In this document: one piece after another, positions 1-64,000 of the stretch
How positions within the stretch are numbered: position 1 is the first letter of the stretch
Layout: each line of letters starts with the position of its first letter
From: Octopus vulgaris
Taxonomy: Eukaryota
Direction: 5' to 3'
Assembly (NCBI GenBank): GCA_951406725.2
Contig: OX597826.1
Coordinates: forward strand, 30,008,001 to 30,072,000
DNA length: 64,000 bases
Notes under the pieces: generated by a model
The model's database searches: none
What the model was told of the DNA's origin: nothing
What the model saw: only the letters and a program-made list of their open reading frames with translations
Made by a program: the position numbers and the translations under genes

Positions 1-134
1 ATTTGACAACACGCTTTTGTGTCTAAATTAGTGAAAGAAATGCATTTACATACATATTTCAAGTAGTCAACACTGTAATTAATGTACCAACCAATCAACC
101 GGTAAATAACTTCAGATTTACAGTTCGTACCTAC

Positions 135-308
135 CACGAGATATAGCTAACCTATATGGATTACTATATTCTTCATCAGAAATTCTGTTACCCAGATTTA
201 TCTTCACATAGAGTGCTGAGGTATTCACTTGACTTCTTGAAAGAGGAGGTCTGATGTTGAAAGAGTCCCCAGAAACATCACTGACGACGCATTCCAGAGC
301 AGATGTAA
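135..308 (-). CDS. Candidate internal exon of an unidentified host gene (phase 1/phase 1)
   Basis: Unique sequence on the - strand. Acceptor gtttttgtgtgtgtttaag| precedes an open 57-codon frame (TSALECVVSDVSGDSFNIRPPLSRSQVNTSALYVKINLGNRISDEEYSNPYRLAISR-G), followed by donor G|gtaggt. An alternative donor G|gtaaca would end the exon at 192, also in phase 1. No protein family recognised. Confidence 0.4.
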
Positions 309-443
309 CTTAAACACACACAAAAACGTTGGACCATACACATATATACACGCGTATGTGTGGTGTATGTTTGTAATTAAACTCTTTCTCTTTCTCTCTC
401 CCTCTCTCTCTCTGTACACACGCACACACATACACACACACAC

Positions 444-529
<86 letters not shown>

Positions 530-553
530 ATCGTGTTGCTGGATAAAAATGAT

Positions 554-922
<369 letters not shown>

Positions 923-1364
923 ATGTATATATATATACATTTAGCAGAAGCAACAGAGTGACTCAAAAGCCAAGAGTTTCGTGCGTTAGTACTTATCATG
1001 TATAAATATATCTGTGTATGTGTATATACATGCAAAGATACATACATACACATATATACACACATGCATAAATATACTATTTAGTCACAATCCTCTCTTA
1101 TTCTTACCTTCCGGTACCTATGTGTCATGGAAGTACGACCTAACACCTCATCACTACCGTCTTCATCCTTGTCCCCAGCTATTCCCTTCTCTTATACGGG
1201 GTAGCCATGTTATTTCCTCTACAGCTAAAACTTCTTTCAATCTTCCTCTATCATACTTAACCTCTCAACACTCAGCATAAATCTGCGCCCCGTTTATTAA
1301 TCCCCTCTTAGCCGAGGCGGCATTTGTTTTTCGCGTTTCTTTTGTCTTGCCTCTTACTTGGTGA

Positions 1365-1560
1365 CCTCACAAGTGTCGGTGCCATGAACAAAAAGTGCAC
1401 CCAGTAAACTCCGTAAAATGTTTGGTGCTAAGAAGGCTATCCAGCTGCAGGAATCGTGACAAAGAATACATTAGAGATGGACGGCAACCCTCGGACTCTC
1501 TTGAACAGTCTTCCATGCCACTTTGGAAGACGGATGCTAAACAACGATGTTGATCGTACT
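1365..1560 (+). mobile_element. Decayed SINE-like body and 3' end
   Basis: Contains aagaaggctatccagctg...ccatgccactttggaagacggatgctaaacaacgatgttgat, resembling a SINE or LINE 3' end with a (GAT)-like tail. Recognised from memory only. Confidence 0.4.
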
Positions 1561-1700
1561 GATGACATACATGCGTTTGAATGTACGCGTGCATGTATGA
1601 AGATAATATTCTGGAAACGTTAATGAAAAGGATGTAATAAATTCTCTATTTCCTATAAAAACAGAAGGGTCATTGCACTTAGAAAACATAAAAATACTGC

Positions 1701-1732
<32 letters not shown>

Positions 1733-1911
1733 TAAGATGAGAAGGAATATAAACGCTTCAATCACATGCGGAAAGATATAATCTGAAAATAGCCGAAGAA
1801 AGTAGTGTATTATAGATCGAGTTGGCATGCAAGTGAGGTTCAGACAGTCGTTACATATAATCGATATGAATATTCAATAGTGAAATATATAGCCGTGAGA
1901 GAGTTCATCCG

Positions 1912-1987
<76 letters not shown>

Positions 1988-2099
1988 CATATATATATAT
2001 ATATATACATGCGAATGTGTATGTGACTGTCTATGTTCTGTTTTAGTCTATAATTAATATATCTATTACATACAAATGCACAGTAAGCAACTTCTTCCC

Positions 2100-2159
<60 letters not shown>

Positions 2160-2821
2160 GTGTGTCTCTGTGTGTGTGTGTATGTGTGTCTGCGTGTATG
2201 AATACACACACATAAACATACTCACACAGACATACACACACACACAAAATATATACGGACGAAAATAGTATCAGAAATGCACACACAGACACATAAAATG
2301 TATGTGCGTGTGTGTGTGTGTGTGTGTGTGCGTGTGTGTTTGTGTGTGTGCGTGAGCGCGCGCGCCTGGTGGGGTGTATTACGCAATATAATTATTATAT
2401 AATTTGAATAAATGCATAATTATATACTCTCAGCCCCGATGGCTAAAATATATAAGGTACTTACATACGTGTGTAAGTGTTTGTTTGTTTGTTTGTGCAT
2501 GTGTGTGTTTGTTTGTTTGCGCATGTGTGTGTGTATACATACATGCTTGTGTATATGTATACATAGCTGCATACCTACATACAAACATATATATGTATAT
2601 ATATATATATATGAACATTCATACATATATATATATATATATGTATATACATGCATGCATGTATGTGTGTGTGTGTGTGTGTGTATGCGTATGTATGTGT
2701 TTCTGCATGCTTGTGTTCGTGTGTGTGCGTGTCTGTGTATAGATGGAATAGCAAGCAATCATACTGGAACATATTCATATCCCTATTACAATCTCCAATC
2801 AAATCTTAGAATTAAGCGCTA

Positions 2822-2856
<35 letters not shown>

Positions 2857-3185
2857 GATGGACACACACAGATGCACACATAGACACATATATGTATGTG
2901 TATATATATGCATAAAATAACATATTTGCATATCAATGAATATGTATATATATATATAATAAACGAATATATATGTTATATTAAAAATAAACATATGTAC
3001 ACACACGCACACACAAACATACTTACAGACAGACATATATATTCATATATATTTATATAACATATCATAATCGTTGATACACTCACACACACACTACACA
3101 CCACACACACACTACACACCACACACACACTACACACCACATACACACACACACACTCCCACACACACATACACACACACACACT

Positions 3186-3273
<88 letters not shown>

Positions 3274-4040
3274 GCCACTTCCGTACCGACATGTAGTTTT
3301 GTAGTTTCTTTTTATGTCTACATAAAAACCATGAAAGAATTTATTAAAGACAGTCAACAACAATAGAACTAGCTTTAGTTTTTTTTTCGTCTTTTAATAT
3401 TATCCTAACTGGAATCTAATTCTTGCCGCTGGAAGAGAAGACATTCTTTGTTTCATGCGTTTTCCATGTTATTTTTACGTGAGATTCTTAAATATAAAGA
3501 AAACCATCACGGATTTGAGATTTCTATACGAATGTCTGGAGGTGTTAATAAACGAAGAACTATCTTCGAGTGTTCCTTTGTTATTTTCTTTTTTTGTTTT
3601 TGAATATTTTTGGGTTGTAAATTGTGTTCTATATATTATTCCATAAAAGAAGATAGGGAATGGTGGGAGACAGGGAGAAAGTGAGGCTGGGTGACAGGCG
3701 AACATGTGGCTAAATTTCACGTGAGATTCCTAATTTTATCTTCCTTGAATTACATCCTTGTAAAAATACAAAAAAATATACAGAACAAGGTCCGGATTTT
3801 TGAAAGCAAATGGGAAATGCCGTCAGCAACTGTGGCGGGAATACTATGGTTCTCTGTGCCACGAGTTCAAATTTGGTAATAATTTGTTTTACTTGTTTCC
3901 TTAAGCATCAAAATTATATATATACCCAAATGAAAATGATATTTAATTTACTTAAAATAATTTGTTTGGAAACACGGCCATTCTTTTTATATACTAATAA
4001 ATTTCAACTTCTGGTAAATTGTCTGGACTATTTGTGACAT

Positions 4041-4475
4041 TGCTGTGGGGTTAAGAGGCTCGCTTTGCAACCAAGTTGTTTGGAGTTCAATCCCATAGCA
4101 CCTCACCTTGGACAAGCGTCTTCTATCATAGTCCTCGGCCGACCAAAACTTTTTATGTGAATTTGGTAGACGGAAATTGCGTGAGAGCCCGTCACACACA
4201 CACACACACACACACACAGAGAAAAAGAAAGAGAGGAAGAGAGAGGGGGAGAGAAGAAAGATAAGGAGTTAAAGAAACAGAGAAAAAGGGAGACAGCCGG
4301 TATTAGTTTGTTCACGACCACGTAGTGTAGCGGTTCGGCGAACGAAACCGATAGAACGAAAACCTGATTTTGAAAATATTAAAAGCACTGGAGTTGATTG
4401 TTTTGACGAAACTCTTCAAGTCGGTGCCCCAGCATGGCCACTGTCCAACGACTGAAAGAAGTAAAGAGAAAAGTC
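4041..4475 (+). mobile_element. tRNA-derived SINE family A, full-length degenerate copy (head, internal microsatellite, 3' tail)
   Basis: Head matches 39430 and 43918 (gctgtg..ttaag...ccttggacaagcgtcttctatcatagtcctcggccgacc...tttggtagacggaaa). Internal (CA)n/(GA) stretch. Tail gcggttcggc...gataga...ccagcatggcc...gactgaaa. Confidence 0.8.
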
Positions 4476-4519
4476 AAAAGATTTCACATATATATACGAT
4501 ATATATATATATATATACG

Positions 4520-4655
4520 ATAGGCTTCTTTCAGTTTCCGTCTACCACATCCACTCACAAGGCTTTGCTCGACCCGAGGCTACAGAAGAAGACACTTGGT
4601 CATTGCGGTACGCAGTGGGACTGAACGCAGAACCATGTGATTGGGAAGTAAACTC
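4520..4655 (-). mobile_element. SINE family A head, inverted relative to the 4041 copy
   Basis: ggcttctttcagtttccgtctaccacatccactcacaaggctttgctcgacccgaggctacagaagaagacactt is the reverse complement of the family A head. Confidence 0.8.
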
Positions 4656-4659
4656 CCAA

Positions 4660-4865
4660 ATGGCAGAACCGTTAGCACGCCGGACAAAATGCTTAGCAGT
4701 GTTTCGCCCCATCTCTACGATCTGAGTTCAAATTCTGCTAAAGTCAGCTACACTTTTTATCCTTTCAGGGTCGATAAAATAAGTACCAGCCTAGTATTGA
4801 CGATGATATAATCGATTTCCACTTTTTCAAGAACCGATGTCCCTGTGCCAAAAGTTGAAACCAAT
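4660..4865 (+). mobile_element. SINE family B (tRNA-like head plus Nin/Deu-like central domain)
   Basis: tggcagaaccgttagcacgccggacaaaatgcttagc...tgagttcaaattc...tcctttcagggtcgataaaataagtaccag; same family as 21722. Confidence 0.8.
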
Positions 4866-4869
4866 ATAA

Positions 4870-5040
<171 letters not shown>

Positions 5041-5200
5041 CGAGGGGGTACTGAAAAGTCTAGCTATGGGTGAAAGAAAATACAGTAAGATCAGTTAAAT
5101 ACGATTTTATTCAATACATTCTACTTTCAGAATCACACATATTGCAGCGGTCCTTCAGTTTTTGTAAGCCTTGTAAAAGAACTTTTCACTACCCGCCTTG
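5041..5200. mobile_element. 160-bp mariner-derived MITE
   Basis: TA|cgagggggtactgaaaagt ... acttttcactacccgccttg|TA: imperfect terminal inverted repeats with TA flanks. The interior resembles a mariner transposase 3' end on the - strand. Confidence 0.65.
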
Positions 5201-5867
5201 TATATATCATAAATTTGATACATATATTTTATATATAACACATTATTGTATATACGGTACAGTAGTATATATGATATAAACTAGATAATAATATATATCA
5301 TTATTATATATAGAAGAATTTCATTATAATATTATTATCATTACAATAATTACATATGAGGAAAAATAAGACGTATGAAGCACCACGTGATATGCTTGCG
5401 TTCCGAAATAAGAGCGGTGCAAGTAAACAGGCTTTAACTAATTATGAAAAGCAGGTCGAGGAAAGTTGGTTTACTCTTTATCGATTTTGACACGACGATA
5501 CCGCAAATGTCTTTGGAATGAAATATACTAGCAGAACGATATCGATTTTTCATATGTTATTACCATACTTATAAGTCCGTGTCTTTATTTGCTAACAAAA
5601 TTCTTGAAGTAAAATGTACATGGAGATTAGTACAGAGAATATATATTTATATATATATATAAAAAAAAACAATATATAACATAAAATATAATATATAACG
5701 AGCAGCTGTTTTTTTTTTCTTTTTGATATGATGTGGATAGAGGAAGAAATTTGTTTAAGAAATTTGTATGATTAAATTGTCTGACTCTCATATTTTTAGA
5801 TGAAGCTATTTAAATGTTTTATTTGTCAAATAACATGTACATACATACATATATCTATGTATCTATG

Positions 5868-5930
<63 letters not shown>

Positions 5931-6189
5931 ATATCTATCTATAAACATATGCGCATGCGCGCATATATATTCTATATATAATACATGTCTATACAGAAGC
6001 ACACGCACACACGCAAACGTGCACACCCAAACACACACGCACACACCCAAACACACAAGCACATACACACAGACAAAGTCAGACAGACTGACAGACACGC
6101 TCACACACACACGCACAGACACAGAGACACAGACAGACAGACAGGCTCACACACACACACATGCACAGACACACAGGTATGTACTTAGA

Positions 6190-6342
6190 CGTAGGTGTGT
6201 GTGCTAAGAAGTTTGATTCCAGCCACATTGTTTCGGGCTCAACCGGTTTGCGTAACACCTTGGGATAGTGTCTTCTGCTATAGCTTTTAGGCGACCAAAG
6301 CCTTGCGAGTGGGTTTTGCACACAGAACCCGAAAGAAACCTA
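6190..6342 (+). mobile_element. SINE family A head
   Basis: caccttgggatagtgtcttctgctatagcttttaggcgaccaaagccttgcgagtgg matches the family A head. Confidence 0.7.
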
Positions 6343-6415
6343 TCATATATATATACATATATATATGTGTGTGTATATATATATATGTATAATTATATAT
6401 ATATGTATATATATA

Positions 6416-7279
6416 CAGGGTGCGATGGGAAAATTGTCGCGTGTTATATTTTTAATTTCACGGATGTGCATTGTTTGTTTTTGATTTTGTCCATTACACA
6501 GTATTGTAGGGTCAGTTGGGCACCGCATGTGAGATAAACAGTATGATGACGTAGTTCACTAGGCCAGAAATTTGGAAACGAAATGCTGTGCTGTTTGGAA
6601 TTCACACCAGAAGCTTCAATACGAATAGATGGTGAACACACAGAACAACCTTTGGCTTGCCGTGTCCGCGAAACACGTACCAAGAATAATAAAAATCAAA
6701 CATCCATTCAACATCATGGTGTTTGGAGAGATCGCAAGTGATGACGACGTTATGTCTCCTTTCCTCTTCACACACAGCCTCACACTCAACACGGTGGCCT
6801 ACATCTAATGCGTGGGGGAGGTAGAGCTGCCCTGAGTGAAGAGGGTGGCTGCTGGGAACCCCTATGTCAGGCAACAGGACTCTGCACCGTGCTACACAAG
6901 CAGGGGAACCCAGTCAGAACTGTCAGACATTTCTGCAACTTCATCACCCCTAACATCTGGCCACCTAACTCCCCAGACTGCACCCCCTCCCTTTATTGTT
7001 ATGTGTGGGGCTCAGTTGAGTGAGAGACCAACAAAATTGTTTGTAGCGCTAAAGATGAACCGAAGACAAGGATTATAGCAGCATCCACCAGCTTAAACAA
7101 GGAGACCGTCCAGAATAGTTACTGGAGATTCCGAAGTCATCTGGAGGCCGTGGTTGAAGCCAATGGCGATTTTATTGAATAAATAATTTACTCTTAGTAT
7201 TTCAAGATATTTTTATGAGATGTCTGTGTTATTTCCATTTTTGTGTAATTTAGACGACAATATATTCCCTGCACCCCGC

Positions 7280-7280
<1 letters not shown>
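6416..7280 (+). mobile_element. Internally deleted Tc1/mariner-superfamily transposon, maT/DD37D-like
   Basis: Degenerate TIRs TA|cagggtgcgatgggaaaattgtcg and cgacaatatattccctgcaccccg, within (TA)n. Broken transposase IMVFGEIASDDDVM..., YVRQQDSAPCYTS..., WPPNSPDCTP..YVWGSVE. Reconstructed spacing of about 37 residues between the 2nd and 3rd catalytic positions. Confidence 0.75.
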
Positions 7281-7344
<64 letters not shown>

Positions 7345-7431
7345 TATATATACATACATACATACACGCACAAACACATACACGCGCACACACATACATA
7401 TGTATATACGTACACATATACATATGCATAC

Positions 7432-7478
<47 letters not shown>

Positions 7479-7834
7479 TGTCTCAAATACATTTTCAAAA
7501 CTGCTGTGGCTTTGTTTACGTCCCTGTTCTATCCTGAAGATTGGACAAATGGATCCGTTTGAATGACTACCAGCTTTCAAAACAAAACAAAATGAAAAAA
7601 CAATAAAGAAAAAAGAAGTACTGGGCAAGGGAGTTAATTTCTTCGACTAAACCTATCGTAGTACTGCTCCAGGATGGACGCAGTCCAATGACTAAAAGAA
7701 GTAAAGGATAAGACACACACACACGTGCGAGTGCACACACACATATACATATATATATATATCTATTTATCTCTCTCTCTATATATATATGCATACATGT
7801 ATATGTAATCTATATATATATATGTGTGTGTGTG

Positions 7835-7867
<33 letters not shown>

Positions 7868-7871
7868 ATGC

Positions 7872-7913
<42 letters not shown>

Positions 7914-8189
7914 GCACACACCATATGTATATATGCATATATACGCGTATATGCATTCATTGTACAAATGCATTATGTGTGTATGTGTGTTCAACATATA
8001 CCTACAGATACAATGCTTGAACACATCGTCAGCGTTGTATCCTCGAGTCACTTCTTTATCAAATTAATATGTTGCATAAAGCAGTCATAAATTAAACTAA
8101 CACCGTAATGGATAGCCTAATTTGCATATCTGTGCTATTGACGTGTGAATACAGTACGTGTGAGTCTATGTGTATTGATAAGCGAGTGG

Positions 8190-8208
8190 AGTGGTAGTAA
8201 TAGTAGTG

Positions 8209-8272
<64 letters not shown>

Positions 8273-8281
8273 AGGTAGTAG
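8190..8281. repeat. (TAG)n microsatellite
   Basis: Directly visible. Confidence 0.95.
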
Positions 8282-8429
8282 AATTGTATTCAGGAATGTT
8301 GGTAAATCGTGATTCAATATAATCCCTACCAAAATGTAATTGTGCCATCCTTAGAGATCAGTATTCATGATTTTTAACGACCTGAGATCAAATTCTAACT
8401 GAATAAGTTTTACATTTTATTCCTTCAGG

Positions 8430-8975
8430 TGTCTATAAAAGGAAATACCAGTTATTGTTGTTATTGGTTTTGCTTTTAATGAAAGTTGTTCCAGCCGTGA
8501 CCTTTGTTTCTTTTCATGGGGCATTTTACGTACCAGCACACATTATCCAATATATTTTTCGTTTTTAAAGATAGTAACGCATAATTTGTGACTTGAGTTC
8601 TATTTGGCTGCTGTTTCCTGCAGTCGAGCAACTGTATAAAGGTCTTTTGTCTAAATAAAGTACCAGTAAAATACTGGACAATATTTAATCGACCGTTCTC
8701 TCTAAAATACTGGACAATATTTAATCGACCGTTCTCTCTAAAAAAAAAAAGGCTAAGGCCGTCTATAAAAGTATTTATAGGGGTCTATAAAATGAAACGC
8801 TTGTTGTTATTGTTCCCCTATTTTCATTCTAGCACACATTATGCAGTATGTCTTTCCTCTTTTAAGATAGTAGCGTGTGATTCGAAGGGGTTTTAGCTGC
8901 TATTTACTGCAGGACGAGCAACCATGTAGAGGCATTCCCTTGTTGAGGAGTATAAGTAATCGACCGTTCTCTCAA
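8430..8975. repeat. Two diverged tandem copies of an old interspersed repeat, plus an exact 36-bp tandem duplication (8667-8738)
   Basis: gtctataaaa...ttgttgttattg...agcacacattat...aagatagta...ctgctrttt.ctgcag..cgagcaac occurs twice, and taaaatactggacaatatttaatcgaccgttctctc occurs twice. Related inverted copies near 10950-11100, 52670-52830 and 55710-55900. Confidence 0.6.
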
Positions 8976-9613
8976 ACAAAAGATACAACTGTTTATTAAA
9001 TACGATTGTAAGGAAATAAAAAGAGACAAATACTGAAAATGGCTTTATTAATTTTCACATATTTCTTTTGTAAATTTAATTTTATTTTTATTCACATTTG
9101 TTTATTAAGCAAACGATATGATGAATGATAATATCTTGATACTTATATTTAGATCATTCATGTGTTGTCAGGTGATACTTTCAGCTGATAGAAGTGTCTA
9201 GAAAACCGTCTAGTTATCTGTTTATTTGTCAAGCTGTCTCGCTGTCTGTCTCTCAATCTATTACACTATCTAACTCATTGATATCTTTGTCTATGAACCA
9301 TTTGAATACATAACTGTTTTGTCTGCTTTTCGAAACTTCAGAAACCCCTTGGTAACGCACTGAGACGATCGGACGCGGTTGTTTCCACTCCGATGATTTG
9401 ACACGGCTTAGTGGACATTCAGGCTGTTTGGGTGACTGTACATTTTCGAACTGACGGCAAATATATATGTACACAAACTAGGGTGCACAGAATTATACGC
9501 ATGCAGATAGAATGAGTGTGAGATACAGAGAAAGACTGTTGAGGCATTACACACGCATACAAACATAACTATATTGTACAATATTTGTACAATTGTACGT
9601 TTGTACAATATTC

Positions 9614-9662
<49 letters not shown>

Positions 9663-9851
9663 ACCAGCAAGAGAAAGGGTGAGAAAAAGATAAATATATA
9701 TGTGCATATATGAATATGCATGCATGTATGTATGTATGTATGTATGTATATACAGATAGATAGGTAGAGAGATAGAGATAGAGAGATAAATAGATACAAA
9801 CAGACGCAAACAGACAGGCAGACACAGACACACACAAACACACAGATATAC

Positions 9852-9890
<39 letters not shown>

Positions 9891-9922
9891 CAAACACATA
9901 TATACATACACGCACATATATT

Positions 9923-9964
<42 letters not shown>

Positions 9965-9967
<3 letters not shown>

Positions 9968-10573
9968 CTTAATGTAGGATAAATTTTTTTTCGAAAAAAT
10001 CCTTTTCCCAAAAAAATCTTATCAATGGCCAGCATATTAAAAAATACCTTTAAAGGTTAAATTTATAAACAATTCATAAATAAGGGCAAACGAAAAAATT
10101 TCTAATGCCAAATATGCCGAAAAATTGGACATATTGTCCATTAACCATTAATTTTTTCACACTTCGCACGCTAATCGAAAAAAGGTCGACAGAAATTTCT
10201 AAAAAATTCCATTATTACCATATCGAACCGATTTCAGGTTTAGCTTATAACAGCCCTCCCTTCGTCAGTGATACATGTGGCAAAAGAAATAAATGAGATA
10301 CTTACTCATACCCATGGAAGAAGCAAAACACTAAGTCATGAGCACAATCATTTATTTCTTTTGCCACATGTATCACTGACGAAGGGAGGGCTGTCATAAG
10401 CTAACCCTGAAATCGGTCCCATATGGTAATAATGGATTTTTTTAGAAATTTCTGTCGACCTTTTTTCGATTAGCGTGCGAATTGTGAAAAAATTAATGGT
10501 TAATGGACAATATGTCCAATTTTTCGGCATATTTGGCATTAGAAATTTTTTCGTTTGCCCTTATTTATGAATT
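9965..10573 (-). mobile_element. PLE-type pseudo-LTR fragment with a 226-bp inverted duplication and two hammerhead motifs
   Basis: Arms 10071-10296 and 10348-10573 are near-perfect reverse complements with a 51-bp spacer. The left side extends unpaired to (TA)n, and both ends abut (TA)n. Confidence 0.85.
10370..10425 (+). ncRNA. Minimal type I hammerhead ribozyme motif (mirror copy at 10219-10274, -)
   Basis: gtatca-CTGACGA-AGGG-agggctgtcataagctaa-CCCT-GAAA-tcgg-TC. In the mirror copy the stem I partner gatatg follows. Confidence 0.7.
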
Positions 10574-10653
10574 ATATATATATGTATATATAAATATGTA
10601 GACATATCTATATCTATCTATCTCACTATATATATATATACATATATATTTGT

Positions 10654-10705
<52 letters not shown>

Positions 10706-11608
10706 AACGAGAAAGGTGAAAGCGAGGGAAGGAAAAAGCGGGAATATCATTAAAACGTCTGATGTCAAATAAGACAGTGTCGAATCAGCGACGTCAAATA
10801 GGCAGCACCAACAAGGTGACGTTAACCGTGAATTTGCAGAATTAGAAAAATTAGAATAATGTCATCTCAAATAACAGTCTGCTCGATAAAATATCTAGTA
10901 GTCACAGCAATTGAAAAGCCCTTAATTATTGCTGGCTAACATAACGAAGAGGTCTTTACGCGGCTACTAGATTTACAAAAAATAACAACTAACTGTTCCT
11001 GAAATTGCTACCATATTATCTGAATAAAAGGGAAAACAGTCGTAAAAGACTTCGATACACTATATCCGAATAAAATCGTGTTCGTCACGGCTGGAATGCC
11101 AATAATGCTCAATAATAGCCGGTTTTGACCGAATTAACAACGAACGTTAATTACAGGTATGTGAACTGAAGGTTAAATGCCTTGGTCACTGGGCAAAACA
11201 TCTTGGCGCAAACTGAATACGAATTATCTAAACCTGATATCCTTAAACAACCTCTTATAAATAAGATCATACGCAAAAATCTTGACGTATGGAGCAACGC
11301 GTCTATAGTTTTAATACCAGTTCCATAGACGAGAGAGATCGAGAGGGAAGAGGGAGGGTTGATATCTACATTAAGAGCAGGTGGCGAGGATTTACAACCA
11401 ACCAATTATTCATTACGAGAATTATTTCAAAATTAAAGATGGTGGAATGTTGGCAGGCCATAAGCTAGAAACTTGATGGCTGATAGCTGATGTTAACAAA
11501 GTGACGTGTGGTTATTGGCTAATATATTATTACTTTAGTACTTGGCTAACACGTCTAGCTCTTATGTATCTCATATATATACATATACATACGCACACAT
11601 ACATACAT

Positions 11609-11655
<47 letters not shown>

Positions 11656-11729
11656 CAAGTTCATATAATATACATGTGTGCGCGTGAGAGGGTCTATGTA
11701 TTTCTATAGAGGTTTATATACATATATAA

Positions 11730-11781
<52 letters not shown>

Positions 11782-11859
11782 TGTGCTATCATTATACACA
11801 AACACACACACGCATACACACATAGACCTGCGCGCACGCACATACCCACACATACCTCC

Positions 11860-12129
11860 TTCTCTTGCACTCTCCTATCTCTGAAAGAACTTTTTCTTCA
11901 CCCATTCCCTTCCGGTCATTTCAATATGTGACCGCGTGTGCATCGTTGGCGGTTTTCTTTCTCCGTGTTCCTTTCCTTGGATCTTTCCTTTTTCTATGTT
12001 TCTGACGAAGAGCTCCGCTAGAAACGTTAAATCCTCCTTCTTTGTTTCCTTTCCTAAGCGTCCAATAACACTATACTTGTCCCATGTCCCCGAGTTGTTG
12101 TGTTTTCTCTTTGTTCATGTTTGGATTAA
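11860..12129 (+). mobile_element. Solo 3' end (pLTR) of the Neptune-like family, carrying an HHR
   Basis: Aligns with 17037-17210 (-): ggatctttc...atgttt-CTGACGA-agagctccgct-(a/c)-GAAACGT...ttcct(a/g)agcg...ttgttg...gtttggattaa, then microsatellite. Confidence 0.8.
11997..12032 (+). ncRNA. Minimal type I hammerhead ribozyme motif
   Basis: gttt-CTGACGA-A-GAGC-tcc-GCTA-GAAACG-TT-aaat, with palindromic AACGTT stem III and one mismatch in stem II. Confidence 0.7.
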
Positions 12130-12134
12130 CTATG

Positions 12135-12181
<47 letters not shown>

Positions 12182-12238
12182 ATATACATATATATATATA
12201 TATATGTATATATATGTATATATATGATTATATATATA

Positions 12239-13520
12239 CAGGGGTTGGTCAAAATAACGGTAACAACTTAAAATGTCAAACAAATTTATTTTAATATGGG
12301 GTAGGACCGCCTCTGGCCGTAATTACAGCTTGAATTGTACGTGGTATGGACTCGTGCAAGGTTTTAAGTGTTTCCAAAAGAATTTTTGTCCATTCTTCAG
12401 CTGAAACAGTCTCCAGTTCTTATAGTGATGATGGCGGAGGATATCGATTCCTTACTTGTGTTTCTAAAATGCACCACAAATGTTCAATACTATTGAGATC
12501 TGCGGACTGTGATGGCCAGATAACATGTTCAACTTCACTAGAATGTTCCTCGTGCCATTCAGTAACAACTTTAGCTGTGTGAATTGGTGCATTATCATCC
12601 TGAAAGATTGCGTTTCCCTCCGGAAACAGTTCTGCAACCATAGGATGAATTTTATCAGGTAAAATGCTCTTAAATATTCTTCACTATTAATTCTACCATA
12701 AAGGGAAAACATTTGGCCGGTGGATTTCCAATATATAGTCCCCCACCCCAGATCATCACAGATCCTCCTCCATATTTAACAGTTGGAAGAAGGCAGTCTG
12801 GATCAAATGCTTCTTTTGGCTGTCTCCACACGTTAATTCGGCCGGTGCTCGGAAATAAGGTAAAGGATGACCCGTCCGAGAAAATAACATTCTTCCACTG
12901 CTCTAGGGACTAATTCTGTAGGTTTTGCTCCATTCTAAATGTTTTGCAATGTTTGTATTTGAAAGTAGTGGTTTTCTGATTGCAGCTCTCATATGAAATC
13001 CGGCTTTGTGCAGCTCCCGGCAAATGCAAACAGTTTTTGAGGAAACTCGGTTCACGAAGTGGTCATTAAGCTCTGCAGTAATTTTGGGAGCTGTATTTTT
13101 GCGATCCTTTTTAACAATTCACATAAGAGCCCGACGCTCCCTATCTGAAAGTTTTGGTTTTCTTCCGGAGTTCTGTTTCGACAAGGAGGTTTGTCCATCT
13201 TTCTCATTGGCTGTCATTGCTGTCGAGGCAGTACTTCTTGATACACTAAATATTTCAGCGGCTTTCGTTACGCTAGCTCCTGCCATACGAACACCAGCAA
13301 TTTGACCTCTTTGAAAGTCCGATAGATCTGTCATATTAATGAATTTTAATTACCTTCTTCTGATGATATCTGAAAAGAAACAGCAATTTTAGCAAAACAT
13401 ATTAAGCAACACTAATATTAAATCAAAAAAACAAAACTAAACTAGCTTTTGTTGGTTATTTATATTTCAAAATTATGATGGTATGATGCTAGGTGTTTCC
13501 ATTATTTTGTCCAAACCCTG
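12239..13520 (-). mobile_element. Full-length Tc1 DNA transposon, decayed
   Basis: About 30-bp imperfect TIRs caggggttggtcaaaataacggtaacaact and aggtgtttccattattttgtccaaaccctg, with TA on both sides; inserted in (TA)n. Confidence 0.92.
12291..13334 (-). pseudogene. Tc1 (DD34E) transposase pseudogene
   Basis: MTDLSDFQRGQIAGVRMAGASVTKAAEIFSVSRST (HTH), GRKPKLSDR, FQDDNAPIH, WPSQSADLNSIEHLW and GGPTPY*. Interrupted by stops and frameshifts. Confidence 0.92.
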
Positions 13521-13565
<45 letters not shown>

Positions 13566-13759
13566 AGAGAGAGAATGAGAAAAAGAGAATCAAAGAGACA
13601 GAGAAGATAACTGATATTGATATATGTACAAATATGAATACGTGTGGGTGTATATATGCACATGCATTTATCTACATATACTTAAATAAATCGATATATA
13701 CATGCTAACATACATACACATAAACATACCAATCGTAACCAACCCAAGGATTTATCTTA

Positions 13760-15300
13760 TTTTTACTATACCTTTTCTAGTTTAACAACAAAGAATCTCT
13801 GTCAGAATGCCATTTCTGCCTTTTTGTGAGCCAAAATACAGTCATGCTATATACATTCTCTGTATATAGTCAGGCAATGTACTCTCCAGATTTCCCTAAT
13901 ATAAATGCTAATGAGTTCACTGCAAGTATAAGCAGCATCACAGGGATACTATATATACCTTTGGAATATATCTATGCGCTACTTAATCCTAATACAATCG
14001 CTTCTTGTATTTAATTTTAAGATGGTAGCTCAGCATGTGTTCTTGAATTTGGTCTCCAAACCTTTAAAAACTTCAAAAACTAGCATCCAAAGCTGAGGAA
14101 CAAACTCTCGAATACTTTTTATGAATCCAGGCAGATTGTAACCAATTTTCGCCAATGTTGTCGTATATCGCAGTTCTCTTGATTAAAAACTGTTCTGCAT
14201 ATCTTCCCTCAAACCTCTCTCCTCGCATATTCTTGTTTAGCTGTGATGATATCATTACTACCACAATAAAGCTTGAGGAAATAAGTTCAGGCAGGCTGCA
14301 TAGAACTTGTATATTGATATTGATTGGTTTTCCTTCCCCCTATAAATGAAAACGAGTGCTTTTCTTATATTTGATTCTGCTAATACCAGCCAGCTTGGTG
14401 TATTTATATCTCTATTGATAATTTACTGCCACAGATCGACAATCAGGTTTTATATCAGCAGGTGACAATTAAATTGCTTCTGGGTACTTTTTTTATCCTG
14501 AAGTTCTTTCACGGTCTTAAGAACTTCAGCAATGACGATGTATGCTTTCGGTAAAATATTTATTTCAGATTTCTTCTATCTATACTGTATTCCCGTAAAA
14601 CACCATTTCCTCACTCCAGATTTTCTATAGAATGAAACTATATCTTGCTGAGATGAAACCTCTACGATTTTATTCACTAAATCTCTCATGTCTCTGACGA
14701 ATGCTTATTGATTTCCAAGATGAAACTTCTTGATATTCCTTCAACTACTCTTTCCTGATAACCGATTAACTGATAGCTTTCAACTCCTGTCTAATAGTGA
14801 TGAATTTATATTGAAGTGTTACTTTATGCAATGTTCATTAAGTTTTTAATTTCTATTTTTATTAGAGAGAGAAGTGCGGCTTTTTATTTGTTAATATTTG
14901 ATGACTGCCGCGACATAACTGACAGTCTTCTGTAGACCAACCAGCAAATTGTTTTTACAGCCTTTTCCTACCAGGGAATGATAAAAACATTCCCTGGATA
15001 AAAAATACGGTACTCAGGACTCTCTTCATGTCATAAATCTGTAATGCAAAACGTTTGTATATCAGTAATTATACCAGCATTTGTGTTCTTTATTTGGATA
15101 ATATGCAATATTAGATCTGGCTTATTAACGACGTCAGAAAATTCCATGACAACAGCGTTATTAAATGCCTCTACCTAATACAGGAGCAATAATCCAGTCT
15201 AAGATTATTTAATCAGCCGTTGAAAACCAGACAGCTTGGACGTTTTCCATTGGATTAAAGTTGACTATATGAGGCAAAGAGTATCATGGCTGATACTCTT
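13760..15300 (-). mobile_element. Highly decayed non-LTR retrotransposon RT region (R4/R2-like)
   Basis: - strand fragments resemble IFQGD-LS-LL-LAVNSLAFILGKSGEY near 13870-13980. Many stops and uncertain boundaries. Confidence 0.4.
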
Positions 15301-15908
15301 TGTAGGAAGCAGCTTCCTACAAAGTATTCCTTAACTGACAGATATAAGATGTACCAGAGAAGGTCTACCACAACATAACATTAAGTGAAATACCTTCTGT
15401 TTAGTGGAAGGCCTTGCCTACATCCTGTCTGAAACGTTCACCGTGACAGTAAAATAGATAACCAAAGTAAACTTGAATCAACATCCGATATATTAATTCT
15501 CTCTATAAAAGGGTAGGTTCCTGCAATCAAGGAACGAGAAATAACAGCAGGAATAAGGATGATGGTAACACAAAAGGAAGTGACAGTCAGTATAGACTAT
15601 ATGGGGTAACGTCGAAAATGTGATCCATATCATATGTAGCTGTCTAAAATGGGCCTCACGAAACTATGTACCTATGAGGCTTCATGGCGTGGCCAAAATT
15701 CCATACAATGCAATCCGTAGAAAGAACCCTGAAGATAAAAACATAACAAGCTATTGTGAAGTGGAGGGAATATTCACCGATGTGATAAATGAATATTGGT
15801 TGAGTATTCCTACTACATTATTTGTAAGATATAGGAATAAATAAGTGCAAGCTTGGCTATATATGTATATGTGTGTGTGTGTGTGTGTGTGTGCGTGCGT
15901 GTGTGTGC

Positions 15909-15957
<49 letters not shown>

Positions 15958-15974
15958 CCTGCATGCGTGAGTCT

Positions 15975-16170
15975 CTTTGTACTTGTCCTCCCACCACTTG
16001 GCAACCGTTGTTCGTTTGCTTACGTCCCCGTAACATACCAGTCTGGTAAAAGAGATGGATAAAATTAATACCAGACTTCATTATTTTTTAAGCACTGCGC
16101 TCAATTTGTTCAGCTAAACCGTTCAAGGCATTACTCCAGTATGACCGCAGTCTTATGAGTGAAAGAAGCA
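15975..16170 (+). mobile_element. SINE family A 3' tail after (TG)n
   Basis: ccaccacttggcaaccg...tacgtccccgtaac...ctccagtatgaccgcagtc matches the family A tail. Confidence 0.65.
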
Positions 16171-16204
16171 ACAAAACAAAACAAAACAAAACAAAAAAAG
16201 ATTA

Positions 16205-16530
16205 AAGACCAGACATAATGGTTTGTAATGGACAGAAGAAAGGATGTACAGTTATAGAAATCGCTTGTCCGGAAGTCGTAATCGAAAGCTACAGATAAAA
16301 TTGAAAGCGAACGTCTATGGCGAACTAATGAGAAATTTGCATAAGCCTCGCTGAGTACAACTTCAGATCTTTAGTTGTGGTTAGTAGGGTGCTTTGTTAC
16401 ATAACTAACCGAGCGCAGGCTTCAAACGATGGGCATCACAAAAGCAGAAACGATACGTACGGGTAATTAAGACATAATTACAAGCCGCGAAGGAGAATAT
16501 GGTAAAATATGTAAAAGCGTTGTAGGAGTT
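16205..16530 (+). mobile_element. Restriction-like endonuclease (RLE) domain relic of a non-LTR retrotransposon
   Basis: Translates RPDIMVCNGQKKGCTVIEIACP...NVYGELMRNL, the RPD...IE-CP pattern of RLE-type elements. Confidence 0.6.
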
Positions 16531-16831
16531 TAGTCTATAGAAAAATACAGAGAGATATCTCTCCAGGCATACGTGCAAATACATAGATAGGTATAAATAA
16601 AAAAGCACACGTATGGACATAGATATGAAGATGTAGATGCATATACGTAAACATTTCTATATACATATACACATATGTATGGATATGTGCGCATATGTAT
16701 ACACTTGTATAGACACACATATTAATATACATGTACACTTGTATAGACACGCATGCGAATACATGAATGTGTGCACATTATAAACATACGTATACACACT
16801 TATAGACAAACATACAAACATACTGATATAA

Positions 16832-16906
<75 letters not shown>

Positions 16907-16977
16907 TGTGTGTGAGTATACATATATATATAGATGTATATATAAAAAAAATATACATACACATACATATATATATG

Positions 16978-17042
<65 letters not shown>

Positions 17043-17128
17043 AATCCAAACGGGAAACAAAAAAACAACAACAATGGAACAATTACAGTATTATTATTAA
17101 TAGGCGCTCAGGAAATGGAAGCAGGGAG

Positions 17129-17163
17129 GTATGACGTTTCGAGCGGAGCTCTTCGTCGGAAAC
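17129..17163 (-). ncRNA. Minimal type I hammerhead ribozyme motif at the PLE 3' end
   Basis: gttt-CCGACGA-A-GAGC-tcc-GCTC-GAAAC-GTC-atac. Perfect stem II and GUC triplet; U4 is changed to C in this copy. Confidence 0.7.
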
Positions 17164-17939
17164 ATAAAGAAGGAAGAGAGAGGAAAGAAAGATCCCGGAG
17201 CGGGCAACGGAGATAGAGAAAAAAACGACTGGTGTTAGGAGTAGCACATGGTGAAAGGCGGATGTTTACGATAACAAGAGCAAAGTGGGTTTTTAAAGGC
17301 AAAAGAGTGGAGACAAGGTTGGTAACGCAACAGATGTGTGTGTATGTGTGAGTGTGTGCGTGTGCGTGTGTGTATGTGTGTGTGTGAGGCGAGGTAAAAA
17401 AAAACAAAAAATATATGTATGTGTTAGTGTGTGCGTCTGTGTGTAGGCGTGTGAGGTAGGGCGAGACGGTGGTCAGCATAGCAGCAGCATAGCAGACAAA
17501 GGTCAGTAGTGAGAAAAGGGAGGAAGGAGGAAGGGAGGGAGGGGAAGGGGTGGGGGCGTATGTAGCGTGCCAGCGTGTGTTGAGTAGTAGTGTGTGTGTG
17601 TGTCCAGTGTCGTGGTAGTATTAGTGGCGAGTAGATTGAATGTGTGTAAGAGTAATGTATATGTTTAAGCAATGTGTGTATATGTGTGCGCGTGTGTGTA
17701 ACGAAAAAAAAAAAAAAAAAAGGGGGGGGGGGTTAGGAAAAAGACTCCAGCGGAGGGGAAGATGGAAGAGTGGTCCCGCGGAGACGGGCGTGGGAAAACC
17801 CAACGACAAGCGACATCCCAGGAACGGGCGGGAGGTCTCGTCGGGTCCAAGGGCGAGGTGCATGCGGCGCGCATGCGTGCGCGAACCGGCGCAAGCGCGT
17901 GTGTGCGCGCGCCTGCGAGTGTGCGCGTACGTATGTGTG

Positions 17940-19440
17940 TGTGTGGATGTGTGAGTGTGTCTGTGTGTATGTCTGGGTGGCAGTGTGTCCGATGAATGTA
18001 TGTGAGTATGTGTGTATATATGTGTGTGCATAGATGTATGTCCGTGTGTGTGTGTGTGTGTGTGTGTGTATGAGTGTGTATGTATGTACGTGTGGGTGTG
18101 GGGAAGTGTGTGTATGTGCATGTGTGTGCGCGAACATACAGGTGTGTGAGTGAGTGCGTGTGTGTGTATGTATGTGTGAGTGTGTATGTATGTGTGTGTA
18201 GGATGCATGTATGTGTATGGGTGTATGTATGCGTGTGTGTATGTATGTATGTGTACGTGCGTGTGTGTGTGTATGCGTGTAGGTGTGCGCGTGTGCATGC
18301 GTGCATGTATGTGCGTATGTGTGTGTGTGTGCATGTGTGTGGGTATATATGTGTGTGCGTATATGTGTGTGTATGTGCGTACATGTGTGTGTGTATGCAT
18401 GTGTGTGTGTAGGTGTGTAGGCGTGTGTGTATAGGTGTATGTATGTAAGTATGTATGGGTGTGTCCGTGTATGTGTGTATGTATGTGTGTGTATGTAGCT
18501 GTGTGGGCGTGTGTATATGTGTGTGTATGTAGGTGTGTGGGCGTGTGTATATAGGTGTATGTATGTATGTCTGGGTGTGTCCGTGCATGTTTGTGTGTGT
18601 GTGTGTATGCATGTGTATGTAGGTGTGTGTGTACGTGTGTAATGTATGTGTGTATGCGTGTGTATGCGTGCGTGTGTGTATGTAGGTGCGTGTGTATGTG
18701 TGTGGGAGTGTAGGTGTGTGTGTGCGTGTGCGTGTTTATGTTGGTGTGTGCGTATGTGAGTGTGAGTGTATGGGTGTTTGTCATGCATGTGTGTGCGCGT
18801 GCAGGTGAGTGTGTGTGTAAGTATGTGTGTGTGTATGTTTGTGTGAGTGTGTATGTGTGTATGTCTGTGTGTATGTATGTGCGTATAGGAGTATGTAGGT
18901 ATGTGTGTGTGTATGTATATGGGTGTATGTATATATGTGTGTGTGTGTGCATGTGTATAAGTATATGCGTGTGTGCGTATGTGTGTGTATGTGTATGTGT
19001 GTGTGTTTTTGTATGTGTGTATGTATGTGTGTAGGCGTGAGTGTGTAGATGTATGTATGTATGGGTGTGTGTCAGTGTGTGTTTGTGTGTGTGTGTAGGT
19101 AGATGTGTGTGTCTGAGTGAGGGTATGGCTGTGTAGGTGTGTGTGTGTATGAATGTAAGTGTGTGTGTATACAAGTGTAATGTATGTATGTAGGTGTGTG
19201 TGTGTGTGTATGTGTACGTGTGCGTGTGTATGTGTGTGTGTGTATGCGTGTGAGTGTGGGTGTATGGGTGTATGTCTGTGTGTGTGTATGTCTGAAGTGG
19301 GTATGTGTGTGTATGTATGTATGTGTGTGTGTGTGCGGGTATGTGTGTGTGTGTATGTGTGTGTGTGAGTAGGTGTGCGTGTATGTATGTGGGTAGGGAT
19401 GCATGCGAGTGTGTGGGTATGTATGCAAACATACGCATGC
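17940..19440. repeat. About 1.5-kb degenerate (TG/TATG)-rich low-complexity tract
   Basis: Directly visible; far more scrambled than the neighbouring pure microsatellites. Confidence 0.9.
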
Positions 19441-20049
19441 GCACATCCGAAGCAAGCCCACACACACGAAGCGCGCTCACGCACACAGCGCACAAGCAGT
19501 GCAACGCAAGCCCAAAGGGGCCGACCGAGTCCCCAGCGCGCGCCAAGGCGCGCGAGCGCAAAGGCCCTCGAACGCCCCGCTACGCGGGAACCGAGGATCC
19601 ATCAGCCCAAACCGGAAAGCAGAAAAGAGGGGGGGCTGCCTGGATGCAAAAAGGTGTATGTGTGTGTGCATTCAGTGTACGGGTGTGCATGTGTGGGTAT
19701 GTATGTATGTATGTGCCTACATGTATGTGTGCATGTATGTGTGTGTGAAGTATGTACGTGCGGTGTGTGTGTGTGTGAGTGTGTGTGTATGTATGTGCGT
19801 AGGTATGTGTGTGTGTATGTGTGTATGTATGTCTGTGTGTGTGTGTGTGTGTAAGTATGTATGCGTGTGTGTATGTATGTATGTGTGTGTGTAAGTGTGT
19901 GTGATTAAATGTGTGAATGTATGTACGCAGATGGGTCTACGTATGTGTGTGTGTGAACAGGCGTGTGGGAGGTAGGTGGGTGGGAGGTAGGTGGGTGGGT
20001 GTGTGTGGGTGGTGTGTCCGAAAAAAAAAAAAAAAAAAAAAAAACGGTC

Positions 20050-21291
20050 TCAAGAGGAGGGGGCTGTGTTAAGTCCGTGTGGGGTGGTAGTTTGTAGGGT
20101 GAAGATGTAGCGTTGCTCCAAGTGGAGCCTGGAAAGTGGGCGACCATTGTTGGGGGCGAGACCAAACACTGAGATGTCATCTCGGGAATGGCCGGCCGAG
20201 CGGAAGTGGCGTGCGACGGGAGAAAAAGAGTGTAGGCGAACGTCCCTCAAGTGTTCAGTGAAACGGTCGGACAACCGGCGTCCCGTCTGACCTACATACA
20301 GCATCCCGCATAGGTTGCATTTAATGCAGTAAATAAGGCCAGACGAGGTGCACGTAAAAGAGTGCCTAATGCGTACAGTATGCAGGTTGGAGCCGGTGAC
20401 AGCGGTGGTGTTGGTGATGAAGGGGCAAGTGTTGCAGCGGGATCTAGAGCAAGGGAATGATCCGTGTGGAGCTGAGGGGGAAGGAGAGAGGGTGCTGTGG
20501 ACCAGGAGGTCACGCAGATTGCGGGCTCGTTTGAAAGAGGACAGGGGTGGGTTAGGGAAAATGGGGCGGGTGGTGGGATCAAGCTGGAGGCGACGGAAGG
20601 CACGTAGTATCTTGCGACGAAGGGGTAGGGTAGAGGGGTGGAAAAGGAGGGGGAAGGGGGTGCGGTTGGGGGGTGGGCGGGGGGAAGGAGACAAGGCGGT
20701 AGTGCGGTCGATGCGACGGGCGCGGGTGAGGGCATCAGAGAGGAGTGTGGGTGGGTACCCTCGGAGTCTGAACATGCGGGCCAGGTATTGAGATTGGGTC
20801 TCGAAATCCTGGTCGCGGCTGCACAAACGTCGGAGGCGGAGGAACTGGGAGTAGGGGATGGCTCGTTTGGTGTGGAAGGGGTGGGAGGAAGAGAAGTTGA
20901 GATAGAGGTGGGAATCCGTAGGTTTAAAGAAGGCGGTGGTGGTGAGAGAGCTGGAGGGGTGATCGATGCGGAGAGAGATGTCAAGGAAGTTCACAGAGGT
21001 GTTGGAGATGGTGGAGGTGAATTGAAGAGAGGGGTGAAAGTTGGAAAGGAAAGAGATGAATTGGCCGAGAAGTTCACGGGAAAGGGAGGTGGCACCTACG
21101 CAGTCGTCGATATAGCGACCGTATAGTTCGGGGGTCGGCCCAGAGAACTGGGAGAACACTTGGGCCTCAATGTAGCCAAGAAAGAGATTGGCGAAATTGG
21201 GGCCCATCCTAGTTCCCATCGCGACCCCGGACACCTGTTGGTATGTGTCCCCGGCGAACGTGAAGCAATTGAGGGTGAGGACGAGCTCAGC
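20050..21291 (-). CDS. PLE reverse transcriptase (motifs B'-E, thumb) + Cys-rich linker + GIY-YIG endonuclease, N-terminally truncated
   Basis: YQQVSGVAMGTRMGPNFANLFLG, YGRYIDD, NFLDI, KPTDSHLYLNFSSSHP...IPYSQFLRLRRLCS, PCSRSRCNTCPFI and LIYCIKCNLCGMLYVGQTGRRLSDRFTEH...VARHF...EQRYI...PHGLN. About 410 codons without a stop. The upstream extension to 21477 in the ORF track is microsatellite read-through. Confidence 0.95.
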   Translation of the reverse strand, partial: AELVLTLNCFTFAGDTYQQVSGVAMGTRMGPNFANLFLGYIEAQVFSQFSGPTPELYGRYIDDCVGATSLSRELLGQFISFLSNFHPSLQFTSTISNTSVNFLDISLRIDHPSSSLTTTAFFKPTDSHLYLNFSSSHPFHTKRAIPYSQFLRLRRLCSRDQDFETQSQYLARMFRLRGYPPTLLSDALTRARRIDRTTALSPSPRPPPNRTPFPLLFHPSTLPLRRKILRAFRRLQLDPTTRPIFPNPPLSSFKRARNLRDLLVHSTLSPSPSAPHGSFPCSRSRCNTCPFITNTTAVTGSNLHTVRIRHSFTCTSSGLIYCIKCNLCGMLYVGQTGRRLSDRFTEHLRDVRLHSFSPVARHFRSAGHSRDDISVFGLAPNNGRPLSRLHLEQRYIFTLQTTTPHGLNTAPSS

Positions 21292-21304
21292 ATGTATATA
21301 TATA

Positions 21305-21335
<31 letters not shown>

Positions 21336-21721
21336 ACAAATATATAGATATTATATATTTATATACATAAGTTACGTATTCATTTATGCAATGGCATGTA
21401 TATTGCGTACATACATATGCATGTGTAGACACATAACTAGCTATGTGACTATTTGGTGAATGTTGTCTAATTTTCAATGAAAGAGCTTTGTTTTTTTTGT
21501 GATGGAAACCGGCTCTTTCTCTATTGGTTGAATTTGTTTTTTAATAAATCCTGAACATCTAGAAATATAGGAAAATCTATAAGCATTTATGTACATATTT
21601 AAATAGATCTACCTTCGGTTTCGACGATGAGCATGTCAGTTATTTGACAGCTTAACCGCCCATTTGTTTAAATGTAGCGTATGTGGCTGTATACTCCGCA
21701 GAAACATGTAACTTTACTGCA

Positions 21722-21960
21722 TAAGGCGGCGAGCTGGCAGAAATGTTAGCATGCCGGGCGAAATGCTTAGCGGTATTTCGTCTGCAGTTACATTCTGAGT
21801 TCAAATTCCGCTGAGGTTGATTTTGCCTTTCATCCTTTCGGGGTCGATAAATTAAGTACCAGTTACGCGCTGGAGTCGATGTAATTGATTTAATCCCTTT
21901 GTCTGTCCTTGCTTGTCCCCTCTATGTTTAGCCCCTTGTGGGCATTAAAGAAATAAGAAA
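21722..21960 (+). mobile_element. SINE family B, well-preserved full-length copy
   Basis: aaggcggcgagctggcagaaatgttagc (A-box-like)...gagttcaaattcc (B-box)...gcctttcatcctttcggggtcgataaattaagtaccag (Nin/Deu-like domain). Confidence 0.88.
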
Positions 21961-22184
21961 CGTAATTTTACTGCATTTTCAAGATAAAATGAGAGTGACA
22001 CACTGTGCTACAATGCAGTATCTTACAATCATGGGTGAGTGAGATATCATGCATTTCTCCGTCACAAATTTTCCGCACAATCTTCAACGTACACGAGATT
22101 CTTGAAAATAAAAATTGCGTTAGATGCCACGGACGGGTTCAGACAAAACACCTCATGATTGCAAAGCAAGGGTAAACTTTCATG

Positions 22185-22256
<72 letters not shown>

Positions 22257-23184
22257 TATGTATACTTTCACACGTGCACACGCATACATAGATACATATA
22301 AAGATAAAAAAACACACACACACACACTCACACACATATACATACGTACGCACATCCCATACAAATATATATATTTATGTCTATGTAGAAGTTTTATGCT
22401 TTGGTGCGTGTTATGATATTTATTACACACATAAATACAGTGACAGGCATACGCGCACACACATCACCCACACACGCGCGCGCTCATATATACACACATC
22501 CACTCACAGAAATATATTTACGAATATGTGTATATATATATATATATACATTTCAGCGTGTATTATAAATATCGCGTACATACATGCACATACACATATA
22601 CACATACATTCCCAAAAAGGCCTGATATAAATAAGAACGCTTACAGAAATAACAACATAACATTTAACAGACGTCATTATTCTCTGCTTGACATTGAATA
22701 CATCTAAATTTCTATACATTTTAACTGACGAAACAAATGTCATGAAAACAGTAACTTATATATAACACATGAAATAACAACTAATTGCAACTACTTCTTG
22801 TCAGCTGAGCTTATCAAAAAAAGATCAGCCTTTTACTTTACCTGGAACATACGTACGCATACATACGGCAAAAGCAATTGCATAGACACACACATAGTTA
22901 TAGGCACACACGTGTGCAGAGGCACACACAGACTTCCGCACAAACAAAGCGCAAACATTAATTCACTCTTTTTCTCTTCCTCTGTCTCAGTCGCTGTCTT
23001 TCTCTTTCACTCTTCCTCCTCCTCTCTCTCTTTCTCTCTTCCTTTCTCTCACTCTTTCTCTTTCTTTCTCACTTTCATTTTTTCCCCCAGACTCTCTCTC
23101 TCTCACTCTCTCTTTCTGATTTGTTTCTTTGTCCATTTTTCTGATTACCTTTTATCCGCTCCCCTTTTTTGCTCCACGAAGACC

Positions 23185-23355
23185 ACGACCATCACCATCA
23201 ACAACAACAGTAGGAGCAGCAGCAGCAGCACCACCACCACCATCACTACCACCACAACCATCATTACCACGACCATCACCACCACAACCATAATCATCAT
23301 CATCATCATCATCATCAGCATCATCATCATCATCATCGTTGTCGTCGTCGCAACC
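23185..23355. repeat. Compound (ACC/AAC/AGC/ATC)n trinucleotide tract
   Basis: Directly visible; explains the poly-T/I/M/V ORFs. Confidence 0.9.
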
Positions 23356-23668
23356 ATCCCATTTTTTCCTGTCCTCTCTTTGCATCTGGCTTTTTCCTCA
23401 GCCCCCACCTTTCCACATATCACACTTACACACAATATGTAGACTCAGTTACAGCTTTCTCTCTCTCTCTCTATTACTCTTCCCCCATATAAAAAATACA
23501 GAAATAAATAGAATAGAATATCAAACAAACAACACAGTTTTAAAACAGTGCCAACCAACCCGCGCAATGTGATTTTGGTATGTACATTCAAAAAATCATG
23601 TGCGTGTGTATGTGTGTGTGTAAGTGTGTGTGTGTGTGTGTGTGAGTCTGTATGTGTGTATAAACGTA

Positions 23669-23713
<45 letters not shown>

Positions 23714-23780
23714 GCAGATATATATGTATTTGAACGTGTGTGTAAATAAATGTATAAACACACAAATACATATATATGTC

Positions 23781-23822
<42 letters not shown>

Positions 23823-24202
23823 TGCATAGATACTTTACATTTATACATATATACATATATATATATATATAAATATGTGTGTGTGTGTATGTGTGTAAAA
23901 ATGTATTTACATACTCGTATACATACATATATATAAGAATGTATGTGTATATGTGTGTATGTAAACACACACGCGCACACACATACACACATATATGTTT
24001 TTACACTTGAACTTAGCAGTTCATCAATAGAGAACGATAGAATAAGTACCATACTTAGACATTAAGTCCTCGGGTCGATTTGTTCCACTGAAATCCGTCA
24101 AAGCGTCACCTCAGAATGGGGCCACAGTCTAATAACTGAAACACATAAACTATAATACACACACACACATATATATATACATACATACATACATACATAC
24201 AT

Positions 24203-24252
<50 letters not shown>

Positions 24253-25164
24253 AGAAAGAGAGAGATTATCATACATATATGTAATAATACATACATATAT
24301 TTGTAAGTGTGTGAGTTGGGGTACGTGCGCGATTTCTTGTCGTTAGGATGTGTCAAACAAAAATATCCTATAGTATTATAAAAAATGTAATTTATCTATG
24401 TATTAGGATCCATATGATTTCTGACGCCCTCGAAAATTGTGCACAAACATGACTACATTCTAATGTCTGAGATTAAAGCAAATAATTAATTTTTAACGTA
24501 GTTAAAATTCTTCAAATTTGGTTGATGTATGGTTCCCCGTACATGATAGATATTTTATTGGTCCCGGAATTATGAAAGTTGTAGTTGAAATTCGAACTCA
24601 TATCGTGGAAAGCACGACGGAAGCTTGCATAGTATTTCATTCACGACCTTACGATTCGGCCACCTACCGACCTAGACCTGCAAAATAATGAAAAGAATAT
24701 CAAACATGACATATACAGACTAACACTACTTGAGACGCTGTAAGTAGTCTTGAAAACATGCTTTTACATTTTTGTGAAATTTAAGCGGTGTCTAATTGTC
24801 TACATTTACATCACATATTCACATATTCATAGCATTAATTCTGATATTTTGGCTCTTGTTTCATCTATATCGCTGCAAGCATTAATATTTCCTTCGCACG
24901 TCTTCTTTACATTCATGTGAACACATATACAAAATGTACTGCATATATTATCACTTTCCTCATAAATATTAATAGGTATTCTGCTAATCATTAAAATATC
25001 TGCATGTAGATTTGCAATATTTTCTAAAATCACTTCTATAAATACGTTTAATATGAAATAAAACTCCACTAACTTCTTTGATTTTGTAGCAATAAATTCG
25101 ACCCTTCCCCTTACTAGATGATTCCCACATTCGCGACGTTCCTTTTTAGCTTCTTACTTTTTTT

Positions 25165-25380
25165 TTTACTAGTTTTAGTAATTAGACTGTGGCCATACTG
25201 GGGCACCACCTTGAAGGCTTTTGGTCGAATGAATCGATCCCAGTACTTGAATTTTTTTATCACCAGGTACTTCTTCGATCGATTTTGCATTGCCGAACCG
25301 CTTAGTTGCGGGGACGGAAACAACCCGACACCAGTTTTGAACCAGTTGTGGCGGACAAACAACGAAACAAAGGCACACAC
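25165..25380 (-). mobile_element. SINE family A 3' tail
   Basis: gactgtggccatactggggcaccacc...tgccgaaccgcttagttgcggggacg. A matching head on the - strand lies at 26022-26170. Confidence 0.75.
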
Positions 25381-25392
25381 ATAGATACATAC

Positions 25393-25488
<96 letters not shown>

Positions 25489-25985
25489 AGAGAGAGAGAG
25501 ACAGAGAGACAGAAGTAGTAAGGTAGATAAACATAGAAAAATATCACGACAGCTGTTTCAAGATGTTCACAATTCATATAATAACCATATTCATAAGTAA
25601 TAGATACAGGATGTCATAGGTGTGCGACCGGCACCAAGTTAAGATGAACTTAAGTAAGTCATGTCTCCATTTTCAAGAGCTGAGTGGCAAATAATCATTT
25701 TATGGATGTGCTCACTACGTTCATTATGGCCATATTGACACAATGGCTGAGATAAGACCTTATATTTATTCCTTTATTTTATAATCTGTAGTTTGTGCTA
25801 TGTGTAAATATATGTCTCAAGCCTAACTCCATCTACTTTATTAACTCGATAAGGATTAGCTTTATAGCTATTTTCGATGCAGAGGTGTTGGCCCTGGATG
25901 AAGTTGGCGTTTTAGTTTTCATATGTCATATAGATTGAGTTTAATTTGCTCACATCCGTTCGCTCTGTTTAAGCATACACACGCG

Positions 25986-26016
<31 letters not shown>

Positions 26017-27350
26017 ACATTACAACGGACTTTCAGTTTTCGTCTACAAAATCTACATTCAAAGCTTTCATCGGCCCGAGGCTATGGTAGCAGACGGTTG
26101 CCCAAGGTGCTTCGCAGTGGGACTGAACCTGGAACCATGTAGTTGAGAAGTAAACGTCTTAACATACAAATCTACCTCTTGTATATTCTTTATTCAACAT
26201 TTATAATCGGGAAATTTATACACGATACTTTATAATATATAGTGGCTCCCCCAAATTTCAGAATATTTTTCATTCATTACGGTTTAATTATAATTCATAT
26301 TTAAGAAGTCGCATAAGTTTCTTAAAACGATTTAACATATTCAGTTTAGGGAACATAAACAGGCTGGTACAACGATGAGGAAAAATACTCAAAATTAATC
26401 TTTGACTAATATTCTTTTAATTGTTTAGATAAATATGGGAGATAACTTACGACATGTTTAGGCTTTATTTAACCTCATCAATGAAACCAAAACTTCGTGG
26501 CATTTAGAGAAGTAGTGAAGACCAAATCATTAAACAAACGTACCAGAATATACATCTGTTGGCATTCAACCGAGTCTCTTCATGACGTCGATTATATTGC
26601 GTCTTCTAATCCCCTCATGATCAAGAATGAAGCCACCTCTGAAATTTTCTTTCCTGCACACGATTCTTCCTGTAACATTTATTTGCAGCTCTTTAATCTC
26701 ACCGGTCTATGAGAGTCGACGAAGGCCGGAGACACGGCTCTTTCCTCCAGACTATGCTAATTAATAAATAAAAAAAGATGATTAACAATATCTAACCTAA
26801 ACAAATTATATCTGATTATCACGAAACATTACTATTTTCAGAAATGCTCATTATTTTCACACATTTCTACGATTTCGTTAATTTATAATTATACTTAAAA
26901 ATCAATTCTTTGGAGATTCATGACTTTTCGCTTGCAAAAGCAAAGAAAAAAATTGTAAGCTAACTGATTTCTTATATATTATTAACATCTCTGGGTATGT
27001 TATATATGGATATATGTTCGTAAGTAAGAGTTTTATTACGTATGTATCTATGTACATATGTATGCATGTGTTTGTAAGTACGTATGTATACATACATGCA
27101 TGTATGTGTGTATATATATATGTATGTGTGTATACATATATAAACATATGTATGTATGTATACACATGTGAGCAACTATTAGTTTCATTCCTCTTAGCGA
27201 GTTGTATACTTTCAGAGACATGAAACTAATAGCTGCAGGAATTTGAATCCCATGTATATTAAATGAAATTTTATTTCTCGCTAGGTGGAGTACTTTCTGT
27301 TGATCCCACATATAACAGAACAGTACACTATATGTATATATATACACGTA

Positions 27351-27550
27351 GCACGGATTTTTGTCAGTGAACAGGTTGCGGTCTTATAGCGACGAAAATA
27401 TTTTGACAAATTAAACTTAAATGTTGAAGTGAATCGAACGGATTTTGTGTGTTTCTTAAATGGCTTATAAACACCTTCCACGCTGCAATTGTTTTCGTTC
27501 CAGCACACGATCTCAGATCAAATCACTTGCTATGCAAGTACATCTCCGTA
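27351..27550 (+). mobile_element. Short HHR-like element (G3:C8 core) in (TA)n
   Basis: tttgtca-GTGAACA-G-GTTGC-ggtcttata-GCGAC-GAAA-atat-TT-tgacaaa. Homologous to 35239-35381. Confidence 0.7.
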
Positions 27551-27592
<42 letters not shown>

Positions 27593-27619
27593 ATGTGTAT
27601 GTGTGTGTGTGTGTGTGTG

Positions 27620-27815
27620 AGTGTGTTTGTCCCTCACCATCGCTTGACAACCGATGTTGGTGTGTTTACATACCCGTAACCTAGCAGTTCGGCAAATGAG
27701 ACCGATAGAAAAGTACTAGGCTTACAAAGAGTAAATCCTGGGGTCGATTTGCTTGACTAAAAGTGATGCTCCAGCATGGCTGCAGTCAAATGACTAAAAC
27801 AAATAAAAGAATAAA
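27620..27815 (+). mobile_element. SINE family A 3' tail
   Basis: ccatcgcttgacaaccgatgttggtgtgtttac...gagaccgataga...gggtcgatttgc...ccagcatggctgcagtcaaatgact. Also at 34845-35040 (-), 39905-40080 and 24015-24140. Confidence 0.8.
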
Positions 27816-28444
27816 AGTATATATATATATATATATTTATATGTTTTACCTAATAAAAGTATAATGCTAAATCCACCTCCTACTAATATTTAATACTATT
27901 AGCCTAACTGCCACTGCGAAGCTCCTGAAGTAAATCCAACGGAAGTGTACCACAACTACGAATGACAACAGGTAGCCTAAACTGTGCCAGTGCTCTACTC
28001 AACATTTAAACACACTAATCTAATTATACGTATTTGTCTAAATTTTCTATTATCATATATATATATATATATATATATAGGAAGTTAATTATTATGGCCA
28101 GTCATAGAGTGATTATTGGTTTCGCACCTATAAGGCACTTAACAGTATAGGTGACTCGTCGGATTCAACTGTCTGAAAGTGCATAACCTCTCTACAACTG
28201 GAGGAAGAAAATACGTCTCGGTCAGTTAGGTTGGTACACAAATGCATATTTTTCCATGCAGCGGTTCAGCAGTGGGTACTGGGTTGTCTCCTTTACGTTG
28301 GTTCCGGCCGTGGTAATAATCGAACAAACTGCAGTGGGCCTATTCAAAGAATCGGGTATTCCAAGTAGGAAACATTTCAGGTGATGGCATGGACTAAATG
28401 CTTCTTTGAACTTGTCACATTCGGTCTCCAGAAGCCAGACGATA

Positions 28445-28477
<33 letters not shown>

Positions 28478-28639
28478 ATATATATATATAAATTTAAGTT
28501 TGACACGGCTCCTTGCAATTTAAAATTTAGTTGTCACATCAAGCGGACTAATACCGTCTTGCTTCTGGTGACCGAATGAGGAGAAGTCCAATATAGCTTC
28601 TGGATGTTGGACCGCTATTGTCGTTGATATTGTCGTGGC

Positions 28640-28860
28640 ATAAGGCGGCGAGCTGGCAGAATCGTTAACACGTCGAGTGAAATGCCTGGCTGCATTTCGT
28701 TCATCTTCACATTTTGAGTTCAAATGATACTGGTGTCGACTTTGCCTTTCGAATTTCTGGGTCAATAAAATAAGTACCAATTTAGCATTACAGTCGATGT
28801 GGCCGACTTAGCCCCTTCCCCGAAATTGCTGGCCTTGTGCCTAAATTTCAAACCAATTTT
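28640..28860 (+). mobile_element. SINE family B
   Basis: aaggcggcgagctggcagaatcgttaac...gagttcaaat...gggtcaataaaataagtacc. Confidence 0.8.
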
Positions 28861-29299
28861 ACAGTGGCCTCAATTCATAGTCATGTTCCTAGGACCTCGT
28901 GCTAGGCTCGTATGTTAAAGTATAGCTGGCGATTCTCTGTATGGAAAGTGTGGTATGGCTTATTAGCAACATTGTTAGTGTATCTCGCACATGTGTGTGT
29001 ATGTGTGTATGTGGTGGTGTGTGCGCGCGTGCATGCGTATATATATTATTGTTATAGTATATGCAACTCCTACCAAATGTGTAGGCGCTACTTTGTTTCG
29101 TTTGTCCATTCATATATGAATGTATGTATGCATGTATGCATGTATGTGTAGATAAGAATATATATGCCCTTTTGTGCAATGCAATTTATATCTTATTCAC
29201 ATCTCCCTATTGCAGGTATTTGCGGAAATGTGATTTCTCTTTAAATCAGTGTATGTCTATTATACATACATATAATTTTGCATATGTGTTTATTTCAAA

Positions 29300-30250
29300 G
29301 AACACAAACAAGAATGTTGGAAAGTTTTACAAATCTTCACTGTGCAGTGAAGAAACGATTAGATTTGAAGGATGCAAGGCAGTTTACTTTGTTCATTCTT
29401 GGAAACCTACCAAGACTTTCGAGGTTTTTATGCCAATCTGTTGTTACATATCCCAGTGTATCTATGATAAAAGGTGTGAATAAAAATCTATAGCCTATAT
29501 TCCATGAACCGTAAGTTTCTTATAAATTCATCATACTTTTTGTTGTTTTTTTTTCCAGTTTTAGACGAGCCTTTCACACACGCTGGGCAAGTGATCTCTT
29601 TACAAACCTGCGTTTGACTTGTGTTCCCACACCCTGAGAACAATATAAGGCCTGTTATATTTGCACCTGCTTGTTGTTTATATTGAGGTGTTAAACCACT
29701 AATTATTTTTATATTTTGGTTTTCGTACATCTTTAGTGTTGCCAACATTTCAAAACCTTGCAGTTTGTGCTTTGCTGAGAAAGAATACATTCTCGGCAAT
29801 TGCATTGTAAATGATTTGATTAACAATGTCTTGTGGGAGGTTAGTAGTTGCAGAGATTTGATGCAGCTGTTGATTATATAGACGAAATCTTTCACACTGG
29901 TATGGCATAATCGATATTTTCTTTAATAGGAAAGTAAAAGCCTGAAGGCATGTAGGTCTTTTATTGATAAAATATTTAGTAACTGTCACCAATTCATCGA
30001 TAACGAAAATTTACCATTTCTAGGTTGAATATGATATATGTATCACTTATTTGGGTTCCTGTTAATGTTGGCATTATCTAGTTTTCGGGATATGCACTTG
30101 TGTATAAAACTGAGTTGGTATAATGAAGCTTCTACTGCAAGTAAAGTAATCTATGTACCATTGGATGACAAGGAACAGTTTTACAGTCAGAGAACTCACT
30201 CAAGAGAACTTCATCTACGTTTAAAATGCTATTTCCCCTGTTGAATAACA
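29300..30250 (-). mobile_element. Decayed zinc-knuckle/RLE 3' region of an R4/R2-like non-LTR element
   Basis: Fragments DFVYIINSC, PQDIVNQIIYNAI, YNRPYIVL and EITCP resemble the HIIS-C, RHD-V, HNRPDIV and IE-CP motifs. Confidence 0.5.
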
Positions 30251-31432
30251 TATACGATGACTGGCCTTTTTGACTTACAGATACATACATGTATGTAAGT
30301 ATGCATGTATGTATGTATGTATGTATGTATGTATGTATGTATGTATGTATGTATGTATGTATGTATGTATGTATGTATGTATGTATGTATGTATGTATGT
30401 ATGTGTGTGTATGTATATATATATATATATATATATACGTATATATATATATATGTATATATACGTATATATATATATATGTATATATACGTATATATAT
30501 ATATATATATATGTATATATACGTATATATATTTATGTATATGTATATGTATGTAACAATTCATGTATTTATGTATGCATGTGTGTATGTATGTATGCTT
30601 GTATGTGTGTGTATTTATATGTATGTCTATGTATCCATATATGTTTCTGTATGTATGGATATATGAATGGATGTATGTGTGTCTAGTTGTTATGGCATTT
30701 CCTATTGCAGTCGACGCCGATATTGTTGTTTCCGGTAGCGTCGCTATGGTTGTTGTTGTTCCTGTGTTATTGTAGCTGTTCTTGTTGTTGTTTCTGTTAT
30801 ACTTGTTCCTGTTACTGTTTCTGTTTTTCTTGTTGTTTTTGTTATTGTTCCTGCCTTTGGGTTTCGGGAATGTGGCATAAAATGAGCGTGAAGGACGTGT
30901 GTAGTCAAATTAAAGATTTATTGTCGTTGTAGTTGCTATTGCTGGCGCAGATATTTATGTATGACAGACGATAAAAATTCAAGGAAACGTTTTTAAGTTA
31001 ATGTTTTTTTGTTTCACTGTTTAGCATTGCTAATCGTGTTATAATTAGCAAATTATAATTAATTTTCTGTCAATTACAAATTTCTACATAGGAATTAAAT
31101 ATATTCATTTACATCACGTGGAAGTAACGTCTAAAATTAGTTTCTTATGGCATTATGTCACGTTACCAAAGAGCAGTCGATAGATTTTACCAGTTGGACA
31201 GATGACAGTTACTCTTCCTTTTACCCGACCTCATACAGATTGGCTACGCAGCTTTGGAATATTTTTGCTCCTGTCTCTTCTTACACAGCATTATTCTCTA
31301 TAAATTATTGCCAAATATGGCGTCTAACGAGCCCTTATTTACTAACCTCATTATGACTCAGTCAAAAGGTGGTGGGCTGCCGGAACCGATAGTGCAGCAG
31401 ATCAAATGCTTATTGATATTACTTTCGGCTCT

Positions 31433-31790
31433 AAGGCGACGAGCTGGCAGAGAATTTAGCTCACTAGGCAACATGCTTAGCGGCATTTCGCCCGTCCTTA
31501 CGTTCAGAGTTCTAATTCCACCGAGGTCGACTTTGCTTTTCATCCTTTCGGGGTCGATGAAATAAGTACCAGTTGAACATCGGGGTCGATGTAATCGATT
31601 ACCCCCTTCGCCAAAGTTTCAGGCCTTATAGCAATAGTAGAAAGGATATTACTTTCGTCTCTTTAAGTTCCGAGCTCAAATCCTGCCGAGGCCAAGTCTG
31701 CGGTTCAACCTTTCAATGACGATAAAATAAAGTATAAATCAAAGTTTTTGGGTTCGATGTATTCGGCTTGGCCCCTCCCGTCACATTCGC
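31433..31790 (+). mobile_element. SINE family B copy followed by a partial second copy
   Basis: aaggcgacgagctggcagag...tttcatcctttcggggtcgatgaaataagtaccagttg, with a partial repeat at 31665-31790. Confidence 0.8.
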
Positions 31791-33029
31791 TGGTCTGGTA
31801 CTAATATTAGAAAGAATTACGTCTCGCCCAAGTCCTGTAACTCTCAACCATTTTCGACAGATACTGTACTGCTACTTTATTCTCTGCTTTAAGGATGTAT
31901 GTCATTTTTTTTGTCTTTGCTTTAAGCGAAGAGATGACACAGAGTTGATCTTGTGACGCACAACGATCATGTAGGATGTATTGCTTAGCCACGCGTTAAA
32001 CATATAACGTAGTTTAAGAGGCAAGTAGTGTAAAATTATACGGTAAGCTATCTTTCACTCACGATAAATTTTCTCTTGATTCATACCAAAGCATTGCTTC
32101 TGCACACCTAAAATTTTAGGCTGTCAAAAACCGAAAGAAAAATAATGAGTATGAAATGAGAGATATTTTTTTGTCTACGACACACAAAAAGTGAAAAAAA
32201 AAATCAGAAAGTAACTTTCCTTGATAATTCTTGGAATATCTAAAACAAGAAAAAGGCTTTTCAGTTTTGTTATATTTTACGATACTGTAAGCTAACTGAA
32301 TTATTTCATATGGCAGAGAAAACTTAGTGATTAGCTCATGCAGTAATATTTATAAGAAACCTCAAATTAAGAAAAAATGCAATTATATTCTTTTCAAATG
32401 AGCGACTTTTAATAAGATAAAAGCGTAAAAATACACTTCCGGTAAGAAAGTAAGAACTATGTTACATCGTAATTTTCACTTCTTTAAATTCTTTCAGTTG
32501 AACAATGATGGAGAACATCAATGGAATATTTTTCCCCTTCTTATTCATCAGCATCCCCATCACAATCTCTTTGCCATGTTTTTTTTTATATCACTCACTT
32601 TCTTCCCCCCACCCCTCTCTTTCTATTCCCTCTCACTATCTTTCACTCAATTTCCAATCCTCCATTCTTTAACTAACACACTTTTATTAAATGTTCACAA
32701 TATACTTACAACTACACAGTTGTGCCCTAGATATGTATGTATGCATGTATGTATATATGTGTGCATATATGTTTGCATGTGTATGCATGTATACATGTAT
32801 ATCGGTACGTAAGAACGTATGTATCTAAGTATGTATGTAGGTATGTCTACACGTATTTATACATACACACAAACATATATAGATACAATATGTATATAAA
32901 TATATACATACATACATAATGAAATAAATACATACACAGGCATATGGTATACATATACATATGTATGCATGTTTATATTTATATATATATATATATTTAT
33001 ATTTACATATATATATGTATATATATAAT

Positions 33030-33092
<63 letters not shown>

Positions 33093-34299
33093 GCATACAT
33101 ATATATACATACACACAGACACACATATATATGCATACACATTATGATACATTAAATCCATGCATACCTCCACACATACACCGCCCACCGTACAAGTACA
33201 CGTACCTGATATGGAATATGGTATGATTATCTTTCTTCTATTGCATATATAGGGCACTTTTTATATTCCAGTTATCGCTGCATTTATGACTTATTTCCAT
33301 AGATTCCATTTAACGTTAATCTCATAAATGAGACAATATAGCCGCCATCACAATACAAGTTCTTGCCATCGTGTTTCTCGTATTCATTTTAAACGCAAAC
33401 ACAAAACGTCAACACACACACACCCTCACGACAGACAAACGCACAGGTACGTATAAACATACATATTTATGCATGCGCACACATACTCACACGCAATTAA
33501 TGTGCTAACAGACAAGCAGAATACAATGAGTACGGACACCAGCCTCTCAGGAATACATACGTTTCTAGAATTTTCTAGACTCTGCCCGCATTACTAATGG
33601 ATTTGAAAAAATAACTTCATATATACAGTCATGCATACGTACTTACGTGTATAATGTGTGTATAATGTGTATATACTTACGTGTATAATGTGTGTTCCAC
33701 TCCTCCCCATTTCCTCTCTTCCTTGTTACCTCCCCTGCCCCTAACTCCTACCCACCACACACCACTCCAGACACACTACCACTGACCACTTCTCAGCACC
33801 CACACCACACACCATCATCCACACACGCACGCACACACACACATAATCTTCACTAAGTGTGTATGTAGGTTTATCTACACATATTTATACATACACATAC
33901 ATACATAGATACAATGTGTATATAAATATATACATACGTACATACATACATACATAAAAATAGATACATACTTTTTTTATATCCCTCACTTTCTTCCCCA
34001 TCTCTCTCTTTCTATTCGCTCTCACACACACGGACACACACACACACACATATAGACTTGTAAAAAATTTGACTAAGTCAATGGCCCCTATCCACACACA
34101 CAGACTTGCACATTCAAACACACCATTCTCACATACACACACACACACACGCACCTTCAGTTGGAGTCACATTCACTTTATTATCTCCCTTTCTTCCAAG
34201 CTCTTCTTTCAAACTCTTTTCTCTTATCAGCCGTCATGCCTGACCGCTAAATCTACAGTTTTTTTTTTCATTCTCTATCTGTTTTTTCCTCTTTTATTC

Positions 34300-34419
34300 C
34301 TTTTTTTGAAGAGCATAAGCTCCAGACGTAAAAGACTTTTTCATTTTTCATTTCCCCGCGTGTCAAACTATACACATGCTTGCTGTTCATACACCTGTCT
34401 TTTTTTGTACTATAAATTT

Positions 34420-34422
<3 letters not shown>
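34300..34422 (+). mobile_element. Short element with a degenerate HHR-like motif, same family as 63745-63873
   Basis: ttgaagagcataagctc...aagacttt...gtgtcaaacta..tacac...gttcatacacctgtctt...aaatttcaa, then (CA)n. Confidence 0.55.
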
Positions 34423-34467
<45 letters not shown>

Positions 34468-34470
34468 CAT

Positions 34471-34522
<52 letters not shown>

Positions 34523-35043
34523 TTTTATTTATATATATGTATATGTAGATATATAAAGATAAGAGTAAATAATTTCTATAAAGGCTTTTAAAAAAAACCC
34601 AATTATTTACTGGTAGGATTCGGTATGTAAATATAGCCGATTACCGGCAGGAACTTCTGTAAAGTTCAGTATATATATTGTATATAAGTAAAAGGGACAG
34701 GCAAAACAGGTTGCTTGACCGCATACCGAAAAAATAAAAATAGCAGTCAAGAATGCTTATATCTATCAAAGTTGGACTCCGGGCATGTCTTATATATGTA
34801 GATATATATATATACATATACATATACGTATACATATATATATATTCTTTTGCTTGTTTCAGTTATATGGCTGTGGCCATGCTGGGGCACCGCCTTTAGT
34901 CGAGCAAATCGACCCCAGGACTTATTCTTTGTAAGCCTAGTACTTATTCTATTGGCCTCTTTTGCCGAACCGCTAAGTTACGGGGACGTAAGCACACCAG
35001 CATCGTTTGTCAAGCGATGTTGGGGGAGGGGGAAAACACAAAC

Positions 35044-35092
<49 letters not shown>

Positions 35093-35110
35093 TATACATA
35101 CATATATATC

Positions 35111-35381
35111 GACAAGTGACCTGATCTGAGCTCGTGTGCTGGAACTAAAACAATTGCAGCGTGGAAGGTATTTACAGTCCATTTAAGAAACACGCAAAAA
35201 CCGTTAGATTCACTTCAACATTTAAATTAAATTTGTCAGCACGGAATTTTGTCAGTGAACAGGTCACGGTCTCAAAGCGACCAAAATATTTTGGCAAATT
35301 CAATTTAAATGTTGAAGTTAATCTAACGCTTTTTGTATGTTTCTTAACTGGCTTATAAACACCTTCCACACTGCAATTGTT
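35111..35381. mobile_element. Foldback copy of the G3:C8 HHR-like element
   Basis: A - strand arm (35111-35238) is joined head-to-head to a + copy starting gcacgga at 35239. Segments 35149-35238 and 35292-35381 are reverse complements. Confidence 0.8.
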
Positions 35382-35946
35382 ATATATCGACAGTAAATCA
35401 TAAATCCGAAAGAGAAACACACTATGTTATAGAGCAGTAGATTAATTAGATAAAACCATCATGACCGGTCTATGGGGTAACCCAGGGTTTCACGTCCATA
35501 AGGTTCTATATCTATATAAGTGTTGATATGTATGTGTATATATATATATATGAATGATACGTATATTAATACATACTGGCTGGACTTGTGAAAAATCCAC
35601 GGAAAACAAAAAAAATCTAAGCATCTATAAACAGTTTCTTTCACTTTTTCTTACTCCCTTTCTCTTTTACGTCCACTCTGAAACATAAAAAAAAAATGAA
35701 CAACGTCACCACTTACAGTCTCTTTCATTCTCTCTCACTCTCTTACTTTCTCTCTTACTCTCTCTCTCTTTCTCTCTCACACTCTCTCACTCTCCCTCTC
35801 TTTCTTTCTTCCTCTCTCTCTTCCTCTCTCTCTCGCTTTGAAACTTCACAGAAGTGTGACGCACACAATAGGTACGTACAAAAACAAAAAGTTAGCGTAC
35901 AAATATTATTGATAAATATACATATATGTACACACACACACATGTA

Positions 35947-36009
<63 letters not shown>

Positions 36010-36117
36010 GTATATATACATATCTATATCTATCTATCTATCTATCTATATATATATATATATATTTATATGTACATATACATATCTATATATACATATG
36101 GGTATGTATATACATAC

Positions 36118-36154
<37 letters not shown>

Positions 36155-36249
36155 CAAAATAAGCAACAAGAATATCTTCGGTAATTTGGTACGATCGTTT
36201 CACGCTACATCATTTATTCATTTGAATCTAAATTTTCCTGAACATATAT

Positions 36250-36286
<37 letters not shown>

Positions 36287-36792
36287 TGTATGTACAGAGA
36301 AAAAGAGAGTGAGATTTCAACTGTAGCTGCAGACATATCTGCAAGGTAACAAGCACATGGGAATAGCGACTCACAAGGTTATTATTCGATCTTTCTGTTT
36401 TTGATAGCAAGTCCATCACTCTAAATTCACATATTTTGGAAAAAAATTTCAAAGTATATTAATAAAGGAAAATAGCGTATTAGATATTTATTCTTAAGTA
36501 CTGCCAAATGCGAATATTTGTTGACTGGTCCTCGATTTTTCGGCACAAACTGAATTTGAACTAAAAAGCAAAGCGAGTGAACAAGTACAAACGCGCATGC
36601 GTGTGCATACACACACACACGCACACTGCCTTTCATCCAGTCGAGATCGATAAAGTAAATACCAGCTGATTAGTGAGGTTGTTGTAGTTGTTGTTGTGTG
36701 TCTGTGTGTGCGCTTATGTGTATGTAGATGTCTATGTATATATATACTTATATATTTATATATTTATACATATGAATCTATATGTGTACGCA

Positions 36793-36934
<142 letters not shown>

Positions 36935-37486
36935 CACACATACACAAACACACATATACACACACGTATATGCCTGTATTTATATTATACATACACGCTC
37001 AAATCTGAATATCTCCTGATGAACGTCTACAAGTTAAAATGCCATTCATACTAATATATATATAACATATCTTAACACGTAATAAATATAAAGCAAAACT
37101 ACAGCATATGTGGAGAAACTTTCACTATAAATGAGCCATGCAATATAAGCGAATCTTGATAGATCGATCGGAAAGAAAAGAAAATCATTACAGAATATGC
37201 TCATATATATCAGATAGCCTACATTCATAAATAAATAAGTCATATTATCGAAGACAGCCACAAATCGAACAGTATGTCTAGGAAGATAGAAAAACAAGAT
37301 TCAACAGCAGGAAATATATTACTACGTCACCGATTATATGCATATATACACACATGCGTGCATACATATGTGAATACATACCAACATATACATAAACATG
37401 CATACATGCATACATACATGCATGCATACATTCATGCATACATACAAACATACATACATACATACATACATACATACATACATACA

Positions 37487-37521
<35 letters not shown>

Positions 37522-37582
37522 GCATAAACATATTTGCAACAAGAAAAAGATTACGTTATATCTGTGATTATCTAATGCATAA

Positions 37583-37629
<47 letters not shown>

Positions 37630-37829
37630 AAATTGTATATGTATATATTGAAGTATTTATATTTATATATTTAAGTATATATATATGTGTGTATATATAT
37701 GTGTATATATATATATAGACATATATACATATTAAATTTTTTAATGAGGGTGAGAAATTGGATATTAATTTAATTAACATCAATTTCACACCTGTGGTCT
37801 AGCATATAAAAATCTGAACCTACATATAT

Positions 37830-37868
<39 letters not shown>

Positions 37869-37871
37869 CAT

Positions 37872-37903
<32 letters not shown>

Positions 37904-37997
37904 GTATATATTTATATATATATATATATATATATACATACATATATACATATATATATATGTATATATATACATATATATATTTATACATATATAC

Positions 37998-38051
<54 letters not shown>

Positions 38052-38297
38052 GTATATATATACGTATATATGTATGTATATATGTATGCATGTATGTATG
38101 TATGTATGTATGCATTTGCTTGTTCCCAAAACAATGGCTGCTCTATGTGTTGTGTTTTGAAACGCAATTTTATCATAGTTTTAATTATACTTTAGGTGAA
38201 TTTCGACATACTTGATGATTGATGTATGCTCTTTAATAATTTTCTAATTATTTCATACAGAAAGCATTCTTGAAGCACAGGTGCCCTTAATTATGAA

Positions 38298-39090
38298 CAT
38301 GGCAAAAAAAAGGTCCTTCGCTTACTTTTCTTGCATGCGCTCAAACTTGGGCACAATGCCTCCCAAACTGCTGCCAATATCAACAGAGCATGAGGAGAGG
38401 GGACTACAAGTGATCGCACAGTATGAAGGTGGTTTCAGAAATTCCGTGTGTCGGTATTAAGCAACCTTCAGAAGATTGGTAAGATGAAAAAGCTCGATAA
38501 GTGGATACCGCATGGGCTCAATGAAAATCAAAAAGTTCGGCGTTTTGAAGTGTACTCGATGCTCTTCCTAGGAAACACCTAGGATCCTTCTCTTGATCGA
38601 AGAGTCACTTGTGACGAAAAGTGTACGAGTCCCCCAAACATTTCCCCAAGGCAAACTTGCATCAGGAAAAGGTTATGGTGATTGTCTGGTGGTCTATTAC
38701 AGCTTTCTTGAAGCCAATCGGAGCATTGCAGTAGATGGTTACTGCAATCAACTCGCTGAAATGCATGCTCACTTGCAAAAAATGAGACCTGCATTTGTGA
38801 ATCGGCGTGGCCCAATTCTGCTTCAAGGTAATGCCACATGTAGCAAGAACGACGCTGCAGAAACTCACAGACTTGGGATACGAGACTTTACCACATTCTC
38901 CATATTCTCCTATCTTTCACCACTGACTGCCATTTTTTAAAGCTTTTAAACACATTTTTAAGTGATTAAACTTTCAGATCCAAACCAGAGGCGGAATCAG
39001 CTTTCAAATATTTAGCATCAAAGCCAATAAGTTTTTATCAGCGAGGTATAAATAATCTCGTTGATCGATGGCAGAAATAGATGTTCACAG
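38298..39090 (+). pseudogene. mariner (DD34D, Hsmar1-like) transposase pseudogene
   Basis: KLGHNASQTAANINRA*GEGTTSDRTV*RWFQKF, KLDKWIPHGLNENQK, VTCDEK, KVMVIVWW, LQKMRPAFVNRRGPILLQGNA, PYS...SPTD.HFF and LVDRWQK. Contains deletions and frameshifts. Confidence 0.9.
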
Positions 39091-39195
39091 CTCATACTTT
39101 CTACTGTAGTCGTGGGTGGATCAGGCCTTTTGAGTGTATATAGTAAATGGGAACTGCTATGAGTACGTCGGATATATATATATATATATATATAT

Positions 39196-39358
39196 ACTGT
39201 CAATATTGTATACTGTCAATCTAACACGAACGTGACAGTAGAGGGTACACCACCGATGCTTCTTAGGGCTAAACGTTCGTGTTAGATTGACAGTATACAA
39301 CCATTCTATCGTCCCACCACCGTACATGTCTCTAAGAGAGATTTAGAAATTTAGTATT

Positions 39359-39362
<4 letters not shown>
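39196..39362 (+). mobile_element. Short foldback element in (TA)n with a perfect 28-bp inverted repeat
   Basis: ttgtatactgtcaatctaacacgaacgt (39206-39233) pairs with acgttcgtgttagattgacagtatacaa (39273-39300). Unpaired 3' extension runs to (TA)n. Confidence 0.7.
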
Positions 39363-39429
<67 letters not shown>

Positions 39430-39431
<2 letters not shown>

Positions 39432-39690
39432 CGCAGGAGTGGCTGTGTGGTAAGTAGCTTGCTTATCAACCACATGGGTCTAGGTTCAGTCCCATTGCGT
39501 GGTACCTTGGGCGGCTGTCTTCTACTATAGCCTCGTGCCGCCCAAACTCTTGGAAGTGGATTTGGTAGACGGAAACTAAAAGAAGCCCGTCGTGTATGTC
39601 TATATTTATGCGTGTATACTTGTGTCTGTTTGTCACCCCACCATCGCTTGACAACTAATGTTTTTACTTCCCTGTAACTTAGCAGTTCGG
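39430..39690 (+). mobile_element. SINE family A, well-preserved head and partial tail
   Basis: ggcgcaggagtggctgtgtggtaag (A-box)...ggttcagtccc (B-box)...ccttgggc...gtcttctactatagcctcg...gatttggtagacggaaact. Confidence 0.88.
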
Positions 39691-39700
39691 CAGTTCAATA

Positions 39701-39840
39701 TCCGTCTACCAAATGCACTTACAAGGCATTGGTTGGCCCGAGGCTAGAGTAGAAGACAGTTGCCCAAGTTACCACGCAGTGGGACAGAACCTGGAACCAT
39801 GTGGCAGGGAAGCAAGCGTCTTACCACATTGCCACTCCTA

Positions 39841-39843
<3 letters not shown>
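39701..39843 (-). mobile_element. SINE family A head, inverted relative to 39430
   Basis: Reverse complement of the family A head, ending ccactcctacgc. Confidence 0.85.
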
Positions 39844-39891
<48 letters not shown>

Positions 39892-40501
39892 TTGTGAGTG
39901 TGTGTGACTTGACAGCCGGTGTTGTACTGTTTACGTGTCTGTAACGGTTCGGTTGATAAGTGACTAATGGAATAAATATCAGGTTTAAAAGATAAGTACG
40001 AGTGCTGATTTGTTCAACTAAAATGTTTAAAGACATTGTCCCAACATGGCCGCAGTTCAATGACCGAAACAAGTAAAAGAGCAAGGTGTATGAGTGCATG
40101 TGAGCGTGTGTGTATGTATGCACTTATTCATTTCTATATATTTGAAATATATTCTTTGAGGCATTGTGTTCCCGACAACAAAGCAAAAACGTGCACTATA
40201 ACCATTGACTGAAGAATCGACTATGAGGAAACTATAAGTTGTAAACAAAGAATATTTCATATGTTTAATATAAAATATATAACAAAAATGTTATAGATAT
40301 AACGATGAATTGAAGATGGATTCCATTTACTCCGCGGACTTAGTCTTAGGTAAAGATTTCGGTGAGTAAATTCAAATGATTTAAGCGTTACAAAGTGTTT
40401 TCTATGCTGAGCATCACTAGATTTCATAAGTTGGCACTATAAATAAATAAATAAATAAATAAATAAATATATATATTTATATATATATATTTATTTATAT
40501 A

Positions 40502-40572
<71 letters not shown>

Positions 40573-41528
40573 AAGTACGTATGTATGTATTTATGTGCAT
40601 ATGTATGTTTCTTTGTAGCTATGTTTATATATTTATACATGTACGCAATCGTTTGAGTCAGTACATTAGCTGTATATGTATACATATACATGCATACATA
40701 CATATATAGTTACATGCATACGTATGCATCAATATTTATCTAGTGACCTGTATATATATAAATATACATACTAATTCATAAACATATATATATACACACA
40801 TATAGATACATATGTCTACATGTTTCACAGATATATTTATGTATCAATATGTGCGTTCATGTTGTCATGTAAAACACGTCCTTTATGTGTTGTTATCATG
40901 TTTAACGTGATACTAACTTCCGGCAGCCATGACAGTTTTCGATGCTCTTTGTTTCATTCGTGTTGTTTGTTTTTGTTAGTGTCCATTTTTTTCCTATTTT
41001 CATGTCATTTATTTTCCTTTGTTTAACACTTCTTCAGAAATTTTGAGTTTCTCCTATTGTTGAATGTGTTGCTATATTTGTCATCATTCAGTGAGCTGGC
41101 AGAAACGTTATCATGATGGGAAAAACGGATTAGTACCATTTTTTCCTACTTTACGCTCTGGGATCAAATGCCACCGGGCTCGACCTTGTCTTATATCCTT
41201 TCGAGGTCGATAAAATAAGTGTCAATTAATCACTGCGTTCGATGTTGCTATATGTATGATTGTCATTATTACAAATATATTCGTTATCATCGTCGAATTT
41301 ATGAAAATCCAATCTTTGTAGGCACATTCTCCACACTTGCCTTTACCGTAACCAAAACACAACATTGTTTTTGCTATAGACACTCATTTTCCGTGATTAC
41401 TCTCTTCTACCCACGCGTTCGCACGCATATATGCACATACATAATCTATATCTCTAAGTATGCATGCGTCTATGTGTGCATGTATATGCGTATGTGTTTG
41501 TAGCATGGAATAGTAGTGAATATATATA

Positions 41529-41996
41529 TATATTGTATAGAGGGCATTATTACACATAAATGCCACACGCCGAGAGGGACATAAGTCATTACTACCAAAA
41601 TTTTAACTAATCATACCTAATGCAGTTTCTGAAGCAAGACATTTAAAAAACTGAATTTAGTTCTATATCACCTGTGATTTCGCAATTAACGTATCAATTA
41701 ACGTATTTGATACGTTAATTGCGAAATCACAGGTGATATAGAACTAAATTCATTTTTTTAAATGTCTTGCTTCAGGAACTGCATTAGGTATGATTAGTTA
41801 AAATTTTGGTAGTAATGACTTATGTCCCTCTTGGCGTGTGGCATTTATGTGTAATAATGCCCTCTATACAATATAAATAAATATTTTCAAGTGAAAAAAT
41901 TATTTTCGAATTTTTTCTCTTATGAGGTTTTTCACGCTAACTACCTGATAATTTCTTGTTAAGATTCCTTATTAAGATTTTAGCCTTAATTGTTAA

Positions 41997-41999
<3 letters not shown>
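41529..41999 (+). mobile_element. Foldback element with an approximately 169-bp inverted duplication containing the 3' half of an HHR fold
   Basis: Arms 41529-41697 and 41707-41875 with a 9-bp spacer, then an unpaired extension to (TA)n. Reads caattaacgtat-ttg-atacgttaattgc-GAAA-TCAC-ag-GTGA-TA. Confidence 0.85.
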
Positions 42000-42053
<54 letters not shown>

Positions 42054-42092
42054 CACCTACATATGTATAGGTGTGTACGTGTGTGTGTGTGT

Positions 42093-42515
42093 GCAACTGT
42101 GGAATTTATGTGAGCTGTCAACTGGATGTCAACTGTTTGACAAAGTCGATAGTATACAGCACCAAGGTTGAGTCAGATAGCTGTGGTGATCCTAACATTG
42201 TATTGCGGCAACAAAAAGTCATATTCAAAAACCGTTGTTTCAAGCACAAACGCTCGTTTGTCATCGCAGATGGAAAGAATGCTACAACTTTGTTAAAATT
42301 TAAATGGTCCTTGTTTGAGAAATGTCCTGACGAATTCAAAATAACCTGGTCTATTGTAGATAGTGTCCAACCATACAGGAACAGGAACTTCAAATCGAAG
42401 ATGTGACTTTTGAGCGAAAAATTGAGAACTCTGGTTTCAAGGCAGTAATAGTTTGGACAAAAGAACCGAGCTGTTAATGCCTTGTACACATACGGCTAAG
42501 TACCATTTGTATGTA
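42093..42515 (+). pseudogene. GIY-YIG endonuclease relic of a second PLE clade (CxCx5C type, possibly Hydra-like)
   Basis: CNCGIYVSCQLDVNCLTKSIVYSTKV...FKNRCFKHKRSF...NATTLLKFKWSL...ITWSIVDSVQPY...SEKL...LDKRTELLMPCTHTAKY. Starts directly at (TG)n. Confidence 0.75.
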
Positions 42516-43256
42516 AATTCAGGCCTCCTTGATTTTTGTTCTGGTTCAAATGAAACATCGGTTTCGAAATTGCTAGGCTGTAGTTTCATTAATATATGCT
42601 GTAATATGCGTCGGTGCGTACCTATGTGTGTGTTTGTGAATGCATAAATAGATAATTCTATGTATACATATATATATATACATACATCTGTGTGAGTGTG
42701 TGTGTGCATGAGTGTACATAAGTGTATAGTCATGCATTTGCATAGGCGTATGCAAAATGAACACCCACATACACCCTCACTGTTTTTAAAAACATTAATT
42801 AAATGTGTTGCTTCAAAGTATTAATTTAGAATATTAATTAAAGAGCAACATAATTTCAAGACTTCGTTTCTATAGAGCTTAAGACGTTTAAAATGATTTT
42901 ACCACGGGAACCCGAAATGAAATCAAAAGCGTTTGAAGCAGCCGTTTTTGCACGTCTTTTTCACAAAGATTTTTAAACAAAAGGTTAAGCGCTTTCTTCA
43001 GAGCTTCATTCCATATTTCAAAGAATATTCAAGCAGTGAATGTTTCAAAAGAAAAGCAGGCTCGGTTTGCTAACTGATGATCGGAAATGAGTAACTCTGA
43101 GTACCGGAAATCAGAGCCTTTCACTTATAATATATTAAACAGTATTCCCCATTTGTATTGAGTCCTGTAATTTGTCATTACTCGCCACTCAGCAGCTATT
43201 ATACAAACATACATACATACATAAATTAATAGACAGATAGTTAGATAGATAGAAAG

Positions 43257-43316
<60 letters not shown>

Positions 43317-43917
43317 GTACGAACGTATGTATGCAGCTATTTATTTTATGCAGTATATAATTCCTGGTGTTTGAATTATTTATTTGCGTATTTGTAGCAT
43401 TTTAATTATTCCCATGATATATATTAAAATTAAGATTGCTTCCGTCCTCACTCATCGTATCCTAATTATCTCGGCCTCCGTTTCAAAATATTTATATTTG
43501 GATAATTACACATTTATTTTCGTTTTTTTCTTCTCTGTCAGAGACATCTTATCGTCTTTTTCAAAGTTATACATGAGTTAAGAGAAATATTTCTTCAAGG
43601 ATATAATCGTTGTCTCATCCAGCAAACTCAGGTCTTTTACCTTCATTTCTTTGTTTTATAGCGCGCGCACACACACATGTATGCATATATCTATACATTT
43701 GTAGTGATTACTAATAAATGTGCCTCTGTACTCCTTCTTCTTGACTCCAACTTATTCAATCATCCATTCACACACTACAGAAGCCCCAACACAGATCTGG
43801 GAGTACGTATAATACTACTGCTGGATAGCAAAGGGTGAAATGTGAAAATCGACCAGCTTTATACTGTACTCTACTACGTTCTTAACAGAATATAAGCTAT
43901 ATATATATATATATATA

Positions 43918-44075
43918 GGTACAGGAGTGACTGTGTGGTAAGTAGTTTGCTTACCGACCACATGGTTCCGGGTTGAGTCCCTCTGCGTGGCACCTTGGGC
44001 AAGTGTCTTCTACTATAGCCTCGGGCCGACAAAAGCCTTGCAAGTGGATTTGGGAAAATGAACGAAGCCTGTCGT
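43918..44075 (+). mobile_element. SINE family A head
   Basis: caggagtgactgtgtggtaagtagtttgcttaccgaccacatggttccgggttgagtccc...caccttgggcaagtgtcttctactatagcctcgggccgac. Confidence 0.88.
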
Positions 44076-44089
44076 ATGTATGCATGTAT

Positions 44090-44159
<70 letters not shown>

Positions 44160-44192
44160 ATATATTTGTGTGTCTGTGGTCATACCTCCACC

Positions 44193-44256
<64 letters not shown>

Positions 44257-44435
44257 AGTGTTACATACGAAATTAGGAGGAATGGCCACTAAAGTGGACA
44301 CCTAATATGCTAAACATAGACGTCAAATCGCCATTACCACGAAGAATGTGTTCTCAAGAAAAAATCTCAGCAAAACGCCAAAATGTAAAAGTGAGCAAGA
44401 CAAATGAAAATATATGAAATAAAAAAGACGCTTAT

Positions 44436-44509
44436 CTACGTACCAATGGTTTCACTTGTTAATATCTACGTATGCAAACACACAGATATTTGGAAGATTG
44501 TCAGCATAG
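44436..44509 (-). ncRNA. HHR-like fold with extended stem II, inside an approximately 540-bp island flanked by (TA)n (44257-44797)
   Basis: CTATG-CTGACAA-tctt..aatatct-gtgtg-tttg-catac-gt-agatatt..aagt-GAAA-CC-att-GG-TA-CGTAG. Stems I, II and III all pair; position 8 is A. Confidence 0.6.
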
Positions 44510-44789
44510 TCTGTCGCTTACAAAACCCAATTTCCAGAACTAGATACAGAACGCTCAACCGAAAACGAGCATGTATGAAGTTCTACATATTATATTTGGG
44601 TGTATTTTTTAAATGGCGCGCTGAGGCCGGAAATTACTCTGAAGTTAATAAATTTCAGCAGCAAATTTACCGGTTAGAGAACATTTTTTAAAATTTTAAA
44701 TCAAATAATAAGGGTAAAAATTGATGAACATTTTAAATATGTTAAACCACTGGTTTTAATTGATTAATATCAATTTCTACCCTTATTAT

Positions 44790-44853
<64 letters not shown>

Positions 44854-45054
44854 TACATACAGCTGGGAGAAAATGTAGTTATACTTAATAGGAGTAAAAT
44901 GCTCTTTTCATATCTCTATTTCTTTTGAACCCAAGCGATTTATAAGGCGACTAAGTGATCTGCGAACATAGAACCATAGAATTCTTGTCCTAAAAAATAA
45001 ATAAAAAAATGAAAAGCACATTCAACACATATTAAGCAAATGAATATCTATTTT

Positions 45055-45573
45055 TGGCGGAATTTGAACTCAGAACGTAATAACAAACGAAATACCTGTT
45101 TCTTTATTACCCACAAGGGGCTAAACATAGAGGGGACATAGAAGAACAGACAAACGGATTAAGTCGATTACATCGACCTCAGTGCGTGACTGGTACTTAA
45201 TTTATCGACCCCGAAAGGATGAAAGGCAAAGTCGACCTCGGCGGAATTTGAACTCAGAACGTAACGGCAGACGAAATACGGCTACGCATTTCGCCTGCTT
45301 GCTAACGGTTCTGCCAGCTCGCCGCCCTAACAACCTAAATATTCTTTTCTACTCTAGGCACAAGGCCCCAAAATTTGGGAGAAGTGGGTGGGGGAGTCGA
45401 TTAGATCGACCTCAATACGCAACTGGTACTTAATTTGTCGAATCCGAAAGGATAAATGGCAAAGTGACTCATCAACAGTATTTGAACTCAGAATGTAAAG
45501 ACAGACGAAATACCGCTAAAAATTTCGCCCGGCGTGCCAACGCTTCTGCCAGCCTGCCGCCATAATAATAATG

Positions 45574-45626
<53 letters not shown>

Positions 45627-45767
45627 CATTTTGCCCAGCGTGCTAACGTTTCTGCCAGCTGACCGCTTAATAATAATAATAACAGCAACAACAACAACAA
45701 CAACAACAACAATAATAATGATAATAATAATGAAGATGATTATAACAACGACAACAACAACAACAAT

Positions 45768-45802
<35 letters not shown>

Positions 45803-46162
45803 CTAATAATAATAATAATAATAATAACAAGCATTTCGTCCAATGTGCTAACGTTTCTGCCAGCTCACCGCCTTATGGTTAAATATTATTAGTAATTGTA
45901 TAAAAATAATTAAAGTATTTTGTGAATTGCGGAAGTATAACCGATTTATTGGTTTCATATTTTGGCACAAGGCCAGGAATTTCGGGCGAGGGGATAAGTC
46001 GATTACACAGAACCAAGTATTCAACTGGTACTTATTTTATCGACCCCGAAAGGATGAAAGGCGAAGTTGACCTCGGTGGAATTTGAACTCAGAACGTAAA
46101 GACGGATGAACTGCCGCGAAGCATCTTGTCCATCGAGCTAATAATGCTACCAGCTCGCTGCC
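45055..46162 (-). mobile_element. Cluster of co-oriented SINE family B copies and head fragments with (AAT)n/(AAC)n
   Basis: Copies at about 45100-45328, 45342-45560 and 45955-46162. Fragments at 45055-45095, 45628-45670 and 45830-45875. Confidence 0.85.
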
Positions 46163-46679
46163 ATTGTGTAACAAATTCATTGCAGATAATCTTTAACGAA
46201 CAAAATCGTAAATGGACCCCACTCCAAGGTTCGTGCAGACCCTGGTTCAGAGCCACCGGTCTTTCACCGTATCAATGGCAGAAAGGTGGTGTGAGTAATT
46301 CAGGACCTGTAGGGGCGGGAGGGGGGTGGTCACCGTTTGATTCCCCAGGTTTCATCATTTCCATTCTTTTGCGTTAATGTCTATTCTTACAGTTGTTGTT
46401 TAGTAAATGGGAGACTGTAAAACGCACCGTCCGTGCAGTTAGGTTTTGTAAAGATTGTTATACGTTTCGACTTACTAAATCATCATCATCGTCAGCAGCA
46501 GCAGAAGGTGCAGCAGTAGTAGTAGCAGCAGTAGCAATTATGAAGTCTAATGAAAGATTAGTTTTCTATCTATTATACAGTGATGAATAAGGACATCAGA
46601 GAGAAATTAATATTGCCTCCCACCCCCGACACTAAAATTAACATATCTATCAAGGAATCAACGTCTACACACGCATGCC

Positions 46680-46728
<49 letters not shown>

Positions 46729-47528
46729 GTATGTATGTATATATATATGTGTGTGTGTGTGTGCATATATATATACATACATATATATATATGTATATAT
46801 ATGTATATACATGTATATATATGTATGTATATATATATGTATGTGTATATATATGTGCATATATACATACATACGTATACATATATACATACACATATAT
46901 AAAAAATACATCCAAACATATATATATGCATATAAATACACATATATAAACATATGCACATACACACACACAAATATATATGTACATATATACATAGACA
47001 CATATAAACATATATATATATATATGTATATAGACACTTATATATACATATATATACACATATATTCACACATATACGTATATATATATATACACACACA
47101 CACATACACATATATATATATATACATACATACATAAACACAAACTCACACACACATACATGCATGTATATATTTATATATACACAGTTATACTGCATGC
47201 GCATACACACATGAACACCTATATATTTAAGAAAATATGTATGGACATCTCTCTCTCTCTCTCTCTCTCGCTCTGTATATATTTATTTGGATATCGCACT
47301 CTCGCCTGACTTTGTTATATATTGTTTTTGAACACTCTACATCTTTAAAGCGACTTCCCATGAACAAAACACCGCAGCCAAACTGCACTTACAAATGCTC
47401 ATACATCAAGCATATGACATCGATAATGTTTGCGTTATAAGCTGCTTCAATCTCAGTATATATACATATATGCATAGACACACACATATATATATGTAAG
47501 TATGTGTGTATATATACATATACATATA

Positions 47529-47577
<49 letters not shown>

Positions 47578-47624
47578 ATATGCATATATTATATGATGTA
47601 TATAAATATATATGCCTACACAGA

Positions 47625-47840
47625 GAGGTGGCGAGCGGGCAGAATCGTTTGCACGCCAGATAAAATGTTCAGCGGTCTTTGTTCGTCTTTACGTTCTGAG
47701 TTCAAGTTCCGTCGAGGTCGACTTTACCTTCCATCCTTTCGGAGTGGTTTAAATAAGTACCAGTTGAACACTGGGGTCTATGTAGTCGATTTATGCCCTA
47801 CTCTACTATTGCAGGCTTGGTGCCAAAATTTGAAGCCAAT
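47625..47840 (+). mobile_element. SINE family B
   Basis: ggtggcgagcgggcagaatcgtt...tgagttcaagttccgtcgaggtcgacttt...aataagtaccagttg. Further copies at 41090-41250, 51473-51670, 56835-57045 (-) and 57165-57375 (-). Confidence 0.8.
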
Positions 47841-47918
47841 ATTTTTACGTAAATGTCGAACAATGAGAATGACTGCTCAACACAGCATTGGTGGATGAAA
47901 TTTCTTTATACGTGTATT

Positions 47919-47970
47919 AAGGTACCATTGGTTTCATGTTAAGGAAATTATCCTAACAATTTGTCAAGCC
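47919..47970 (-). ncRNA. HHR-like motif with U3:A8 core (single-arm homologue of 554-774)
   Basis: ggc-TTGACAA-attgttagga-taatt-tccttaacat-GAAA-CC-aat-GG-TA-cctt. Stem I is weak. Confidence 0.5.
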
Positions 47971-48687
47971 GATTACACGGAAGAATGGCGTTGGTCTCAC
48001 TTTAATTTTCATATACGTATGCAACTATTTTCGTGTGTGATGACCTATTTAGAAACAATAATGTTTTTTAATAACAGTTCTTTCCTTAATTTCGAGCATC
48101 TTCTGCCCCCTCTTGTATGGATACCCCACCTCCGTTATTCTTTCTATTCCTTCATCTCTTCCTTTCTTTCCTTCTCTCCCCTTTAATCCTCTTCGAAACC
48201 ATCATTTCTCTTCCACATTTCCTCTTTGTTTATCTTTCACTCGCCTTATATTGTTTCTTATTTCCGTCCTTTACTTTCCTCCCACCGGAAAATAGTATGA
48301 ACTTTTTTTAGATCGTTCAATCTTTCTCAACCAATCAATGGAGCGATCAAATAAACCAATCAATAACAAACCTACAATGACTACTGGAAACAACTCTAAG
48401 TCAAATTTACTGCAATAAAGAAAAAAATTGTAACGGCCATTATTTATGCCTTGTCTTGTATACCACTCTGTGTAAAAACCTGTATAACAGAAGCACAACC
48501 ATGGATTTACAATATGAAATGGTGATGAAGTATAAACTCGGATCTTACCACAAAAATACGCAGAGTTATAAACTAATCTAAACACTGTTGTTAGCCAGGT
48601 GCACTAACAATATTGTTAGCTTGGTGTACAGAATAAAGTAATCTCACTGGGTTGTTTAATCCCTCACAAATAACTCTGCTTTATATA

Positions 48688-49099
48688 TAGGGCAGCGGAC
48701 TCGCGGTCGTAGGATCGCGGTTTCGATTCCCACATATTGAGAGTGTTTATTGAGCGAAAACAACTAAAGCTCCACGAAGCTCCGGCAGGGAGTGGTGGTG
48801 AACCCTGCTGTATTCTTTCACCACTACTTTCTCTCACTCTTTCTTCGTGTTTCTGTTGTACCTGTATTTCAAAGGGCCCACGTGTCTGTGAAGTGCTCAG
48901 CCACTTGCATGTTAATAAATGAGCTGCGACGTCACTGGTGCCAAGCTGTAACGGCCCCTTTGCCTTTCCCTTGGATAACATCAGTGGTGTGGGCGACTGT
49001 TGGTCTTCCATAGACAACCTTGCCCAGAATTGTATTTCGAAGTGTAACTTTATAGGTGCAATCGCATGCTCATTCATGACCGAAGGGGGTCACAACAAC

Positions 49100-49110
<11 letters not shown>
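48688..49110 (+). mobile_element. tRNA-derived SINE family C
   Basis: agggcagcggactcgcggtcgtaggatcgcggtttcgattccc...aagctccacg..gctccggcag...actttctctcactctt, ending in (AAC)n. Confidence 0.8.
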
Positions 49111-49166
<56 letters not shown>

Positions 49167-49172
49167 ATGTGT

Positions 49173-49219
<47 letters not shown>

Positions 49220-49766
49220 CGTGTGTGCGTGTGTTTGTGTGTGTACGTTTATCGCCCCAGGAAGTAAAATAGTTATTGAAAAATGCAGATTCCCAAATTT
49301 ATTTCCGGTTCTAATTAATTAATTAATTTATTAATTAATATGTGCATGTTTATGAAGCCGAGCTCGAACCATCAGTTTTTTATGGTTTGGATACAAGAAT
49401 TCACTGTGAATCAGTTTTCCCTGAGAATAGGAATGGTGCCGGAATTTTCTTAAAAGAATTTATCCTAAAATATAGTGATTTCGTGTGATTTTGCTTATTT
49501 TCGGTATTAAATACCAGGTAAGGTGTGGTATTATTGCTGGCATCTATCCATCCATCCATCCATCTATCCATCCATCCATACATACATACATACATACAAA
49601 CATAAACACATACGCACATACAGACATACACACGTAAATAAATATATATATATTTATATATATATATATATAGATATATACATATACATATATGTATATT
49701 TATGTGTATATGTGTATATATATATAAATATATATATGTATCTATATATATCTACATATATATGTT

Positions 49767-49812
<46 letters not shown>

Positions 49813-50007
49813 TATGTTTATACACATATATATATATATATTTATCTATGTACATATATACGTATGTATATATATATATATATATATATATACATACACA
49901 TATATATACATGTATGCATAGATATATATTACGTATGAATTTATATATATTATTTACGTATGTATGTAAATATATATAGTATGTGTGTACGTACATATAT
50001 GTATATA

Positions 50008-50122
<115 letters not shown>

Positions 50123-50370
50123 ATACATATATATAATTCTTTTGTGTTACATAATCCGCAAGAAATTATATTGAACCAGAATGAAATGTTTGAGGAGGCA
50201 GATACACAAACTAACGAAGCAACAACGCAAACGGCAAGAAGCAACAAACAAAGGAATAACTATATAAAAATAAACCAAACAAATAATTTTATACTCTGTT
50301 AATAAACTAATCCCACGTATTTAATAATATATAACACCGATTCCAATAAAACAACAATAGGAACAATACA

Positions 50371-50372
<2 letters not shown>

Positions 50373-50440
<68 letters not shown>

Positions 50441-50476
50441 ATGATAATAATAATAATAATAATGATAATAATAATG

Positions 50477-50528
<52 letters not shown>

Positions 50529-50586
50529 TAATAATAATAATAATAATAATGATAATAATAATAATAATAATAATGATAATAATAAT
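50373..50586. repeat. (ACT)n(AAT)n microsatellite
   Basis: Directly visible. Confidence 0.97.
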
Positions 50587-51711
50587 CAAGAGTTTTCAAT
50601 ATATTATGTGAGGTATTTATCAATAACGCCAACGAAGAATACCTCTCTCGTATAATGTCTTTGATTTCTTTTTTGATTTCTTGCAAGAAAACAATGTGTG
50701 CCAATATTCTTGAATTGTACGTTGAAGAATCTCTCATTATATAAATATTCCAATATCCACATTGCTTCAGAAATACCACAGAAACAAAACAAAGCAACAA
50801 CAACAAAATTCAATTCGCAAAACATTTAATCTTCGATTTAGCATCAACCAAATATCATCGGTGATTATTTTCATTTCATATAACATTTTAGTTTAACCAT
50901 AGAAAAAAAAATTCAATTCGAAATATTATATATAAAATGAGGTTATTGCTTTTCGTATTAAAATAAAACGTTCTTTCATATTTGCAGTCATTTTATTTTA
51001 TTTTATTTTTTTTCCCGTTTTTGGAATTTATATTTATCGACTTTCTTTGGAGAAGTTCCTTAAAAGGTTTCTAGATGACAGGTAAGATTCATTGGACCTC
51101 TTCTCCGTAAAACACACTTTTTTATATATCCTTTTTGTTACCTTTTCGTTGCTGTTAATGCTTTGCTTTATAGAAACAGCAAGTTAGATGTTTCATTGTC
51201 GATGTTACACATGAGTAGCAATGGTATATCGTATATGCCGGTGAATAAGACAAGTCTTTTTGTTCTTAAATGCAATAAGATATTGCCATGCATTTTTATG
51301 GATGGGATACCTAATATATAAGTGTATGATGAAGCATATTAATTTCTTCTTTCTATATGATATACTTTTTCCTACAAAAATGTATCGGTTTGTCTTATGC
51401 GTAAGTGCGACTCACACACCAGCAAAAACGGTACTTAATTATTATTATTCATATATTTGTTGTAATTTCTGTTAAGGCGACGAGCTGGCAAAACTGTTAG
51501 CAAGTATTTCGTCCATTTTCATATCCTGATTTCAAATTCTGTCGAGGTCAAATCTCTCTTTCATTCTTTGGAGGTCAATAAAATAAGTACCAGTTAAACA
51601 CTGGACTGGCTGTAATCGATTTAACTCTCTTCCTTAAAATTTCATGCCTTGTGCCAATTGTAGAAATTATTATTATTATTGTTGTTGTTGTTATCATCAT
51701 CATCATCATCA

Positions 51712-52040
<329 letters not shown>

Positions 52041-53193
52041 CATTATCATTGTTATTATTATTATTATCATGCAGATTGCAGCCAGTTGACATAACCATAC
52101 CAGAGCACCATGTTATGAGTGTCAGCAAACACACTGGTGCAAGCGTGTGAACACATATGCTGTGATTTAGATTCAGCGAACTAAACACCACGTCGATGCC
52201 GGTCAGGGTTTGTTTGCCTCTGTGTCTCAGAGTTCATGCAGGGGGTGAAGGTAAGAGGCATGAGTACCGTTAGCTTCCTTGGACAGCATGTTCTGATAAA
52301 GCAACAGACGAAGAACGGATTTGTCGCTTCACTAGCTATATACTTCTCTCAGTTGCTCGACCGACTGCAATAACACAGTTTCCATAATGTAGCATAGCCA
52401 AATTCGAAGATGGCACACTGCCCTATGACTTATGAAATACTCGTATCAATATAACTAGTACATGGAACAATAACACGGAGCTAATGGAATGGCAGAACAT
52501 TGTCAATGGAACTGAAGAATTTGGTCAGTAGAACAATATTATCTAGTTAATTAAATTATTCTCTTCCGCTACTGAAGCAATAATTACCGCTTAATTAAGC
52601 AACATTTCTAATTAACCACAATACAATAAAACTAACAATTTTTACGAGTCAAATAAGAAACCGCTTCATGGTCTATTAATTTGCCCGAAACAGCAGCCAA
52701 ATGCTCCCCGAATCACACATACAGTATTTAATAAGGAAAAGTATATATGAGATAATGTAGTTAGAGAAATAGTAGATGGGACGGTCATGGTTGAAATGCA
52801 TTTGATCAAACGTTTGCTTTCTGAGCGCTGATCCAGAGGGTGAAGAATGATGTCTATAGTTTCTTATACAAAGTTTCTGATATCCGAGTCATTGAATACA
52901 ATGCACATCGACTGATATTTCGATTCCAGTTTGGGTAAATTTCGTTCCAGATAACCTTTAGTAAAATTAACAATCGTAACTGAAATATAACTGGTATTAG
53001 TTTTATCAGCCTTAGAGGGATTTCTCTATGATGAAGGATACATTTCGTTGTAGCTTGATTAGGATTCGAATCTACCCAGGATGAAAACATAGTGAAGAAT
53101 TTAGTCTGACGTTTTACTATATTGGCCATTTGAAGAGACTTGCTGGAGCTAGAATCGTTGGTACTGGGGTCGAATCCCATCCCCATAGCTACA

Positions 53194-53260
<67 letters not shown>

Positions 53261-53423
53261 CCCGGATATTACAAACTTTTATAAGAAACTATAGACATTA
53301 TATGTATATAATGTATGTATATCATTGTTCAGTTTTATTTCAAGATTTCTTGCCAATAAAGAAAGAGCCGGTTTCTAACCTAGATCCAAGGCTCCTTCTT
53401 TGGAATTTCAACAAAGTCAACAA

Positions 53424-54030
53424 GGTATAGCAAAGATATAGGCATGGAAGTTGGCATAGATAAGTGTGCAATATTAGTCGTGAGAAGGGGATATTAAAAT
53501 CATCGAAAGGAGATATATATATGTATCTAGGAGTATTAGAATCTGACAGGGTACTAACTACAGAAATGAAAGCGAATATTGAGAAGGAGTACATCAGCAG
53601 CTAATGAAGTCACAGCTAAATGGTCTGAATCTTGTGAACACTGTAAATACTTGGGCAGTATCATTACTTAGATACTCAGCAACTTTTGTAGATTGAACAA
53701 AAACTAAATTAGCAAAGCAAATAGAAGAAATAGGAAGGAATTCAATACGAATGGAGAACTCCACCCAAGGGCAAAAGTGGCAAGGTTATACCTATCTAGA
53801 AAGGAAGGCAGAAGAGGGTTAATATCAGCAGAAGACTGCGTGGCGTTAGCTAGAGTAGATCTTATGTAGGTAATAGTGAAGAAATTTATTAAAAGCTGCT
53901 AGAATCACAAGACAGAGGGATACCAAGAACCCAAACGAAGTTAAAATCCAGAAAAAAGTACAGAAATTATCTGACTGACAGGAGAAGGCGTTGCATGGTA
54001 GATTCCAAAAATGGTTGCAAAACACAGAGT
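53424..54030 (+). pseudogene. R4/Dong-clade RT C-terminal and thumb relic
   Basis: YSKDIGMEVGIDKCAIL, YMYLGVLE, EMKANIEKEY, SQLNGLNLVNTVNTWAVSLLRYSA and LHPRAKVARLYLSRKEGRRGLISAED. Confidence 0.85.
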
Positions 54031-54152
54031 GAAAGGCAGAATTAACTTCGTGTGGATTTCAACTCAGAAACTACACTGCCAGAAGAAATACCACAAGGCA
54101 TTTGACAATCCTGCTAGCTCGTTGCCTTTTTGCAATAAATTAATAATAATAT

Positions 54153-54510
54153 TGATGTGCTAATGATGCTAGAAACACGGGTGAAAGCCTTTCGCTAGGT
54201 AGGTGCCCTGTGGTTGAACAGCGCAGGCCCGGTCGTCATCCAGTGACTCCATGTACACAAAGCCAGAGGCAGAGAAGGTGGGATAAGGAGGCAAACCAAA
54301 TGGTAATGGAATGCTGGATCAGGTGTGAAACTGGAATACAGTGTCCAGTTGAACTCTTACAAAAGATTTGCCGCCTTGGCACGGCCAGAATAATCAGGAA
54401 CGTATTAGATAGCTGAAAAGAGCGAATAGCATGATACCGTAGGCTGCAGGTAGTAAGCCCTCTACACACGCAAGTCTCCGCATGCTCCAACAAAACCTGT
54501 GATAAAAAGG

Positions 54511-54512
<2 letters not shown>
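54153..54512 (+). mobile_element. Internally deleted Dong/R4-type element with fused N- and C-terminal coding ends, in (TAA)n
   Basis: ORF 54210-54416 joins RRRWDKEANQMVMECWIR (N-terminal-like) to ELLQKICRLGTARIIRNVLDS* (C-terminal-like). 3' UTR followed by (TAA)n; short (AAT)n upstream. Confidence 0.7.
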
Positions 54513-54568
<56 letters not shown>

Positions 54569-56214
54569 CAACAACAACAACAACAACAACAAACTCAAGT
54601 AAATACTCATTACATCAGAGAAATCGTGTCTGTGCTATCAGCCTGTATATTTTTTTTCCTGAAGAAGAACTGTTGTCCGAAACACCGGATTTTAATGTAA
54701 TATATATTTTCAGCAACAAACATTCAGAAATTAGCTTTTGACGATGTTGAACACCGCCAGGTTTCTTGAGTTGTGGATATTACCATTAGATGTAAAGAAA
54801 ATATGAATAGTAACACAATTTAGCCATTGTTTATTTTTTACCATAAATGATTCCGTGCTATCTTTTTTTTTTTATAAATAGAGCTTCTATCAGATTACGA
54901 GAGCATTAGATGGCCAAGTCGATAAGATAACAGACAAGAAGGCATGGGTCAAGTACTTAATGATTGTAATGTGTAAAGTGTTAATGTGAACTCATTAGCA
55001 AATTATGATGAAGCTGATCATTTTGTCAAGAAAAAAGCTAAACAACCAGCCACAACTACATCCAACAATACGCAATTATTTACTCCTCCATAATAAATAT
55101 TCGTTTTAAATGCTGTTTAATGAAACAAGAAGGATGAGGTGAGCCTCGACATCACATAATCTCTGAGTACACGGGTTTTCCAGCAATTAGCTGTATTCGA
55201 GGCCAAAACGGTTAAACCACGAAGATCCTGCGGTAGTTGCCACAGCTTGAAAAGTTTCCCCATTGGAAGCAATAGAGGTATTGTGTATAAAGTCGACGTA
55301 AGTTGCGTTGGTCCGTAGAGCGAGTTCAATACTTTAAATGGTACCATGTTATAAAATAGGCATCTGTCATCGGAAAGAACACGGTTTAGAAATGCTGTAG
55401 ATCAGTTACACATTGTCCATAGATCATATCAACATATGCTGTTTTAATTTCAAATGAATAATAATAACGTATTTATTTTCTCTTTCTCATCGATCATATG
55501 TTGGAGACATAAGTTCCTGTGACCAATGTCTTAATCGAACAAAACAGTCATTAATCCTAACTGTCCAACATAAATTAGTTCATTCGCCATATTAACAAAC
55601 TGGTCTGTTATATATTGTCATTAAACAGACGTTTATCTCGAAAGAATAAACTATATATCAGATACTGACGTCAGCAATTCTTCCTTCAAAAGTAACTGAA
55701 GACTGTGCACAGCCGCTTGGTCTGCTAGAAATAGCAGTCAAATCTTCTAAAATTGCACTTCTGCAGTGGTTTTCTAAAAGGACATTTTGGATAATATAAT
55801 CCTAGAAACACTACGTTAATAAAAAGATGAAAGTGAGGCGTTCAGGCTGCAGAGTCTTTGCTAACAATTCTGTTTGATAGGGGATTCCTGGCGCTAAACA
55901 ACAGCAACATCAACAAAAACACCATTGACAACATCGATGTATATTACGTTCCGTTCATGTCATATGAGGAATACTTTATCCAGCTTCTCTGTCAAAGAGA
56001 TAGTTTTAATCGCTTGAGTTTTGGACCGACTTAACCCAAAATCTGACACTCACGAGATATGAGTAACGTTTTACTCAATATAAGTTACGATTAAACGGAT
56101 GTTACTTGCAACTCGGTTTTTGCAGTGTAAGGCGTAAATAACATATAACTTTCACTTGGAGTGGTATGAATTTAAATTTAACATCGGTGAATTTTCCCTG
56201 AGCTCAAGGTACAT

Positions 56215-56452
56215 AGAGTTCTATATTTAAGAGATGAGGAATAATGCACATTATTTATATTATCTACATTATTTACATTCGATGGATATTTGATCTCATC
56301 TTGTTTGTTGTTAACACAACGTTTCGGCTGATATACCCTCCAGCCTTCTTCAGGTGTCTTGGGGAAACTTCGAACCTGGGTTCTCATTTCTAAGTTCTTA
56401 ACAAACAAAATGAGGACAAATATCCGTCGAATGTAAATAATATAAATAATGC
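56215..56452 (-). mobile_element. HHR-bearing foldback element
   Basis: Main copy on - (56397 to 56215). The inverted arm ttaacaaacaaaatgaggacaaatatccgtcgaatgtaaataat (56398-56452, +) repeats the sequence just 3' of the HHR. Confidence 0.8.
56313..56358 (-). ncRNA. Canonical minimal type I hammerhead ribozyme
   Basis: GACAC-CTGAAGA-A-GGCTG-gagggtatat-CAGCC-GAAACG-TT-GTGTT. Intact core, 5-bp stems I and II, palindromic AACGTT stem III. Confidence 0.88.
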
Positions 56453-57413
56453 TCAAGTTACATATTCCCCATTTTGGAGTGAAAAAGAAACAAGCAGAAT
56501 TAAATTTTAAATATAGGAATACAAAGAAAAAGATTGAAACAGAAAGTGAACTTGCGTCGATTGAGATAGAAGTTTAATGACTTATTGTCTTCGTTTCTCA
56601 GATATTTTAGATCCAGTCTTTATATATATTTTTTCTCTGTGTATTTACCCTGTTTTTGTGTCCTTCATTAAAAAGGGCCTAGCACTTAAGAAAATTATCA
56701 TCAACAAGGACAAGTTCTTCGCCCTCAACTTTATAAAGATTCGTTATTTATACAAACCAGAGAACAAGTCCCCCCCCCGCAAAAAAAAACCCAGTCTGGT
56801 ACACCGCTCAGCTTTCTGTCTATAGACATGTTGGTTTTGAATTCTGGTAGCAGGTCCACAATTTCAGAGCAGGGTTAAGTCGATTACATCGATCCCAGTA
56901 CTCGACCGGTACATATTTTGGTCGCCCCCAAAAGAATGGAAGGCAAATTCGACCTTCGCGGAATTTGAACTCAGAACATAAAGACGGACGAAGCGCCGCT
57001 AATCATTTTCTCCGGCGTGCTAATGATTCTGCCAGCTCGCCACCTTCTGTCCATAGATATATTACAACGCCTGGAAAGGGTTTCAATTGGAATAAGAAAT
57101 ACAAAGCCGAAGCATCGCAATCCTTCGTGATATCACAAGGCGATATATCACTAACTATTGATTTCAAATATTGGCACAGGCCAGCAAGTTCGTGAGTAGA
57201 GGGATTAAGTTAATTACACCTACCCCAGAGCTCAATTACGACTTATTTTATCGACCCCGAAAGAGCGAAAGGCAAAGTAAACCTCGGCTCAATTTGAACT
57301 CAGAACGTAAAGATGGACAAAATATCATCAAGCATTTTGCCCGGCGTGCTAACATTTTTGCCAGTTCACCGCCTTAATATACCATAAAATATTCTGTTCT
57401 ACTTTAGTCACAA

Positions 57414-57709
57414 GGAGGCACATGGCCTAGTGGTTAGAGCAGTGGACTCGCGGTAGAGGGATGGCAGTTTCGAATCTCAGACAGGGCGATGTGTGTGTAT
57501 GAGCGAAACACCTAAGCTCCACGCGGCTCCGGCAGAAGGTAATGGCGAACTTCTGTTGACTCTTTCGCCACAACTTTCTCTCACTCTTTCCTCCTGCATC
57601 TTGCAGCTTACCTGCGACAGACCGGCGTCCCGTCTACGTGGAGAACCTATACGTTGAGGAAACGGGGGAACCGACCCTAATGAGCCAGGCATGGCTCGAG
57701 AAGGAACAA
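57414..57709 (+). mobile_element. SINE family C inserted into the tail of a family B copy, with target-site duplication
   Basis: ggaggcacatggcctagtggttagagcagtggactcgcgg...tttcgaatc. Flanked by actttagtcacaagg (57401-57415) and actctaggcacaagg (57710-57724). The host copy continues to about 57915 (-). Confidence 0.85.
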
Positions 57710-58984
57710 ACTCTAGGCACAAGGTCCGAATTTTGGGGGAAGGGGTCTAGTCGATTAGATCGAATCTAGTACGCAACTGGTATTTAATTTATCGATCTCG
57801 AAAGGATGAAAGGCAAAGTCAACTCGGCGGAATTTGAATTCGGATCGTAAAGACAGACGAAATGCCGCTAAGCATTTCGCCCGGCGTGCTAGCGATTCTT
57901 CCAGTTTACCGCCTTCATATGTCATTAAATATTACCAAAAACTATGTTTTAAAGTTTAAGACTCTTCTTCGAGACAAGAAAATATCAATATTTGAACCTT
58001 GCTTGGTCAATAACCTTCTACAAACCACATTTAATTCCAACATTGCTAGTGTTGTTTGCTTTGAGATCAGTGTTAGCGTATCTGACGTTTCTGCTGATAT
58101 ACACATCTGGATCACGTGAAAATGAAGAGGCTATCCGACTGTCTGAAGAAGATTTATTCACAAGCATTCACCAGCCATAACCAGAGATCATGATGAACCT
58201 GAGCATTGGTGTCTCGAGGCCCAGGACTCATAAGGATAGTTATTCATTTTACCCGGTTACAGCGTATAGATGATCGAAATTACTTTTTCTAAGCTGAGTG
58301 TATTGAAAAAGCAACGTGAAACGAAGTGTTTTGCTCAAAAGCACGACATGTCTCCCAGCTCAGGAATCGAAACCACAATCTTACGACTTTCAAGTACAAG
58401 TAAAACTGGGAGATACTGCGGGTGCAGATCTCGGTGGTTGTTGCAAATATTCGAACTACAACCGGTTGGGGAATCGAAACTGTTAAGTGCAACGTCCAAA
58501 CCATTAGGCCACACTAATGCAAAACCATTAGGCCACATTGTTCCAAGCGATTTTCTTCGCTATTCGAGGCTACACTGACCCTTCGTAAAGGATGTGAATG
58601 AAAGATCGGTGAGTTACGCCTGGAACGCATTTGACAATAAATATGATCAATCAAAGTTGACTTCAAAATACATAACAGCAGCAGCACCCGCAGCAGCAGC
58701 ACCGCCGCTGCCAACAACGACAACAGCAGCAACAACAATATTTACTGAACCTAGAGTTCACAATTTAGTTTATGAGAGCGTCAGATTCTGAGAATCACTC
58801 TCGTTATTAGCTTTCATAAATTATATCTCAAATACAATCATCTCTATAGCTACAGCCGCATCAGCCCAACATTTCTGTAACGATATATTTGTTCAAATGA
58901 CAGCTTTATTTCTTATGCTTAAAACAGGTATTAATATTTCATAACATATTAATGTGAGAAATTAAGGGATCTATTTCCTAAACA

Positions 58985-59028
<44 letters not shown>

Positions 59029-59077
59029 TACATATCACGTGTATTTATATGTAGAAACATCTATATCTATCAATCAG

Positions 59078-59158
<81 letters not shown>

Positions 59159-59480
59159 GCATACTTGCTTATATATATATAAATGTTTACGTATATAGAC
59201 ACACATATACATTATATGCGTGTGTATAAATATATATATGTATAAGTATGCATGTATATAGGTATGCACACACACATATAGGATGTATACTTTATATGTA
59301 TAATTATATACATACAACATGCATATAATGTATAATACATATTTGATATAAAATAGCCATATGTTATACATATATGTATAAGAAGCATACTGTACATATG
59401 TGCATATATCTATATTTGTCTGTGTGCACATACATATGTATATATATACATATATATATATACTTGCACATACATATAAA

Positions 59481-59530
<50 letters not shown>

Positions 59531-59547
59531 CATACATATAAATGTAG

Positions 59548-59586
<39 letters not shown>

Positions 59587-61254
59587 CATTATATCAGCTT
59601 AAATCAAGGGGGTTCATTCTATTACATCCTTTTACTGTTTGTAACGACAATATAATATATCTTGAAAGAAAATCAGGGAATGTATTCTATATTCCTTCGT
59701 TTTATGACTGGGAATTTAAGGGAGAGAAAGGCTTTATCGATTATTCTGAAATAATCGCAGAAGAGGGACAACGGGCTGATGTAAGAAATAATGATTGCGT
59801 CAATTAGATAAGAATAAGATTCCTCACAATCAAGTCAGCGAAACGGTCTTTGAGATTTTAGGCTTATCATCGATGATTATTCTTTGGTTTATTCTTCAGT
59901 GATATGTTATTTCCTTAATGGAAGCAAACCCGGATGTGTGGTACGGGAGTTCCAGTCCTAAGTACGTTATTCTGGGAGTATGATTCCATTGTGGTGTGAG
60001 ACATTGGGCATATCCTCTATTGTTGCCTCATGTTGTCCAACTTCAAGTTTGGTAAACGGAGGTTCATTGGTTCAGTTGTAGAATGATAAACGTGATCCGG
60101 AGCTCTGTTTGATATTTCTAAATGGATCGTGGTGGCTTTACTGGGTCCCTTTCAAGTACAAGGAAAAGTTTCTGATTTGGTGATACTTTTTTTAATTTCT
60201 TCCAGCCAAGAATTTCTGGGGCCCTATAATGTGTTATAAATATTGCCTTTTATCCTTATTAAAATATAAGGAAAAACATCCTGAGCATAGTGTTTGGTGT
60301 GATGGAGTATAAATAGTTTTGACTGAGGATAAAACCTAACACTAATGTAGAATATTAACACTCATGAGTGCGAAATATAAATAAACTAATTTATAATTGA
60401 AACAACATTATTAAAATTTGTGATTATTTCCAAACATGCAATAAAGACGGTCACTGCACTTGTAACGTTAGGTAATGTCCTTCACTTGAGTCTACTTATA
60501 TATGCATATATACGCATGCTTGACTTTCTTTGTTGATTGTAGCAATGGCTGACACCTGGTAAGGTTCCGCTTTCTGAACCCAATTTAATTTAAGTTTACT
60601 AGGTACAATGGTATTACATACCGTAGCAAATGAAACAGAGTCATTCCGTTCATGTCATAAAAAGCATGAATATATAACTGAAAGACCTTTCAATGTGGAA
60701 CTGAAAGCATAACGACATAAAACGATTTGAATTCATCAACAAATTTATCATTATTGTTCCTATACTGCCAATAAACATGCGCAAGATTGTAGTTTTTGAA
60801 TAACAAATTCCTAAACAACAATTATTCAATACATTGTATTTGATTCCATCTTTCATGTTTTATTACTTATTTTTTGTTCTCAGTTTTGTATTTGAATTGA
60901 ATCTAAGAACATTTCGTTTTCTTTGAAGGAGAAATAACATTGAGAGTTTAGCATAATAGCGTCTGCTGAACTTATTAAACTCGATTAGAATAAGAAATGG
61001 CGGTAGAGATGAATAATTTTCCGTTAAAGAAGAACGGTAATATAAATAACTTAATTATTTTACTGATTTTCGTCACACTCATGTTAACTTCATACGTATG
61101 TGTGTGTATGTGTGCGTGTTTGTTGGTGTATATATGTGTGCGTGTGTGCTTATATATATATATATATATATATACACCTTAATCTGCCTATATATATATG
61201 TATATAAATGTACTTATTTATATTTATATAAATGTATATGTATATATTTCACTA

Positions 61255-61291
<37 letters not shown>

Positions 61292-62405
61292 CACGTACGC
61301 ATACTCTCTCCTTCTCCTTCTCTGTCACACACACACACATGAGAAAGAGAGACAGAAAAAGGAGGAAGAGAGAAATGGGAAGGGAGATATAACGGAAGAT
61401 TAATAAATAAGACGATATCAGAATGGTTACGCATTGGATTTTTGATATTTCAACCGCACATAGTGAAAAACAGCCTCAATTCCGCTGAGGCCTAAAATCG
61501 ACCTCAGCGGCATTTCAACTCACAACCTTAGCATACACAGATATATACAACAAGACTTACACCGATGTGAGTTTAACGCCTTTTCATGGCACTTTGGGTA
61601 TGTCTAATAGAATCCATTCAGTGGCCACCTCTCAGAACAAATCTCAGTTTTGAGGTACTTTCCTCGCTTCCATCCACCAGTTTCAGACGCCAAAAGATTG
61701 TGTGAAATGCCTTCTTTCCTGACTAAAACATTAAAAAACAAAAGTCATTGTTATTAACGTCATAAGAATTTCATAAACTTTCCAGAGATCTGAAGTAAAT
61801 CCTTTTTGGGAACAGCGGACCTGGAAGCATATATAAAGCTATAAAATATAGCAGGTCAAAATAAAAGTTACGTAATTGTACAAACAAAAGACTATCCCAA
61901 GAATACAGCAGGAATATGGCTGAAGTCTTTCGAGGCCATAGTTGACCTTGAGAGGCTTCAGCCTCATCTCTGCTGTTTCATCTGATGATTACGGTTTTTT
62001 TTTTACTACACTTCAAATTCTATAAGTTTTCAAAGGCGAATAAGCATCGAGAGTTGACAAACCAAGCTACTCCACACTGGTGAAGAGCAATGACACTGAA
62101 ATCAGTCTCTGAATGCTGGCTTTGCTGGGTGGAGGTGTTTATCGCACCTGTTTGAAAACGTAAGGACACAGAACGCTTGTGTCACATAGCGAACTGGAAA
62201 CTATGCTTCCTGAGGCTAAATAGTAGTAGCATTCTTCTCTTTCTTGGGACTGCCACATTAAGTTGGCAACAAATCATCACTTTTTATATTCTCGTAAGAA
62301 ACAGCTGTAATGAGCTGACAATTATCCATTGAATGTTATTATTCATTTGATTGTATGTGTATATATGTGTGTATGTGTGTGTGTGAGTGTGTGTGTCTGT
62401 GCGTG

Positions 62406-62453
<48 letters not shown>

Positions 62454-62466
62454 TATAGATAGATAT

Positions 62467-62527
<61 letters not shown>

Positions 62528-62690
62528 AATGAGAAAAAATGGGATTTAAGCGTTTCTTTTTGTTAGCGTTTATTAACCACTAAATTTTTTCAGATGTTCA
62601 GTTAGAATTTCACCAGTTTGGATTAAATGGATAATTTTGTATTAACAAATATTCCCGAGTATATTATTATTATTTTTTATATAATAAATA

Positions 62691-62778
<88 letters not shown>

Positions 62779-62834
62779 TGAATGTATGTACATATGCATA
62801 TGTGTGTGTGTATATATATTTTTTTTTTTTTTTC

Positions 62835-62930
62835 GCTCAATAAACACACACAACGCCCGGTCTGGGAATCGAAACCGCGATCCTCCGACTGCAAGTCCGC
62901 TGCCCTAACCACTAGGCCATTGCGCCTCCA
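62835..62930 (-). mobile_element. SINE family C tRNA-like head
   Basis: - strand ggaggcgcaatggcctagtggttagggcagcggacttgcagtcggaggatcgcggtttcgattcccagaccgggcgttg. Confidence 0.8.
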
Positions 62931-63178
62931 CATATATGTATATATATATATATATATGTAAGTATATATCCTTAATTAAATATATTCTATGAGAATATGA
63001 TAGAATGAATTTAAAATGAGTGCTCTTTGTATAGAAGTGTCAAAGAATTAATATTATTAAAGTATTAAACATTTAATACAAACGATTATATATAATATAT
63101 TGTGAAATAATAGCAGGAAAATCAATATGAAAAAATTTTTCACAAAGATATATATGTAAAATAATATTGTATTAAATA

Positions 63179-63216
<38 letters not shown>

Positions 63217-63656
63217 TATGGGAATATATAAAATGAGACAGTTTAAGTATTTAGCGCATCTTACAATCGTTTCGCAAAAGTATTATCTTTATAATGGAAT
63301 CCAAGATTGATAAACATGGATAGGCAATAATTCCGCTCATCAGATATGGAGAGGGTGAAATTTTTATAATTAATCGAATGCTATTTTTGAAATACGAAAT
63401 ATACGAAAAGGGTGTTTCTCTTAGAAAATATATCAAATGTCATTGGCTTTGATTTGTGTAGGTACACTTTTGTATAAAAAATTTAAAGTCTATATATGCA
63501 TCCTTGGTAAATCCTCTGCAAAAAGGAATTGATAAACGTATTCACACACACACATACAATTGAAATAATTGTAATCTTAAGGTGAGATCTAAAATAAAGA
63601 TGCTATTTTCTCTATATATTTACGTATGCTTCACCGCTATATCCACAAGTTTTTTC

Positions 63657-63722
<66 letters not shown>

Positions 63723-63744
63723 CTCTCTCTCTGTTTAGTTTTTC

Positions 63745-63873
63745 TTATTTCTTTCTGTTGAAGAGCGTAGACTCGAAATGTGAGACTTTCTCACTTTCTG
63801 GAGTGTCAAACTAATACACCTGGCTGTTGTTCATACACCTGTCTTCGTCTTTTGTTAATCTGTAAATTTCAAC
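63745..63873 (+). mobile_element. Short element with a degenerate HHR-like motif between (CT)n and (TA)n
   Basis: CTGTTGA-A-GAG-cgtaga-CTC-GAAATGT. Same family as 34300 and similar in layout to the 12002 motif. Confidence 0.5.
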
Positions 63874-63931
63874 AAGTATGTGTGTATGTCTGTCTGTCTG
63901 TATATATATATATATATATATACACACACAT

Positions 63932-63986
<55 letters not shown>

Positions 63987-64000
63987 GTGTATATATATAT

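Follow-up and report, generated by a model that had tools for sequence, protein, structure and literature searches.

Insertions of Penelope-like elements (PLEs) show a standard anatomy that consists of an inverted 5'-truncated copy, a tail and a target duplication (PMC8557442, PMC3846280; here and below, papers are cited for the parts of their text that were accessible). In Adineta Pen2/Pen2a (PMC3846280; scheme in PMC8557442), a head-to-head 5'-truncated inverted copy with an optional tail at one end is accompanied by a duplication of ~10 bp, a junction that carries microhomology or palindromes, a TATA/Inr in the repeat and (TA)n targets, and we found a closely similar combination in a repeat family of Octopus vulgaris. 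Unlike Pen2/Pen2a, the octopus copies are mostly a ~207-nt piece running from a putative promoter to the tail, in thousands, and the octopus tail measures ~57 nt instead of 30-40.

A purified PLE protein was reported to nick and extend both strands and to begin copying at either of two internal sites, by which the tail is defined; insertion was normal with ribozyme mutants, and RNA-seq revealed no ends at the cut (PMC11167929). The octopus family resembles the element PAc (Poseidon of Anolis, PMC11167929) in its two tail-defining internal starts of reverse transcription (RT), in the apparent priming of both strands, in its AT-rich target and in a hammerhead that lies upstream of the RT starts and usually seems to be uncut in the template. 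It differs in that the G3:C8 pair is natural in octopus and engineered in PAc, in the Neptune-like Cys motif found in the linker of one long copy (L319), and in being known from sequence alone. Metazoan PLE hammerheads (PMC4209133) are, like the octopus one, of type I, located in the terminal repeat and endowed with a palindromic stem III region suited to dimers. The cores described there are C3-G8 and U3-A8, unlike the octopus G3:C8; the minimal forms, with their U3-A8 variant, are weak in vitro, and the accessible text states that in vivo evidence is absent. Hammerheads go unmentioned in the accessible part of PMC13282606. In R2, an HDV-like ribozyme releases the 5' end (PMC6765202), which is the model behind the idea of self-cleavage considered below. 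Our literature search, with subscription papers outside its coverage, found no published count of breakpoints at a PLE cut site.

The head-to-head insertion and its parent family

We analysed a stretch of 64,000 nucleotides of contig OX597826.1 (the window), in which repeat finders were dominated by microsatellites. Family positions are counted from the g of gcacgga at window position 27351, with the predicted cut between positions 53 and 54. Alignment confirmed the layout proposed by the initial annotation. Read on the minus strand from 35238, the sequence is TGACAAATT; over 126 bases it aligns to the 27351 copy from 27404, the first base after the predicted cut; a plus copy with the same gcacgga start as the 27351 copy abuts it at 35239, and tgacaaa at 27404 and tggcaaa at 35292 are both present. 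The family letters 5' of gcacgga are AGATGCA (ending in ATGCA in most of 30 loci), so that the CA at the junction can be assigned to either arm; the minus arm starts at the predicted cut or 1-2 bases past it (54, 55 or 56). This junction (locus L194) was scored as b=54, a=-1, with a microhomology of 2. The 12-bp direct repeat that flanks both arms has 2 occurrences within the whole window, and this shared duplication indicates one insertion event (Table 1). The plus arm stops at the inner 3' end; the longer, tail-side copy is the minus arm.

Table 1. Positions of the features discussed (window coordinates except for the stutter loci)
Feature	Position	Strand	Basis or remark
Left target-site duplication, 12 bp	35103..35114	+	identical 12-mer at 35381
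Right target-site duplication, 12 bp	35381..35392	+	partner of 12-mer at 35103
5'-truncated tail-side arm, family positions 54-179	35113..35238	-	89.7% to 27404-27529
Second arm, family positions 1-143, inner (tail-less) 3' end	35239..35381	+	88.8% to 27351-27493
2-nt microhomology CA common to both arms at the head-to-head junction	35237..35238	.	family upstream letters
Near full-length independent short copy, family positions 0-201, in (TA)n tract	27350..27551	+	
Predicted minimal type I hammerhead, G3:C8 core, cut between 27403 and 27404	27360..27410	+	descriptor scan, fold
Decayed hammerhead of the plus arm	35248..35298	+	sequence, alignment; missed by intact-core scan
Stutter locus	L341 (C29)		
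Stutter locus	C7:24901926		
Stutter locus	C5:93172958		

Another abundant short repeat, which may be similar to a cephalopod SINE, adjoins both elements in opposite orientations (34870-35030 and 27630-27810).

The genome searched comprises 2.8 Gb in 227 contigs, in which a 27-base piece of the repeat is matched exactly at least 4,236 times. For the independent short copy, the other 39 of the best 40 of 2,061 candidates all matched at 97-99%; this DNA search gave only the best full-length copies and was excluded from the breakpoint counts. A blind sample of 89 loci was instead chosen by the 27-base piece, irrespective of the 5' end, and yielded 141 segments. Copies on both strands within 450 bases were observed at 49 of the 89 loci (a few of them, e.g., L102 and L116, non-adjacent), including inverted 5'-truncated copies beside a 5' end. 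The 3' ends of the segments fell at 196-201 in 87/141 and at 137-146 in 44/141, consistent with an optional 3' tail from two priming sites, the tail being above the usual 30-40 bp. The window insertion has its 12-bp target-site duplication, and targets in the family are AT-rich, with (TA)n as the most frequent 3' flank.

Judged by its sequence, the repeat is the ~207-nt terminal piece of an endonuclease-bearing PLE. Longer copies (L319 and L320) continue upstream of this end for a shared 1.6-1.7 kb, which leads to a 530-aa open frame. In L320, this frame (3679-5271) is uninterrupted, 5'-truncated and contains RT-like motifs, including YVDD, plus a GIY-YIG domain that matches PF01541 (24.9 bits versus a cut-off of 22.6, E 2.5e-5); the Pfam RT domain gave no match in it at E 0.01. 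The GIY-YIG frame thus lies upstream of the terminal repeat in the longer copies and is absent from the window copies. The 3' untranslated region of L320 is ~1.1 kb long and rich in (ACAT)n, and L319 has a long inverted arm with an end near 143. The linker between RT and endonuclease reads C-x3-C-x2-C in L319, its first Cys being altered in L320; the Neptune clade is marked by CX2-5CxxC in this linker. Beyond position 201 we found no sequence common to the loci compared, and therefore no complete element was seen among them.

The 5' end of the family and the predicted hammerhead

The initial annotation had proposed gcacgga as a second defined end. A defined end does exist, but it lies 4-10 bases upstream: starts at gcacgga were seen in 1 of the 141 segments and starts at -9 to -3, mostly at -6, in 61. 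In long copies, TATATATG is found 30 bases 5' of A(-6). The base before A(-6) in 37 short arms was G in 18, the genomic C in 13 and another base in 6, and a non-genomic G accordingly occupied 18 of the 24 non-templated cases (p 3e-5). An extra G at the end of a cDNA is a signature of a copied cap. The 5' end 6 nt upstream of gcacgga is thus likely to be a capped transcription start with a TATA/Inr, the cap being copied as G. Both window copies fall within the scatter of starts just downstream of -6.

In the 40 bases upstream of the short element (L317-L321, L323), we also observed a branch-point-like motif and an acceptor-like motif ending at -5, which overlap the likely TATA/Inr start. A splice acceptor as the cause of the 5' peak was ranked below the promoter, as no upstream exon is common to the short copies and they have the extra G; read-through transcripts may contain an intron. 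Contigs from 4 of 21 sequencing runs showed neither ends nor a splice join, a result that bears on neither expression nor cleavage.

An end set by the ribozyme, as in R2, was not what we observed, since the peak lies at -9 to -3 and full-length copies start ~60 bases before the cut. Moreover, across 95 blind loci, 118 segments started at or before 53, 2 at 54 and 30 later; 118 of the 120 segments that reach the cut thus run through it. The two that stop at 54 are one internal deletion and one stem I overlap. Templates ending at the cut amount to at most about 6% (95% bound from 2/120), and uncut RNA is the normal template of the family.

The hammerhead predicted in the independent copy has a G3:C8 type I core at 27367-27403, a stem I of 7 bp and a stem II of 5-6 bp according to the descriptor scan, together with a UUU triplet. 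Stems I and II, GAAA, the UH site and the palindromic stem III region were all found. When 27360-27410 was folded, stems I and II were present in the MFE structure (-12.4 kcal/mol), and the palindrome dimer had -6.2. PLE hammerhead variants reportedly cleave as dimers. The canonical C3:G8 core of the minimal type I hammerhead is not that of the family: across 100 aligned segments, the swapped pair was present as G3 in 96 and C8 in 93. Core letters are kept at 88-100%, and subfamily differences lie outside the core, one CpG site excepted. In the plus arm, stem I is at 35248-35254 and 35292-35298, the core at 35255-35261 and the palindrome at 35283-35292, with G12 changed to C at 35282 and the predicted cut between 35291 and 35292. 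A scan of the window with Rfam at gathering score gave 0 hits. Three overlapping symmetries enclose the cut, namely, the stem I complement (10-16/54-60), a palindrome (45-54) and a near-palindrome (52-60).

In a large older subfamily, the 3' strand of stem I has gained 2 bases, inserted two to four bases past the cut. Elsewhere in the window, 10058-10586 holds a second head-to-head repeat, with 239-bp arms that are 96% complementary and a 51-base spacer; the descriptor scan placed a canonical CUGACGA type I hammerhead within it (plus strand, 10376-10423). This repeat probably belongs to a further Penelope-like family, with the join lying upstream of the ribozyme. The same scan found a third minimal hammerhead core on the minus strand at 56318-56353 (CUGAAGA, with a 2-base palindromic loop).

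Breakpoints around the predicted cut

A pattern for inversion junctions near the cut gave 133 matches, of which 100 were listed and fetched and 99 kept after one duplicate was dropped; the rows removed from our lists were L059 (same place as L058) and L186 (a duplicate of L185). Among the 99 listed junctions, apparent arm starts numbered 17 at 54, 16 at 56, 12 at 45 and 0-6 at other positions. The peak expected at the cut if arms ended there was thus present, but 56 and 45 had comparable peaks, and a microhomology model reproduced the one at 54. Microhomology with stem I had been named beforehand as one finding that would speak against self-cleavage, and for inversions the data largely agree with it: among the matches listed, 8 of the 17 junctions at 54 were 7-nt stem I microhomologies, and 11 of the 12 at 45 had a 5-base overlap. 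With overlaps of at most 2 bases in the range 52-59, position 54 had 9 of 43 of the listed junctions (p 0.08) and 56 had 11; of the listed junctions with inserted bases, 54 had 2 of 20. A null of uniform stops weighted 1.4-1.6 per overlapping base, the weight being fitted on the same data, expects 10.3-15.3 at 54, where 15 were observed. The unweighted null expects 5, and the peak is then significant (p 3e-4).

A control window at 77-84 gave 77 matches (rows 31-77 read by eye; three of four near-identical C27 rows dropped), and here too overlap produced peaks, at 79 and 83. The density of junctions at 52-59 was ~2x that at 77-84 in every overlap class, and 46-51 was sparse; overlap-free junctions made up 27 of the 99 listed (~36 scaled) in 52-59 compared to 17 in 77-84. 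At an anchor efficiency of 73/51, this density ratio drops to ~1.5-fold. The exact junction type of the window insertion occurred 3 times among the 100 listed, compared to once at each of three matched sites. Among loci with truncation of both arms (91 rows, in which many loci appear twice, read by eye), the fold lies at the near-palindrome 52-60 in 11, and 1 (L338) has both arms exactly at the cut. The three symmetries can raise the density of junctions around the cut without catalysis.

A plain 5' end beside (TA)n lacks a partner arm, so that overlap with another arm is impossible. A whole-genome pattern found 10 such ends in the cut class compared to 3 and 0 at two control sites with the same C|A context. 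Eleven loci were fetched for the cut class, 10 being independent truncations (1 ambiguous, L332, with which and without which the results were computed) and 1 a whole copy (L325), which was dropped. The difference gave p 0.003, or 0.018 with the worse anchor ratio and 0.007-0.03 without the ambiguous locus; when only the higher control was used p was 0.10, and relative to the background of listed ends it was 0.003-0.12. Of 28 direct (TA)n ends in a list read by eye, 6 belonged to the cut class (p 0.009, or 0.03 if one mutated copy is left out), and a similar excess was seen at position 60, the base of stem I (4 versus 1 expected, p 0.02). Over a background of ~0.3% of ends per base, the excess of plain ends corresponds by rough estimate to roughly 1% of templates, and it may reflect cleavage or a structure-linked stop.

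A pattern for ends exactly at 54, which is blind to (TA)n flanks, gave 44 matches, among which we counted by eye 14 stem I overlaps and ~8 non-breakpoints. The control pattern for ends at 56 serves as a rough check only, as it was swamped by the subfamily with the 2-base insertion (207 matches, 100 listed); true ends read by eye among those listed were ~13 at 56, compared to 8-11 at 54 in the same stretch. Three loci (Table 1) carry 11-nt tandem stutters (positions 54-64) that start exactly at the cut, with up to four repeats. These are like repeated re-priming at the end of a template; stutters were also seen at other positions (lists by eye).

Origin of the window insertion

We consider it probable that the window holds one insertion of two 5'-truncated head-to-head Penelope-like end copies, in which RT stopped by chance at the cut and the ends were joined at a 2-base overlap. 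A TATA/Inr promoter in the terminal repeat would yield capped RNA starting 6 bases 5' of gcacgga, and the endonuclease of the element would make two nicks in an AT-rich target, one per strand and 12 bases from each other. Each of them would prime one cDNA at either internal start site (~143 or ~200). The two cDNA ends would then meet and be joined where a few bases are shared or by fold-back, and the symmetries around the cut would draw junctions there without catalysis. The position of the window junction would thus result from a chance stop and a 2-base overlap rather than from ribozyme cutting. The initial annotation had taken the inverted arm for the cDNA of a self-cleaved RNA; an origin of both arms as cDNA copies of a hammerhead-bearing retroelement RNA fits the anatomy of the family, but the self-cleavage part is weakened by the passage of 118/120 segments through the cut.

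According to the main alternative, which we regard as unlikely, self-cleavage affects a minority of transcripts, which probably pair as dimers through the palindrome and are perhaps helped by the protein of the element, and RT runs off the 5'-OH end at 54 in ~1 in 100 templates, giving the window arm. The (TA)n-flanked plain ends and the direct (TA)n ends of the cut class point in this direction, as do the rise in junctions between 46-51, where they are few, and 52-59, where they are many, the locus with both arms at 54 (L338), the stutters starting at 54 in L341 and the conservation of the core, with subfamily differences kept outside it except for the CpG site. On the same side, an engineered C3G/G8C exchange partly restored cleavage of a PLE ribozyme that is protein assisted (accessible part of PMC11167929). 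Weighing against this alternative are the bound of about 6% on templates that stop at the cut, the like excess at 60, the equality of 56 and 54 among inversions, the comparison with two control sites only in a (TA)n test that was the third of several looks, the UUU triplet, which is a poor one for hammerhead cleavage, and the weak activity in vitro of minimal PLE hammerheads (accessible part of PMC4209133). Even if the excess is real, a third to half of the ends at the cut are background, and a single window copy therefore cannot be assigned.

Self-priming of one RNA, by fold-back of the cDNA or through a self-primed antisense template, with the junction trimmed later and its position reflecting how a DNA hairpin was processed or a subsequent deletion that spanned the tip of the hairpin, has been proposed for PLEs (accessible part of PMC3846280) and would suit the palindromes at many junctions and the cut within the near-palindrome, but is quite improbable here: the plus arm contains positions 1-53, which are missing from the minus arm, so that it is not a copy of the minus arm unless 53 bases were lost one-sidedly later, and priming at both nicks is what the duplication and the difference between the two 3' ends fit.

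The chance stop with a 2-base overlap leaves the window locus as an ordinary Penelope-like inverted insertion, with in vivo cleavage by the predicted ribozyme weakly hinted at by the family as a whole. This also bears on the proposal that the arm is a genomic fossil of in vivo cleavage, which is unlikely to hold for this arm and keeps a weak foothold in the excess of plain ends across the family. That a little of the family RNA is cut in the germ line by a naturally occurring G3:C8 hammerhead, with about 1/100 copies, perhaps the window arm among them, arising by run-off, is a tentative and rather unlikely proposition.

The single window insertion decides nothing about in vivo cleavage; it is the family that gives a number, with at most about 6%, and likely ~1% or none, of templates cut when copied. 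This low share supports uncut RNA as the normal PLE template. Should the small excess persist in a count of all copies, genomic DNA by itself would provide evidence that a PLE ribozyme with a swapped core cuts in vivo, and the run-off copies would then be a record in the genome from which in vivo cleavage events of a Penelope ribozyme can be counted.

Follow-up and report, generated by a model that had tools for sequence, protein, structure and literature searches.

A probable slow U3:A8 hammerhead, carried by a Hydra-clade Penelope-like element of Octopus vulgaris and decayed in the copy at 47919..47970

Penelope-like elements (PLEs) of the Hydra clade, as given by Craig et al. 2021 (PMC8557442), combine a CxCx5C linker and a CxxC/CxH endonuclease end with insertion at (TA)n. 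Their hammerheads have already been published in octopus in the same source, where that of Hydra-1_oBim (supplementary file S2) has a C3:G8 core and the same helix III as the family described below. Minimal hammerheads with a U3-A8 pair are known from the PLEs of Schistosoma mansoni (~1,300 hits; Cervera and de la Pena 2014, PMC4209133), and PLE hammerheads are described there as slow dimers. U3-A8, U10.1-U11.1 and an A inserted after A6 (A6a) have each been seen singly in nature, with U3:A8 natural and active, U10.1-U11.1 tolerated and A6a of low activity (Perreault et al. 2011, PMC3088659). For PAc (Poseidon of Anolis), Frangieh et al. 2024 (PMC11167929) describe cutting that required and was assisted by the protein, an internal start of reverse transcription on uncut RNA, and ribozyme mutants that still inserted. 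A preliminary description of the locus analysed here treated U3:A8 as a third core state; this core is rare but not new, having already been reported in these sources (PMC3088659, PMC4209133). Our literature searches returned nothing on a U3:A8 Hydra family or a PLE core indel series, and Lunse et al. 2017 may describe such variants.

The locus lies at 47919..47970 of a 64,000-nt stretch of O. vulgaris contig OX597826.1 (positions 30,008,001 to 30,072,000, forward strand; hereafter the window). All the letters claimed for it are present: TTGACAA from 47967 (-) is followed by a 25-nt hairpin, GAAA (47935), CCAATGG and TA (47924-47923), and TTGAAAA stands at 624 (-) and 704 (+) with the same GAAA-CCAATGG-TA. 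The three cores announced in the preliminary description are therefore real, but those at 624 and 704 are the two arms of one inverted pair, leaving two insertions. The pattern core-gap-GAAACCANTGGT matched three times in the window and 0.00 times in 100 dinucleotide shuffles. Likewise, across the 2.8 Gb genome a stricter pattern gave 135 exact matches against 0 for the reversed control, and a looser one, which includes sister families, gave 1515 against 58. Of 100 copies chosen independently, 5 match the strict pattern, so that its 135 matches put the family at roughly 2,700 copies. The features are collected in Table 1.

Table 1. Features of the 47919..47970 copy and of the inverted pair in the same window (window coordinates).
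Feature	Position	Strand	Basis
Assigned pLTR copy (3' UTR, hammerhead and tail), 5'-truncated, Hydra-clade PLE, subfamily A2	47846..48003	-	
First core box, 8 letters, TTGACAAA	47960..47967	-	Sequence; letter 5 versus letter 6 variation
Stem II with one bulge and 5-nt loop	47936..47959	-	Family covariation
G12 A13 A14 A15.1, palindromic helix III (CCA-A-TGG), U16.1, A17	47923..47935	-	
Proximal stem I, 5' strand (GGC)	47968..47970	-	
Proximal stem I, 3' strand, broken (CC for GCC; G1.1 deleted)	47921..47922	-	
Distal stem I helix, 5' strand; partner 47911-47916	47974..47979	-	MFE structure, family pairs
Distal stem I helix, 3' strand	47911..47916	-	MFE structure, family pairs
Post-ribozyme tail, the 5' leader ahead of the ORF in longer copies	47846..47910	-	
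Longer arm of inverted pair, same subfamily, core at 624, ends in (TA)n	527..671	-	
Shorter arm of inverted pair, core at 704, ends in (TATC)n	667..776	+	

Short copies of the family have ~170 bases in common, with a fixed end followed by a microsatellite and often an inverted second arm. Among 100 tail-picked copies (the 100 listed of 103 matches, chosen by their tail alone), 87 had a microsatellite behind them, and 36 were preceded by an inverted segment of the family. Longer copies reach 5' into broken ORF pieces with stops, in which the reverse transcriptase motifs ITLKDHK, FDIIEFYPSI and GLYRDDGL lie upstream of the hammerhead motif. The CxCx5C linker was found at four loci (L036, L069, L085 and L089), accompanied by WFNPPY in L036, and an endonuclease end CxxC..E..N..CxH in L052. 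Reading by eye added a DKT motif in L264 and an N-terminal RRMKWK in L285 and others, with K for R relative to RWK. Pfam returned no significant family for 3/3 short ORF fragments. Used as a query, the endonuclease end gave 150 scored matches, with the motif region downstream in 23 of the 30 loci fetched; across these 23/30 ORF-picked loci, 24 BLAST pieces of the motif region lay downstream of the ORF. Locus L268 is a near-full copy of ~2.6 kb that begins with tail sequence (2512-2563). Ribozyme, tail, leader and ATG stand in a row in 11 of 30 leader-picked loci, with L287 and L288 looking like one duplicated locus, and this arrangement is the usual pLTR-ORF junction.

The size under 3 kb, the (TA)n targets and the pLTR with tandem or inverted 5'-truncated copies are those of the Hydra clade, and from its sequence we assign 47846..48003 as the end repeat (pLTR) of a Hydra-clade PLE. 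The CxCx5C linker, CxxC/CxH endonuclease end, DKT, ~2.6 kb length, (TA)n insertion and hammerhead in the 3' region are shared with Hydra-1_Obim and its clade as described in PMC8557442, where the N-terminal motif of the clade is RWK and not the MKWK seen here. In supplementary file S2 of that source all Hydra hammerheads start CTGA..GA (C3:G8), whereas the octopus family has U3:A8, and its later subfamilies, unlike the published Hydra hammerheads, carry one extra core letter. The family is distinct from Hydra-1_Obim, which is present separately in the genome (L173, which hardly differs from the published element at its 3' end). A Naiad identity was considered and dropped, as the endonuclease end is C-terminal and directly ahead of the 3' UTR.

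Several observations were made around the element itself. Most long arms end at CATTTAC, where the leader continues RTATC, a short likeness to the (TA)n targets that could serve to prime reverse transcription. The tail contains the word GAGCAC, which the sequences published for Hydra-2_Amil and Ajap also have. Near family copies there is another Hydra-like ORF (L006 2227-3035; L024 2184-2423), a more distant one with ~40% identity at the endonuclease end. Directly beside the copy, window positions 47630-47845 hold very high-copy short repeats, with a jump in depth at 47804-47845; these repeats may be pieces of SINEs, which they resemble.

Grouping 338 aligned copies on the columns that lie outside the first box gave ten subfamilies, to which 333 copies were assigned. 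B1, B2, B3, B5 and B6 have the seven-letter box TTGATAA, and B4, AT, AG, A2 and A1 have an eight-letter box of the form TTGAANAA, in which N is T, C, G or A. UGA was intact in 166 eight-letter boxes (75 seven-letter boxes were tallied separately, and boxes that were truncated or damaged were excluded), and letter 5 was A in 162 of these. Letter 6 was A in 139 and otherwise T (13), G (10) or C (4), sorting by subfamily (p 1.5e-5), in a pool that came partly from the strict search fixing letter 6 as A and is thus biased against variability there. With letters 5 and 6 both left free, 23 hits, including two pairs that are arms of one insertion, comprised AA 10, AT 7, AG 4, GA 1 and CA 1, the last being the 47967 copy. 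As letter 5 is nearly constant and letter 6 varies, letter 6, the A8 of the preliminary description, whose proposed A8G mutant exists naturally as subfamily AG, would be N7, and the extra A would follow A6. The eight-letter core is therefore likely, as judged from these alignments, to be U3:A8 with an inserted A6a, and the earlier numbering is probably off by one. Likely letters for 47960..47967 are then U3 U4 G5 A6, C at the inserted A6a, A at N7, A8 and A9.

This bears on the earlier statement that only the free position 7 varies among the cores, which is not supported: the C of the 47967 copy is near-private (1 of the 23 hits with both letters free, 2 of the 166 eight-letter boxes, and 0 of the 100 strict-pattern genome matches listed), and the variation between subfamilies sits at the next letter. 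The C is likely a mutation at the inserted A and not at N7. The closest subfamily of this copy is A2, from whose majority it differs by ~16 mismatches in 151 aligned bases and two gaps, one of 8 nt (one unit of a loop II duplication) and one of 1 nt.

A seven-letter core free of any insertion can be read in B1, B2, B3, B5 and B6 and not in AT and B4, and the register of AG, A1 and A2 is ambiguous; in the A-run both registers are possible for the RNA. It is conceivable, if rather unlikely, that the A-run subfamilies (A1 and A2, including the 47967 copy) use the register of the preliminary description, U3 U4 G5 A6 N7 A8 A9, with an extra A behind it or with an A10.1:U11.1 pair and a bulged U. 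In that case, when letter 6 became A, a normal seven-letter core would have been regained, with the C at tolerant position 7. The published PLE consensus has its extra base after A9, Schistosoma family 4 being written UUGAAAAA (supplement of PMC4209133), and the C3:G8 sister families, in which G10.1 is followed by a bulged U before the stem begins, align gap-free to the eight-letter boxes and so allow this register. A-type subfamilies also make up 64 of the 100 tail-picked copies and are the least diverged (8.5%, against 14.6% for the 36 B-type copies). However, this register gives U3-U8 or U3-C8 mismatches where letter 6 is T or C (T in 7 of the 23 hits), and the boxes of B1 and AT differ by just one A, which also speaks against it.

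In an unrooted subfamily tree, in which several nodes have 59-74% support and AT comprises 4 copies, the eight-letter boxes lie at both ends with the seven-letter boxes between them, and the extra A was therefore likely gained or lost at least twice. Rooting with the C3:G8 outgroup gave flank identities for family D of 5/8 with four B subfamilies and 2/8 with the A types, and none for family C, a weak lean of the root toward the B subfamilies. Given the lower divergence of the A-type copies, the A-run is probably the latest core state. We tentatively entertain, as a minority reading, that the lineage, still active, shifted the register of its ribozyme core by one base. A seven-letter U3:A8 core would have received an A after A6, giving a slow A6a state in which letter 7 drifted from U to G, and the resulting A-run would have slipped back to a seven-letter register with a new A10.1:U11.1 pair, coinciding with the youngest and largest burst.

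Further characterisation of the fold under the A6a register showed U3:A8 in all ten subfamily majorities, so that a hammerhead-type motif with this pair, as first proposed from the window, is borne out for the family. G12 A13 A14 A15.1 and U16.1 H17 are present, H17 being A, or U in B4. Proximal stem I is GGC/GCC in nine of the ten majorities (TGC/GCC in B4), with the distal helix also present, and the earlier reconstruction of this stem from degenerate copies was correct at that level. None of the three window copies has it intact: the 47967 copy is without G1.1, the 624 copy has AGC and the 704 copy GCC/CTC. Stem I is closed at N1.1-N2.1 by C:G in the family and by U:A in sister families C and D. 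The pair G10.1-C11.1 is absent from all subfamilies, with U-U, or A-U and a bulge, at that place. In the 47967 copy stem II pairs 8 nt with 9 nt and requires a one-base bulge, and its base has a U10.1-U11.1 mismatch or, in an alternative register, A10.1:U11.1 with a bulged U.

The preliminary description had called for a covariation test, and on an alignment of 12 real copies, hand-picked, related and themselves the source of the structure, stems I and II do pair across subfamilies. In this alignment 91.5% of 223 cells were paired and six pairs had double changes; among 500 shuffles, one equalled the number of pairs and none the score, and slid controls reached at most 51.9% paired and two pairs. 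Stem II was paired in 92.7% of its cells, with double changes in four of its eight pairs, and U3:A8 was present in 12/12 copies. We take this comparison of related sequences as support for the fold and not as a probability. Minimum free energy (MFE) structures were the three-way hammerhead for the B1, B2, B3 and B5 majority motifs and not a hammerhead for the five eight-letter subfamilies and B6. U3 was often paired with A17 in the MFE folds, and in A1 stem II is lengthened by a new helix.

Like the Schistosoma variant, for which PMC4209133 gives the first boxes UUGAUAAA and UUGAAAAA, the latter with the same letters as here, the octopus family has a long helix II, a short helix I, a palindromic helix III and opposite-strand pairs. 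In contrast, G10.1-C11.1 is highly conserved and helix III minimal in the Schistosoma hammerheads of that source, and here U-U stands at 10.1/11.1, as in the Penelope_HM families (PMC8557442), with a helix III of 3 bp. Stem I is here extended with an internal loop, and the subfamily series places the extra base after A6.

The preliminary description would have been refuted by a motif no more conserved than the rest of the element; in the 100 tail-picked copies the core did change less. It had 55 substitutions at 836 sites against 85.3 expected from a base-matched background (p 0.0003), although both this background and the deficit may be inflated by sequence context and by sub-subfamilies that were not separated. 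A previous count, from which 16 indel-bearing boxes were excluded, gave 48 against 80, and the A1 and A2 copies, also with indel boxes excluded, gave 26 against 40.8 (p 0.014). Core gap openings numbered 12 (0.014 per site, background 0.0095). Stem I (67 substitutions, 71.5 expected) and stem II (123, 122 expected) were conserved at copy level as the background is, as were loop II and helix III, and the motif was intact in only 8 of 71 copies spanning it. We infer that the core deficit reflects differences among source elements that avoid the core, with selection acting on source elements and not on these copies.

These results make it very improbable that the likeness to a hammerhead is chance in an AT-rich repeat. 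Focused Rfam scans gave no hammerhead hit for the copy or a B1 copy, and the single copy folds no better than its shuffles (z -0.84 and -0.12), as would be expected of chance. However, Rfam also missed the C3:G8 sister control, the motif sits where Hydra elements carry hammerheads, and the helix III shared with the published octopus hammerhead, the covariation and the core conservation largely refute this explanation. An Rfam scan of the whole window yielded, in the 150 listed of 529 weak hits, microsatellite and hairpin matches to miRNA models.

We consider it probable that 47846..48003 is a decayed, 5'-truncated pLTR copy of a Hydra-clade PLE whose U3:A8 hammerhead would be slow in source elements, acting as a dimer or with the help of protein, and that this copy is inactive. 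Deletion of G1.1 makes the pair beside the cut site, predicted after 47923 (-), impossible, and the copy is therefore predicted to be a broken member of its family. There is no sign of a host role for it, no RNA record was listed as carrying it, and no contigs spanning its locus were found in four other runs. In the source elements, tandem copies would give a transcript in the order 3' UTR, hammerhead, leader and ORF. Two motifs would pair through the palindromic helix III and cut after GUA; such dimer cutting is likely because the helix III 9-mer has a computed energy of -8.2 kcal/mol as a dimer and 0.0 as a monomer, where it does not fold. Cutting would be slowed by the A6a insertion, the U10.1-U11.1 mismatch and possibly a U3-A17 trap pair, by analogy with the C3-G17 trap pair described in PMC3884650. 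The deviations reported in PMC3088659 are single, and here they would be combined in a retroelement lineage estimated at thousands of copies.

The element protein would then nick (TA)n DNA and, using RNA that is mostly uncut, begin reverse transcription within the leader, which would account for the 3' ends of copies. These fall into two groups, ~15-30 and ~65-75 nt past the predicted cut, with the alignment stopping at ~+72, and so resemble the two sites at which the Anolis element starts reverse transcription (PMC11167929). 5' truncation and inversion would leave copies such as 47846..48003. Two 3'-end classes, a tail that matches sequence within or immediately before the start of the ORF, and AT-rich targets are likewise described for PAc, which belongs to another clade and whose ORF starts inside the ribozyme, compared with ~140 nt behind the cut site here (PMC11167929). 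Cut RNA as the insertion template was rejected, as it has left no genomic trace: in 3 of the 100 tail-picked copies the 5' end lies no more than 3 nt from the predicted cut, roughly the number expected if 5' ends were evenly spread. This is in line with the uncut RNA described as the main template in PMC11167929. Contigs from four runs that we only guessed to be RNA contain parts of the family; some of these cross the cut site, and they do not share an end. One mini-element, L305 (G000:C4:20471427-20474562), shows in both arms a junction between the beginning of the ORF and the sequence that starts, within 1 nt, at the predicted cut site; this single case, from one insertion, could be a trace of cut and religated RNA.

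Alternatively, the ribozyme could be vestigial in the eight-letter subfamilies, no longer cutting and kept by descent or as a protein-binding structure, since transposition would need no cleavage. The combination of A6a, U10.1-U11.1, a possible U3-A17 pair and a 3-bp proximal stem I points this way, as do the MFE folds of the eight-letter majorities, which are not hammerheads, the 5' ends that do not pile up at the cut and the ribozyme-dead mutants that still inserted in vitro (PMC11167929). Nevertheless we judge it unlikely, as the core deficit is also seen in A1 and A2 copies, the changes between subfamilies fall where change is tolerated (at N7, the loop base of helix III, H17 from A to U, and loop II), and A1 has gained a new helix on stem II. 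A slow, source-element hammerhead remains our preferred reading.

The preliminary description had also argued that three 3:8 pairings in a single window indicate selection on the fold. This argument is not supported, because the three families differ in all stems and flanks and are high-copy, and co-occurrence is not covariation. Better evidence comes from sister Hydra families C and D, which have the same helix III with C3:G8 and U7; this evidence amounts to a single change. Upstream of the hammerhead of family D lies an endonuclease end of Hydra type (L215). As these sisters share helix III yet have C3:G8, the step from C3:G8 to U3:A8 appears in the sequence comparison as one compensatory event within one clade. 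Profile hits to the C3:G8 Hydra-type families C and D occur in the window at ~28200 (-) (L091, near 2367-2379) and 35518 (-).

The other two families of the window are separate examples of Watson-Crick 3:8 pairs, their best 40 scored matches being mostly 94-99% alike. The C3:G8 family is represented by an inverted pair at ~10070-10575, whose cores lie at 10268 (-) and 10376 (+). This family has A10.1:U11.1, and its helix III is longer; it is multi-copy and young, with best matches 95-98% alike. The G3:C8 short element at 27345-27550 (+), with its core at 27367, is a clean minimal hammerhead with a 7-bp stem I, G10.1:C11.1 in stem II and a palindromic AATATT helix III. It is young and high-copy, with best scored copies 94-99% alike and inverted and tandem insertions at (TA)n. 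Our literature search found G3-C8 only as an engineered variant, and this element may merit more interest than the U3:A8 copy. Elsewhere in the window, the word GAAACCATTGGTA occurs at 44441-44453 (-) in a different context, possibly another decayed hammerhead, and a near-perfect 101-nt palindrome at 41652-41752.

PLEs may or may not need their hammerheads: the motif is widely kept, yet cutting is slow and was dispensable in the one in vitro system (PMC11167929). The octopus genome offers about ten related subfamilies whose cores lie one letter apart (U7, A6a, G or A at the next place, A or U at H17), complemented by C3:G8 sisters with the same helix III, and a few short RNAs could reveal the weakest core with which an element can still amplify. 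This U3:A8 class would be overlooked by descriptor searches that demand CUGANGA. The register series is the part worth bench testing. If the register-shift reading is true, the subfamilies would be a natural fossil series tying cutting rate to transposition success.
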